Shown: piece after piece, positions 1-64,000 of the stretch | Position numbering within the stretch: the first letter of the stretch is position 1 | Layout: each line of letters opens with the position of its first letter | From: Carcharhinus amblyrhynchos | Lineage: Eukaryota | Reading direction: 5' to 3' | NCBI GenBank assembly: GCA_965287045.1 | Contig: OZ336893.1 | Coordinates: forward strand, 20,150,001 to 20,214,000 | Length of the DNA stretch: 64,000 nucleotides | Program-made: the position numbers and the translations under genes | Notes under the pieces: generated by a model | Databases searched by the model: none | What the model was told of the DNA's origin: nothing | What the model saw: only the letters and a program-made list of their open reading frames with translations

Positions 1-127
1 TTTTCTATTCCCCTTTTTCTTGTATGCTCATTTAGTTTTCTTTTTGAAAGCATCTGAGCCTTTTACCTCAACAAGCTTCATTGGAAATTTACTCTTTTTC
101 TTCCCACACAAGAAAACATTCTTACAA

Positions 128-236
128 GCAAGATGCTGGAAATCTGGAAACTAAACAGAAAACGCTGTGAATGTCAGGTTAGGTAAAATCTACCGAAAAA
201 CAACATGTACGTTTCAGGTTGATGACCCTTAAGATC
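128..236. mobile_element. Penelope-like element terminal remnant
   Basis: GATGCTGGAAATCTGGAAACTAAACAGAAAACGCTG...GTTTCAGGTTGATGACCCTT; related to the copy at 50535. Confidence 0.5.
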
Positions 237-289
237 TGACTTTCCTAATCTACCATGTCCAGCTCAGTCAGAATTTTAACGACCTCTAG

Positions 290-560
290 CAAGGCACTTC
301 TAAGTCTCTCCTCTTTCCTAAGAAACAACCTTTTTGATCTTTCCCAATATCTATAATCTCTCAGTTCTGGTAGAGTCTTTGTAAACCTTGCACTTTCTCT
401 GTTTTCGCCATGTCCTCTTTGCAGTATGAAGACCAGAAGAATGTCCTGTACTTTGAGTGCAGCCTGCTCAAGATCCTAAACACATTTGACATAATGCCAC
501 AATGCTGAATTTTGCATCCCCAGAAATAAATCCCAGTGCTTTGTTAAGATCATTGCTGCT
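290..560 (-). mobile_element. Degraded CR1 LINE fragment
   Basis: Antisense similarity to the CR1 ORF2 3' region also seen at 29311-29718. Confidence 0.5.
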
Positions 561-1099
561 TTTAATGATTTATTCACCATATTTTGATCCTATCACAAAA
601 GTTGTAAAAAACAAACTGCAGTGGAAGCATGCTTGCTGAGAGAACTTAGCCATAACAACTTGAGAGTTGCATTGTAATTCCTTTTTACTCCTCTGGTATA
701 GAACAGGGTTGTCTAATATACAGCATGTGTTGGCCTACTGTACCATCTTGACTCCATGCTCCTGTGCCTGTGCAGGAGGGTGAGAGAATATACCATGGTC
801 ACTCACTTTCATGCTACTGCTCCAATCACATTGTTTCTTTCCCACATTGATGAGCCTAGCAGCAGCCAACAAGGGAGAAAATAGTCTGTGATTAGAGGAG
901 CAGCTCTTAACAGATTAGTCACTTCCACTTGTATGTATTTTGAACAGTGAGTCCACAAGTCACAAGGAACAGCAGGCATAGCAATGTAGCCCACCTGCCC
1001 CAGGGCAAATGGAGTCTGGGACAGGGTAGAGTCTTGGCACCACCACAGCCATCTCAAAATCCTCTTTGACCTTAAAATGTCCAAGCCCACACCTGCAGG

Positions 1100-1250
1100 C
1101 CTGAGTGGGAACCTGTGCATGAGTGGGTCTGGGTGAAAGCACTCATGTGAATGCATCTAAGTGGGAGACCACATGTGAAGGGGATCTGGGTGAGAGTCCA
1201 CATGTGAAGGGGTCTGGGTGAGACCCCATGTGCACTTGTGGCTCTGAGAA
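1100..1250. repeat. Degenerate ~28-bp minisatellite (CCACATGTGAAGGGGTCTGGGTGAGA)
   Basis: 4-5 imperfect copies. Confidence 0.65.
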
Positions 1251-1256
1251 CCCTGT

Positions 1257-1257
<1 letters not shown>

Positions 1258-1291
<34 letters not shown>
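1258..1291. repeat. (AC)17 microsatellite
   Basis: Perfect dinucleotide run. Confidence 0.98.
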
Positions 1292-1294
<3 letters not shown>

Positions 1295-1574
1295 CCTTCC
1301 ACCCTTCCACCCCGCCCCCCCGCCCTATCTCGAAGGCAGGCTAGGAGAAGAGGAAAACCCAGGCCAAGAGGGATCCCACTCAACCCTGCTTTTGTATGAA
1401 TTGTACGAAGGCCATTTTAGAATGCACCACCAAAGATAAATGCAAGGTCAGTGTTTGTTAAAGCCAACTCCTTAGCTCAGCCCTGTCCTCACCCCTTCCC
1501 TGGTGGCCGTGCCTTGGGGCTCAATTTGTCAGTAGCTTGGCTTCTTAAATGAAAAGTCAGAAAAGATTTCAAAC

Positions 1575-1695
1575 AAAGAGAACAAAGAAAAGCACTGAAC
1601 AGGCCCTTCAGCCCTCCAAGCCATGCTGATCATGATGCCCTAACAAATAAGAAGAACTTCTGCCCCTACTCCGTCTGTATCCCTCTATTCCCTTT
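1575..1695 (-). mobile_element. CR1/HER1-type 3' tail fragment
   Basis: AACAAAGA-type tail followed by GCACTGAACAGGCCCTTCAGCCC. Confidence 0.5.
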
Positions 1696-2859
1696 CATTT
1701 TTTAGCTCTGCTGCTTGGTGTCTTTTAGCGGTCATTTTTGTTAATTACCTCATTAAAAAAATCAATTTATTGCTTTGACATTGATGTTTAAAAATTTTGT
1801 TTAATATTGTGCCAAACCTTATGTCTGAAATGTACTCGTTGAACCTTGGGCTGTGAATTTTGACCCCTGATACGAAAAGGTTGGACGATGTTAACATAGA
1901 TGAATCTGAAAGTGCCTGTAAGAGACTATGCGGAAAACATTTTCACCTAAAGACTGACTTCAGTGGTGCTGTCCTACTTGTAAATGATTGATTGTCGTGT
2001 AAATTCACTGAAGAAACGTTAATGTGTATAGTGAATTGAAAGCATTGTGTTAATCTACTGTTACATGTTTTAGCTCCTTTAACTTTGAGCATTGAATATT
2101 TGCATTCCTTCTCTTCCAAAGTTCTGCTTTGAAAAAAATGCTTAATACCAAATCAGTTTTTGAAGAATAAAATATATTAATTATAATAATGCTATTTCGG
2201 GAACTCCGCTGAGTACAAGCTATTATAGTAAACTGAGTTTCCACTGTACTTTCACAAGCTTTTTGACCGTGTTGCAAAATACGCTAGGGAATGTTTTCTT
2301 AAACTAGTTGCTGATGGCCGTTTACTCTATCCATTACTGTGGTTGTATCATTGTGACTGGATAAAAGCAGCAAAACAAGGAAACTAAGGGGGCAGGGATT
2401 GGAGAGACTACCAATACATGACAAAACAGAAAAGGAATTTTGAGTCTGTAGTATTTCCGTATCAAGATTGTGCTGAAAAAGGCGGCCTCCCTCTCCCCCC
2501 CACCCCCCCCCCCCCCAAGGTCTTGCATTCCATTGGCTGATCTGATGTTGAGTCGAAATGTTTTGCATTGCACACGGGGTTTATTTTAGTTTTTAATTAT
2601 AGAGACTGTCTTGTTAAATTCAAGAGTCATCTTGTCAAATCAAATGTTATTAATGCTAAAGAATCCTACATAAATAAACTACTATGCTTTAAGTGAGATT
2701 ATACAGCTGTAAAGTGCAGAATTTTATAAATTATAAAGCTCTTATCTACGAAGTTGGAAAATTGGTGACGTTGTCTGGTCTAAAATATTAACTTTGATTT
2801 TAGTCCTGGTTCTGAAGTAAAAACAACTCTCTTAACTGCTAAATTAAATTAATTTTTAA

Positions 2860-3720
2860 TTCTTACACATTTCCGAGAACCGTTGCATACACTTTGGCCG
2901 AATACCCGACTGCTTTGTAACAATTGTGATCCTGGATTAACGTTATTTTGACGTAACAAACTGGCTGCATAGAGGTGACAGAATTTGCTGTTTCTGATAA
3001 ATACCTTTTTGTTGAGAAAACTGTAGAAAAGTCCAACAAAGTCAGATTATTAATTGGGAGGTTTGAAAGCCTAGTTTTCTGCTGCACCACGTTTTACATT
3101 GCATCCGTGCCTGGTATGCAAACTGCATAAGCAGCAGACAAACAGCCACTAAAGAGTCAACTTCTTCAGAAGTTGCAGCTTGACCACATGGGCTGAAACG
3201 TAGGAGGGGAAGGGGAAAGTGCACAAGGTCGAAACTTCGGCAGTACTCACAATGTTGGTGGACTGGCGGTGAAAATAGGATCACAGCAGATGCTACTCAG
3301 AGTACGTGTGTGAGAGAGAAAATGAGCGAGCAAAAAAAGGGCGTTTCTTTGTCTGTACAGCAGGGAGACACTGAAATCAGTTGATAGAAAATAATGCACT
3401 GGATACTGTTGTGTGCTCGACTCTTTAAGATCAGGTGGCAGTTTAACAATCAGAATTTTTAAAAGTAAGTGTTTAAAATTATCTTTCAACCTCCTATCTA
3501 AGTTCTGGGAACTTGACAAGCCTGCTACGGGATTCTTTTTAGCTGTGAAAACGTAACTGCATCTAATTAACTACAGAAGCTGACGTAGGCTATGGGATTA
3601 ATCACAGCCGCTTCACAATGCCCATGAGCAAACCAGCCCTGCTAACTTTCTTTAAACAGCACATGCTAAGGAAGAGCTGGCTTGGGAGAAACTGATTTTT
3701 GGAAGGCTGGACAGAACGCG
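2860..3720 (+). promoter_or_regulatory. Putative internal promoter/5' region for the KIAA0754-type first exon
   Basis: TE-free; CpG visibly retained relative to the introns; CRE/ATF-like TGACGTAA at 2949-2956 and TGACGTAG at 3581-3588. Confidence 0.35.
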
Positions 3721-4695
3721 GAAGCTCACAAAACCTTTTTTGTTGAAGAGTGAAAGTTTGTCTTGCAGTATGTGACAGCTGGATACAACGCTTTCAAGAA
3801 CTGGGAAGAAAATTAACTTTGGATGTATCTCATAGTCTGTTTGTTTCAGTTCATAAACCAAGAGGAAAAAGACAACTTTTTGCCAACTGATATGGGGGAA
3901 AACACCTGGACTAAAATAGGAATAGATAAATAGCCAAGCCTTGCTGAATTAGGAGCTGACAACTCTTGGCACCAGAGTGTTTCATACTGGAGTTATTTTT
4001 GCTCTCAGTGCTCTTCACTGGATAAACAGTGTAAACTAGACACTAACTAGAATTCAGTATCAAATGACAGAATGGTTTAATAACAGCAAACTGCAAATAA
4101 TTGTTATTTAGGTAATGACCTGATATCATTCCTTTAAAAATCATCTGGAAACCTTTGGTCATGTTGTTGTACTGAAGTTGTACAGTTTTAAAAAATGCCA
4201 TGATGTTGCTAAGAAAGGAAGCAGCTGAAGCTCCACTGATTGAAGAACTTCCTGTCTTTGAATCTGCCGGAATATCCGCTAAGAATCACTTTTCAAAAGA
4301 AAACATGCTAGTTTTCAAGGACTGCCCCTTCTGCAGCAGCCGGGTACTTGGGCATTGTAGATTGTGGTTAAAATGAAAGGAATTTACAGAGTTGGACTAC
4401 AACATACAAAAGGCTTTATTCTTATCAACCATGATGCATATGAACAGAAGACCAGACAGGATCTGAATTGAATGCACAAATGTAGTTTTCTGTAGAGATG
4501 CTTTTACTGATCGGATGTGCCTCATTTATATGTGACAAGTGAGTAATATGCTGTTGGAGCATCTGCATATTAGAGACTGCTGATTAAATTACAATTCACA
4601 AATACATTTCTCTGTTGGAATTGAAGTGCAAGTCACTCAGTGCTGAAAATTTGACCTTTTTTTTTCTTGTGGATTATTTAAATCACTTTTGAATT

Positions 4696-7600
4696 ATGGG
4701 GAAACCGCTTAGCAGGCCAGACTGTTTGCGACGCAATAATCCCACCTGTTTAGGAAAAAATGAAGAGGATGATATGTACATTGAAGATTGTTACATTCCA
4801 CAAAGATCCATATATGACACTATGAGAATTAATGAACAGATAGACTTAGGATCAAAGACTAACCAGCCATCAAGAAGTTTTGCTGATCATACACACTCAG
4901 TAAACCAGAGGGCTGTCGAGTCTAGCACTTTATCAAGTAATGGAACTCCTACCACGTCCAGTGTATTTGAAACCAGAACTAGTTCTGAAAGTAAAAAATT
5001 AGATGAAAGAGTTATATTTGATGCATTAAAACTGAGCAGTGATGTGATTCGGTCCTCTGGCCCACCAAAAAGGAGACCTCATGTGGAGAGGAAGGAGAAT
5101 ATTAACAGGAGGTCATGGAAAGCTTTCCTGCCACCAAACTTTCCAGAGTTCACAGAAAGAACTGAAATGCCAGCAAATGAGCCTGCAGGCAGTGCAGATT
5201 TAAATAAAGAGAAAAGACATTCAAGCCACTTCCCTGTTGAAATTCCTAATCTGTTTCCTGAAAAAGAATTGACCACGCATACGTCCGAAAATGAAAAAGA
5301 TTCCGCACTTCAGCAAGGAGTAGAAAATAACTTGAAAGATGCTGCACTATTATCTCAAAGTTCAGGAAGTGGATGTGCTCCATTACTGGAATACAAGGAT
5401 GCATCAATGATGATGAGACATTTACCAGAAAATCAGGCATGTGTATCTGCAACATGGCCAAGAGCCTTCCGAGCTAAAGGAACATTAGAAGATGCTTCAT
5501 TTATGCATAGAAGAGCTTATGAAATAGCTCAAGAAAGGAAAACTGCCTATGCAACATCAATAGAGTGTAGAGGTATTTTGGATTTGCGTGCAACCAAACT
5601 AGATACTGACATATATAACGTGCAGGAGGTTATGGCTGAATTTGAAGAACAGGATTATGGCATGGAATTAAAAGGCTGTGTTCATTCTGAAGTTGAGGAG
5701 CAATGTAAAGATGAAAAAATGTTGTTTGATTCAGAATTTCTGAATGAAGAATCAGTGTTTCATCAGCTAGATGCTATAATCCGGGAAAGTACACAGGGAG
5801 ATTCGGACTCGCTGTTGCAATTTGAAAAAGAGGAGCCGAGATTAATTGAAAATGCTGAAGGATTAGTTCTACAACAGCTAGATGCTGCAATCATTGAAGT
5901 CACAGAGGGAGATATGGACTCACTGTTGCAATTTGAACAAGAGGAGCAGCGATTAACTGAAAACAGTGAAGAATCAGTTCTTCAACAGCTGGATGCTGCA
6001 ATCATGGAAGTCAGAGAGGAAGATATGGACTCACTGTTGCAATTTGAACAAGAGCAGCGATTAACTGAAAACAGTGAAGAATCAGTTCTTCAACAGCTGG
6101 ATGCTGCAATCATGGAAGTCAGAGAGGAAGATTTGGGCTCACTATTGCATTTTGAACAAGAGGAGCAGAAATTAACTAAAAATGAGGAATCAGTTCTTCA
6201 ACAGCTGGATGCTGCAATCATGAAAGTCAGAGAGGAAGATATGGACTCACTGTTGCAATTTGAACAAGAGGAGCAGAAATTAATTGAAAATGAGGAATCA
6301 GTTCTTCAACAGCTGGATGCTGCAATCATGAAAGTCAGAGAGGAAGATATGGACTCACTGTTGCAATTTGAACAAGAGGAGCAGAAATTAATTGAAAATG
6401 AGGAATCAGTTCTTCAACAGCTGGATGCTGCAATCATAGAAGTCACAGAGGAAGATGCAGACACTCTCTCAAGATTTGGAGAAGAGCAAATGCTGATTAA
6501 TGACAAAGAATTTGGTCAAAAATCAGCATTTCAACAACTAGATGCTGTAATGGAAACCAGAGAGGGTGATATGGACTCTCTGCTACAATTTGAAGAAGAG
6601 AGAAAACTATTTGAAGACCGAGATGTTTTTAATGAACAGTCAGCACTTCAGTTAGATGCTGAAATTTTTACAAGTACAGAGGCAGATACAGAATTCCTGT
6701 TACAATTTGAAGAAGTAGAGCAAAGCTTGTTTGAAGGCCGAGAAGCTTTTAATAAGCAGCCAACCCTTCAGTTGGATTCAGAAATCTTGGAAAACATGGA
6801 GGGTGATACAGACTCCCTACAACAATTTGAAGAAGAAGAACAACGATGTTTGATTGAAGACAGCGAAGTCCTTGATGAAGAATCAGTACTCCAACAGTTA
6901 GAAATTGTAATCTTGGAAAGCACAGAAGGTGATGCAAATTCTTTGAGATTTGAAGCAAAAGAGAACCAATTGTTGGTTGACAAAATAATGAAATATGATG
7001 TGTCAGTAGAAGCAGAAGAAAACTTTATGGCTATCCCAAAATCAAATTCTGCAGTTGGAGAATGTTCTGAAGGATTAGGTTGTAAATCACAAAGCAATAA
7101 AAAAGCGATTGAGGGAATAACTGCAACTGAGCAAAAATCAACTTGCACAGATTGGAAAAATAATATTCATCAGAAAGAGGAGTCTGAGTGCACCCTCAAA
7201 TCCAAAGTACAGCAGTCAGATGCATATTTTAGCACAGCTGGATCAGAGGAGGGTGACATCTATCAGAAAGATATTACAGCGATGTCTGGGGAGGACTATA
7301 ATATAACATTCTGTCATGATCTTTTGAATCGACCAAAATTTCCTTCCAAAGAGGTGCAAGTGAATTCAGAGGAAAACTCTAATTGTGATAAAGAAGTTGT
7401 GTTTGAAGTAAGAACTACAGGTACTGAACCTGAAACTTTAATCAAGGAATGTGGAATCCGTAATGCTGGCATAAAAAAAGATGGACAAAAGTCTGTTCGG
7501 TTAGAAGAACATGAAACAACTGTTCAATGCCCTAAAGATCCATCCATACCATTAAGAATGCATTTTGATTGCTGTCCTCAGGAACTAATAAATTTGTCCA

Positions 7601-8730
7601 GTGTGCAGAACACCAAGGAATTGTGGGAAAACTCTATGCAATTAAATAAACATGATATAATTGAATATCCTTCAACAGACTCCACTGTAACATCACATCT
7701 TGATCCCTCATACTGTGCTTTGGACATGGCGATGTTGCCCAATGACGGGCAGACCAAGGATACGGAGGCCACTTACGTACAAATAGAAGAATGTGAAATG
7801 GCTGTTGAGACCCGAACTACAAATTCTCTTTCGGAATCGAGTGACTATCAGTCAAATTATAGTCAGGAAGTATCAGTAATTTCTTGTGTGCCTGATGTAG
7901 GCTGTGATGTGGAGAAATTCCCTGGTGGCTGTGAAGAGGAGGAGCAGGGCCTTAATTTAGAGAAAGAAGGGAAGAAATGTATTGGATTTGAAGTACAGGA
8001 AATTGACATTCAAATAGAGTCATCAGACTTGAAAATGAAACCTGAAGCGATTGAGATTCCGCTTCACACTGAGGGTTGCACTGATGTTCAGTTTAATGAG
8101 CAGAAAGATTTGATAGATATGGATGAAGTAAAATGGTCAGAAAGTTTAGATGCTGTTGCTTCAGACACAGTGTGCATACATGGCTCAGAACAGCAATTTG
8201 AAAGTGATCCCCACAAAATAGATTTTGAGTCTGATATGTTTGTTCAAAACAGTAAAGGTTCCGGTGGAGTATTGTTGTTTGACATGGATATTGAGCAGCC
8301 ACTTGAGGCAATTAAGTTTCTTTTCCAATCTGATGAAGAAATGGACGTAAGTGAAGCAACTGTGACAACACAAGCAACTGCAGCTGAAAGTAGGAAAACA
8401 AACCTGAAAGCAGATGTGTGGGAAAATGTTTCTGGTTCATGCCTTGAGGATGACTTTATTGAAGAAGGAACGCTAGAATATTTATTTGAGGTAGAATCAC
8501 CGGAAGATTCCAATGACACTAACCCAAGGGTGTTGACCTTGGAGCCAGGTTCACTCAATATAATTTTAGACACTGAAGCAGAGGAATCCACTGTGGAGCC
8601 AAATGAAGTTGATTTTTCTGTTTTAACTGAAGAACTGGATGCAGATATTGAGGTATTTATGTTTAAAATCACTAATTTTCCTGACCAAATTAATGAAGAG
8701 TGTGACATGAAAGCATATGAAACAATTTAA
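4696..8730 (+). CDS. KIAA0754: KIAA0754-like giant exon/ORF nested in a MACF1 intron (1344 aa unspliced; 1319 aa if spliced at 8652 as an alternative first exon of MACF1)
   Basis: Uninterrupted 4035-nt ORF with strong Kozak context (A at -3, G at +4) and an in-frame TGA at 4690-4692. N-terminus MGKPLSRPDCLR...YIEDCYIPQRSIYDTMRINEQID...KLDERVIFDALKL resembles vertebrate KIAA0754 (recalled). The remainder is acidic and low-complexity. Confidence 0.85.
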   Translation: MGKPLSRPDCLRRNNPTCLGKNEEDDMYIEDCYIPQRSIYDTMRINEQIDLGSKTNQPSRSFADHTHSVNQRAVESSTLSSNGTPTTSSVFETRTSSESKKLDERVIFDALKLSSDVIRSSGPPKRRPHVERKENINRRSWKAFLPPNFPEFTERTEMPANEPAGSADLNKEKRHSSHFPVEIPNLFPEKELTTHTSENEKDSALQQGVENNLKDAALLSQSSGSGCAPLLEYKDASMMMRHLPENQACVSATWPRAFRAKGTLEDASFMHRRAYEIAQERKTAYATSIECRGILDLRATKLDTDIYNVQEVMAEFEEQDYGMELKGCVHSEVEEQCKDEKMLFDSEFLNEESVFHQLDAIIRESTQGDSDSLLQFEKEEPRLIENAEGLVLQQLDAAIIEVTEGDMDSLLQFEQEEQRLTENSEESVLQQLDAAIMEVREEDMDSLLQFEQEQRLTENSEESVLQQLDAAIMEVREEDLGSLLHFEQEEQKLTKNEESVLQQLDAAIMKVREEDMDSLLQFEQEEQKLIENEESVLQQLDAAIMKVREEDMDSLLQFEQEEQKLIENEESVLQQLDAAIIEVTEEDADTLSRFGEEQMLINDKEFGQKSAFQQLDAVMETREGDMDSLLQFEEERKLFEDRDVFNEQSALQLDAEIFTSTEADTEFLLQFEEVEQSLFEGREAFNKQPTLQLDSEILENMEGDTDSLQQFEEEEQRCLIEDSEVLDEESVLQQLEIVILESTEGDANSLRFEAKENQLLVDKIMKYDVSVEAEENFMAIPKSNSAVGECSEGLGCKSQSNKKAIEGITATEQKSTCTDWKNNIHQKEESECTLKSKVQQSDAYFSTAGSEEGDIYQKDITAMSGEDYNITFCHDLLNRPKFPSKEVQVNSEENSNCDKEVVFEVRTTGTEPETLIKECGIRNAGIKKDGQKSVRLEEHETTVQCPKDPSIPLRMHFDCCPQELINLSSVQNTKELWENSMQLNKHDIIEYPSTDSTVTSHLDPSYCALDMAMLPNDGQTKDTEATYVQIEECEMAVETRTTNSLSESSDYQSNYSQEVSVISCVPDVGCDVEKFPGGCEEEEQGLNLEKEGKKCIGFEVQEIDIQIESSDLKMKPEAIEIPLHTEGCTDVQFNEQKDLIDMDEVKWSESLDAVASDTVCIHGSEQQFESDPHKIDFESDMFVQNSKGSGGVLLFDMDIEQPLEAIKFLFQSDEEMDVSEATVTTQATAAESRKTNLKADVWENVSGSCLEDDFIEEGTLEYLFEVESPEDSNDTNPRVLTLEPGSLNIILDTEAEESTVEPNEVDFSVLTEELDADIEVFMFKITNFPDQINEECDMKAYETI
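5746..6975 (+). repeat. Coding tandem repeat, ~11 units of 108-123 bp (EESVLQQLDAAIMEVREEDMDSLLQFEQEEQKLIEN)
   Basis: Units 6184-6291 and 6292-6399 are identical 108-mers; flanking units diverge progressively. Confidence 0.95.
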
Positions 8731-8736
8731 TTGTAC

Positions 8737-8834
8737 AATAAATTTAAAATGATCTTTTTTGATGCATATACAAATGCATCCAGCAGTCTCTAACAGAGAT
8801 TCAACTAAACCGTGATAAGTCATCAGTGAATAAA
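8737..8834 (+). terminator. Two AATAAA polyadenylation signals right after the KIAA0754-like stop codon
   Basis: AATAAA at 8737-8742 and 8829-8834; stop codon ends at 8730. Confidence 0.45.
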
Positions 8835-10134
8835 ACTTGAGTCATATCCTGACCTCCCCCCACCAAAGTCAGTTAAATGCAGTGTTTGCGAAATGCTGTT
8901 ATTATAATGTGATTGAAACAAAAGCTTTCTTCAAGTCGTCAGGCTCCAACAGCTGTAATGTTCTCACTGTGGCCTGGTGCTCATTTAACTTGCCCAGATC
9001 AAAAATTTGACTATCGACGCAAAACATTGTATACAAAATTTTAGACATATAACAATTAAAATATGCATAAAAATTCAGTATTGACTAACACTGATTTATT
9101 TCTCATTGCTGGAGAGCTAAAATGAACATGTTTGTTGAATTCGCAACTGGATAACCTACAAGTTCAAGTATCAGATTCCCAGGCAAATTGCTTCAGTTAG
9201 AACCTGTAAATCAGCTGACTTTCAAACTTTGCCACCTTTATTGAATAAGTCTGGTTGATTCTAAGGATGTTAAATAGATATGAGTATAACTGGCTGTTAG
9301 AGTAGCATTGTTGGCAACAGTTCAAAAATCTGGCCAAAACCATTTCACTATCATGATAGAGCAGAAGTTTTAAAATTCCAACAAAAAAAATATAAAAATG
9401 GTGACTGTAAAAATGATATCTTGGTTAATACTCAAATTCATATTTTGGCTAAATTGTAAAAAGAGGAACTTTGGTAATATCAGATTTACTATAAGCAATG
9501 CGTGCGCACCAAAAGCGTCAACCGAGGAAACATCAAAGTGTGCATGTATTACACATGGTCATAAATATGCAGAACCATAGATATTGTTGTGGTCTGTTAC
9601 TTGACATAAAATGTTGCTTACATGCAAATTTAAAACCAGCCTCACCGAGTATCATTGATGAAATAATGCTTGGACGCAAAATGCTTGCACGCGAGTTACC
9701 TTCCTGAGAACAGCATATACTGGATAACTTCACCATAGCTATGTAACACCTGAATGAGCAAGTTTGTTCATTTGGGGATATGATACCTTTTTCTATGTTA
9801 GGATTACCTTCCTTATCACACAATGCATATTCCCTGAGAGTGTAGGAAATGGGTCATTCTCCATTGTGTATCAATATTGTCATTTACGTGGACTATAAAA
9901 TGTTTGGCAGGGTTGAGTAGAAAAAGCAGTGTGGCAGACGATTCTTCTTAACGCCATTAATGGCCCAGCTGAATATCTGGAACCCCTATCTAGGAAACTG
10001 ACTTTTATGTTTTTTCTTGAGTCTGCATCATTGTTCCTTCATTGGATGTTAAGATTTTTCTATTTTTTGTTCACGTATGTATTTAAATATGTTCAGGATT
10101 TTTGTGTTGTACATGAATAGGACACTCTCAATTT

Positions 10135-10410
10135 GGGGCAACACAATGGTTAGCAATGCTGCCTCACAGCGCCAGGGACCCAGGTTAGATTCTGGCCTTG
10201 ATTGTGTGGAGTTTGGACATTCTCCCTGTATCTGTGTGAGATTCCTCCTAGTGTTCCAGTTTCTTCCCACAGTACAAAGATGTGCTGGCCTTGGTAAATG
10301 TACAGATTTACAGCAGATATGCTTGGCCTAGGAGGAATGCTGTTTCAGAGAATCGGCGCAGACTCAATGAGCCGAATGGTTTCCTTCTGCACTGGAGGGA
10401 TTTTTTGGTT
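10135..10410 (+). mobile_element. HE1-like V-SINE (tRNA head, V domain, CR1-derived tail)
   Basis: TGGTTAGCAATGCTGCCTCACAGCGCCAGGGACCC...TGTGTGGAGTTTG...GCCGAATGG. Confidence 0.85.
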
Positions 10411-11409
10411 CTTGTTTCTTTTATTCACTTAAATCATGGGCAGTGCTGGCTGGCCAGCATTTATTGCCACCCTTAGTTGCCTGAGGGTAGTTGAGTGCAG
10501 TGAAAAGTAAGGGGTGATTATTCTAATCTTTCTAGAAATTGCATTGTTAGGGCCAATTGCTAGAAAGGTTGTATAATTATATAGTTGCATTGAACTTCGT
10601 TACTCAAATATTCAAACTATGTGACAATTCATAACAAGTTTGGAAAGTTTTGATATTTTTACATTTTTGTGCAGTAATTATTCCACAACTTTTCAGTTAT
10701 GTATTGTTCTGCTATGTGTTTATACAAATGGGATTATGCTTAGCAACAGATACAGATGGAAGTTAGTGATATCATTGTTTGATTTTATGAAAATGGTTAC
10801 CCAGCTGAGCATAGAAACCACTGAAAATTATATCTCATGTTTACTAACCTTATTGCTTTAAAAACATAGCTACAGTACTAGTTTTTTTTTGTCTGCAACC
10901 CATTGAGTTCCAAATTAGTCAGGAAACCCTTACCTTGATCAGCTCCCAAAACCTCTTGCTGACTGCTAGTGGAATCTATAGTTTTTAAATCTAAGAATAC
11001 AGCCGCATGTTCCTTGTAATAGACAAAGCATAGCAGAAGCCAGATCCTCCTTCACTGACCTTGGTTAAAAGGATGTCATTTGAAACTGCAGCCAACTCAA
11101 TTTGTTTTGAATAATCTGAGCTAATTTAATACAGTCACATGACCCACATCTCTGAATTATCTTCTGTAATAGTTTAGCCTGATGCTATTGAAACCGGAAT
11201 CTGGTTATCTGATTTAATTGCTTGAACTTCAATATATGCATGCAGGCAGACGATCATTTGAGCAGAGTTTGAGGGCCAAAGAAATCTTGTTTTCCTATAT
11301 AAAAAAATTACTACTTTTATTAATTTGCCAGATTCAGGCATTCATACTAAAATTGACATCTATTCCTCGTTTCCATGAAAAGTTGGTAATAGGCCACCTT
11401 GAGCTATGA

Positions 11410-11634
11410 TGTGAAGATGCCGGTGTTGGACTGGGTTGGGGGCAGTAAGAAGTCTCTCAATACCAGGTTAAAAGTTCAACAGGTTTATTTGGAATCACAA
11501 GGTTTTAGAGTGCTGCTCCTTCATCAAATGAATGAAGAGCCTCTCCACTCACCTGATGAAGGAGCAGAGCTCCAAAAGCTTGTGATTCCAAATAAACCTC
11601 CTTGACTTTAATCTGGTGTTGTGAGACTACTTAC
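11410..11634. mobile_element. Palindromic Penelope-derived element with a degenerate hammerhead core
   Basis: ~82-bp inverted arms 11445-11526 and 11554-11634; CTGATGA-A-GGAGC-AGA-GCTCC-AAAAGC at 11553-11579. Confidence 0.7.
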
Positions 11635-13009
11635 ATTTCGTGAACTACTGCAGACTGAGTGAAGGTCAATCAAGAAGTTCCCAATGGCTCATGCTTTTTA
11701 ATGTTTGAGAGGAAAATCAATTCTTAATAGTTACACATTTAAGTCTTCAATATATTTTCTTTCTCCTCACCATCTTTCCAGTTTCTATAGCTTTTCCTTT
11801 GCTAATACGTTAGATCATTTAAAATGGTGTCGTCTGTGAAATTATTCCTTGCCCTTCATTCTTCAAAAGCTAATTCTGCTTAACTCAATTATCACCCATT
11901 GCCATAGAATTACTACTTGGTTGAGTTTTTTTCCTATCATCAGCTGCATTGTGTATATTAGACTGTCTGCGCTGCATGGGAAGCATATGCTTGAAATCAG
12001 ATCTCCTGGCATGAGAAAATTGCACTTATTAACTGTGATTTTACTTTTGCCTGTTGTAGATAAGTAAGGGCATTGTTAGCAAAGCCCTTGGGCATCAGTT
12101 CCTCTCTTTTTTACATTCAAAATATTCTACATTTACTATTGTGAAAGCTGCTGGAACATTTTCCAGCATTGGTCATTTATTTGATCAAGTACAGTTTTGC
12201 ACAAATGTTCTTGGTCAGGATTCTTTCCTGGATATCTAAAAACAATGGCATATAAATATGTCAAGGACTGTAGCACAAAATTGGCAACAGCATATTAGCA
12301 AATCGTTTTGCGTTCTGTCCAAATTGGTTTTTCAGTTGACTATTGAAGATGGGTTGGCAGTCCATTGCTGCAATTTTACTCCACTGTCCAAGATGAATTT
12401 TGAAAGTAATTTGTTGATAACTTGTCCACTGCTGCCCATTTCCTCAGTATAGGGTGGGGAAATCAATTAAAATGACTGGCTTCAGAGTTTTCTGGGAGTT
12501 GGCTTACCGCATCAAACAGCTAAAATTAAATATTGTTTCTTGGCACAAATATTTGAAGTCATTAACAAGTTTTTCTAAACTTTGGACAATGGTGAAAAGT
12601 AAAATAAAAGAAAAATGTTTTGATTTTTAAAGCTGATGATGTTCATTCTTGGGTACTTTGTTTCTCTTGTGCTTTGCAAATCAGTGTGTGGCTCCAGATA
12701 ACACATACTACACAACAATCAGGGAAGATTCACAATCACTGTATATTCAGTCAAATAGACTATCCAATTAATGTTTACAAATTGTTTATCTTAGCAGTGG
12801 GAATACCTAAAATTTGAACAGTTCATAATTTTTCAACTTGTATTATGCACCATTTTGCCTCTGGGCCTAGAATTGTACAATACATTGTCAAACAATCTGT
12901 CCCATGGGGTAGTCATTTTTTTACACATTTCCTCTGTTCCATGGTACCTGAAGTGTGAACAACCTGATGAGTGTTTGATTTGATTTTGAATTATCACATG
13001 TATTAGTAT

Positions 13010-13285
13010 GCAATGAAAAATATTGTTTCGTGCACACTTTACAGATGAAGCATACCGTTCCTAGAGAGGGAAAGGAGAGAGTGCAGAATGTAGTGTTACA
13101 TTCATAGCCAGGGTGTAGAGAAAGATCAGCCTATTGCGAGATAGGTCCATTCCAAAGTTTGATGGCAGCAGGGAAGGAGCTGTTCTTGAGTCGGTTGTAC
13201 GTGACCTCAGACTTTTGTATCTTTTTCCCAATGGAAGAAGATGGAAGTGTGTGTGTTTGGGGTGTGTGGTGTCCTTAATTTTTAA
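13010..13285 (-). mobile_element. Rex1/Babar LINE 3' fragment
   Basis: Antisense peptide IKDTTHPKHTHFHLLPLGKRYKSLRSRTT, continuing after a frameshift as KNSSFPAAIKLWN; typical of the Rex1 RT C-terminus. Confidence 0.75.
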
Positions 13286-14306
13286 ACTACTAGTTTTTTT
13301 TTCCATTAAAAACAAGCACACTTGGCTCAAAACCCACTACATCAGTGAGAGCCCACTTGAAACAATTACGTATGTATTTCTACTTCCCCTTCCCAGGTCC
13401 ATGTAAATAAATTCTGTGCTTGGAAAATGTTTGTACCCAACTTGAGGGAATTGGGCCAAATCAAGAAATTAACCCAACTTTTTAACTCTTGCAGCTTTTA
13501 GGGGAACAAATGGCTTAATTTTCCCTACTAAATGAGTAGTAGAATTTATCTGTGCTGCAAAAAAAGCAAAGATTCTACTAGGAGAGTTGAAATTAGTTCA
13601 GTTAGACTCTTGAGCATTAAACAGAGAATTACTTTTAGCAGTGTCTATAAATAACTTCCTAAGACAATCTTCATAATTTTACCAAATATGACTATTTAGA
13701 TTTTCATTCTTAAAAAATGAAACATAAAATATAAGTTGGCTAAGCTCCTTTGATTCTCTGACTACTGAACCTGTAATGTGTAAAGAATAGCATAACTCAA
13801 AGTTGAAGAAAATGCTAGAAAGTATTTGATTGTTAGACATCATAGGGTTAAGGAAGATTGTTCGTTATTAGGATTCAGTAGTGTTCTTTTAATTGTTTCC
13901 ATCCATTGATTGTGAGTTTACTGAGTTTTTTTTTTGTGGGAGTGTGATCTGAGGACTTGAGAGGTGGTTTTGTTTTTGTATAAACTATGATTCAATCTTT
14001 GGCTTGCTTTGATCTTTGATAACAATTCTGGTAAAATACAGACCTTTCAAAACAAACATTACCCAGTTTTGTACCTTCATGCACTTTTTATATTTTGTGC
14101 CTTAAACCTTAGCTTTTGTCGGTACTGCGTTCCAGATGTGTTTTTGCATATTTAATAAGTGATTTTAATTTTTTATTGACTCAATGCAGATACACATCAC
14201 AATCCTCCCATTTCTGTGCAAAATTGTATTATTTCATAATATTTCAAGGTGAGCTATTATGACAGTATTGTAGACTGATTTGTTTCTCATTATTCTTCTG
14301 TTTTAG

Positions 14307-14468
14307 ATATTCCAGAAAGTTCAGGTGGACCCCATCCAGTACAAACTTCAGCAGGCTAATGGGGTGGGACAGGGTCTTATTCAGAGTGCTGCGAAGAATG
14401 CCAACACCCAAGGACTTGAACATGATCTGGATGAGATGAACACCAGATGGAACACACTCAATAAAAAG
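14307..14468 (+). CDS. MACF1: MACF1 spectrin-rod exon ([11 protein letters not shown]...RWNTLNKK), phase 0-0
   Basis: ttttag|ATA ... AAG|gtcagt; 162 nt; matches MACF1 FQKEQVDPLQ...RWNTLNKK. Confidence 0.93.
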
Positions 14469-15007
14469 GTCAGTTCTTTCCAAGTATAGAAAAGAATATG
14501 TTCTCTTTAGAGTTATAAAAGAATTATTGAAGTTAAAGGAAAACCAATTTAAAATTATAACTTTAATAATATGTTTTGTATTCAGATTTTGTTTAAACAA
14601 TGATCAATTGAAAGAATAAAAGGTTTGGCCTTTAGAATTGGTATACTGAATGCCCTGGTTAGCTCAATATTTTTGTCCAATGAGTAGTCAAATAAATGTC
14701 TTCAAAAATACTGCTCTTATATAGCACCTTATGTTTCTCAAAGAAAAACTAATTACTTTGGAGTGCAATCACAATTGCTTTTGAATGAAAACTGCAGGCA
14801 ACCCCCCCCCCCCCAAAATTCCACTCATTCTTCCCCCAGGGCTCCTCTGCCCACATTGCTCTTCTTTCTTTATCACTACTTCCCCCTTCCCTTTGGCTTA
14901 ATTGTGTTCTTTTAATTTTTCCTCTAAGACGCTTGGATCTCTGCAGGGGAACTCTAAAGTAGAGTTGTTAAGACCATATTGGGTAATAAGAAATGTTTTT
15001 TTCCCAG

Positions 15008-15178
15008 GTGGCAGAACGTATATCCCAGTTACAAGAAGCACTGTTGCACCGTGGAAAGTTCCAGGATGCTTTGGAACCTTTGTTGAGCTGGCTTACAGAT
15101 ACTGAAGAACTGATTGCCAATCAGAAACCTCCATCAGCAGAATACAAAGTGGTGAAGGCACAAATTCAAGAACAGAAG
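15008..15178 (+). CDS. MACF1: MACF1 exon ([13 protein letters not shown]...AQIQEQK), phase 0-0
   Basis: cccag|GTG ... AAG|gtattt; 171 nt. Confidence 0.95.
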
Positions 15179-16544
15179 GTATTTTACATTGTAGGAGTGA
15201 GTCAGTTGATATGAATTATTTTGAGTAAATAAGCTCAAACATTGGTGGTTTATGTTTTAATAACTGCATTTTTAATGGGGGTGAAATTTGAAGCATGGAA
15301 CAAACTTTTAGAAAACCCTGCTGCATTTTTTATTTTTAGAGTATAGACTACAAAGAGACATTTGTTCCGTAATCAGAGATGAACAAGTGGCCATCCACTG
15401 AATCTGTGCCAAATCTGAATAGCAAAAATCACTTCTTCTCTCCAGTTCATTGGTAAAATAAAACTTATCTCGTTGCCACATTTCTATAACTTCTTAAAGG
15501 GCACTGCCTTCGATATGGCGTTTGTCAGAGTTTTTTGTTTTGCTGATGTACAGTGTGAAGGTTTGAAATGCCTGTCATGTTACTTGTATATAATATGACC
15601 ATGAGAAAGTGGCACATTATTCTTATGCTTCACCTGCCTTAAAACAAAAGGGAGTTTCTTGTGAAACAACTTTTCATGAAAGCAATTGCTTTTTTTTTTA
15701 ATAGACCACATCAGTTTTCTTGCCCTAAAATTTGTTCCAGCTTCAAAGTTTTCATCATCTGAGTAGTGCAAGAAAAAAAGCTGTGCAAATGGGACAGGGG
15801 AGTTTTAAATTGAAATTGAGTAATTTAGTTAGCTGATGAGTATGGTTTGTTTACTGACATGATTTGCCTTCAACAAAATCTCAATCCCCTTGCAGTTCCA
15901 GGAACTGTTGGTAAAATGTTTGCATTTTGGACTGTGTACTGCATTTTCTTATTACTGAATTCCAGCCTTGATGTTGCTGTTGTAGCAACAACTGTGAATC
16001 TCGAGCGGTTTCTGTTGAATCATCTCCTGTGTTGGTGAATAGCAGTGACATTTTTCTACTTGCTTTCTTACTTATTGTAACTTTTGTCTGTTGCACATTC
16101 TGGATAACATGGGCTATTGTGTTTTATTGTAGTTCCAAGAATATGAAGTCACGTGTATTGTTTGAAGCAATTTTGATTTATTGGTGCTTGCAAAAGCAGT
16201 AAATTGACACATGGAGGTTTCTCAGGATGATCTGTTTTGTGCTGACATTAATGGAAGTTTAATACTTAACTGAATTTGTTCTTGATTACTGAGTTTATAT
16301 TGGTCAGGCAGCACTTCTGGTTCCACTATTTCGAACCACTGTTCTTTGCTGCTAATAGAAGGATTCGGATTGATGGTTTATTTTTCCCTTCAGTGGTTCA
16401 GGAATTTTGGACATTTATAAGACATATTTTTCCATTTATCAAGTTAGCTAATCTGTCTGTAAAACAGTGAAATATACAATGGACTCTTGAACCCATTCAG
16501 TACTGAATACTTAACTACATGTATTAACAAAACACTCAGAATAT

Positions 16545-16669
16545 AATGGCCAGAACCACCCCACCTGCCACCAGAATTAGAGCAGGCGAGGGATGGACCA
16601 TGGGAAGATCAGCTGACCTCAGGCAGGATTTTATGGTTTTGGGACGAGCGAGGCCGTAAAATCCTGCCT
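16545..16669. mobile_element. Short MITE-like element (Harbinger-type TIR motif GGCAGGATTTTA)
   Basis: AGGCAGGATTTTATGG (16621) is inverted relative to CCGTAAAATCCTGCCT (ends 16669). Confidence 0.5.
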
Positions 16670-16919
16670 CATGCACTTAGTAGTGTGTGGTTTTTAAAGG
16701 GGCTTGAAATATTGTTAATCCAATTTAGATAGTTTCCTTATATTTAATCATTTCTGAAGTGATTTTGAAAATTCTATAAAATTTTTTTGTTAAAGAAAAT
16801 ACTTGATCTGCATTGAACTTGATGAGAGTGCAAATGTTTGTTGATGTATGTTTTTGGAGTTAAGGCAGTGCAGCTGTAGGGAAGTTAACATATGGAATAT
16901 AAGATGGGAAACGTGAACT

Positions 16920-17645
16920 TAATAGCATGTTATTTAAATGGAGAGAGATTGCAGACAGAGGGGTCTGGGTGTCCTGTCTCAAATCGCAAAACATTATGCA
17001 GGTGCAACGAGTTGTTATGAATGCAGATGCAATGTTGTTCATTGCAAGGGAATAAAATATAAAAGTGGGGATGTTGTAGAGGGTGTTGGTGAGACCACAT
17101 CCAAAGTGCTGTGTACATTTTTGGCCTCATTTAAGAAAGGATATAAATAAATCTGTGAGGAGCAGTTCAGAAAAGGTTCACTTGAATGATTGCTGTGGTA
17201 GGGGTATGAGAATGGACAGGTAGAGCCTATATCCATGGGAGTTAAGAAAAATGAGAGGTGATTTTATTGAAACATGTAAGATCCTAAGGGGACTTCGCAA
17301 GGTGAATTCTGAAAGGATGCTCTCCTTGTGGTAGAGAGGAGAACTGGGGGGCATAATTTAAAAATAAGGGGTCTTCCATTTAAGACAGAAATGAGAAGAA
17401 TTTTTTTCTTTGGGGGTCGTGAATCTATGAAATTCTTCTCCCCAGAAAACAGCGAAGACAGGATCATTGAATGTTTTTAAGGCAGAGGCAGATAAGTTCT
17501 TGAACAGTGGAATTGAAAGGTATCTGGAGGAGACAGATTGTGAAGTTGAGGCCACAATCGGATCAGCCATGATCTTATGGAATGGTGGAGCAGGCTTGAG
17601 GGGCCGAATGAACTAATGCTCTTTGTTCGCATCTTGTACATTCGA
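16920..17645 (+). mobile_element. 5'-truncated CR1/HER1 LINE
   Basis: Degraded RT C-terminus (GH-LKIRG--F-TEMRRIFF) and 3' UTR GAATGGTGGAGCAGGCTTGAGGGGCCGAATG. Confidence 0.85.
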
Positions 17646-18214
17646 AAAAGCTGGAATATCCTGTAGCAGGATCTAATCTGTGTGTGGTAAGCATGACTGG
17701 GAACTTGCTGTTGCATCAGACTGGACTGAAGGGCGAACCAACTCTGGAACCTTCAACAAGGAACAGATCTCTTTTCAAGCTGTTAAGTGTTGGCAAGACT
17801 TCAAACTACTTCGTCTCTTTTGGGGGGGGAATATTTATTTTTCGTTCATTCCCTCCCTGTGCATAGACAAGCACATAGGTCAAGCAGCTGTGTTGTATAG
17901 TGAGAGGAAGAAGTAACTATTTTTATTTTGGTTTATTGTTGCATCATATGGGATTGAAAATCTGTTATTGACCAAGGATTTTTTTTTTCTTAAAATGCTC
18001 AGCATTCTGTAAAACTCAAGAATAAGAGCTGAAAAGATGGAAAATATTTTTGCAGTATCTTACAAAGAATGTGGAAAGCATAAAGAAGTTCAGAAAGGCT
18101 TATACATGGAGCAGCCTCCCAGGGCAGTTGCTTTAGCAGTGTTCCACAAAAATGTGAGATTTAAATGTAAAGCCTCTTGGCAACTGTTGTCACTTTTGCT
18201 TTTCTTTTGCCCAG

Positions 18215-18381
18215 CTCTTGCAAAGACTACTGGATGATCGCAAATCCACAGTGGAGATTATCAAGGCAGAAGGGGAGAGAATAGCAGAGTCAGCAGAAAC
18301 AGCTGAAAAAGAAAAGATTCAGAAACAACTACAGAGTCTGGGAGAGAGATGGGATGGTTTGCTCAGCAAGGCCGCAGCAAG
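18215..18381 (+). CDS. MACF1: MACF1 exon ([10 protein letters not shown]...LSKAAAR), phase 0-2
   Basis: cccag|CTC ... AG|gtacaa; 167 nt. Confidence 0.95.
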
Positions 18382-20159
18382 GTACAAGATCTTTTCATGT
18401 TCATATGGGAGAAACAAAACCATTATATTTGCTGTGTGTGTAAATCACGATGTTTTTTAAACAGCTTTGTGGAAACATTTCAGTTTTCCAAAATTAAAAA
18501 TTCCCACCATAGTCATTCTTAGTCAGTCGTGGAGAGTTTGAAGTCAAAATTGAGACATATTACACATTCTAGTTTTGATGAGTTGTGTTTCCTTAACTTT
18601 TAATATAAATATGTTGTGAATGCCAAACTTTCTTATCAGTACCATAGAAAGATTGAACAAACAACATTAAAGTCAGTTGAGCAAAACTAGAATTTTAATA
18701 TTTTTAAATTTTTAGGTTCCATTGTACCAATGAAATATTAAAGGGAAAAGATTGGAAGCAGAAAAGATTTCCAAATTGTTCGTTTGGTTAATTACATACA
18801 TGTAAAGAATACAGAAAATGCATAAAAAGCAAAGCAGACACTTGTTCCATCTGAGTTCAACAAAACCTTGAGATATGTTTATTTTGCAAATATTTGCATG
18901 AACAGCTTGTATGAATCAATGGTGAGATTTTACCACACCTCGTCAAATGTGGAGGAAAGCTTTTATTGTGATGACTATTGGACTTGTAAACACTTGACTG
19001 CATATGTGCATGCACAGCTGTGCAGAGGGGTCACTGTCAACTGGATTACAACAACTTAAAGCAAACCCAACTTAATAGCTTTACTCCATTTAAAATCTGT
19101 AGATCCATTCGTATCATTGCACTATCTATTAGATGTTTGGGCATTGGGTGGAAGACAATTGGTCAACTGTTTCTACTAAAAAAACATTGGCACAAAACCA
19201 TTTTCTCACTCCTATTCCGAAATCCTATAAAATACTAGGGATGAGCATCATATTTAGTACAAACAAATCCATTTTTAAAAAATCAAACAGCTATATTGCC
19301 ATTTGCAAAGGGATATCTGCGCAGATGCAAAGAAGGTCAATTTCAGTAGTTGTCATTTTATGTGATTTACTACTTCCTTTTCCCTATAGTTGAGTGAATT
19401 CTTCTAAATCCACAGTTGTGTAGTGAGGGGTGTTATATATTTGATCCCTGGCTGCAGTAATACTAGATGTGTATCTGAATCACTGGTAGCTTTGTAAGAG
19501 AAAGTGCCTTCTGAATGCTATAATGGAATCTTCATTCTACTTAATAACTAAAGCTGTCAAATTTGAACATCTGATTATAGACCTTACAAATCCAAAACCT
19601 ATATTTATCCAAAGAGTCGGCTTAGAAGAAAACTTAACATGTGTTAACCATATAACATGTTCCCCAAAGAACAAAACAACAGCAGCTATAACATTTAATA
19701 AATATTGTCTTTACTCATTAAAATAAATCAGAAACTCTCATTAGAAAAATATTCTACATCCATTTACAAAAATGTACTCTGCTGTTGCATGAACATATTT
19801 CAGCTCTCTGAGGGGGGAAGAAAATCACTAAATGTAACCATAATTCAATAGTCTGTGCACATAATCATTTGAACAGTCATTTATTCTGTTGTTTGTCAAT
19901 TTGCCCCAGTCAAATATTCACACCGACCGCTTCTTACGCTCGCACCTGTCTTTACACCACATGTAATGTATTTGTGCACATTGTCTACTCCTCCAGCTTA
20001 TATGCCCACAGATTTTAAACTGTGTGTAAGAATGAGGCTATTAAGATTTTGTTTAATTGAATGCAGTCACCATGAATGATTTCTCATGCTGTTTGTGTAA
20101 ATGTTTGCACCACAATAATATTTAAGCGGTTGGAGACTATGTGCTTTGTGTTAATGCAG

Positions 20160-20319
20160 GCAGAGGCAGTTAGAGGATATATTAGTCATTGCAAAGCAGT
20201 TCCATGAGACAGTGGAGCCCTTGAATGAGTGGTTAACCAGCAAGGAGAAGAAATTGGCCAACTCTGAACCTGTAGGAACTCAAACTGCTAAAATCCAGCA
20301 GCAAATTACCCGCCATAAG
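20160..20319 (+). CDS. MACF1: MACF1 exon ([16 protein letters not shown]...QQQITRHK), phase 2-0
   Basis: tgcag|G ... AAG|gtgagt; 160 nt. Confidence 0.95.
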
Positions 20320-20849
20320 GTGAGTGGCATCATTCCATGGTATAACTTCATTTGTGGCATTTTACTGGTTTAGCTTTAAACAATGTAAAATTATTACATT
20401 TTCAGACTTTATTTTCTTGTTATAGTAAATAAAACATGCAAGTTTTGTGTATTCTTTTGTTCACAATGCATCAGAATCAGCTCTAACTTTGTTCTACTGA
20501 AGCCACGTATGGACTTTATAATTGCAAAATATCCTCACTCTGCAGTTCCTTCACCATTTTAAAAAAAACAACAATCATCCTGGAAAGGAGATAATGCACC
20601 ATAAACCTTGTGTGTAAATATATATATTTGCAATGATTTGCAAAAATGCACAGGAGTCCTTTTTGGTTTTAAGTAAATGAAATGTTGAAATGAAAATCCA
20701 ACACAATCACCTTTTTGTTCCCCTCCCTCACCGTAACAACACTTGTCAAATGCTGTGATGGTATGAGAAAGAAAAACAAGCTTCCTTTTGTTTGGACTGA
20801 GAAGAGTTCAAACTTTTTCTTTTCTGTTTTGTTTTTAATGGATGACAAG

Positions 20850-20879
20850 GAAACACTAGAAAGAGAAAATAAGCTGGGA
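20850..20879 (+). CDS. MACF1: Candidate 30-nt cassette microexon (ETLERENKLG), phase 0-0
   Basis: Long U-rich tract 20813-20836, then acaag|GAAACACTAGAAAGAGAAAATAAGCTGGGA|gtaagc; open and frame-preserving. Confidence 0.4.
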
Positions 20880-22733
20880 GTAAGCCAAGTTTTCACAATG
20901 CCATTCAACTGAAGGAAGAATTACTACTTTTGTTGGCGACACGCCAGAATCTGGTTTATTGATTTGAACTAAAATCAGATCCAATTGGATTTATCCTTAG
21001 CAAGAACTTTTTCTGTATACATGTACATGTATCTCTCATTCATTCTTATCCAAACTATCTTTCATTTTCACAAAACCACCTGTTGTGTCTCAATACATTG
21101 CCTGTTAACTCCCTAAATGAAAGTAATGTAGCTTTGCCTGCTATTGCAAAGAACTTAATAATAGGGGTTTCTAACATTTTATTGCAAAAAATCATTACTT
21201 TTATGTTCAATGTATCTGTTAAAAATAATTCTCAACTGTAACTTTAATGAAACTCTTTCAACCCTGCCCCATCCCCGTTTTCAATGAATATTGGACTCCA
21301 CTCAGTGGCTCTTGAGATTATTCCCTTTTTCATGTTGCTAGTTTTCTCTGTTCTTCTAAATGCATTGAATTTTTGCTGCGATAAGGTTCCACAGGCATAT
21401 TTTAATGCCCCACTCAAGTGACTTTTATTCCTCTGTTAGAATTGATGGAAGTAATTTTCAGCAGGCTGCATTACCAGGGGACTTCACAATCAAGCCAGTG
21501 CTGTCTTTGCTCAACACCCACAAATGTGAGCGTCAAACTAGATTCACCATCAAGGAATGGAACCCTGCTTGATTACTGTCTGCCTGAGCCAAGAGTCCTA
21601 TTCCTGTCCTAGCTGAGGCTAACTAACTCCTAGCATAAGACCTAAAACTTGCTGATTTCTTTGGCTCAGTCAGTCACTAGATGGCCAACCTATTGGAGAA
21701 CCTTTTGAGACTGTATTAAATTCTTAATTATTGTAACTTTGCTGTGCTAATTGATTGCACTCAGATAGAGTGTGCTGTCCTGCATCTGTGGTGAGCTTTA
21801 TTTTGCAAACAGTGAAATACTTTTAAGATCAGTCATCTATGTTTTCTTGCCACTTTGGTTATTAATGAACAGTATTCATGAGAATGTTAGAGTAACTCCA
21901 CTCTTCACTGTGTCTGCCACATTAAGCATAAATGATAATGGTTGAAGGCATTAGAAAGAGACATAAAGGTATGAATAGTATGAACTAGTAGCATCCAGTT
22001 GTCACCTTTAGAACATAGGTGAAAATCCAAACGCCCAAATTAATGGAACGAAAGTGCCTGACTTTAAAAACAAAGTTAAAAATAACCTGTTCGCCAATCT
22101 CAACTCTGTTCCTAGTGATTGCGGAATTGGCTGAGCGTTTATATATTATGGGCATGTTTTTATTTATATATTACTAATGTAGAAATGTTGCATACAAAAA
22201 ACAGTAATAAAGTATTAAGATGTTTCCTGCATTATAGATTGGGAAGAATTAGCTTTGCAGATGTTTGCTTTCTTGTATTCAGACAGGTCATTTGTTATTA
22301 AGTTCATTTTTGGCTTCAAAGCAAACTTGAAAACGTTTTTGAAGTTGCATCAAGTTTTTTTTGCCCTGGCCAGTTTAACATAATTTTGGTCCAGACTTTC
22401 TCTCTCAGCTACACTAACTGCAATCTTTTGTCAAAGTTGTTATCAGCTAAGAAAATAACTAATTTTATTTTTGGATTAAACTGTCCATTGCAGATTTAAG
22501 GCCTAATGTTTCCTCTGCTAAATCCTGTATAAATGGTATTTGATCTAGATTAAATTAAAGATGTTCCCAGTTCCTTTTTCTCTTTTTGTGACACCATGGA
22601 AAGTTTTGCCATGTTAAAGGTGCAATATGTGTCTTTTTTGTTGAAATTTATTTTGATGCATCAGCTTTTTTTGTTAAAAATTTTCAATTCATAATCATGT
22701 TTTCTTTATGCTATAATTTTATCCTTGGTTCAG

Positions 22734-23060
22734 GCCTTAGAGGACGACATCACAAATCAAAGTCAGAACATCCAACAGGCAGTCAGTGTCGGCCAGTTTC
22801 TCATGACGTTGAGCGCAAAAGCAGACCAGGAGATGGTAGAGGACAAATTGGAGTCTATCCAGACTCAGTATAGGGAGATTGGGGACAGGTGCAGCCGAAA
22901 GGCAGCTTTGCTCCAACAAGCCCTTGCTAATGCCAAGATCTTTGGAGAGGAAGAAGTGGAGGTGTTGAACTGGCTGGCTGATGTTCAGGACAAGCTCAGT
23001 CTGGTGACCATCAAAGATTACAAATCTGACATCCTGCACAAACAACACACAGAGCAGCTG
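22734..23060 (+). CDS. MACF1: MACF1 exon (ALEDDITNQ...HKQHTEQL), 109 codons, phase 0-0
   Basis: ttcag|GCC ... CTG|gtattt; 327 nt. Confidence 0.93.
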
Positions 23061-24214
23061 GTATTTCATTTTATTTTAAAGTTTTTCTTCTGTTGCATTA
23101 ACTTAGTTAACTTAATCCACGCTTCACCAATTTTCTGTTGATAGTTAATTTTTTATATCATTTTGATTTTAATTACTTCATTTTTTTGTTTCTTTGGTTC
23201 AATTTTAGCATTTGTTTCTAAATTATCTTCATAAAGGTTGCAATTAAAGTAACTTGCCTCAATCTATCTTGCTATTTTTTAAATCCTAAGAAATTACACC
23301 TCACATTAAAATCCTGAATATCTTCCTACTGTTGCATTTGTTATTCCTCTTACTCTACACTTTTAGATTTCACGATTTGTCTTCATGTTGCATTGCTCGT
23401 AAATGTTTTAAAATAATGTACACTGAAATATGAAATCAAATTCATGTAGCCTAAAGTATATGCGTATAAGATGGAGACTAAAGTGAAACGACAATGGTGC
23501 CTCTTTGTCCATCTTATCTGTTTTATCTGATTTGCGCAGGAATATTACAGTTAGAAGTTCTGTTTTGATTATACTTAGACTATTTAATTGTTGCATTCTA
23601 AAGAACAGAATAAAAATATTTACTAATCTGAGGTATGGATGTAAACACATTTGGCATAAGCATTTAGTTCATGATATCCATAAATACCAACATTGAGTTG
23701 TTCAGCTGATAAGCCAGAAGGCTGCACAGACCAATATTTGAGAAGTTAATCATCAGACAATCAGTATTTTGGTGTAACTCTTTAGGCAAATCAATTTTTC
23801 TATATAAAACAAAAATTTTTGGCTTATCTGCTAATTGCACTTTTTTGATCATTCCATTTTGATCTTTTCATTTTGAACTATTTGATTCATAGCTTTAAAG
23901 TCATGTACATGTGGCTTGTAAAACAACATAATTCATAAAACGACTATGCTGTTACCAACATAATCTAATGCTGACTTAAAATAATTTTGTGATGAAAAGT
24001 TGTAAGCATGGATTCTGAGGAATTGCTGCTCATTTCACAGCAATTCCCAGCATTGATCAAGGCAGCTGCTCTGTAATTTTACTTGCATTTGGCTACGATT
24101 CAGATTCAGTCCTTTTTGGACCCCTTTGCATTAGAGTCATGAGAAGCAGGAATGATGTTTCCGTAGAAACCTCACCATCCTTTTATTAAGCAGCTGCTAT
24201 GATCTCTTTTGTAG

Positions 24215-24299
24215 GCTTTGAATGATGACATTATATCCCGGAAGAAGAATGTCGATCAAGCCATTAAAAATGGACAGGCTTTACTGAAACAAACTACAG
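24215..24299 (+). CDS. MACF1: MACF1 exon (ALNDDIISRKKNVDQAIKNGQALLKQTT), phase 0-1
   Basis: tgtag|GCT ... G|gtaaac; 85 nt. Confidence 0.95.
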
Positions 24300-25387
24300 G
24301 TAAACAATTAAGAAACACTCAAAGCTTTTTTATTTTCTGTTTTTGGTATTGAACTGCTTGGAATGTTTTAATAAAACTAGCTATTGAATTCAAATGAGGA
24401 AAATTACACAATAAGTGGCCAAAGGCTTTTTCAGTTCAAAGATGCAAACTTTAATCACGCCTTTTAATTCATTTATTCTGTTGCCATTGTGTTGTCAATT
24501 ATTAAAGCCCAGCACCCATTGTGCACAGTGCATAAAGACACCATCTGCCAGCTTCCTAGCGTCAAGAAATGGAGTTGGAACAAAGCCCAATCCTACCCTT
24601 AGTAATGAATGAGTTAAAAAGTACGCATTTTAAAAAGTGTTGCTTAATATTCTGCAAGAGTGAGATTTTTTTTTTAATTGCACCTAAGTTTAGTATTCTT
24701 TTTTTAAATTGAGCCTTCTCTGCCACAGTGGAGACTGAAATTCTAAGACTTTCATTGCTGCAGAATATAAATTTCTATTTTAGAAAACTTCTATTTTGTT
24801 ATTGATTGCTTGATGATCTCCATCCAAGAGTGCAAGCATCAGCCTTCTTCCAGTCTTTCTCTTGAACTGGCTGCTAGGTAATGTTTAACTGTGATAGAAG
24901 TGATTGCTTGTATATTTTATTCTCTTCCACTGAGAGCTCCTCTAATGACAAAACTGAATTTGAGGAATTAGGATAATTGTAGGCATGATGTTGTGTACTT
25001 CCATTTTAGTACACAGTTGCACCATGCCATCCTTTTGCTTCAAATTGGTTGACGTTCTTAAAATCATCTTATGAAAAGCAGATCAGAAAATATCTAAAAC
25101 ATTTTTAAACATGGGCCTTTCAAGTTTACAGCAATCTTCTGTTTTAGTCACAAGAATTTTTCATCTAATCATAAGCGACAAGAAACATTTCTGTACTTAG
25201 TTTACTGAAGAAAATAGATGGTGTTGATTTGTGAAATGTGTCCAAACGTGATAGAAGAATAGTTCTTCCAGATGCTTCTTAGAACAGTCAGTGTTCGAGT
25301 CAGCTTTTCAAATGCATCAGTTTTTCAAGCCACTTGCCATCCTGTGGTGTTTATCATAGAGCTGCAGCTTTCTATATACAGTACTTA

Positions 25388-25725
25388 GGGCGGCACGGTA
25401 GCACAGTGGTTAGCAGTGCTGCTTCACAGCTCCAGGGACCTGGGTTTGATTCCCAGCTTGGGTCACTGTCTGTGTGGAGTTTGCGCATTCTCTTTGTGTC
25501 TGCGTGGGTTTCCTCCGATGCTTCAGTTTTCTCCCACAGTCCGAAGATGTGTAGGTTAGGTTGATTGGCCATGCTTAAAAATTGTCCCTTGGTGTCCTGA
25601 GATGTGTAGGTTAGAGGGATTAGCAGGTAAATATGTAGTGTTAAGGGGGGTAGGGCCTCGGGATTGTGGTTGGTGCAGACTCAATGGGCCACATGGCACC
25701 TCTCTGCACTATAGGTTTCTATGAT
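25388..25725 (+). mobile_element. HE1-like V-SINE, full length
   Basis: GGGCGGCACGGTAGCACAGTGGTTAGCAGTGCTGCTTCACAGC head with A/B boxes, V domain and TTCTATGA tail. Confidence 0.9.
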
Positions 25726-26064
25726 ACTTCCATTTCACTGCTCTGGTATTTGCCTGTTTCTCAGTGCAAGCCAAGACTATATTTTGTCTTAACTAATTTA
25801 TAATTCTGTTTCATCATTACTGCTATATATTACTGCAGCAAAAAATGTAAGCTTTCCCTAACTTTAATCTATGCTAATATCCTATCAATAAAGGTTTGCA
25901 CAGGGGGAATCAGTATTTTCCTGTCCGCCAGCCTTAAATGTGCTTGAGTGGTGAAAGCAGGAACCCAACTGATAAATTCATGACAAAAAAAATAAACAAA
26001 ATTAATCAGTCCAGTTCAGTGGCAAGCACATGCTGAAAGCAAAGCTGTGATTCTTCCATATAAC

Positions 26065-26335
26065 CTTTGTTAAAGTTGATTTATTAATCACAAGTAAGGC
26101 TTTCATTAACACTGCAATTAAGTTACTATGAAATTCCCCTGGTCGCCACATTCCAGCGTCCGTTTGGATCAGTGCATTTGACCAGCACATCTTTCAGACT
26201 GTGGGGGGAACCAGAGCACCTGGAAGAAACCCATGCATACGTAGGGAGAACGTGCAAAGTCCACACAGACAGTAACCCAAGCCAGGAATCGAACCCAGGC
26301 CCCTGGCGCTGTGAGGCAGCAGTGGTTGCCATCTT
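26065..26335 (-). mobile_element. V-SINE, antisense, with a non-CR1 3' tail
   Basis: Reverse complement of the head and V domain at 26180-26335; tail differs from the HE1 copies. Confidence 0.85.
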
Positions 26336-26356
26336 GCCGAGGTCGGGAAGAATAAC

Positions 26357-26830
26357 TGTAGATTGGGAGGTAGAAAGTTAGAATTTGGTGTTTGTAAAAA
26401 ATGGTAAAATTGTAAAATGTCAGGGGAAAAAGCATTGCATGGTTCCTTTAAAAGGTGGTGCTTTTTTGTTTTTAAAAATACAAGTACATAGGGAGCCCAA
26501 AATGAAACACTTGTATCAAAAGGCCAAGCAGTAGTTTTTACCAGGACAGCAGGCTTTTGAATTTAGCCAATCAATTTGAATTAATATTTTAGTTAATTTG
26601 TTCACTGTTGGTTAGATAAATGAATTGTTACGTGTTGATTTTAGAGTGAGTGTCAGGGATTTATTTTGCATTTAACTACTCGGGATTGCTGAAGGGCAGG
26701 TCACACTGCTTCTCTCACTTTTTACAGACTAAAAGACGTGATATTTCTGAGTGTTTCAGTGTTAGTTCACGTCGGGGGTGGGGGGGGTGATCAACCGCCG
26801 CTTAAAAGCAGATTGGGGGCTCGGGTCAGG
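26357..26830 (+). mobile_element. Putative 5' LTR (TG...CA, 26357-26810) plus tRNA-Pro-type PBS
   Basis: TGGGGGCTCG at 26814, directly after ...AAGCA, matches the start of the Pro PBS; gag begins ~100 bp downstream. Confidence 0.55.
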
Positions 26831-28774
26831 AATTTGAACAATCCTAGATCTTTAAATTAATCTTAAGTGAGAAGTGGAAAATCTGTTCAGTTTGGGTGAC
26901 TTCTAGTCATTTAAATCAAAAGTGACGAAATGGCTCTTAGCATTGTTAAAGAGGTTCTGAGGATCGAACATACTTCCCAAATTTGCCAAGAAAGTTTAAA
27001 AAGACAGAAAAAGATGACACTTATCGAATTAGCAAACAGGCTAAAATTGGATTTAACCAGAGATGATGATAAAGTTGAAACTATAGCAGAGTTAGCCAAG
27101 CATTTAGGTATATCAGAGAAACCATCAAACAGTGGAGTTAGAAAAAAAATTAAATTGTAAATGAAACAATTGGAATTGGAAAGTGAACTTAAAGGCTGGA
27201 GGTAGAAGAAAGAGAGAGGAAGACCCTAACACAAGAAGGGGAAAAAGAGAAGCAAGAAAAAAAGAGAGGAAGGCCCTAGCAAAAGAAAGGGAAAAAGAGA
27301 GAAAATAAAGAAAGGAAAAGATTGTCCAATTTGAAAAGATGAAATTGGAACTTGAAGCAAAAAGACTTCAAATAACAAGTGAAAGTGTAAGATAGAAGTG
27401 ATGAGCAAGCTTATCGTAGCCAACTGCCTGCTAGGGATATATATAAACATTTCATCAAATTATGATAATGTTTGGATAAGTGCAGAAGCCTTTTTCATTT
27501 CCTTCGAGAAATTGGCTACACAGATGAACTGGCAAGAAGAGGTGTGGGTTAATTCAGACCAAGTTGGTAGACAAGGCTACCGAGGTGTTTGCAGCACTGT
27601 CAGAGGAGGCTTCCGGAGAACATGAAGTACCTACAAATTGATACCAGAAGCATACAGACAACGGTACAGAAATGTAAGAAAGGAACCAGGTCAGACTTGT
27701 TTTGATTTTGAAAGAATTAAACAGAGTAACTTCAATAGATAGATGAGAGCATTAAAGATAGGGCATATGAGGTTCTTAGAGATATTATTCTGCTGGGAGA
27801 GTTTAAAAACTCACTTCCAGAAGTAATAAGAACTCATGTTGAGGAGCAGAAACAGTGAAAAGAGCTGCAGAGGTGGCAGATGAATAGACGTTAGTGCATA
27901 AATGAAAATCTAGCTTCCGACAGCAATTTCATTCTGTGAGGGATAGAAATTGGAAAAGAAGGAGATCCTCCAATGAAGAACAAAGTAGATCACATTGGGA
28001 ACAGTTTATCACGTGTAAAAAGAAACTTAAAAGGGTGGAAAAGAGGTGAAAGAGCTCAGGTGTTTTCACTGTAATAAGGTGGGACACATAAAGTCACAGT
28101 ACTTTAGTGGCTTAAGAAAGGCATTGGGATAAAGGATGCGGTAAAAGAGGCTCAACCAGTGGGATTAGTTGAAGGAGTGAAGGAAATCCAGAGAGAAGTT
28201 GAGGAACTGAAGGAGAGTGCATAGCCTAGGCACATGCTGGATTGTAAAATAGTGCCTGACCTTTTCAAAGACTTGACCTGTATGGATAAGATTTACTCAG
28301 GTAGAACAGGGGAAGTAGGTAAAGAAGTTAAAATATTGAGAGACATGGGAACTAGTCTGTCTCTAATAGTAAGAGATGAAAATATTTGCACTCTTTCTGA
28401 AATATTGCCCAAGACAGTACTAATGTTCCCCTGTGTAAGCTATCGCTAGAAAGTCAAATTAAGACTAGGGAGTGATAGTGGAAGTAATAGAAAACTTGGG
28501 TATTCCAGGAATATAGTTTATTCACAGAAACAATATAGCTGGATCACAGGTGCAAGTGATGCCTATTGAAGTGGAATTGCCAAAAGAAAACCAGGGAATT
28601 GAGGGATTAAAAGAAAAATACCCTGGAATTTTTCTGGACTGTGTGGTGACAAGATTCCACAGCCATAAGTTGAAACAGGAAAGGAGTACAAAAAAGATGA
28701 AGGAGTTGAGGTACAGTTAGCTGACACTCTGTTTGATGAGATGGTAAAGGAAAAACTTAAGCAGGTAGAGGAAC

Positions 28775-29856
28775 GTAAGAACTAGGCGCAGGAGTAGGCC
28801 ATCTGGCCCCTCGCGCCTGCTCTGCCATTCAAAATGATCATAGCTGATCTTTCTGTGGACTCAGCTTCACTTACCCGCCTGCTCACCATAACCCTTAATT
28901 CCTTTACTGTTCAAAAATTTATCTATCCTTGCCTTAAAAACATGCAGTGAGATAAGAACATAAGAACATAAGAAATAGGAGCAGAAGTAGGCCATCTGGC
29001 CCTTCGAGCCTGCCCCGCCATTCAATAAGATCATGGCTGATCTGTCGTGGCTCAGTTCCACTTTCCCGCCCTCTCCCCATAACCCTTAATCCCTTCTCTT
29101 ATCAAAAACCCATCAACCCGCTTCTTAAAAATATTTAGCGAGGCAGCCTCCACCACTTCAACGGGCAGAGAATTCCAGAGATTCACCACCCTTTGAGTGA
29201 AGAAGTTCCTCCTCAACTCCGTTCTGAACCGCCCCCCCTTTATCTTGAGGCTGTGCCCCCATAACCTCAGCTGCTTCACTGGGCAGGGAATTCCACAGAT
29301 TCACAACCTTTTATGTGAAGAAGTTCCTCCTCAACTCAGTCCTAAATCTGCTTCCCCTTAGTTTGAGGCTATGCCCCCTAGTCCTAGTTTCACCCGTTAG
29401 TGGGAACAACTTCCCTGTTTCTATCTTATCTGTTCTATTCATAATCTTACATGTTTCTATAAGATCTCCCCTCATTCGTCTGAATTCCAATGAGTTTAGC
29501 CCCAGTCTACTCAGTCTCTCCTCATAAGCCAACCCTCTCAACTCTGGAATCAACCTCGCAAATTTCCTCTGCACTGCCTCCAGTGCTAGTGTATCCTTTC
29601 TCGAGTAAGGAGACCAAAACACTACATAGTACTCTAGGTATGCCCTCACCAACGCCTTGTACAGCTGCAACATAACCTCGCTGTTTTTAAACTCCATCCC
29701 TCTAGCAGTGAAGGACAAAATTCCATTTGCCGCCTTAATTACCTGCCGTACCTGCGACCAACTCCTTGTAATTTTTGCAGAAGGACACCTAGGCCCCTCT
29801 GCACAGCAGCATGCTGCAATTTTTTTACCATTTAAATAATAGTCTATTTTGCTGTT
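28775..29856 (-). mobile_element. CR1 LINE inserted into the Gypsy element
   Basis: Antisense ORF 29311-29718 is the CR1 RT C-terminus; TSD AGGAAC at 28769-28774 and 29857-29862. Confidence 0.9.
28956..29260 (-). mobile_element. Second CR1 3' fragment nested inside the first CR1
   Basis: (ATAAGAAC)n tail; TSD ATAA at 28952-28955 and 29261-29264; the host CR1 resumes after it. Confidence 0.85.
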
Positions 29857-31248
29857 AGGAACAAGCAGAGGTATGTGGTTCTGAAAAATTAATGGAGTTA
29901 CAGCAAGATCAGACGATAAAGGATTTGTATCATAAAGCCTACTCGGAAAAGGAATCAGAGTGTATCCCAGAATGCTATTATCTTAAGGATAAAGTCTTAA
30001 GGATCTGGAGACCTTGGCAGTTAGCACAGATGAAAAATGGGCACAAGTTCACCAGATTGTATTCTACCAGCAACACAGACTGGAAGTATTGCGAGTGGCA
30101 CACACATAACCTATAGGACCTCATCTAGGAGTGAGGAAAACTCAGGCTAAGACACGGAAGTATTTTTATTCAGCTGGATTACATAACAATGTGGTTGAAT
30201 TTTGTCATATCTGTCATACATGTTAGATGGTAGAAAAGCCACAAGCAGTGATAAACCAGCATCTTTGTTGTCAGTTCCCACGTTTGAAGAACCTTTTTAC
30301 ACGGGTTATAATTGATTGCATAGGTCCCCTCCCTAAAACCAAAAGTGGGAACCAGTATTTGATAACCGTGATGGATGTGTCTATCAGATTTACAGAGGCA
30401 ACTCCATTACAGAATGTCAAGATAAAAAAGGTTATGGAGGAGTTGCTCGCTTTCTTTACCCATTATGGATTACCCAGGGAGATTCAGTCAGACCAAGGGT
30501 CCAATTTTACTGCTAAATTTTTTAAGGAGGTCATGGATAGTTTAAGCATCAGACACTTTACATAGAGTGTGTACCATCTTGAATCCCAGACAGCACTGGA
30601 AAGTTGGCAACAGACCCTAAATACCATGTTGAGGGCTTATTGCCAGGATAATTTTTTTTAATCCTTGTTATTTGTATCCTTCATATAACACAAAATATGT
30701 TGAAATCATACTATAATCTGACTAGGTCATTGTCATAGCGTTAGCAATTATTTTTGTGTTTCCACCAACATTTCTGAGCAAGTGTGGTTTAATGGAGAAG
30801 TAAAGCAAAATATCACCGTTAACATTCATTGATGTTTATTTAAACACTATTTATGGAACTTGATGTGTATTTACCATTCGTGGTTTTTAAATGTATTGTA
30901 CCAGCAGACTTCTTTTGAAACATTCAATTAATTTAAAAAAAAGGTACATTTCAGAATTTTGGATTCACTAAGTTAGATGAATGGATGTTTGAACAAGTTT
31001 GAATGGATGGTTTGCAAATTAGTCCCACAAGTGAAGCAAAATCCTTTCACAGGTATTTACAGTCGTAATTTTACAGTTCTTCAAACTGGAGATTTTCGTC
31101 CTTTTTTGAATGGAATGCCCAATCAAGTTCCAATAAAAAACGAAGACTTTTGTAGTTCTTGACGTGTTCTTGTTTAAATGTTAAGATATTCCTATTTTAT
31201 TGTGCATATCTATTCAATATTTCCTCCACTGATATTTCATTTCCTCAG

Positions 31249-31490
31249 GTGAAGAAGTAATAATAATTCAGGAGAAATTGGATGGTATTAAGAGTCGTTA
31301 TGCGGAAATTACTTCTTCCAGTTCCAGGGCGCTGAAAACCTTAGAGCAGGTTCTGCAGCTTGCAACAAAATTCCAGGCCTTTAATGAGGAACTGTGTGGC
31401 TGGCTTGATTTTGTGGAGGCTGAACTTGCTGCAAGCACTCCACAGTCACCAATTGGAGAACAGATTCCACAGGTGCATGAAAGACAAAAG
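31249..31490 (+). CDS. MACF1: MACF1 exon (GEEVIIIQEKLDG...QVHERQK), phase 1-0
   Basis: ctcag|GT ... AAG|gtaagc; 242 nt. Confidence 0.95.
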
Positions 31491-31654
31491 GTAAGCAGAG
31501 AGGTCAGGCATCTAGAGTCGGCAAAAATAAGCTAGGAAAGGAAGAAAATGGAATAACATTCACATTTTATTGTTCTTATCATCTGATATGTTTGGTAAAT
31601 TACTGCAGACATGTATGGTTGACTGAATATTAAGCTCCTACTCTTAACATCCAG

Positions 31655-31861
31655 GAATTGAAGAAGGAAGTGATGGAATACCGGTTAGTTCTGGACACAA
31701 TTAATGAAGTGAGCAATGCACTGCTGGAATTAGTGCCATGGAGAGCACGAGAAGGTCTGGATCGGCAGGTGGCAGAAGCCAACGAGCGATACAAAACTGT
31801 CAGCGACACTGTAACGCAGAAAGTTGAAGCAATAGATGCTGCCATTCAGAGATCACAACAG
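31655..31861 (+). CDS. MACF1: MACF1 exon (ELKKEVMEY...AIQRSQQ), phase 0-0
   Basis: tccag|GAA ... CAG|gtagat; 207 nt. Confidence 0.95.
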
Positions 31862-32939
31862 GTAGATTTTCTCAAACACATGTAGATGTGTTTGTGTAAT
31901 GGTTTTAGCCTATTAACAAAGCATATCCAGCTGATCTGAAATGTATGTGATGTTGCCATAATACAAACACAAGTTACGGAAACAAGTAAGAGCAAGGATT
32001 GCAAACTAATGTTTATAACAATAACGTTTAAAGAGCAGGGTTGTCCAAATTATAACCTGCCTGACCAGTGAACTCCAAGAAGTCTGGCCCATGAACCCTG
32101 GAGATCTGGCTGAAGAAGTCGAGGCAATTCCTTTCCATTTGGTCCTGTACTACTTGCTCATTTGTTTATTGTGTTGAAAGTTTGTAGATCTGTATTGGTT
32201 ACCTCATGAGTGGATAAATCCTAAGTCACACCTCCAAATATCAGCAACTCGAAATATCTGCAGATTAATGAGAACACTGATTTAAAATTTATATATGACA
32301 CATGGAACATTATATACACCTAATTAGCCCACAAAGATGAAATATTTGAACACTTTTATAGAAGGTGTGCATTAACCAGTTGCAATAGGCACATATTGGA
32401 CAGGCCAGACATTGGATAATGTTTTGTATCTTAGAATCTCCACTATAAACTTGTGATCAAATTAAATTAGTTGTATCCTAATCCTTAGAACACACTTGTA
32501 ATGGAACCCTGGGATGAAGATTCTCAGAAACAATAAAGAGGGAAGGACAATAGTTATACTAGGCACTTTTCTATAGAAATAAAGGAGAGTGAGTAGAAGA
32601 ATACTCTTTTTGCATCAAATCACTAATATCAGATTAGCTTTGGTGTATATAAGAGAATGGACTGTATACTCTGAGCCAAAATTTAATTATTATGTAAAGA
32701 CATCCAAGAAAGAGGGGAAAACTTATCTAAAAACCATTCTATACTTTTTAGTATGATAAATGCCAATATAACCTGTCAATTGTATCAGTTTTCTAAGATA
32801 ATTGTGAACATCCAAAGGGAAAATATTATCATGTATAATGACAATTATGCATTCAAAAAGAATATGTTTGATCCTGAACAGATATTTTGACTCCATATTC
32901 TATTGGTCTCAAATACTGACAACTTCTTACTTTGCAATC

Positions 32940-33690
32940 AGGGTGGGCAAGCTCCCAAAACAATCATTTGGGATAGAATTAGCAGTTCACATGGAAAAAC
33001 GTGGATTGATTAGGAAGAACCAGCATAAATTTCCAGAAGTTAAAATCATATTTTATCAACTTGCTGGAGTTTTTTGAAGAGGAAACGGAAAGGATCAGTG
33101 AGGGCAATGCTGCTAATGTGGTGCACGTAGACTTTCAAAAAGACATTTGATACGATACCACACAACAGACCTGTGAGAAATTATAGCTGATGGATTAAAA
33201 GGGACAATGTGGATACAAAACTGGCTGAATAATAGAAAACCAAGAATGGTCAATGGATATTTTTCAGGTTGGAGGAAGGTTTGTAATAGTGTTCTCTAGG
33301 ATTGATATTGGGACCCTTGCTTCTTCTGACATATGTTAATGATCTACACCTTAATATGCAGGGGATAATTTCAAAGTTTGCAGATGATATAAAACTTGCA
33401 AGTATTGTAAACTGTGAAAGAATGTGTAGAACTTAAAAAGGACATAGAGCGGGCAGATAGATGGCAGATGAAGTTTAATGAGAAGTGTAAGGTGATGCAT
33501 TTTAGAAGGAAGAGCATGGACAGGCAGTATAAAATGAGGGCTATCATTCTTAAAGAGATGCATCGGCAGAGGGATCTGAATGTATGTGTGCATAGATCAT
33601 TGAGGATGGCAGGACAAGTTGAGAGACCAATTAACAGAGCATATCATATTCAGAGCTTTATTATTAAAAGAGCAAGAGATTATGCTGAAC
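32940..33690 (+). mobile_element. CR1 RT fragment
   Basis: VDFQK-FD--PH, KFADD (33374) and WQMKFN-KCKVMHF motifs, degraded. Confidence 0.85.
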
Positions 33691-35029
33691 TTCTTTTTAA
33701 AAGTCCATATCACAGTTTAACTCCACATGATTTAGTTTGAGATAATTATTTGGTAGTACAGAACTTGAGTATTGCTGAAAAAAGGGACATGTTGAAGCTT
33801 TTCATCTGCACTTCATTTGTAAACAATGGTCCTCAGTGTGCAAAGAATTATGCTAATAGCCAATATAAGATCATCAGTCAGGCTCACAGTGTGACATATT
33901 TGCATCTACTGGAAACTACGTATTATTACACAGTGCCTTGTTATTTGCAGACAGAAAGAACAGGTATGCATATTGTGCCTGTTTCAGTCAAAATAAGTGA
34001 CAGCTATTCACTGACTCTTCGGTGAAGGCACTGCCCTGAGGAAACAGGGTCAAACTGTTGCTGTACCTAGTTGCTGTAAAGTGTGCTTTGCCTAACTTAT
34101 TTGTTAGAAGTTCTTTAATGTTTAACCCTTTAAGGATATCATTTTTGAGATGCAAAGAAACATTTTTGATACAAGTTTTCCATTGGAGAGTGTTGATAAT
34201 TCTTCAATTTTTCTTTCTTTTTCAAATACAATTTTGCAGATTAAGGCTGAAAAATAAATATAAATGGAAAACTTGGCTAGTAGAATGCTGTTAACGATAT
34301 GCAACACTAAAAGGGTTAAACTTAGCTATGTTTTCTGTATTATGTGTTGTCATCACTTTCAAGAGCTTTGATTCTTCAGTAGCTAACTCCTCCACTATCA
34401 AACTTCATGGTTTTTCACCTTCTGAAGAGCCACATCAAACAAAATTCACCTATTCCGCTTTCCTCTGTATGCTTGAAAATGTTAACAGGATTGAAATAGA
34501 AACATTCTGAAGCTGCTGATGAATGAAATATGGGTTCCAAAATTAACATTTTTGCAGTGTTTTATTATGAATTTGCCATGCAATGGCCCTCAGTAATGGA
34601 AGGTAACGTGCACTGTCACATTTTTAATGGTACGAACGAAACAACTCTTTTTTCATTCTGCAGCAGGGCCTGGGCTAGTTTGCAACTATTAAAGTCCATT
34701 CTAAATGCTCAACATCTGATGTATTCTGATTGCTACTTTTGACATCTTACAAGAAATGTTAAATAACCCTGACCCTGTATTGTGTTAACTGTTTGATTTT
34801 GCAATGTCAAATGTATCCTCAAAACTTTAATCCTCTCAAATTCAATATGGATAAACATGAACCAGTGTGGACAGCTGACAAAAACTGCTTCCTTTTCCAA
34901 CTCCTGTTTCTTCATTAGGATTCACAAGAAAGTACACTCATATTCAGATCAGAGCAGGCTATTTAATATAAATGACAAGCATTGTACTAAAAGGCATGAA
35001 AATTTCAAATAAGTCACTAGAGCTCTGAG

Positions 35030-35520
35030 GTTATAGGAGCACAAGCAGATCATTTAACTCCTCAAGCCTATTCCACCATTCAGTGAGAGCCTGTTGACCT
35101 GTGATCTAGTTTGCTGTACCTGTCAGTGCTTCATTTCCCTTAATATTTACGACTAGCAAAAATCTGTTTGTCTCCTAGTTAAAATTAACTGACCCAGCTT
35201 GCAGAAAAGTTCAGAATTTCTGCCACACCAGACGTTTAGAATTGTTTCCTAACTTCATCCCTGAAAAGCCTGGCTCTAACCTTTATGCTTTGTCTGAGCC
35301 CTATATTTCCCAAACAACAGTAGTCTCTTTATCAGTTCCCTTTTAAATTCTTGACAAAGTATATCAACTAACTTTTTTAATTTCCTAAATGTTAAGGAAT
35401 ACAACCCTAGCTTGTGTAATCTCCCTTTGATTTAGCCCTCGAGTCCAGGTATCATTCTGGAAAATCTGTGCTCCACTCCTTCCTGGATCAGTATATCCTT
35501 GGTAAGGTGTGCTATGCTAA
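35030..35520 (-). mobile_element. Old CR1 3' fragment
   Basis: ATAGGAGCA...CCATTCAGTGAGA antisense tail and downstream similarity to 29280-29600. Confidence 0.65.
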
Positions 35521-36400
35521 GGCATGTTGAAGAAGAAAGGGCAAGGAAGAGGTGACATAAAGCTTTTTCAAGTTGTGAATATTTTGATAGGATAAATAGG
35601 TAAAACCGTCAGTAAAGTTGAGGAGCATATGTAGGAGGTATGACTTTACACAGCTGTCAGGGTTTGAAATGCTTGCAAAATGAAATACAGGTAATTGAGA
35701 CAGAGATCAAAATCTTAAGATAATTACTGCTCACACTGTTTGCTGAGTTCAGTATATTTTGTTTAAAACGTTGCTACATAGGAGATGGTTAAATTCTTGG
35801 ATAATGTTTAGTATTGCTGCATATTCGTTATTCTATCCTATCCTGCTTGTCCTCACTGGGAATCAAAATCTAACCCTGTTGGCAACATCCACGGTTGATA
35901 CAGTAAAACGTGATTCAAATCTGTTTTGAGTGCTAGTAAGTATATTCCTTTGATCTGCAATTCAAAACAGTCAGTGTCAGTATACAAGATACATTTTGAA
36001 TTTCCAGATTTCGTTTTAATTTAGAATTAATTTGCATTATTTTTACTAAATCAAAATTTTTTAAAAATTGCTAAATGTAATTATCCTTCCCAGCATCTTG
36101 CATTAAAATAAATGAAACTAAATTTAGCACTGTATTACTGTGCATTGCAACAAAACAAGGCCATGATTTAACACACTGCAGCTGTGGACCTTGTGTACTG
36201 TTCTAAAAAGTTGTGAAACGACTCTAAGCAATGACCTACTACACTTTTTAACTGAGAGTCAAAGTGGTTTTACTCAATTTTTCTGGCACTACCTGTGTTC
36301 CAAATTGCAGTTCTGTTTCGTTTCTGTCCATGTGTTTTTGTCGCAGCTGTGTGTCTGCTTTGTTTCCTTAATGCTCCTTGCTGCTTCTCCTTTCTGCTAG

Positions 36401-36520
36401 TATGAGCAGGCTGCTGACTCCGAACTTACCTGGGTAGCAGAAACCATGCGAAAGTTGACAGCCTTGGGCCCAATAAGGCTGGAACAAGATCAGACAACAG
36501 CTCAACTACAGGTGCAGAAG
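36401..36520 (+). CDS. MACF1: MACF1 exon ([11 protein letters not shown]...AQLQVQK)
   Basis: gctag|TAT ... AAG|gtagga; 120 nt. Confidence 0.95.
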
Positions 36521-36934
36521 GTAGGAATGATGTGTATGATCTGGTGCAGTACTCATATCCATTTACCTAGGTAGCCTTTAAACAAATGCTGCAGTTCATT
36601 GTGCACAAAATATTTGTAACATGTGCTGCATGCATTTCTCAGTGCAGTTTTGTTTATTGCATATCCTATATTAAATCTTCTGAAAAGATTTGATTGCTTT
36701 CTTGTTTTTTAATTAGTTTTCTCTCAACTGTTTTCCCTTCCAGTCAGCACATAGCGTGTGAGAGGCTTGAGAGCATGTGCAAAGGCCATGGCAACAATGG
36801 GCAATCATAGTGTCTTGACCAAGTCAAAAAGAAACATTCAGGAAACATTAATAGAAGTTATAGGGAAAAAAAATTGTGTGGCAAATCACCTCTGTTAATA
36901 TAGTTTAATTCCTTATGTTTTGTTCATAACTCAC

Positions 36935-37135
36935 AGAGAAGTCCAAAGATGTGCAGGTTAAGTGCACATGCTAAATTGCCTTAGTGTCCCAAGATGTGTA
37001 GGTTAGTGGGATTAGTGAGGTAAATGCACGGGGTTACAGGGGTAGAGCCTGGGTGTGATGCTGTGTCGGCGAGTCTGTAGAGACTTGATGGGCTAAATAG
37101 CCTCTCCCTGCACTGGAGGAATTCTATGATTCTAT
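36935..37135 (+). mobile_element. HE1-like SINE, 5' truncated
   Basis: GTCCAAAGATGTGCAGGTTA...GATGGGCTAAATAGCCTC...ATTCTATGATTCTA. Confidence 0.85.
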
Positions 37136-37993
37136 TGTAGTTTTTCTTTCCTTCCTCGCTTTTGAGACTTGGCTCAATACACAACACAAGTGAGTGGTGG
37201 GGGGAAGGACTCCAACGATTGGAGATTATCTCCCAATTAAGGGTTAGTCTGAAATCTGTAAAGAATAGCGAGGCTACCTTGCATTAGTTAATCTCAGTGC
37301 CTACTTCAGTGGTGAATAAAAGATTAGGATTCAACATAAAGTCAGATTCTGCAGGCGGAATTTAAGGTAATATAATTATGTGCATTTACTATTTGCAGAT
37401 ATGTTAGTTGGCAGACTATGAACAATTTATTTCTTCCCTCTATCCCTCCATAGAGTACAAGTATATTAATAATGCATACGGGGTAGTTGATGTGCTTTAT
37501 GATAGGTGATGTGTGTAAACTTACAATTTTTTTATCGTTTGAACCAAATGAGCTCATCCCAATCTTGCATATGTCCAGTGGGAGTTTGAGCTTTTTAAGT
37601 AACAATTCAATCCTGTTTTGGGTGCTTACGTCCGCATCTTAGTAGCTCTTATACAAAGTCTGAAATTTATTTTAAATATCATTTACAAACCAGTTTATGT
37701 ACGGTAGACCCAAAATAGACTGATTCATGTTGAAATTCACATAATTTACCATGCAAAAAGAATGTACAATTTTCTGATTATCTAAAACTTCTGATTTATT
37801 TCTATTAATATAACTAGGGTTCATTCATCCATGACTTTGTGCCCATCACGTTAACATAAAATAAAAGTTAATTTTAATCTGTCGAGGCCAGAAATTGGAG
37901 ATTATTACACACTATGTACAGTAAGTGTACTAGCGAACTTACAGTAGTGTTAATTTATTTCATGTTTTACAAATTTTTCTTTAATGTTTTTAG

Positions 37994-38101
37994 GCCTTTT
38001 CAATAGACATCATAAGGCACAAGGATTCCATAGATGAATTGAGCAACACTCAAGAAGAAATCTTGAGTAATTGTGGTGATGAACAGAAGACTATGTTGCA
38101 G
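37994..38101 (+). CDS. MACF1: MACF1 exon (AFSIDIIRHKDS...QKTMLQ)
   Basis: tttag|GCC ... CAG|gtatta; 108 nt. Confidence 0.95.
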
Positions 38102-38455
38102 GTATTATTTCTTTAATTCTGTAGAAGGCCAGCCACTATAACAGAATACATGTTTACATATTGTACCATTTCATAACATTAAGGTGGGAATTTATATGTT
38201 TATTTTTCTGACACAAAATGAATCATTACTTGCAGACCGTAATACAGAAATCTTGCAATTTCAGAGAAATTTCATGTAAATTTGTCAGTCTAGACTTTAA
38301 ATGTTTTAAAGACGGTCCTATCATAACGCTGATGTGTTCTAGCTCACCAATAACAAACCATTTGCCTGCAGTTAACTTCTTTTAATAATAGTGAGATTTT
38401 AATTATTGTGCTGCAATCTTAAATATGTACATCTATATGTATACAATCCACATAG

Positions 38456-38674
38456 GAGAAGATGGACTTGTTGCAGCAGCAGTACGAGACAGTCAGTCAG
38501 ATGAACACTGAAAGGTACTCCCAATTAGAGCGGGCTCAAGTCCTGATTAACCAGTTTTGGGAAACATATGAGGAGCTATGTCCATGGCTTGACGAGACCA
38601 GAACTCTGATAACACAGCTCCCACCACCAGCTGTTGACCATGAGATGCTGAAACTACAACAGGAAGAAATGAGG
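38456..38674 (+). CDS. MACF1: MACF1 exon (EKMDLLQQQYE...QQEEMR)
   Basis: catag|GAG ... AGG|gtaagg; 219 nt. Confidence 0.95.
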
Positions 38675-39464
38675 GTAAGGATAAAAGGACAGTGTGTAGT
38701 TTGGCCTGTTTCTTTTAAGTACCATTTGTGTTTACATACCTCCAGTATACTTCAGGTAACCAGATTCTCAATTGGCACCAGTAAATGATATTGGGATTGA
38801 AATAATCAGCAGGGGATGAGGAAATTGTGTATGTTGTCTGTGGAGTTCTACTGTGCATGGTATTTCCATGCATCAATGAAGGGGAGAGGAGACTGTATTA
38901 CATCAGACCAGCCATAAAGGGAGGAATTTTAACTGAGGCATTTGAAGCATGTGGTCTGGCAGCACATTGGAAACCCTGGAGCTTGTGTTGTGCTGCATGC
39001 TATTATGTTTTAACTCCATGATGTGCCTTGCGTCACTGACAGGTTCCTTGCCCAGAAGTTGACTGAACTGACAGATTTAGCTTCCAGTCAGGTGAAGAAC
39101 ACTGAACAAAAGGCTGCAGAATCCGGTTGTTTCAATCGCTGACCCTGAAGTGGGATAGAGTGGATTGGCCCAATCTCAAAGCATAGAGGTTGGGAATGGT
39201 TGATAGGATGTCTGTGTCTGTGATGGGTTTATAAGGTTGAGAGGGTGAGCTTGCAAGAGCAAGCTCTTTTTCTTTGTATGATCTGTAAGAAGTGCCTATG
39301 AGGCTGACCTCGTCTCACTGTAGCTGCCAAAACCTGGGCAACCCAGCCAGTTTACAGCCCAATTAATATATGTAAAATCTATATGTATACATATCCCCAT
39401 AGTGGATATATTGAGAATAGTGCCAATGTTTTGAGTCTAAATGATCCCCAGAGCTGCTTCAGCT

Positions 39465-39675
39465 CTAAAAATGCTGTGAACATTAGGAATTCTCTGCCTC
39501 AGGAAACTTTACGTTCATCAGTAAATTCCAGGCCAGGTAAAGTTTGGCAGTTTCTTGGATATTAAGGGAATTGTCCCCATATCTCTCAATTTGGGTATGT
39601 GCAGCTGAAGTAGATGCAGTCATGATCTTATTGAAAGTGAAGCAGATTCAAAGCGCCAAGTAACCTACTGCGATT
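39465..39675 (+). mobile_element. CR1 3' fragment
   Basis: GGAATTCTCTGCCTCAG...CATGATCTTATTGAA...CCTACT. Confidence 0.6.
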
Positions 39676-39854
39676 TATTAAGTATTATAGCCTTGTTCTA
39701 ACCCAGACTCCCTTTGAGTGTGGCTCACTGGGCACAGGAGTGTTGAGCTTGCCTGAGTGATGTTGTTTCATCTAATATAAATGATATTGTCTTACGCCAG
39801 AATGTATTTAGACATTCTTTCTAACTGTGAAATCTATATATCGTTTTATAACAG

Positions 39855-40058
39855 CAACTTCGTGAATCAATCTCGGAACACAAGCCCCATATTGATAAAT
39901 TGATGAAGATTGGTCCTCAGTTGATGGTGTTGAATCCTGATGAGGGTAAAATGGTTCATGAGAAATATACCACAGCTGAAGCACTTTATGCTAAAATAAA
40001 ACAGGATGCAAGACAGCGGGCTTTGGCATTGGATGAAGCCATTTCACAGTCTGCTCAG
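39855..40058 (+). CDS. MACF1: MACF1 exon ([12 protein letters not shown]...EAISQSAQ)
   Basis: aacag|CAA ... CAG|gtactc; 204 nt. Confidence 0.95.
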
Positions 40059-40939
40059 GTACTCTTTGATTGTAGCTGTATATGTTTGCATAGGTTTTGT
40101 TTAAGGCTAATTATTTGTTTATTAAAAGGGAAACTTTTTATCCTTTTAGCTCCCCACAGCTATCACTTCTTGCTTCTGCAGTGCTGACAAGTCTAGGTCA
40201 CAGACATCTCCTTGATCAACATCAGTAATGTTTTTTGAAAGTGAGAGGCACACTCTATGCTAGAGCTATTGTACTTCTGTGTTTAGTTTCAGAAACATTA
40301 AAGGCAGTAATAAAATAAGATGGGGACAATAATTTGCACTGAATAATTGACCAGCAAATAAAACGGTGATTTTTTTTTGATGAGTGCTTGCTTTAAGTTT
40401 TTCAAGTTGTCTACTATATATGTGATGGATTTCACTACTTTTGCAAGGCACATGATGTTTTGCTTCGCTATAATGAAATGACTGTCAGTTGGATTGAATT
40501 GTCCATTTGCTCCTTTAGATTGGCACATTTCTTTATGTAGTGGCTATTGATGCATGCTTGCTAGCTAGTCAATTAATCATTGTTGGTGATAAAAATTAAC
40601 GATAGTTCTGTTTGACATGGTATTCTAGCCAAAATTAGGAGCAATTGAAGCAAAATGGAGGAAGAGACCAGTGCAACAGAATTAAAAGAATATTATGGCA
40701 CACACACAGTTCTTTCCAATGATACAAAAACACTATGGCAAAACAAAGTAATGTTTGTGAAGTGTTTCCCTTCCATATTTGTCTTGTTCAATGCATTCCC
40801 TCATGTTACTCCATCATAGTGTTCTCATATTAACATGTCATTTGTTTTCCATTCCGCTCACCTCGTGGAATTAAATGTTTGTTTGCCGACATCTCCTGCT
40901 ACGTTGTGTTTAATTGTTGTGTTCATCACATCTCATTAG

Positions 40940-40948
40940 AATGCCGAG
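40940..40948 (+). CDS. MACF1: 9-nt microexon (NAE), phase 0-0
   Basis: cattag|AATGCCGAG|gtaagc; lies at the junction where mammalian MACF1 has an optional ITE tripeptide (recalled). Confidence 0.8.
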
Positions 40949-42004
40949 GTAAGCAGAGCTCCTTGGACAATCGATGCTGCTACACTTTAGGGTTGCTTTT
41001 CTGTTTTATTTTCTTTGGATAAGTCTGTTGTTAATAGTTACCTGAAACTTTGACAAGTAAGGAACAGTCCCTGCACAATTTACAGCTGTTCTGAAAGGCC
41101 ATGTATTACTTAATGGATAGTTGTACATTCAACTTTGCTAAATTTTAAATACATTGATTTGAACTTTGTGAATTGATCTGTTTCCTCTGTAGTACAGTAA
41201 TTAAGAGCAGACGTTTTTGTTAAAATGAATTTCCAGCATTTCTGATGCTCAGTCTGTTTTTATGTCATTATTAAGAGTGTTTTTTTCCCCTCCTAAATTC
41301 TATTGCTGTGTCTAGACTAGATTGATGTGTCCCTCACTTAATTATTCTAATCATTGCCTTGAGTTCAACCTCAAAAACCACTATTCCACCAGAGCAATCA
41401 TTCCATTCCGCTTCTGCCTGAGTGTCATTGTCTTTAGTTCTGAATTGTGGGTACCTTTCCACTTCTAACATGATTGAGATCTCAAATTGATTTAAGTTTG
41501 GACCTCCACAACTATGTGGAAAATAAAATTTCCTCCCAACCATCTGGGCTCAATTTGAATCCTGGTTCCCGAGTCAAAGGGAAATTTTCACAGCTAGTAC
41601 GTTGATAAGTCGTTGTAAAGACCCAGTTCTGGCATATGATTTGATGGAATTATAATATTCAGAATCGTATATTTTTGTTCATGGATCCCTCACTCTTTGT
41701 CACTGACTTGAGTCCCTGTTGTATTGATTGTTCTGTTCTTTTGATATCAACCAATGAAATAGGTCTCCTAAATTGATAGGCAAGGTTGAGCATAATCAAC
41801 CTTTGGGATGTTTGGTTTTGAGTAAAATATCTATCATTTAGCATGGAATCAAAAAGATTGGCTACACTGAGGAGATTTGTTTAACTATGATTGTGACAAG
41901 TCAGAAACACTTGTTTTAATCTTTGTAGGTGAGTAAAAACTTTAATTTGCAAATTGAACTTAATATATAAAATGATTATTGGTAATCTTCCACTTCACCA
42001 GCGT

Positions 42005-42346
42005 AGAACCATAGAATCCCTATAGTGCAGGAGGAGGCCATTTGGCCCTTCAAGTTTGCACCAACTCGTGGAAAGAACATTTCACCCATACCAACCCCCC
42101 CCGCCTGATCTTCGCAATCCTGCCATTTACCATGGCTAATCCACCTAACCTAACATCTTTGGAGACTAAGGGGCAATTTAGCATGATCAGTCTACCTAAC
42201 CTGCACGTCTTTGGACTGTGGGAGGAAACTGGAGGAAACCAGTGTAGACACAGGGAGAACATGCAAACTGCGCACAGTCACACAAGGCCAGAATCAAACC
42301 CAGGCCCTGATGCTGTGAGGCAGCAGTGCTAGCCACTGTGCTGCCC
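42005..42346 (-). mobile_element. HE1-like V-SINE, antisense
   Basis: TAGAACCATAGAATCCC tail ... GCTGTGAGGCAGCAGTGCTAGCCACTGTGCTGCCC head (reverse complement). Confidence 0.9.
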
Positions 42347-43070
42347 TTTGCTAAATAAATGTTTGATAAATGCAAAATTATAAACAAACAATTCCAAATG
42401 CTAAATGAAATAAATTATGTAATCTCAAAATTGTTTCATTATATATTTATTTTTAAAAATTGCTCATTTTGGTCTTCATTTTATACAGTTGCATAAAAAT
42501 ATAACTTGCCATAATGAATTCTAATTTGCTTGTAGATTGTTTACAGCAAGATGCCAATCCCAACTGTTAGTCATAATTGTAACACAGTTTTATAACACTC
42601 AGGTCAAATCTTTCAGTAGTCCCAAGTTGGAACAGAAATGAAAAATGAAATATCTGTGTTCAGCTTACGCAGAATAAATTCCCCTTTCTCCAACTACAAA
42701 AATGGAATTACATTTGATGCAAGAGTGTCAATATTTCTGTTTTCTTTCCACTAGTTTCATGTGTTTTTTAGAAGATTTATAAAAACATTTCTCAACATCA
42801 CATGGAAATCTAGGTGAATCGGCCGCCTTCAATTAAGTGGATTATTCGATCCCTCAATAAGTTAGGCGTTTTTTATAAACATTGATACAAGAACAGATTT
42901 TACTTAAATGCTATGCATGTTTTTACTGCAAAATGTCTATTAAAATGTTGCTGCTCATTGCTTTTCTTGAGTTTGTACTGAGATAGTTCCTGCTACACAG
43001 ACAATTTCAGATGAAGAATAATTCTGAGAAAATTTTCAGTCAATGCCAATTCCTCTTATGGTCTGTTTAG

Positions 43071-43302
43071 TTCCATGATAAGATTGATCCGATGTTAGAG
43101 TCTCTGGAACACATCGCTGATCGAATGCGGATGCCCCCATCGATACCTGCCGAGGTTGAGAAGATTAAAGAGCACATCAATGAGAACAAAAATATTGCAA
43201 TGGAGCTAGAAAAGCTTCAGCCATCTTTTGAAGCTCTTAAACGTCGTGGTGAAGAGCTAATTGGACGGTCAACTGGAGCAGATGAGGATCCTGCAGCTAA
43301 AG
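43071..43302 (+). CDS. MACF1: MACF1 exon ([10 protein letters not shown]...EDPAAK), phase 0-1
   Basis: tttag|TTC ... G|gtactg; 232 nt. Confidence 0.95.
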
Positions 43303-44562
43303 GTACTGAATATTAAGTTTTTTTTTTAATTTGTACATAATCACAAGTCTATTCGCCACTATAAAGCTCACTGATGATATACAATCTAACAATTCAAATT
43401 AGAAGCTAATAGTTTCTTCATTAAAATTCTGTCTGAATTCCTGAACCTGTTCTTCAAATGTTAAACCAAATTCAAGATACAGCCCTCTAAAATATTTTCA
43501 GACCCATTAGAAGGATGTATTCAGAAATCAGAAGTTTTGAACATTATCCGGAAGCAATAAAATTGGTATTCTGGGAAGACAATGTGTTTTCTAATTTCGA
43601 CTTTTAAAAGCTTGATGGTAACATGATACTGTATCTGTTTTTCCTTAAATTTGTGTTTTACCAAATACAAGGAACATAACTGAATGAGAAGATTTTCACT
43701 TTAGCACATAATGAAATTCCGAGCAACCAGTGATTATTATTGAAGATTAGCCACTGTTCTAAATTACACACATGATGCAGCGGCTTTGTGCAGTACAAGC
43801 TCCTACAGACAACAGTAAAATGAATGGCAAACCAAACTTACTTCCACTAGGTGTTTTGCAAACAAGTGATAGGTGTTTTACAAAGGAAAATAGTGGCGAC
43901 CTACCGATCAAGTTAATCACAGATATAACTGACCTATTCAATTTATCAGAGTTTCACAGTGGAATGTGTTCTTTCTGCTTGTGATAAGTTCTGTCACATT
44001 TTAGTGAGTTAGAAGGTTAACAAAAGGTAAAGATCTCTTTGCCTTTTAGTGCCTCTGTCCTGTATCTTTATTTGGCTGAATAAAATGGCTGTTAATTCAT
44101 GTTGCGTTCAGTGACAGAAAGCAAAGCATCCCTTTGTGTTTGCATTTTGTTCCAATTCTCTCAGCTGGGAGAGACTTTGAGTATGGTGCATTCAGTTGTA
44201 TTCTATATTTATCAAAGGCTGTAATCATTTTATCCCCAACTCTGAAATGAGGACATCAGGTATGTGGATTATTAGAATTTGTTGCAAAAAACTAATGCAG
44301 TCCATTTAATACCGTTTTAGACAAACACAAATTCTCAAAGCTCTTGCCAAGTGTTCTTGTACATTTGGGTATTTGATCCAATTTGGAAAGGGTTCTATAC
44401 AGTGAACTTCATCAAACAGCTCCGAATAGTCAGTTTTTGAAGAGTCTAACATGCTTTATTGTATGCTGTGGCCTCATTTCTAGCAGCATTCAATCATTAT
44501 ATTACCATATAATGACCGTTTTAAATAGTCTAGCTTTTTTTTCCCAACTTGTAATAATTTAG

Positions 44563-44789
44563 CCATTCAAGACAAATTGGATGAGATGATATTTTACTGG
44601 GAAGATATCAAAGCTCGTGGTGAAGAGAGAGATATTAAACTTCTGGATGTGCTTGACCTGGCTGAAAAGTTCTGGTGTGACATGGCTGCGTTGCTGACCA
44701 CTATTAAAGACACACAGGATATAGTGCGAGACCTAGAGAATCCTGGTATTGACCCATCAATCATTAAACAACAGCAGGAGGCTGCAGAG
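44563..44789 (+). CDS. MACF1: MACF1 exon ([17 protein letters not shown]...QQEAAE), phase 1-0
   Basis: tttag|CC ... GAG|gtatgg; 227 nt. Confidence 0.95.
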
Positions 44790-44972
44790 GTATGGATATG
44801 GTTCAAATGTGAATTTCATTTAGTTTTTATAAAAAAATCTGTTTGTCATGTTGCATGCTCATTTATTTGTCTTGTTTGGAATCACAAAAAGTCTGATATG
44901 AAACAACAGAATGTAGTATGGTAAGTGCACACGATTAATAACAATTTCCTGGTAATATTCTGTTGATTTCAG

Positions 44973-45095
44973 ACAATTAAAGAGGAGACAGATGGGCTCC
45001 ATGAGGAGCTGGAATTTGTACGAATCTTGGGAGCAGACCTTATCTTTGCTTGTGGAGAATTTGAAAAACCAGAAGTGAAGAAAAGCATAGATGAG
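44973..45095 (+). CDS. MACF1: MACF1 exon ([15 protein letters not shown]...KKSIDE)
   Basis: ttcag|ACA ... GAG|gtaaaa; 123 nt. Confidence 0.95.
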
Positions 45096-45725
45096 GTAAA
45101 ATATTAAATTGAAATGATGAGTGATGAATTATGTGTGCTATGGGTGATACCAGTATGAAAGAACTTGACCAAGAGGCTAATAGATGTGAGACTAGTGCCA
45201 AGTTAATTGAGTATTTCACTAATGGAGAATATTTAGATATTCAATCATAAGCAATATGCTATCCCCAAAAGTAATACTATTGAAGGTTGCATAACATGTC
45301 ATGCAATGCAACGTAATGTACATTGCATATAGCTCCCCCTCTAATGTGCTTTGGCTTCTTAAATCCTACCCAAGGTCAACTCCATTTTTCTTTGTTCAAA
45401 TGAATGTTGTGCCAAAGGTTTGCTGATTTGATATTTCAACAAAATATATTTTAATAGCCTGCCCATTTGAACAATGTTATTGCCTTAACAGATAATTTGT
45501 TTATCTAAAACAAACTAACAAGGAGTAGGCAATTTGGTCCTTCCATTCTGCTCCGTCATTTCATAAGATCGTGGCAAATCTGATAATGACCCCAAATCTG
45601 CAACCCACATAACTTCGAAATGAGTCTTCTTTGTAACATTGGCTGGCTTGATAAAAAATCAGTTAGTTATCTATATGACAGGTAAATCTGGAAGAAGAAT
45701 TACAATAACCATGATTAAACACTCA

Positions 45726-46402
45726 GGGCCCTATTTTACCATTTTGATTCTAAGTGCTGAGTGGACTTGAAACTGGGACTGTTTCAGATCCAGCCTGTTC
45801 TGAGGTGTCCCCATACGCGCACCACTCGCAAAAATATCAGCGAGTCCTAATCATGCTGCAGAAGCTTGTGGGCAAGGCTTAATGTGCTGAAACCTCTAGT
45901 TTCGATCGGTGCCTCCAACTGCGCATGCACAGAAAAAAAAGATAGAATGCTGTGCTTCCTTGCCCTTTCCCTCCTGAGCCAGCTAATGCCTCCCTTGTGC
46001 CCTCACAGATATTACCCCACCCCCACAACATTAATGACCCCCTTATCCCCCCACCACCGAGACCGATTTCCCCCTCAGCCACAGTGGCAGCAGACCTTCC
46101 CATCAGTCTCAAGCAGAGAGCCATCAGACGCTAAGCATTTACCTCCTCACTAACTGGAGCTCCCAAATCGGATTTATGTGAAGCATGTCTGTTTCACACT
46201 GATTCTAGATGGGCAAACGCAGTGATAAAGGGGGGAGTGTTGGTAAAGTTGGGCATGTAGCCCATTAAGTCAATTTAAATGCATGCAGCCATTTTGGGGC
46301 CTTGGTAAAGGGGGAACTGGCACTGAGGCAGGCATGGATCATACTATTCGCTTCTCGCCCAACTTTACTAAAATGGGTGTAATGCAATGTAAAAATTAGG
46401 CC
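45726..46402. mobile_element. Non-autonomous DNA transposon (PIF/Harbinger-like MITE)
   Basis: GC-richer block with imperfect TIRs GGGCCCTATTTTACCATT ... AATGTAAAAATTAGGCC. Confidence 0.6.
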
Positions 46403-46639
46403 TTTAATGTCAGAACCAAGAGTACTTAATTTGTATCTAAACTATGATCAAAAGTTTGTAGCAGTCTGACACTGGTCTGTCATACAATCAGTGTGTTCTA
46501 CCTTGGCTGACACTTTTTTGGAAAAATATGAATAAAGTATCAGAGTTTGTTTGAATGCAGAGTGAGCCAATAAATGGGAAACACTAGACGATGCAGGTCA
46601 TTTTCAGGAAATGCTGCCCCTCCCTATTTCTGTAATTTC

Positions 46640-46952
46640 CCCCAGCCTGCCAAATCTTCTGAGATCCCTGCACTCCTCCACTTCTGGCCTTTTGCAATTT
46701 TCATTTTTTCACCATTCATAGTGCCTTGACCTACTAGCACCCCCTAAGTTTTGGAATTCCTTCCTTAAACTTTTTCACCTCTCCTCTTCTAAGCCACCAC
46801 TTGAAACTCATCACTTTAGCCAAACTTTTGGCCATCGCTCCTAATACCTTAAGTGTCTTGGTACCTTGTTTTACCTGATTAGACTTCTGTACAGTGTATT
46901 TGAATGTCTTACTGTGTTGAAGATGCTATGTAATTGCACATTGTTGTTGTTT
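46640..46952 (+). mobile_element. L2 LINE 3' end
   Basis: CTGCACTCCTCCACTTCTGGCC...TGGAATTCCTTCCTTAAAC...GATGCTATGTAATTGCACATTGTTGTTG. Confidence 0.65.
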
Positions 46953-46996
46953 GACCATGCTTCTATTCTAATGGATTGCGTCATAACTATTTCTAG

Positions 46997-47098
46997 CTTA
47001 ATTACACTTGGGATAACCTGAACAAAGCATGGAAGGAACGGATGGACAAACTGGAGGAGGTCATGCAGGCAGCTGTACAATACCAAGATTCATTGCAA
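46997..47098 (+). CDS. MACF1: MACF1 exon ([15 protein letters not shown]...QYQDSLQ)
   Basis: tctag|CTT ... CAA|gtaagg; 102 nt. Confidence 0.94.
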
Positions 47099-47187
47099 GT
47101 AAGGAATGTTCTGAATGTTCTGCATAGTATCAATGTAAACATGAATAGAGTGAAATGATGTTTCCTAATCTATTGTGAATTTTTTAG

Positions 47188-47289
47188 GCAATGTTTGACT
47201 GGCTGGATAACACAGTAATAAAACTTGGCGAGATGTCTCCAGTTGGCACAGACATCAGCACTGTGAAGCAACAAATAAACGAAATGAAG
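47188..47289 (+). CDS. MACF1: MACF1 exon ([13 protein letters not shown]...INEMK)
   Basis: tttag|GCA ... AAG|gtgggt; 102 nt; preceded by an 89-bp intron. Confidence 0.95.
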
Positions 47290-47850
47290 GTGGGTTAATG
47301 AAAGAAAAGTAGTTCTCCATTTCCACTTCTTCTTCTGTTAGCACATTCGATTCTTATCCATTTCATAATAGCTTCATCTAATGTGAACAATCGCTCCTTT
47401 GACTGGATTGAAAAAATCTACCACATGTCCATCATTTCATGGCTCAACTGATATAGGCAGTGAATAGCTGAACTATATTGAGCACAAAGTGCTATGGCTG
47501 TGCTATGTTGATTGACTTGGGTAACAGCAGTAGCATTGTCAGCCTTGGAATCATTGGCGTAGGCTTCAAGTGAGGACAGAATCAAGCCCATTAGGATGTC
47601 CCCTTTATATTATAGCCTTCTGACATTATTGTCCAGCTAGTAAATAAAGTATGGTACCCTGTCAAACAACCAATGTCCATGAACCTATACTGCAGCAACA
47701 CAAGGGTTGAGGGGGGGAAAACTGGTGAGGATGGTAGAAGAGGAAGAAATAGTCACGCAGTGGCTTGAATTTTAAATTTACATTCTTCTTGAAATTTGAC
47801 ATGCCCTAATGGATATCACTTAACTTTCCCACTGCGCATGCAATCCACAG

Positions 47851-48024
47851 GAATTTAAAATGGAGGTTTACCAGCAGCAAATAGAGATGGAAAAACTGAA
47901 CCATCAGGGGGAGCTACTGCTTAAGAGAGCCTCAGATGACACGGACCGGGACCTAATTCAGCAGCCACTCACCGAGCTCAAACATCTCTGGGAAGATCTG
48001 GGAGAAAAGATTATTCACAGACAG
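47851..48024 (+). CDS. MACF1: MACF1 exon (EFKMEVYQQQIEME...KIIHRQ)
   Basis: cacag|GAA ... CAG|gtacaa; 174 nt. Confidence 0.95.
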
Positions 48025-48409
48025 GTACAAGCAGTCTGCTGCAACTTTAATTTGCAAATGCATTTTTTCAAGTGTTGATAATGTTCATGTATAGATTTCC
48101 CAATGCAGGAGCCTAGAATTGCTGCATTGTGCAGATAACAACAGAAGTCACGAAGGTCCATGAAAGGAAACAGACCGTGACAGTTGTGCAATTAGCTTCG
48201 TGATTTACACTGAGCAAATTGACATACATTGAAGATATTGGGGGGGATTAAAGTGAAATGATCAAGTTGGCATATTTAATGCAGCACTAAATTGACAAAG
48301 AATATAAGTCCTATATTGTGAAGTATTTTATTTAACAAAAAGCTATTAAAGATCATTAAGCTTTGCTTTCATGTCTTTGTCAGACTCCTCAATATAAACA
48401 ACTGGCCCA

Positions 48410-48520
48410 AAGACGGGTTCAAGTCCCACTCCAGATACATGAGCACAAAATCCAGTCTGACACAATAATTTAGTACTGAGGCAATGCTGCACTGCCAGAG
48501 GTTCTGTCTTTCTGGGGATG
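48410..48520 (+). mobile_element. Deu-type SINE (SacSINE/AmnSINE-like) 5' fragment
   Basis: B-box GGGTTCAAGTCCC followed by AGTACTGAGGCAATGCTGCACTG Deu-like core. Confidence 0.6.
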
Positions 48521-48984
48521 CAGGCCTGGCTGCTGGGCAACCCTCCATAGGCCATATGGTGCCAGGGCAGGAGAGCTCCCAAATCTACAAGGAGACCACC
48601 AGCTTTTACTTGGTGGCCTCCCCATGAGATGTTGGGTCCCTGGGGCGGCAGCATGAAGTTATTGAGTGATCATTAACTGCTTAAGGGCTTCAATTGGCCT
48701 TCGGGCAGTAAGCTTGTCCTCAAATTTCCCACCCCTGACTGAATTAGAGGGAATCAGGAAGGTGATGGGCAATAAACACCTTGCCTGGCGTGCAGTGGAT
48801 TGGTACACAAGCGTAATGACCTTAAAATCCTATTTCAATATTTTGTACTTGACAGCTTTTTTATATTCAGAATGACTGGATATTTCTTCACTGACCCAAC
48901 CTGAGGGAAGACTTTGGGGAATATTTCAGAGAACATGAATATTTATTCTGAATTATTAACTATGAACTTTTTTTTTCTCCACAG

Positions 48985-49140
48985 CACAAAGTAGAGGGTG
49001 CCCTGCTGGCACTGGGTCAGTTCCAACATGCATTGGCTGAACTTATGACTTGGCTGAATCATACAGAGGAGCTGCTGGATGGACAAAGGCCAATTACTGG
49101 GGATCCAAAAGCCATAGAAATTGAACTTGCCAAGCATCAT
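48985..49140 (+). CDS. MACF1: MACF1 exon ([13 protein letters not shown]...ELAKHH)
   Basis: cacag|CAC ... CAT|gtatgt; 156 nt. Confidence 0.95.
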
Positions 49141-49952
49141 GTATGTCAAAAGTTACAGCTCTGCAAAGATTTAACTTGTATAATCATGTATTGGATCATA
49201 GCATCTTGCATAATTGATAAGACATTGCGAAGTGATAGCATTAAGCATCTTGGATGATATCTTAAATCTTAAATTACTCTTTTATGCAATATCCATGTCA
49301 TATTAATAACATTTTCATTGTAAGCTTGAACTCCCTGTTAAGCTTAGACTGTGTTTTGCTATCCGTTATTGAGCTGTACAAGCTCAACATTCCTTGTCAT
49401 GTGCTTTTCCATCAAGTGAATTGAAAGCATAGTGTAGGACAGACTTGCGTTTTTACAGTGTCAAAAATAAATGATGACTGATCTCACCTTTTACAAGCTT
49501 TTGAATGTAGAAGGAGATGAAATAAGGATCAAAAAGTCAAGAGGACAAGGCTATGATGGCTGATGGTTTAATTACTAATGATGATGTTTCAGAAGGGGTA
49601 TGGTATTCTGAAGGCCAGTATGAGAGTAAAGGTGCTAAGTGGAGAGGTGAGACCATAATGCGAATTGTTCTGAAGTAATGATATTTAAAATAGGATGTTG
49701 AGAGTAAGACGCTATTAGTGGAGGGCAAGGACTGGTCTTTCGATTAGAGTAGAGATGGCAAAGTTTTACCTAAATTGCAGCTTGTGTAGGATAGACCTCA
49801 GGACACTAGAGGGTTCACCTATTATTCTCTTTATGGATGCTGAAAAGCTGCAGTGTAATTCCAATGCTACTGTTTTATTTAAAATTAATGTTTGTCAAAT
49901 CCAGGTAACTCGTGTATGCATGTTTCAGTAAATGACACTTTAACTTCCATAG

Positions 49953-50150
49953 GTCCTGAAGAATGATGTGCTTGCCCACAAGTCAACAGTCGACACTGTA
50001 AATAAAGCTGGGAATGAACTTCTGGAGTCAAGTGCAGGAGAGGATGCCAGTAACCTAAAGCGTCGATTAGATAAGTTAAATCAGAACTGGCAGTCGCTGC
50101 TTCAGAAAACTGAAGGGAGAGAACAGCAACTGGAGGCTGCTCTACAGCAG
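49953..50150 (+). CDS. MACF1: MACF1 exon ([10 protein letters not shown]...EAALQQ)
   Basis: catag|GTC ... CAG|gtattc; 198 nt. Confidence 0.95.
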
Positions 50151-50534
50151 GTATTCAATAGGAGTAGGATATTGGGAGACTTTGGGCTTTACTACTTACA
50201 TGAGGCCAAAACAAATTACTAGCAGAATTTGCATGGCACAGCTTATGATGCTGTGTTATGTTGCAATTAAACTGTAATTGCCTTCTCTAGTCACCCTGAG
50301 ATCAATCGGAAATTAATTAGCATTGGTGAAAATAATTACAGATTGAGTTTATGGTTATACATCAACCTATAAATCCCTTTCACCAAAATCTATTAATTGA
50401 TTCTGAAGCCTTGAAATTGCAAAGCAAAAAGACCATTGATTCCGTTACATGGTCCAATTTCTGTGCTCTTACTTCGTTTGCTTTTTTTCATAACTACTTG
50501 TCAAATTCTCTTAATGTTAAAGTAAAATGGTGCA

Positions 50535-50685
50535 AGTGCTGGAAACCTGAAATAAAAACTGGAAATACTCAACAAGCCAGACACTATCTGTGGAGCGAGA
50601 AATAGAATTAACATGTCAAGTGTTATCTCTGCTTCTGTCTCCACAGATGTTATTTATCCAACTGAGTATTTCCAGCATTCTCAGT
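50535..50685. mobile_element. Palindromic Penelope-like terminal remnant
   Basis: CTGGAAATACTCA...ATCTGTGGAG inverted relative to CTCCACAGAT...TGAGTATTTCCAG. Confidence 0.65.
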
Positions 50686-52254
50686 CGTTATCTCTCTTTG
50701 TCTCAACTGTCATTTACAATAAAACATTCCAATTCGTAAAAGCCATTACAAAAAAATCCTGTAACTTCTCCTTCATTCTGCTAGTGATTGAATTTAAACT
50801 CTATTTATCACTCTTTCATAATCTTTGATATTTATTCCTTAACAATTTATGTAATCTTTATCTTTTGAATCCTCCCTTAACTGCCTCTGTTCCAGTGAAA
50901 GTCATAATTCTTTCAGTAGTCTTTCATAGCAAGCCTCTTATTCCTGGTATCAATTGTTATGATCTTCATAAAGACTGATAATTCTTTTAAGAAAAAAATT
51001 TGAATTCCCAGTGACTGACACATGACAAGATTTCAAGTTGTAAAACTTTTTGCAGCAAGCAAACCAAAAGCAATAACAAATAAAAAACAACACTGTCTAA
51101 ACAATATTCAGTAGGCACCTTATACTCTAAACGACAGAAGAACAATGTTTAACTTTTAACCCAACCAAAAGTCCCACGCCATGATTATATGTTATGCTGT
51201 CCTTTATGTGAACATGTTATTCTCTCAGAGCCAAAATTATTAGATTCTGATGACTTGTTTCCTTTCTTTTCCTTTCTCAACCAGGTAACTTCTAATACCA
51301 GAACTGACTTTCATTTTGAAGGTTATACTGGAGATTCTTTCCCTCTCGACAAATCTTCATAAACTTGATCTCTTCGATCTGAACACGAGTTCTTTGTTTT
51401 GCATGGCAACCAATAGAGTTGTCATTTTTTTCTACTTCAGGTGCAGAACTAACTGCCCCATCCCTGTCTCTCAGCTGCAGATTGACTTACTTGTGTCTAA
51501 GAGTTTTGAGGATGTCTTAGAAACCCTGTATGAACTTTTCCTTTCCTTAAGTTAATCTGTATCTCAACATGAATCACGTGATCCCTATATTGAGAAGAAA
51601 CACTAATGAGCTTTCTCCTAGACCTCCCCATTATCTTGGAATTAAACAGACTAAAGTGTAACCATTTATAAAACTAGACGTTACTAACACATCCCTGTGA
51701 GACTTGGAGATTAGCAGCCTACCCATCTCAATACAACCACTCTTGTCATTGTTATGAACATGATACACCTTCCTCCCTGTAAGTCAACTGGGCCTTGTTA
51801 TCCCCAGAGCAGCCAAGCTTCTTGTTGAGCAGAATTCAGAACAAAGTCACATGATTGTTCTACTCCATTTTAGCTTAAATTGAAGAGACAGTCCCAAAAT
51901 GTAACAATCTTATAAATTTAGCATTTGAAACAAATTCTAGGGAATATTTACGCTGGTCCTGCAATTCCAATATTTGTCCAATGTTGGCATTCCTAAAATT
52001 GGCAGTTATAGCATAACCATTGTCATTTGTAATGTTAATTTCACATCTGAATTTGTGTTATGTATCCTTACATATAAAACTCAGAACCTCAAGTTTTTTT
52101 TTCAGTTCTTAAATGGCAATTGTTAAATATGTGTATCTGTATCTTTGATTCTCATTGTTCCTGCCCTCTGAAAAATTCTCTAGCCTACAATATATTTTAA
52201 TTATTTCTCCCAAAATGTACTACCAAATAATTCTCTGCATTGTACTGCATTGCA

Positions 52255-52520
52255 CTGCATCAATAGCCTATCTGATCCTCCACCAGCCAATCTAAATTCT
52301 GTATTCTTCTCCGCAGTTTGCCATGCCCTCTGAATTGATATTGTCAGCAAACCAATGCCATTGTACTTAAAGTCTAAAACCAAATAATTTATATAAACAA
52401 TGAATAAAACACAGCACAGCTGCAGAGCTAAACCAATATCCGCCAATCTAAAAGATGTCTTTTCAACCGTAACACTATGTCTTTTGATCACTACTAATTT
52501 CTTTCCATGTAGCTACTTTC
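52255..52520 (-). mobile_element. Old CR1 RT fragment
   Basis: Antisense FIVYINYL and FADN-like motifs. Confidence 0.45.
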
Positions 52521-52869
52521 CCTTTAATATTGTGTCACTTCATTTTTGCAACGTTGCAAGAAATTACTTTCTCATATCGTTTTGATTCTTTGAGGATTGA
52601 TGTTTGGCCTTGGAAATGCTAGTGGGCCACTAGCATTATATTTAATTTAGTGAATTATTACTAAAGTTCCAATCTGAGTTGATCTTAAATATGTGCTTTG
52701 GTACAAATTAATTACACACAAACTATTTCAGATAGAACTAAAAGCTTCTTCCATATTATTTTGATTTGAATTCTATTTGCATTGACATTTGATTTCTACA
52801 TTATGAGTGGATATTAGCTACCTTTTGTTAGTCGATTGGTAATTTTTCTGAATATTCCTTGTTTCTTAG

Positions 52870-52998
52870 GCTGAAGGATTTCATGAAGAGATTGAGGACT
52901 TTTTGCAGTGGTTGAGCCGAGTTGAGAATCAGTTGGCAGCATCTAAATCCACTGGCGGTTTACCTGAGACAGCCCGGGAGCAACTCAATGTCCACTTG
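52870..52998 (+). CDS. MACF1: MACF1 exon (AEGFHEEIEDFLQW...TGGLPETAREQLNVHL)
   Basis: cttag|GCT ... TTG|gtaatg; 129 nt. Confidence 0.95.
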
Positions 52999-53329
52999 GT
53001 AATGAGTTTTGTTATCTCCTTCAAAAGCAAATGATTTCCCAAAACGAGGATTTTTTTTTCCTTTTCATTTGATGGAATTTATCTGAACTTTTTATTTCAG
53101 ACATCTCCTTTAAGATATCCTTTAAGAAATGTACAGTTTGAGTTTCAATGCTCCTTTTAGCCAGTGGTGTTATTTATTCGGTGGTATTTCATATATTTGT
53201 TGCATTCTCTGTCTAAACCCAATATGTGCATTCTGAGCACCTTTAACCTCGTAAGATGTCACGAGGCTCATGAAGGCATTTAAAACCAAGTATGACATAG
53301 ATCTACGTAAAATTCCAATCAGAAAATCA

Positions 53330-54100
53330 CTAGGTGGCTATTAAAGTGATCTTAAAGAAGGAAAGTGAGGTTGAGAAGAGGAGAGATTAGGGGATGGAAT
53401 TCCAGCAATTGAGGCTTAAGCAACTCGAGGCACAGCTACTGGTAACAAAGCAATTAAAATTGGTGATACTCAAAAAGAATTGGAGGAATGCAGATATCTC
53501 AGGAGGGTCAGTGGTCTGGAGAAGACCACAGAGATATAAAGATAGGAAGAATTTTAAAATCAAGGCATTGTTTATCCAAGAGCTGATATAGGTCAGTGAG
53601 TAGCAGTGTGATGGGTGAATGGGATTTGATGTGAGTTAGGACATGTGCAATTTAATTTTGGATGACCTTGCATTTACAGACAATTGAACATGGTAGTGCA
53701 TTAGAAAAGTCAAATCCACAGGTGAGAAAGGTATATATGAGGATTCCAACATTCGTAGCTGAGGCAGGAAACAGAGTGAGACATCATTAGAGGTGAAATA
53801 GGCAATCCTTGTCATGGTACAGATATGTGGTTGGTTGAATTTGCAGTCAAATATTTCACTGAGGTTGCAAACAATCTGGTTCAGCCTCTAAGTTGCCAAG
53901 GAGAGGGATGCAGTTAATGGTGAGGGTGGAGTTCATGGCAGGGACTGAAGACAATGGCTTCAATCACCTTAAAATTCAATTGGAGCAAATTTCTGCTCAT
54001 CCAGTACTGCATGCTGGTTAAGCAGTATGACAGTTAAAGACATTGGCGGGATCAAGAGAGACAGTGAAGTAAAAATGGGTGCCACCAGCATATATGGGGA
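53330..54100 (-). mobile_element. L2 LINE RT/C-terminal fragment
   Basis: Antisense degenerate YADDT (YAGGT) at ~54078-54095, followed by L2-type downstream sequence. Confidence 0.7.
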
Positions 54101-54749
54101 AACTGACCAATGCAAATATTCAATATATTTCATGTAATTCCTCTTCTGATGGAAAAATTAGCTTAGTGAAGACAAAAAATGGAGGAGGAAAAATAGATCA
54201 AATTACAAAATGGAAATTCAAAGGCAAGTTCACAGTCACAGAATTAGACTTGTCAACTTTCATCTCATTAATAGACTGCCAGTGGAAATTTGTTACAAAA
54301 GCAATTGACTGCAAGAGATAAATTGTAACAGGCCACCGTCCAATACCTTTAATCCAGCATCCCACACAAAATGCCAGTTTAAATCCTGAGTTAATAATTC
54401 AAAAGTTTAAACTCCTAAAATATTTAGGAACGAAACTTCATATGACAAGATAACTGACAATGATGCCTCAACCAGAATTGAGAGGATTATCCCAATTATA
54501 AGCTCAATACTTCATGTACAAGAGCATTTAGCAGAATACTTCATTGGGAAAAAAGTTGTACTTTCTACAATGTTTTTCCAGTTTCCATAATTTTCCCTGA
54601 GTAAACATTTACTACGTTCTGTAAATAGTCAGTACAATATGCTCTAGAGTGGTCCCAGTCAATTTTATCTTTTCTTCCCCCAAATTAATTCTGGGAAATT
54701 TCCAAGAGATCATGGTGTTGTTGGGGACCAGTTCATGAACTCCAAGGTA

Positions 54750-55498
54750 TGTTATGAAGATAGCCTAGACCCAACTTTTATGACTTTGGCATTAGGGTGA
54801 GTATAAGATACTTCATTCCAGGTATGATTCAACTGACCCACTAGGAAGTATTTATCAAAACAAAGTTTATTTAAGAACCCAGTTAGAATACAACAGAAGA
54901 ATTAGGAGAACATTTACCAATTTAAATGCTTTAACATGACAAGTTATAACTCTTAACAGCTAACTATCTCTATAGTTCCACTATAAGCAGAATGCCCCAT
55001 AGACATTAAGCCCTTCTTCAGAACCAGTTAGCACCACAAACAGATGTACTAACATGGATGCTAGATTTCCAGGCTTTTAACACCTCTGGACAGAGATCAA
55101 GACAGCAGTTTCCAGGGAACAATATATCCTTAAACAGCAGAAGTTCAGAAAAATAAACCTAGTCTCTGGCAGATCCCAGTCTCCAGACTTCAGAGAGACT
55201 CAGAGCTCCCAAAAAGCCCTGAGCTTGATATCTCTGTGTAAGCCTAGCTCCACCTAGTCACCTGATTTTCTTGTCAGTCAACCTAATCAAGGCCTATGCT
55301 GCAAATCCCTAGGGAAAAACATTAAAAATAGCACTAATTCAGGTTAAAACAAACATTCTAGCAATTAGGAGCAATTATGATGCTGCAGTAACAATACAGG
55401 GCTTCCGAATGTCGACCCAGCTGCACCGGTGTTAATAAAGCAAACTGCTAAAACAGATACATGATTTAAAATACATCTCTTAGAAATACAGTATCATA
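54750..55498. mobile_element. Possible solo LTR
   Basis: Starts TGTTATGA and ends ...TCATAG; antisense AATAAA near 54868; no clear TSD. Confidence 0.35.
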
Positions 55499-56260
55499 GT
55501 GCAGATAATCATCCAATCACTTTTTTTAAAATGTGCATATTGTGTTGGTTTACAAATTATATTGAGTTTTCCTTCAAGATATAAAGAATGCAGAAGCTGA
55601 TCTGCATTGTATCAAGCAGTTAGGCAAATGTTATATTTAAACTTGGACCAGTCGCATTAATGCCTAATATTAGTCAATGTTAAACATTTGGGCTGAAATT
55701 GTGATATGTTATTGATGACCTAGATCTTCCGAGGAATGACATCATCAGCGATCAGTGGAATCCGATGCACATTAGTTTGCATCAGGACTTTCACAGGGTC
55801 TGGTCCCATGGTATACATTTGGGCATGCCTCTGATCTCTGACAGTCTAGAGACTAGAAGATTCAGGCCAATACGTTAATACCATTATAGGAAATTCTGTT
55901 ATTGTTTCATTTAGTTAAAATGATGGACAACTGCATTTGAGGTGTCTCTCACTAGCCATACGTAGTTTCTTGTGTTCCATAAAAATGTAAACACTCAAAA
56001 TGCCAGATATCAAGCAGCTTTTCCTGTACATTTAAACTTCAGAATAGAACAATTCAACCATGGCACATCAGTTACAAATATTTGCCAGTATCTTCTGCTG
56101 TGAATGATGCATGAGAAAGTTATGGAATGATTTCATAAAATATATATGTGTATGTATGCATAAAATCCTCAAAAAGCTGAGTGAAAGGAAACTTTTTTGA
56201 ATATGTTAACAATGGGCAATCACAAGGGTTAATTGTAATGATTGCTTTCTGTTTTTTTAG

Positions 56261-56431
56261 GAACTCCACAGAGAGTTCTGTGCTAATGAGGAGACATATA
56301 AAAACTTGCACGAGAAGGGCCGGCTTTTATTGAGTACTCGAGATGACGCTACAGGATCTAATGTTGAACAGTGTGTCACATTATTAGAACAGAAGTGGCA
56401 ATCGATGAGCACAAAGATGGCAGAAAAGAAG
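56261..56431 (+). CDS. MACF1: MACF1 exon (ELHREFCANEE...KMAEKK)
   Basis: tttag|GAA ... AAG|gtagga; 171 nt. Confidence 0.94.
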
Positions 56432-56611
56432 GTAGGATGGCCAACAATATTAACTGCATCAGAAGTGGGAGATTAGCAATATTTATTTAAAAACATATTC
56501 CACCATAATTCCAAATAAGATGAAGATTTTTAATAACATAATTTTAGTTCCTGTTGTATTCAGTATTTCTCTCTAGCAATTCTATATTTTTATCAAACTA
56601 GATAATTATCT

Positions 56612-56740
56612 GGAAAGAAAAGAATTGCAGGAACACAGGGAAAAGGTGGAGAAGGATGGGATTAACTGAGTTGCACTTTGAGAGAGCCAGCACAAACTCA
56701 GTGAGCCGAATGGCTGCCTTCTGTGCTGTAACCATTCTGA
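56612..56740 (+). mobile_element. CR1 3' tail abutting the exon 56763 acceptor
   Basis: GAGCCAGCACAAACTCAGTGAGCCGAATGGCTGCCTTCTGTGCTGTAACCATTCT. Confidence 0.75.
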
Positions 56741-56762
56741 CTCCTGTTTTTTTCCTTTTCAG

Positions 56763-56918
56763 ACCAAGCTAGAGGAGGCTCTCAATCTCGCAACAGAGTT
56801 TCAGAATTCCTTGCAGGATTTCATTAATTGGCTTACTCAAGCAGAGCAAAATCTGAACGTCGCACCGCCTCCTAGTCTTATCGTCGATACAGTCCTTTTC
56901 CAGATAGATGAGCACAAG
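56763..56918 (+). CDS. MACF1: MACF1 exon ([14 protein letters not shown]...QIDEHK)
   Basis: ttcag|ACC ... AAG|gtactg; 156 nt. Confidence 0.95.
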
Positions 56919-57029
56919 GTACTGGATTAGACTTTGGGTACTGGATTAGAGCTAAGGATGGCAGGCAGTCTCATGTTTGGGTTTGAGGATAGTACAAGCG
57001 GCATTGCCTCAGTCCAAGGGATGAAGAAT

Positions 57030-57315
57030 GACAAGACTGCTTCAATACACTTCTTGGAGGGGAAACAGGGTGATTACTCGATATTCAGAATGGGGATGAG
57101 TTGCCTGCTCGATACTGAGATAAGAAAGGGACAGCTGCTCAATATTGGGGTCAGGAACTGGGCAACTACTGAGGGTAAGAACCGGGTGACTGTTCAATAC
57201 TGGTTTTGGGAAAGAGGCGACTGCTCGATACTGGGATCAGGAACCAGGCACCTGCTTCAGTACTGAGGTCAAGAACTGGGTGACTGCTCAATGCTAGAGT
57301 TAGGAGGACTGCAGT
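57030..57315. repeat. Degenerate ~31-bp minisatellite (GACTGCTCAATACTGGGGTCAGGAACTGGGT)
   Basis: About 8-9 diverged copies. Confidence 0.75.
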
Positions 57316-57904
57316 AATTCAGAATCTTGAAGATGTGCATTGACAACTGCCGCACTTCAGGATCTTATAAAGCATGTCCACACACCAAAACGTTTCTACT
57401 TTTACTTTACTCTTAATAGTTTGTGAAAATACATTGTACTTTCAACAATTCATAAATCAATATTGGAGTGATGTGAAGAATACAAATGTTTATTTTAACA
57501 ATCCATTCAACAAAATTCTTAATAAAATAACAAAAGTGTTCAAACATATCTCTCCTGTGATAGGATATATAATAATACAATGTACTCATAATGAAATAAC
57601 ATTTTGCTGTTTGCTGTGGTCATCAGTACACACTATTAAATTCTCGGCAGAGGGCTTGTACCCTTTATTCCTAATCTCAGCTGTGATATTGTGGGTTTCT
57701 CTGCATGAAGAAAACGTTAATAACAGAATAATTCGCAGGGAACAGTGAGATACTTCCTAATGACCAGTTAAAAAGCAGTACCTGCAGAGTACTTGCAACA
57801 TGTTTTCTATCTAATGCCTAATGAGACCTGAGAATGCAAAACAAGGCAAAGATAAAGAAATACCTTGCAGAGAGGTTTAGGTAATGCCTGTTGTTATTTT
57901 CCAG

Positions 57905-58111
57905 ATTTTTGCTAATGAAGTAAATTCTCATCGTGACCAAATCATTGACCTGGATAAAACTGGAAATCAGTTGAAGTTTCTTAGCCAAAAACAAGATGTG
58001 GTTCTGATAAAGAACCTTCTCTTCAGTGTGCAGTCACGTTGGGAGAAAGTGGTACAGCGCTCTGTCGAGAGAGGAAGAGCACTTGATGAGGCCAGAAAAC
58101 GTGCAAAGCAG
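57905..58111 (+). CDS. MACF1: MACF1 exon ([12 protein letters not shown]...RKRAKQ)
   Basis: tccag|ATT ... CAG|gtatgc; 207 nt. Confidence 0.95.
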
Positions 58112-58779
58112 GTATGCAGGATCAGTGTGAATATTTGCAGACTGAATTTTTCCTGGCCTTTTTAACAAAAGTACTTGTATGAGAAGATTTGTTTATTATG
58201 TTGGAACATGTTGCTGCTTCCCAAATCTATGCCCATCTTTCCCAGCATGCCATATTTGAATCCCTACGGTCTGATTTCTACCTTTGCCTCATCAGTGAAA
58301 TGGACCTTCTCAAATGACAAATAGTATGCTAGGTGACCTTGACAAAAGTGAGCCTGCCACCCTTGTACTTCTTGACCTGTCTGCAGCCTTTGGCGCTGCT
58401 GATTGTCGGTGCTTCTTTAAACCTACTTCCTTGACCAACAGTTAGCACTGCTTAATATCGCTTCATGTAGCTCAGCGTCAAATGTTGTTCTATAAAACTC
58501 TTCAGACAATGTTGCATAAATACAAGTTTTTTTTTTGTTTTTAACAAGTTTAAAGACCAAGTGAGGAGATTAAACTTGTATATGACAATAGCTGATTAAT
58601 AACATTGCTCATAGTTTATATTCTGTCAGCTTCTCCAAAATCCTCTTTGTTCCTGGGACAACTAAACTTTCTAGGCTGGCCAGATTAAGTCTTCAATCCA
58701 GGCAGTGCAGCAATCATTAATGCAACCATAATGAAACTACTCCGGGTACCATAACCTTGATTATAGTATTTTTATGACA

Positions 58780-58920
58780 AACTACAATGATTTCATGGTC
58801 ATCATTAGACTTTCAGTTCCAGGTTTTTATTGAATTCAAATTCAATATTGTGAGATTTGAACCTAGGGCCCCAGAGTTTTACCCTGGATCACGACTCCAG
58901 TGACAATACCACCACCTCTA
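58780..58920 (-). mobile_element. tRNA-derived SINE fragment
   Basis: Antisense GGTGGTGGTATTGTCACTGGA...GGTTCAAATCTC with A/B-box-like motifs. Confidence 0.6.
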
Positions 58921-58999
58921 CTGCATTGGTGCAAAATATTGACAGATGGCATATAGGAGAGAAATGTCTTCAAAAATACCTGTGACCTAATTCTGACCC

Positions 59000-59215
59000 A
59001 CTCCAGGCAGAAATCAAGGTGGACATAACAGTAATACTGAGACCCATTGAACGGATGTTAAAGATCCTATGGCCAATGTTTATTCCTAAATTAACATCAC
59101 AGAAGTCAGATTGTCTGGACGTTACCTGCTGTGATTCCTGCAATACAACAATAATTATACTTAAGAAATACTTCCTGCCCTGGTAGTCATGAAAAGCATG
59201 ATAAGAAAGCACATT
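59000..59215 (+). mobile_element. Deu-type SINE, internally deleted
   Basis: GGATGTTAAAGATCCTATGGCC AATGTTTATTCC ... tail similar to L2-type SINE ends. Confidence 0.45.
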
Positions 59216-60014
59216 TTTTCCTCAAACTTCTCATATTAGCAGAAAACAAAATCCAATATGTTTAGGATACTCTCACATGATTCTATTTAATTATTGGAAT
59301 AAAGATTAATGTACTTGATATATCCGTAATGCTCCATCACAAAATGCAAGCCACCTTGTCCATATTATGATCCTTATGTAGGGAGGGGAACATTTCACCC
59401 TGCAGAGCTCTCCTTCAAGCCTGTCAGTAACACTATTTAATACACTCCCTTGAAAATACTTGACAGTATTTGGTTTACAATAACATTTCCCACTTTCCCT
59501 AGACTTATGGTGAAGATTCTGCACTGGAGGAAGGCAGAATCAATTAAACTTAAATTATAATTTCTAGTTTGGGTTACTCTGCTTAAAACGGTTTGTTTTA
59601 GTTTAATTTTGTTATTAATACTTCAAAGAATATGGATATGTAATTTTAAAAACTGATATGCACTGTAACATGAGCAGTGACAAGACACTTGAACCATTTT
59701 TGTATCTTCACTCAATTTGATAATGTGCCTGGAACTGAAAACAGCTGTTCCAAAATATTGAGCAACTTGGATGCAAAGGTTGACCCACATTTACCCCAAG
59801 AATTTTTTGCTAATTTTTGAAAGCCTTTAGCTTTTGAAATAATTTACCTTACGCAGCTCTGTCTGGCCCTTGCACCCAACTGTTTTAATGGTGCAAATAG
59901 TTTGTGATGATACAAAACACAGATGGGTTCTATTGCAACTTCTTGACAAAAGTGTTTATTTTGATTTTGACCCAAGTGAGTTTAATTCAGAGCATTGTGT
60001 TTTTGTAACTTCAG

Positions 60015-60134
60015 TTCTATGAAGCCTGGAAAAAATTGATTGATTGGCTTGAGGAAGCAGAAAACAACCTGGACACCGATCTTGAAATTTCCAATGATCC
60101 AGATAAAATTAAATTGCAGCTGTCAAAACACAAG
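60015..60134 (+). CDS. MACF1: MACF1 exon (FYEAWKKLIDWLEE...QLSKHK)
   Basis: ttcag|TTC ... AAG|gtaaga; 120 nt. Confidence 0.95.
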
Positions 60135-60856
60135 GTAAGAAATCCAATGCTCCGTTCCAGAAAACTGGTCCTGATTCTTTCAGGTTCGAACGGCAATTTT
60201 CATCTCTTCCTCCTCCCCCCACCACCCACCCACCTCTTTCCACGCCCCACCCCCCCCCCACCTTCACATATTCCCTTTGCCTACCCCCTGTTGATGATAG
60301 TGACCTTCTAACAGCCTCTGAGGAATGCTGAGGCCAGTTTTAACACCCTCAATGCTGTACTGTTTGAGATTATCGAATTTCACTTGGACATGGAACCTAC
60401 TTGGTCCCTTGTGGTTTGGCACCCCACCATCCAGTTCAGGCAGTTTGACACAATCAGTAAGGAAGATTTCATGCAAAAAAAACTGTTTGCTAATCAAAAT
60501 GAGAAATGGTGATTTTTCAAGAAGAGAAATGTAATTTAGATAACTACACTAACAGCCAAGAAGGCAGGATATTGTTACATGCAGACCTCTTAACTGTACA
60601 CTTTCAGTTTTAAAAAAGCAAGAATTTTCTGATAATATGTGGATTGGCATCAGCAATTTTTTCTCACTTCACAATTTGACTCTAGTTTGCTAGGGTTTGA
60701 ATTGATGGAAATTCTATCCAATACTTAGAGAACTAGGTGTTAGCAAGTCTCACCAGAAAAAAATATATGCCATTTAATCCAAATTGTCAATTTCCAATTC
60801 CTGTTACAAATAGGACAGAATGATCCAAATAATAAAAACCAGCAGTTTCCTCCTAT

Positions 60857-61885
60857 ATAGAACCATAGAAAAGTTACAACACAGGACATTCAGCCCATTG
60901 GGTCGGAGCCAGCCAAAAAAGGGGGAAAAACTAGGTGTGTTTCATATTAATTCCACTTTCTAACACCCGGTCCATTGCCTTGCAGATTTCAGCACTTTAG
61001 CTGCAGATCAAAATATTTTTTAAACGCTTCAGCCACAAACACCATTTGGGTCGTGAATTTCAGGCACTCACTGCCCTCATGTTCCTTCTATCAATCACCT
61101 TAAGTCTGTGTCCCTAGTAACTGACCCCTCAGCTCAGGGGAAATGGGTCTTTTTTTATCTACCCCATCTTGGGTCTTCACAATTTTATACACTTCAATTA
61201 GGTAACCCTTCAGTCTCCTCTATTCTAACAAAAACAATCCAGTCTATCCAATCTCTTGTCATAGTTGCAATTTTCAAGCCATGGCAACATTCTTGTAAAC
61301 CCCCTCTGTAATTTCTCCAGAGCAATTGTGTCCTTGTAATGTGGTGACTGGAACTATACACAAAATTCCAACTGTGCCTTAACCAGTGTGTTATACAGTT
61401 TCAGCATTATGCCCTTTTGTATTCAGTACCATGCCCAGTTAAGGAAAACATTCTTGTATGATTTGTCCTGCCACTTTAAGGACCTTTAGATATGTACTGT
61501 CACTTCCTCAATCCCACTCAACACCTTCCCATTTATTGAGTATCCCCTAGCTTTGCTTGTGGTTCCCAAAAGCATTCCCTCACAATTTTCCAGATTAAAT
61601 TCTATTTGCCACTTTTCCAGCCACGCAAGCAAACCAGTGATATAATTCTGGAGACAACAGCTATCCTCTTCACTATCAACCACACCACCAATTTTTCTGC
61701 CATCTACAAACTTTCCAATCGTGCTTCCCACATTTGAGTCCAAATTATTAATGTATATAAGCAGCAAGGCCTGCAACATTGAGCCTTGTGAAATGCCAGT
61801 GGAGACCACTTTTCATTTGCAAAAACACCCATTGACCATTACCCTTTGTTTCCTGACACAGAGCCAATTTTGGATCCAATTCTGC
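60857..61885 (-). mobile_element. CR1 LINE, 5' truncated with internal deletions
   Basis: ORF 61486-61809 GISQGSML...IYINNLD...KFVDGRKIGG...WQIEFN; ATAGAACCATAGAA tail. Confidence 0.9.
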
Positions 61886-62625
61886 AAATATAAGCAAAGT
61901 AATAGTTGAACATACCATAGTCTAGTCTTTAACCATTCATTGTCAGTTAGTGAACAATTTTCACTATTTTTGCCCGAGTGTGTAGCATCACTTAGTGTAT
62001 TGTTAACTGAGATGAGCTTATGTTTACAGTTTGCTACTTGGTGATCTGCAAACCTTTGCATACTTATCCAAGTGGCTGTGCAGTTGCAAAGTTGACATTT
62101 ATTCATGCCTTATCATTTTGAAGTTTTCCTTTATTGTATAAACCAGAAAGATAGTGAGTGCAAGATAGGTGCCAAACTTGGAGCCTTTTAGTCAGAACTT
62201 AATGCAGGCAAAAGGATTAAATTCATCAAACTACAGGGACAACTATAACTAAATCTATACAGTATTTCTGAATGAAAAAGCAGTTCTCGTTTTAAAACAT
62301 GGGGTTAGATAAAAGTCTTTGCAAGTGAGTAGTTTTAATGTTTCCCCAGATGTCCAGTCCTCAAATCAATATTGTTTCAAAGCATTTAGATCCTTCAAAT
62401 ATAATTTTGCAAATTCAGTCACAAGATTTGGAACCTAATCATATAATGTCACATGTAACCTGATTTGAAATGTCCCAATGGCAATTAAATAAAACATTTC
62501 AGGCATTAACTCAAAAATGTGAATACGTTAATGATCAAGTCTGTGATTGCCAAATTGAGATCTGATTTGTTACTCTGTACTTTCGCATTTCCAACATTGC
62601 TGTGCTCTTTTTAAATTCAAACAAG

Positions 62626-62795
62626 GATTTCCAAAAAACTCTGGGTGGGAAACAGCCTGTATATGATACCACAATCCGAATGGGCCGCTCCATGAAAGAT
62701 AAAGCCTCGCTTACAGATGACCGTCAGAAATTGGATAATCTGTTGGGAGAAGTGCGAGATAAGTGGGACACTGTCTGTGGTAAATCTGTGGAGAG
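62626..62795 (+). CDS. MACF1: MACF1 exon ([14 protein letters not shown]...CGKSVER), phase 0-2
   Basis: acaag|GAT ... AG|gtaagg; 170 nt; AAG acceptor. Confidence 0.93.
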
Positions 62796-63256
62796 GTAAG
62801 GAGGAATAAATATGTTTTTAGCTTATTGTTGTCTAGGATCAAGTGAAATTTCCCAACCAAGAGAGTTATGAGTATACTGTAATGTATTTAGTCATAACTA
62901 GTGACTTAGAAACAGACAACATTGCTGTCACTGGATTTTCTGTATGCTGACTGGTTTTAATATATGTCCTGTGAAATTGGATACACTTGTGTGCCGAAAT
63001 GGAGAGCTTTTCCAATTAAACGAGATATTTATTGACATCCCTCTGCAACTTTACTCTGGATGGATTACTGATACTTTGTCAAAGATTGAATCTAATTTCA
63101 CTTGCAGTCACTTTTTTTAAAAATAGAGGTTGTTTACTGATAAGCTATATCCATTTAATTTGGCTACAGATTCTTGTTTCACACTGATTAAACCTAATGT
63201 TAAAAGAGTGTAACTTTACCAAGTATTAAAGATTGTTGTTTTCTGGTCCCGTTCAG

Positions 63257-63416
63257 GCAGCACAAATTGGAGGAGGCCCTCCTGTTTTCAGGACAGTTTA
63301 CTGATGCACTCCAGGCTCTTGTTGATTGGCTCTATAAGGTTGAACCACAGTTAGCTGAGGATCAGCCTGTTCATGGAGACCTAGATCTAGTGATGAACTT
63401 GATGGATGCTCACAAG
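63257..63416 (+). CDS. MACF1: MACF1 exon ([14 protein letters not shown]...LMDAHK), phase 2-0
   Basis: ttcag|G ... AAG|gtaaac; 160 nt. Confidence 0.95.
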
Positions 63417-63621
63417 GTAAACTGTTCTTGTTAAGAAAGCATGACGTTCCATCCTTATGTTGCTTCGTTGAAATATCTAACAGCCAACTGACAGTCCTAT
63501 ATAGCCATGCGTCTCTATCAAATTTTGAGGCTTTTTGTTTGTGCTGAAAAGTTAAGTTAAATTTTTGATTTCTTAAGCTCTATTTCATATTAAGCATTGA
63601 AACATTTTCTTTTTCATGCAG

Positions 63622-63816
63622 GTTTTCCAGAAAGAACTTGGTAAGCGAACCAGTAGTGTACAAGTGCTAAAACGGTCAGCTCGTGAATTGATTGAAAACA
63701 GTCGCGACGATACGACATGGGTGAAAGTTCAGCTGCAGGAACTGAGCATTCGGTGGGACACAGTCTGTAAGCTCTCTGTTTCTAAACAGACACGACTTGA
63801 GCAAGCGCTTAAGCAG
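63622..63816 (+). CDS. MACF1: MACF1 exon ([10 protein letters not shown]...EQALKQ)
   Basis: tgcag|GTT ... CAG|gtgaga; 195 nt. Confidence 0.95.
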
Positions 63817-64000
63817 GTGAGAAAACATTATAGTAATTAATGATAGAACCAGGCAAAGGAGGTGCACAGTAACTGCCTATATAGTATGATGGAGTATTTC
63901 GTACTGCTGTGATGCTGGTCCCAATTTTACATTGATGTAATTTGTATTCATTGATGGAGATAATGCTGTAACTAATACCAAAAGATCAGTGTAATATTAA

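Follow-up and report, generated by a model that had tools for sequence, protein, structure and literature searches.

Microtubule binding by the rod and the EF-hand/GAR tail is established for the spectraplakin family, and classical spectraplakins additionally carry actin-binding CH and plakin domains. Dystonin-a3, MACF1c and MACF1-4 (the last two without actin-binding domain) exchange their N-terminal anchor through alternative first exons and resemble in this respect the nested MACF1 exon treated here; unlike that exon, however, they begin upstream of the plakin domain or in a plectin-repeat exon. For dystonin-a3 (BPAG1a3), another dystonin N-terminus, a conserved myristoylation motif is described (PMC3352950). 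While a 2021 review states that the plakin domain is kept in all known MACF1 isoforms (PMC8012552), it is missing from the nested-exon isoform, which is not among the six MACF1 isoforms given in reviews of 2016 and 2021. A distal rod carrying EF-hand and GAR is likewise myristoylated in a MACF1 fragment that caspase cleavage releases with Gly5087 as its first residue and that is modified post-translationally (Thinon 2014, PMC4200515). This site lies ~190 residues ahead of the nested exon's join, and its Asp-Gly pair is kept in the shark exon. In contrast to the nested-exon product, the fragment comes from proteolysis in apoptosis and has no head, and its site was predicted from peptide mapping (PMC4200515). 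Identity of the MACF1 entry in that myristoylome with the nested-exon isoform was considered and rejected: by eye, one of its ten peptides corresponds to the exon preceding the join, and the cells were apoptotic, so that the entry fits the caspase fragment.

An extra exon common to MACF1 and dystonin was remarked on in a 2017 review (Voelzmann et al. 2017, 10.1101/122010, Fig. 1 legend). In databases, both fused and free forms are already annotated, namely human KAI2516368.1 with the join at residue 1404/1405 and the stand-alone mouse isoform 7, curated in RefSeq as NP_001161390.1; MACF1 isoforms 6/7, the UniProt/RefSeq names of KIAA0754, agree with the shark arrangement in having the orthologous exon, intron and acceptor exon. 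Literature entries for O94854 are proteomic listings, and a search of the open literature, judged by titles and abstract starts, gave nothing on KIAA0754 function. We take the extra exon of that review to be the KIAA0754 exon. Short dystrophin isoforms (Dp427 to Dp71) arise from internal promoters. There, too, internal first exons are joined into a spectrin-repeat rod and the actin-binding domain is dropped, but the unique N-termini of dystrophin comprise few residues, compared with 400-1400 here.

The window, i.e., the whole analyzed stretch of 64,000 nucleotides from Carcharhinus amblyrhynchos, holds such an exon in MACF1, on the same strand and in the intron before the FQKxQVD exon. In the reading we prefer and regard as fairly probable, this 5.4-kb shark KIAA0754-orthologue exon joins the distal rod through a splice at 8652, likely starts from its own internal promoter and encodes a predicted protein of ~3,500 residues, in which a likely myristoylated and palmitoylated head replaces the actin-binding and plakin domains. 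The following features define the transcript:

3247..4695, + strand: long unspliced 5' leader with 29 upstream ATGs (X1, X2 and X3 contigs)
4696..8652, + strand: nested-exon coding part (KIAA0754 orthologue), an alternative N-terminus (ORF, contigs, homologues)
8653..8658, + strand: phase-0 donor GTATTT, used in vivo (ORF phase; contig joint 8650>14305, cut +2, GT..AG)
8653..14306, + strand: intron of 5654 nt, the 3' part of a 34,230-nt host intron starting 19.9 kb before the window (contigs, genome mapping)
14307..14468, + strand: phase-0 exon of the distal spectrin rod, serving as common acceptor for the nested exon or, alternatively, for the 498-codon rod exon upstream (contigs, phase)
15008..15178, + strand: next rod exon, joined to 14468 in 4/4 runs (contigs)

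The contigs stem from four runs (X1-X4) that are presumably RNA and come from related organisms, not from C. amblyrhynchos itself; they show presence of a sequence, not its absence. The junction 8652>14307 (GT..AG), proposed in the first-pass annotation as a check, is present in contigs of X1, X2 and X3, hence in three of the four runs, which represent three organisms and three studies. Its shorter side measures 52, 30 and 30 nt, respectively, so that two of the three junctions have a 30-nt short side, one of them below the 31-nt rule of the alignment tool. Record 7 of X1 contains the junction together with 6.2 kb of further sequence, and the intronic bins 8965-9826 are without contigs in X1, X2 and X3. 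As had been read from the letters, GT stands at 8653 in phase 0 and GTATTT also follows the exons ending at 15178 and 23060. By a simple consensus score this donor is weak, ranking fifth among the 180 GT sites across the ORF region and tied with an identical GAG|GTATTT at 5573; it is the contigs, not the motif, that demonstrate its use. The predicted continuation ...DADIE|IFQKVQ into the phase-0 exon 14307-14468 (162 nt) was reproduced as well, and the head is joined to this same exon in 60/60 long homologues. For the competing upstream rod exon we infer a canonical join to 14307 from phase and from X4 record 28, which has 2914 other letters ahead of the acceptor and reaches 6 nt into sequence nearly matching the end of the upstream exon.

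Within the host gene, 132 kb separate the plakin SH3 exon from the nested ATG downstream of it, and the exons for rod, EF-hand and GAR follow the nested exon, with exons mapped up to 105 kb in window coordinates. Hence, the classical CH and plakin domains are not part of the predicted protein, and a Pfam search of three fused homologues gave neither a CH nor a plakin family. The exons of the spectrin-repeat rod, EF-hands and GAR are present, the shark head-to-GAR protein being predicted from mapped exons.

On the 5' side, an ORF of 1344 aa computed from the window sequence (4696-8730, + strand), 1319 codons of which precede the donor, opens with ATG 4696 (A at -3, G at +4), preceded by an in-frame TGA at 4690-4692; the earlier description of a strong Kozak start with a stop 6 nt upstream thus stands. 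The conclusion drawn from it, that the stretch is no internal exon, does not follow from the stop by itself, as an acceptor could lie inside the ORF, but it agrees with an acceptor scan, which found no strong site in 3800-5200, and with an X3 contig running unspliced from ~3590 through the ATG. Leader cover consists of X3 pieces 3247-3614 and 3591-6000, X1 from 3266 and X2 3586-4677, whose ends cannot mark the start site; bin 2500-2930 further upstream has no contig cover. The 29 upstream ATGs in the leader would hinder translation, and no non-coding similarity was found between the leaders of the MACF1 and dystonin nested exons. We consider it very improbable that the junction is noise and that the stretch instead represents a cassette exon within the gene, intron retention or an unrelated gene nested here: contig ends give a candidate transcript start at best, and one X2 contig has 29 unmatched letters ahead of 3424, but the junction is alike in three organisms and in both paralogues, a stop stands just ahead of the ATG with no strong acceptor upstream, and the initiator context of the protein is invariant across vertebrates.

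The head encoded by this exon has a conserved and a variable part:

4696..5160, + strand: conserved head, residues 1-155 (homologue alignment, structure prediction)
5745..6836, + strand: acidic coding tandem repeats, 6.5 copies of a 108-nt unit, then 2.4 copies of a 120-nt unit (repeat analysis)

The proposed identity as KIAA0754 was right, with residues 1-157 ~69% identical and the sequence placed in the MACF1 clade (100/100). Conservation is limited to about residues 1-150; past residue 160, significant similarity between the shark head and bony vertebrates is confined to a short Thr-Trp-Pro-Arg block. It is acidic as described before (D+E 22.6%, pI 4.2) and differs from KIAA0754 in a shark-specific acidic repeat (~10 degenerate copies at the protein level, fewer in catshark) and in being poor in Pro (3% vs 5-12%). 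Derivation of the repeat from an amplified bony-vertebrate Glu-Leu-x-Phe-Glu-Glu block found no support, since a profile built from 132 segments gave 0.1 bits for the best window copy, while shuffles reached up to 4.1.

The main mechanistic clue, missed in the first-pass annotation, is the invariant acylation-type N-terminus. The head starts with an invariant Met-Gly-Lys-Pro-Leu-Ser, and G2, K3, P4, L5, S6, P8, C10 and C18 are invariant in 43 chosen sequences; the first ten residues are identical in 166/180 matches, stand behind an extension in five and are missing in nine models. With a Met-Gly start, Ser at position 6 and nearby Cys, the sequence is predicted to be myristoylated at Gly2 and palmitoylated at Cys10 and Cys18. 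ARF6, GLIPR2 and hippocalcin-family proteins provide precedents for myristoylation of a Gly-Lys-x-x-Ser N-terminus (PMC10696250 supplement). Two myristoylome papers do not list KIAA0754/O94854 in their supplements, no Gly-Lys peptide given there has Pro in third place, and a search of the open literature found nothing on KIAA0754 and myristoylation. AlphaFold gives no fold for residues 1-160 (mean pLDDT 57, pTM 0.19); only two short helices, 39-50 and 104-114, are predicted with confidence. Neither head (MACF1 or dystonin) gave a Pfam family or contains an SxIP motif, and an ESM Atlas search returned no usable match.

Alternatively, the spliced isoform is real and its head serves as a protein-binding module instead of a lipid anchor, with localisation through the conserved helices and the Arg-Arg-Ser-Trp motif. 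We regard this as somewhat unlikely: blocks 29-54, 102-116 and 138-146 are conserved as strongly as the N-terminus, the two helices stand out in the model and the myristoylome lists hold no match, yet both paralogues have an invariant Gly2 and Ser6 with nearby cysteines from hagfish to human. One head could fill both roles. Under the preferred lipid-anchored reading, the first 10-20 residues would hold the protein in the membrane, residues 29-146 may provide short motifs that bind a partner and fold upon it, and the rest of the head would act as a fast-evolving acidic spacer. As rod and EF-hand/GAR tail bind microtubules, the isoform would tether these to the membrane without actin. It would also lack head-to-tail autoinhibition of the kind reported for Shot. 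We infer that it is best read as a plakin-less membrane-to-microtubule linker.

If the donor is ignored, translation continues into a short tail:

8653..8730, + strand: read-through of 25 codons plus TAA, giving a free 1344-aa protein only if the donor is ignored (ORF; no contig cover)
8737..8834, + strand: two AATAAA hexamers (8737, 8829), candidate poly(A) signals (sequence)

Both signals had been placed immediately behind the stop, which is correct for 8737 (7 nt past it) and not for 8829 (99 nt past it). From these, a splice-versus-polyadenylation switch had been proposed; its spliced, headless MACF1 product is borne out by the junctions and homologues above, while the switch itself is not in sharks. 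A regulated switch that also yields a functional free 1344-aa protein seems unlikely to us. At least two AATAAA occur in 41/5516 downstream 110-nt windows (0.7%; at least one in 9.6%), the donor is weak, mouse isoform 7 and rat KIAA0754 are RefSeq NP_ entries, 112/120 near-length matches are unfused, and a teleost second copy carries a separate gene name, si:ch73-305o9.3. Against this, 8653-8964 is covered by no contig of the four runs (which show presence, not absence), so that the stand-alone protein is without transcript support here, and unfused database entries may be genomic ORF calls. The tail length is also chance-like, as at least 25 codons of read-through occur at 24% of random downstream positions; tails range from 4 to 62 residues in 79 relatives (8 in another shark-like sequence), and the dystonin paralogue reads through for 6 codons, its first AATAAA following 725 nt on. 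The free form is thus likely a minor read-through product.

The paralogous exon lies in the equivalent dystonin intron of the same genome (G000:C7:10429587), with a phase-0 donor and an equivalent acceptor exon. As judged from database models of the dystonin short isoform, intron, phase and acceptor correspond to those of MACF1 and the first 150 residues are homologous (59% identity in this genome), but the head has 425 aa (~430 in models) without repeat, compared with 1319 aa in shark MACF1. Its splice in sharks rests on one contig of X4, whose loose end matches the next dystonin exon in 22/24 letters (next-best place 17/24). Logan contigs of 8.6-10 kb encode whole dystonin-type fusions of 2636-2730 aa, which must therefore be spliced. 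Head trees separate MACF1 and dystonin clades (100/100) and, with midpoint rooting, place the hagfish head outside both; the corresponding hagfish fusion of head and rod is known from a gene model, as are most of the other fusions. Dating the exon to the gnathostome ancestor was consequently too young, as it predates the MACF1/dystonin duplication. Judged from the dystonin paralogue and the hagfish fusion, it likely goes back to the vertebrate ancestor.

The shark copy does not amount to a new system, as databases list this arrangement and a review had pointed it out; added here are cartilaginous-fish junction evidence, a probable age at the vertebrate root and a testable mechanism from the conserved first 150 residues with their acylation-type start. 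Tentatively, all vertebrates from hagfish to human may make from MACF1 and dystonin a second spectraplakin class without actin-binding and plakin domains, started from an internal promoter, whose doubly acylated N-terminus would tie microtubules directly to the membrane. With such a start, the isoform would survive knockouts and mutations of 5' exons but would still be hit by GAR-domain mutations. Should this hold, genetic work on MACF1 and dystonin has to reckon with an isoform that is membrane-bound and plakin-less, which would affect isoform-specific knockouts, variants still filed as 'KIAA0754' and rod antibodies.

The nested exon in the MACF1 intron is real and spliced, and its mammalian orthologue has been annotated but not studied. 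As described in the first-pass annotation, its ORF with Kozak ATG and upstream stop, the phase-0 donor at 8653 and the phase-0 acceptor exon at 14307-14468 were all found again in the sequence. By sequence the donor is weak, ranking fifth among 180 GT sites in a tie with an identical site at 5573. Transcript data comprised contigs of four runs (X1-X4) from four organisms and studies, which are presumed to be RNA and give no proof of transcript starts, ends or absence. Here, the junction 8652>14307, for which junction reads had been suggested as a check, is indeed present in one contig each of X1, X2 and X3, skipping 5654 nt with GT..AG ends (short sides of 52, 30 and 30 nt, respectively). In X4, the nested exon is covered in pieces only, and one contig carries 2914 other letters ahead of acceptor 14307, likely the canonical upstream exons. 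Since X3 cover is continuous from 3247 to 6000 through two overlapping contigs, the leader measures about 1.45 kb; its stretch 3247-4695 holds 29 upstream ATGs. A strong donor-like AAA/GTAAGT lies near 3465 in this leader, and X2 and X3 contigs pass through it unspliced. Against the window, the X3 contig has single-letter gaps at 7329, 7339 and 7731, besides 4 further gap letters.

The same annotation also proposed read-through of the donor into a stand-alone protein ending directly before two AATAAA signals. Both signals are present, at corrected distances of 7 and 99 nt from the stop codon. Of 5516 downstream windows of 110 nt, 41 contain at least two AATAAA; 24% of random positions allow a read-through of 25 codons. 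As the depth of bin 8534-8964 computed from donor-ending pieces alone (7.00, 1.86, 6.49) fully accounts for that observed (7.01, 1.86, 6.49), no contig in X1-X4 reads through the donor, a kind of data that cannot show absence.

Within the gene, fused homologues map exon by exon onto the window (G000:C24:20150001-20214000 of the genome) and beyond, from 14307 through the exons for the EF-hands, GAR domain and C-terminus, some 105 kb past the start of the window. The preceding rod exon of 498 codons ends in phase 0, 19.9 kb before the window (predicted join ...ADFK/IFQK), giving a host intron of 34,230 nt, and the nested ATG has a plakin SH3 exon 132 kb upstream. Trees of the head and of head plus rod both place the sequence in the MACF1 clade, adjoining the catshark Scyliorhinus torazame, so that protein similarity marks the organism as a shark. 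The proposed KIAA0754 identity is right. Matches are named 'uncharacterized protein KIAA0754 homolog' or 'MACF1, isoforms 6/7', among others. The head is matched by 60 of 157 candidates (2353-5000 aa), all 60 with spectrin repeats and running on into the homologue of exon 14307. Among the best 120 of 233 near-length matches, 8 are fused and 112 unfused. Mouse isoform 7 is stand-alone (NP_001161390.1); the human fusion form is KAI2516368.1. An extra exon common to MACF1 and dystonin appears in the Fig. 1 legend of Voelzmann et al. (10.1101/122010). The isoform passages of two MACF1 reviews give six isoforms, the nested-exon one not among them, and in one of these the plakin domain is described as kept in every known MACF1 isoform (PMC8012552). 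In the open-access literature searched, no study of KIAA0754 function is evident by title and no paper links KIAA0754 with myristoylation.

Features accompanying the nested exon
Window 10142-10470, 11440-11610, 12990-13250; 29311-30565, 61486-61812: SINE/LINE-like high-copy repeats in introns, with very high contig depth, and ORFs resembling fragments of reverse transcriptase and integrase genes (ORFs recognized by eye)
Window 5745-6836: shark-specific acidic coding repeat, unit of 36-40 aa
G000:C7:10429587-10428313, minus strand (locus L002:658-1932): dystonin paralogue of the nested first exon, found by head match

Genome-wide, exactly two matches to the head exist. The dystonin copy is flanked by the counterparts of the large rod exon and the acceptor exon and comprises a 425-codon head, a phase-0 donor and 6 codons of read-through. 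One X4 contig stops at its donor with 24 loose letters, 22 of which agree with the following dystonin exon 15.7 kb away; an unspliced leader of at least 940 nt lies under X4 contigs. Additionally, unnamed Logan contigs of 8.6-10 kb code for entire dystonin-type fusions. A gene model of the hagfish Eptatretus burgeri fuses a 607-aa head to the same acceptor exon, this head branching off outside the two gnathostome clades (the branch is long and the rooting by midpoint only). Hence, the gnathostome ancestor, to which the exon had been dated, is too young: as the exon also occurs in dystonin and in the hagfish model, it is older than the MACF1/dystonin duplication and likely older than the cyclostome split. 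Searching 1.84 billion representatives with a profile produced 51 matches, 10 already known from other searches and 41 new; 20 of the latter were looked up, yielding 16 named clusters, all vertebrate (the hagfish model among them) and none invertebrate. Teleosts possess a diverged second copy of the head (database proteins P0284, P0285, P0287 and P0294-P0299; salmonid name si:ch73-305o9.3) that carries additional cysteines and a His-rich stretch, lacks the rod in database entries and may be a stand-alone remnant of the duplicate macf1 locus.

Conservation is limited to residues 1-155 of the head, with at least 95% identity in 168 sequences at 1-12, 18, most of 29-54, 102-116 and 138-146. The first ten residues are the same in 166 of 180 matches, and a chosen set of 43 diverse sequences shows no variation at Gly2, Lys3, Pro4, Leu5, Ser6, Pro8, Cys10 and Cys18. 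AlphaFold gives no fold for residues 1-160 of the head, only helices at 39-50 and 104-114, and Pfam and Atlas hold no match. Past residue 155, the head is acidic in all lineages (15-24% D+E) and unalignable outside sharks, except for one short block found in 132 of 138 MACF1-type versus 0 of 26 dystonin-type heads. Since 19 of the 30 X1 differences in a partial list for the ORF alter the residue, weak constraint on this spacer is suggested. The catshark lacks about 170 residues of the acidic repeat, whose copy number thus differs between sharks.

Palmitoylation is common on cysteines close to a myristate, as in YES1. Met-Gly-x-x-x-Ser, with its serine highlighted, is an N-myristoylation pattern, and myristoylated Gly-Lys-x-x-Ser peptides are known from ARF6, GLIPR2 and the hippocalcin family (PMC10696250 and its supplement). 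In the mechanism we propose, a membrane anchor would take the place of the actin-binding domain, a putative partner-binding stretch and a spacer of presumably free length (265 to 1244 residues) would follow in the head, and the rod and EF-hand/GAR tail would sit on microtubules. Counting against the anchor, the head protein is absent from both myristoylomes searched, which also hold no example of Pro directly after Gly-Lys. The MACF1 entry of Thinon 2014 was rejected as the nested-exon isoform, as it fits a caspase-cut fragment that starts at Gly5087, some 190 residues ahead of the join; this fragment nevertheless sets a precedent for myristoylated distal MACF1 in cells (PMC4200515). The upstream 498-codon rod exon (loci L005/L004, window -21417 to -19924) retains an Asp-Gly matching the reported human caspase/myristoylation site at Gly5087. 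New here are the shark junctions in both paralogues, the hagfish model and the hypothesis of an acylated head.

Follow-up and report, generated by a model that had tools for sequence, protein, structure and literature searches.

The DNA analyzed here is a window of 64,000 nucleotides from Carcharhinus amblyrhynchos (GCA_965287045.1 OZ336893.1:20150001-20214000), in which a long coding exon carries an acidic tandem repeat. An earlier note, made from the sequence alone, had read the repeated unit as a clathrin-box and acidic dileucine signal, and the protein as a lipid-anchored, disordered clathrin/adaptor scaffold attached to a spectrin rod and a microtubule-binding end. The questions raised by this locus are what the unit is, where it comes from and whether the clathrin reading accounts for it. 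The gene was delimited as follows, all positions being counted from the first base of the window.

4696..8652, + strand: coding portion of an alternative first exon of MACF1, of the KIAA0754 (isoforms 6/7) kind; acidic, 1319 aa, without Pfam domain
8653..14306, + strand: intron after the first exon, GT..AG, phase 0, frame checked, joint present in transcript contigs of relatives
14307..14468, + strand: first common MACF1 spectrin-rod exon (tblastn and splice joints), followed by more spectrin exons to the window end

The enclosing ORF comprises 1344 codons (4696-8730, + strand). An in-frame stop is located two codons 5' of the translation start, which displays an A at -3 and a G at +4; the first exon yields no Pfam match above cut-off. 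Residues 1-160, used as query, matched 234 proteins, and those listed (120 of the 234; a jawless-fish outgroup may be among the other 114) are named KIAA0754, MACF1 isoforms 6/7 or dystonin. The closest named homologue among the matches listed originates from the shark Scyliorhinus torazame, with 94% identity over the N-terminal query, and the same residues are 53-72% identical between the shark and bony-vertebrate MACF1 isoforms 6/7. In a tree of the N-terminal block (30 rows), the C. amblyrhynchos exon is grouped with P0001 and P0002 (96/93), dystonin is split off at 100/100 and the path to bony MACF1 is the shorter one. The downstream spectrin exons are also nearer to MACF1 than to dystonin by tblastn. 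Judged from these relationships, the shark exon is an orthologue of the KIAA0754-type MACF1 first exon and not of its dystonin counterpart.

The attachment to a spectrin rod proposed in the earlier note was confirmed by splicing. The GT..AG joint 8652/14307 is present in contigs of runs X1, X2 and X3, which represent three organisms and three studies, and a single contig of run X3 spans unit 7 of the array through the joint. The splice evidence comes from 4 of 14 putative-RNA runs (RNA type guessed), all of close relatives and not of C. amblyrhynchos itself; the joint is absent in run X5, whose contigs cover the intron. In the relatives' contigs the first exon continues in frame into the MACF1 spectrin exons, with neither a CH nor a plakin domain in between. 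The 3' end of the shark gene lies outside the 64-kb window, and we infer its EF-hand/GAS2 microtubule-binding end from orthologous full-length proteins, which end in EF-hand and GAS2 (as in the Xenopus orthologue P0125). The architecture is as claimed in the earlier note but is not new: it is that of an annotated MACF1 isoform present across jawed vertebrates.

A number of additional features were observed around this exon. Read-through of the donor site (8653-8730, stop 8728-8730) would lead to a stand-alone product of 1344 aa, and many KIAA0754 database entries are of such an unspliced type. Upstream, transcript-like contigs begin at or before 4000 and enter the coding sequence without a break, and 25 ATGs are found in 3501-4695; this segment could be a long 5' leader rich in upstream ATGs, could contain several start sites or could reflect unspliced RNA. 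High-copy interspersed repeats occupy 10100-10480, 11440-11620 and 12990-13250 of the first intron, and retroelement-like reading frames are found near 29314-30562.

The first part of the exon is defined by the following elements.

4696..4749, + strand: candidate acylation anchor Gly2, Ser6, Cys10 and Cys18 (putative myristoylation and palmitoylation), from residue invariance
4696..5145, + strand: conserved N-terminal block, aa 1-150, common to the paralogous dystonin exon, with RVIF at 5008 and RRSWK at 5107
5446..5460, + strand: TWP block, T-W-P-R nearly invariant, used as positional anchor

Gly2, Ser6, Cys10 and Cys18 display no variation in 59/59 aligned rows, and the N-terminal MGKPLS is found in 168/178 bony-vertebrate proteins. 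The N-terminus fails the PROSITE-type myristoylation pattern used for comparison at Lys3; some Gly-Lys N-termini are myristoylated. The lipid anchor of the earlier note is retained in so far as Gly2, Cys10 and Cys18 are invariant, and on these residues the acylation of the exon's protein is likely. Three short conserved blocks of this region were presumed to be PP1 RVxF-like (RVIF, 5008-5019), PKA-like (RRSW, 5107-5121) and 14-3-3-like (TWP, 5446-5460). Near the exon end (8302-8555), the blocks LxAIxFLFQS, DDFIExGxLExLFE and LxLxPGxL are kept in three cartilaginous fish, and an EPGxLxxLF block similar to them is found in teleosts, turtles and the coelacanth.

The array itself is in frame on the + strand and extends approximately over 5743-6990. 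Our own segmentation yields 11 units of 36-42 aa, which agrees with the roughly 11 units of 36-41 aa claimed earlier.

5743..5853, + strand: unit 1, homologous by position to the single bony block, box at 5812-5826, pairs with S. torazame unit 1
5854..6396, + strand: units 2-6 (36-37 aa), nearly identical copies of recent origin, with boxes at 5923, 6034, 6142, 6250 and 6358
6397..6990, + strand: units 7-11, older and diverged, 38-42 aa, box intact in units 8 (6580) and 9 (6697), lost in 7, 10 and 11

TRF detects a period of 108 nt with 90% matches over 5745-6456 (score 1018) and a looser period of 120 nt beyond; the tandem repeat itself is far beyond chance. Its 421 aa include 121 Asp/Glu, 29 Lys/Arg, 2 Pro and no Trp. 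Units 2-6 are 87-100% identical to one another at the nucleotide level and have no separate counterparts in S. torazame, while each of units 7-11 has its own counterpart among S. torazame units 2-6, the pairs being given by the tree for units 8-11 (38 columns, many open forks) and by order and alignment for unit 7. The near-identical core is not bridged by any transcript contig, and read depth over it is higher in X1 and X5, which is not a measure of copy number. The array is found in three cartilaginous-fish proteins only, with 11 units in C. amblyrhynchos, 6 in S. torazame and 8 in P0001; further searches yielded only P0001 (cluster members P0184 and P0185) and P0002. P0121-P0123 were considered as further relatives and rejected as unrelated repeat proteins on the basis of their sequences. 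The unrelated and apparently bacterial P0121 displays, at aa 630-1100, DMDEMLAWDQE repeats resembling the shark unit (E 8e-14), and acidic-hydrophobic units of this nature thus arise independently.

The origin of the unit becomes apparent upon comparison with bony vertebrates. A core T-x-S-E-L-x-F-E-E-D-E-R is found in 147/178 of their proteins, the 31 lacking it being mostly of the dystonin type but including the mis-predicted model P0094 and, under a MACF1 name, P0133 and P0153, and it is single-copy in 134/134 delimitable exons. When numbered from its Phe (position 0), the 29 distinct versions of the block share invariant Ser-4, Leu-2, Phe0 and Glu+1, together with Glu-3 in 29/29 and Lys/Arg at -7. 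The distance from TWP to the motif Phe is 57-99 aa in 142 bony proteins versus 118-123 aa in the three sharks. An HMM built from the shark units placed its best domain on the bony block in 146 of the 159 proteins with any domain; the scan covered 180 proteins, two of them P0001 cluster members, and the scores were 1-8 bits in the 11 rows printed. Using a half-unit profile, the bony block was the best window in 12/12 MACF1 proteins (0/300 shuffles each); in the two dystonin controls the profile did not pick the block (133/300 and 10/300 shuffles). The reverse profile, built from bony blocks, picks in-register units in the three sharks (5, 0 and 1 of 300 shuffles). The alignment of unit 1 with the tetrapod and coelacanth block is ungapped over about 40 residues. 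The 20 upstream residues, which are independent of the anchoring, match separately (5, 17 and 9 of 20,000 shuffles) in a test based on the 123 of 147 bony blocks without indel. Direct comparison of the shark unit and the bony block by hhalign gave an E of 5e-4 with a probability of only 32%. In our reading the array arose by tandem amplification from an ancestral block carried once by bony vertebrates. The comparison is one of three cartilaginous-fish proteins with bony vertebrates, and either state at the differing positions may be the older one.

The bony MACF1 isoforms 6/7 thus share with the shark exon the same N-terminal block, the splice to the spectrin rod and a docking block at about the same place. 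They differ in carrying this block once instead of 6-11 times, in having Glu where sharks have Leu-3 and Lys/Arg where sharks have Asp-7, and in possessing a second block of the DSVQMFLELE type; many mammals also have an unrelated Pro/Ala repeat farther on. This second block (S-x3-F-L-E-L-E-x2-C, P0007 aa 464-480 and equivalents) occurs in 143 proteins, is predicted as a confident helix and has no clear shark counterpart. Compared with the shark unit, it is among the top three windows in 7/12 proteins, and the reverse comparison succeeded in one of the three sharks (0, 167 and 59 of 300 shuffles). In teleosts the second block reads D-L-F-L-E, which is similar to the Y-acidic motif DIYLE of JIP1. 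The short dystonin isoform likewise consists of the N-terminal block followed by spectrin repeats, EF-hand and GAS2, but its exon of about 430 aa is devoid of docking block and array. In dystonin (P0107, P0111, P0138-P0152) a paralogous internal first exon leads to such short spectrin-EF-GAS2 isoforms without docking block.

The alternative that survives best is a restricted form of the earlier reading, namely that in cartilaginous fish only, a clathrin box, possibly together with an AP dileucine, was created by substitutions at -3 and -7 and amplified into a multivalent membrane-anchored scaffold tied to microtubules. We consider it unlikely, even though the motif counts were accurate: 8/11 units fit L[IVLMF]x[IVLMF][DE] (7 LLQFE and 1 LLHFE), DxxxLL overlaps the box in 8/8 of them, and the box is kept in 17/25 cartilaginous-fish units (8/11, 6/6 and 3/8 across the three proteins). 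The five recently duplicated units are all box-intact. Over units 1-10, Asp-7 and Leu-3 undergo zero amino-acid change and Leu-3 shows synonymous change, a constraint defined on few codons of related copies (unit 11 is shifted by a deletion). Among the distinct units, Leu-3 is found in 19/24 and Asp-7 in 20/24. The claim that the motif is kept in diverged edge units holds for unit 1 but fails for units 7 (LSRFG), 10 (LQQFE) and 11 (SLRFE); in units 7 and 10 Leu-3 and Phe0 survive and Leu-2, required by the box, is lost. In C. amblyrhynchos, two units have lost a box that their S. torazame orthologues keep, and 5/8 P0001 units are boxless, which speaks against the scaffold. An excess of the motif over chance was overstated, because all eight boxes descend, on unit similarity, from a single unit, and when a unit is shuffled (100,000 shuffles), 14.5% of the results match the box, 30% the dileucine and 2.6% both in overlap.

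Further evidence against the scaffold comes from the homologous site. The bony residues at shark Leu-3 and Asp-7 are Glu and Lys/Arg; a clathrin box or dileucine in register is found in 0/147 bony-vertebrate proteins, and 77/134 bony exons are without a box match anywhere. Clathrin/AP binding as a general role of the site is not upheld, and the loss of the motif in orthologues, named beforehand as counting against the claim, is what is observed outside the sharks. Without Leu-3 there is no box match, and the dileucine needs both Leu-3 and Asp-7, precisely the residues at which sharks and bony vertebrates differ. Since the ancestral L-x-F-E already gives three of the four positions, the shark Leu-3 completes the box pattern, and the likeness to a clathrin signal is probably a by-product of the block's sequence. 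In addition, the conservation of the QLDxxI half of the unit equals or exceeds that of the box, and this half is left unexplained by the clathrin model.

Epsin and AP180 tails carry DPW and NPF motifs and ENTH/ANTH domains. L-x-F-[DE] may resemble the TACC3 clathrin-binding helix. NPF, DPW/DPF, FxDxF and W-box motifs number 0 in all three cartilaginous-fish exons, and no ENTH/ANTH domain was found in the exon with Pfam. The paxillin-type LD motif [LV][DE]x[LM][LM]xx[LM] is also absent from all three exons. FFAT, LIR, LD, B56 and W-acidic were tried as the unit's identity and rejected, as their patterns do not account for the unit. Like the shark exon, which has no predicted tertiary fold, epsin, AP180, beta-arrestin and GTSE1 (the latter annotated to microtubules and clathrin-selected) have matches to the L-Phi-x-Phi-[DE] consensus (PMC10132805, PMC8769072), in their case in a disordered region. 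The shark array differs from such tails in its absence of AP2-ear/EH motifs, its scarcity of Pro, its helix propensity, its single regular unit and its lack of conservation outside sharks. As given in the tables of a human phage display (PMC8769072), the clathrin propeller picked SADLIQFEE from MARF1, a near-twin of the shark peptide with Ile, as well as the boxes of the microtubule protein GTSE1, and the LIQF form occurs twice in the P0001 exon. Of the 132 clathrin rows of PMC8769072, the 74 counted include 48 L-I-x-[FWL] and no L-L-x-F, in a screen that recovered 0/9 known motifs. Clathrin binding is reported for the paralogue dystonin (PMC4171495, where Bhanot 2011 is cited), and a spectraplakin-clathrin link would therefore not be wholly unprecedented. 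Weak binding of the isolated shark peptide to clathrin in vitro is plausible; a selected cellular clathrin role is less plausible.

A second alternative is a near-neutral coding minisatellite, where an acidic spacer grew through slippage or unequal crossing-over and only a single copy, or the bulk charge, matters. The variation of copy number between 6, 8 and 11 and the recent addition of five units are in line with it, as are the unrelated Pro/Ala repeats elsewhere in the exon in 31/134 bony exons and the 77% identity of orthologous units, which lies between the values of the flanks (81% and 68%). It is nevertheless rather improbable in view of the substitution pattern: pN/pS between units amounts to 0.26-0.38 over all columns, and to 0.05-0.21 in the motif versus 0.52-0.67 outside it, with QLDA at 0.05-0.16 versus the box at 0.14-0.20, all these values being derived from few codons and non-independent unit pairs. 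Among the distinct units of three species, Phe0 is kept in 23/24 and the Gln, Leu and Asp of QLD in 22/23, 21/23 and 21/23, respectively, which is also contrary to neutrality. These codon comparisons show purifying selection on both halves of the unit while the copies turn over.

Structure prediction was then used to consider the form of the unit. An AlphaFold model of the array, obtained from a 3-row alignment, displays long helices and no tertiary fold (mean pLDDT 58, pTM 0.18), with pLDDT 75-85 over residues 141-230. In the coelacanth exon, modelled from a 59-row alignment, helices are predicted only at the conserved block (pLDDT 80-96) and the second block, the rest being disordered. The disordered region claimed in the earlier note is thus retained for the exon, which has no predicted tertiary fold, but the array is modelled as helices. 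The hydrophobic moment is weak (reached by 81/2000 shuffles for the second half and 531/2000 for the first half); for the whole unit the best helical angle is 99 degrees and the moment is reached by 139/2000 shuffles. PDB sequence searches, Foldseek, Pfam and Atlas gave nothing usable for the array or unit, and VIA-align returned generic single helices only (best Z 6.4). A structural rod, i.e. a long helix or coiled coil in which 36 residues form 10 turns and bury a Leu/Phe stripe, is suggested by the long modelled helices and the helical angle, but is very improbable given the low pTM from 3 rows, an Asp/Glu excess unfavourable for a single stable helix or homodimer, insertions and deletions between units and a moment so readily matched by shuffles. 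The models and the composition are compatible with short acidic helices that would form on binding.

The explanation that we favor, and consider reasonably probable, is that an ancestral docking site, acidic and helical, has been multiplied within a disordered leader that is probably acylated. According to this proposal, an acidic leader of 1319 aa, mostly disordered by prediction, replaces the actin-binding and plakin domains, as the spliced contigs indicate. The leader would most likely anchor in the membrane through N-terminal acylation, and the rod and EF-hand/GAS2 end, known from the orthologues, would therefore tether microtubules to membrane and not to actin. A docking element of about 40 residues within the leader has been kept since the split of sharks and bony fish, as its conservation indicates. 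Cartilaginous fish have tandemly multiplied it to 6-11 copies, new ones being added as old ones decay. In each unit, QLDxxI and SLLQFEEEExxL would most likely form a pair of short amphipathic helices, both acidic, that fold on one partner surface. The shark Leu-3 would share its helix face with the Phe and with the hydrophobic residue at +7. With multiple units on one surface, the array would thereby raise avidity for the ancestral partner and lengthen the tether.

As for this partner, no match was found in PDB sequences, Pfam or Atlas. By analogy, a trafficking receptor with a basic groove, for instance the TPR of kinesin light chain, can be put forward as a guess with little chance of being correct. 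The register of the bony block is like that of the kinesin-light-chain W-acidic and LFP-acidic motifs of SKIP, gadkin and nesprin-2, in that L-x-F-E-E parallels the SKIP LEWDD quoted in PMC6214655. The bony block also resembles W-acidic motifs by a loose pattern, a Trp beside an acidic residue within 40 aa, in 127/147 proteins. The kinesin motifs differ in having Trp where the MACF1 block has Phe, and the shark array has no Trp. The strict pattern [LMTAFSRI]xW[DE], taken from a table of PMC8769072, occurs 0 times in the array and near the motif in 3/134 bony exons. In the Benz screen, human O94854 appears under KLC1 with only one Pro/Ala-repeat peptide that contains no motif, which was taken as neutral. 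The shark partner may have changed, because Asp-7 and Leu-3 differ from the bony residues and the bony Arg-9 and Lys/Arg-7 are gone.

Among the matches listed in searches of mostly non-subscription literature, at the level of titles and abstracts, no paper was found on the function of the KIAA0754-type MACF1 isoform or of the shark array. The isoform account of a 2021 review (PMC8012552) describes six MACF1 isoforms, all with a plakin domain, and the short KIAA0754-type isoform is not among them. PMC13740326 was set aside as unrelated, its relevant part being concerned with a C-terminal IDR. The main text of 10.64898/2026.07.03.735260 contains no term matches, and its supplements may hold peptides of the exon.

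The gene and isoform are already annotated and lineage-specific repeats are common in this first exon; in the sharks, a conserved but uncharacterised motif of a known MACF1 isoform has undergone a genuine, lineage-specific expansion. If the array were a clathrin scaffold, coated membranes would be tied directly to microtubules, with intact boxes born by duplication and old ones decaying. Should clathrin bind the shark form, a linear motif would here have changed its partner through one or two substitutions and been multiplied afterwards, a clean example of such a switch. The array singles out one block of about 40 residues, with a core invariant from teleosts to humans, in a little-studied short MACF1 isoform, and would constitute a natural high-avidity bait for the partner of this block.
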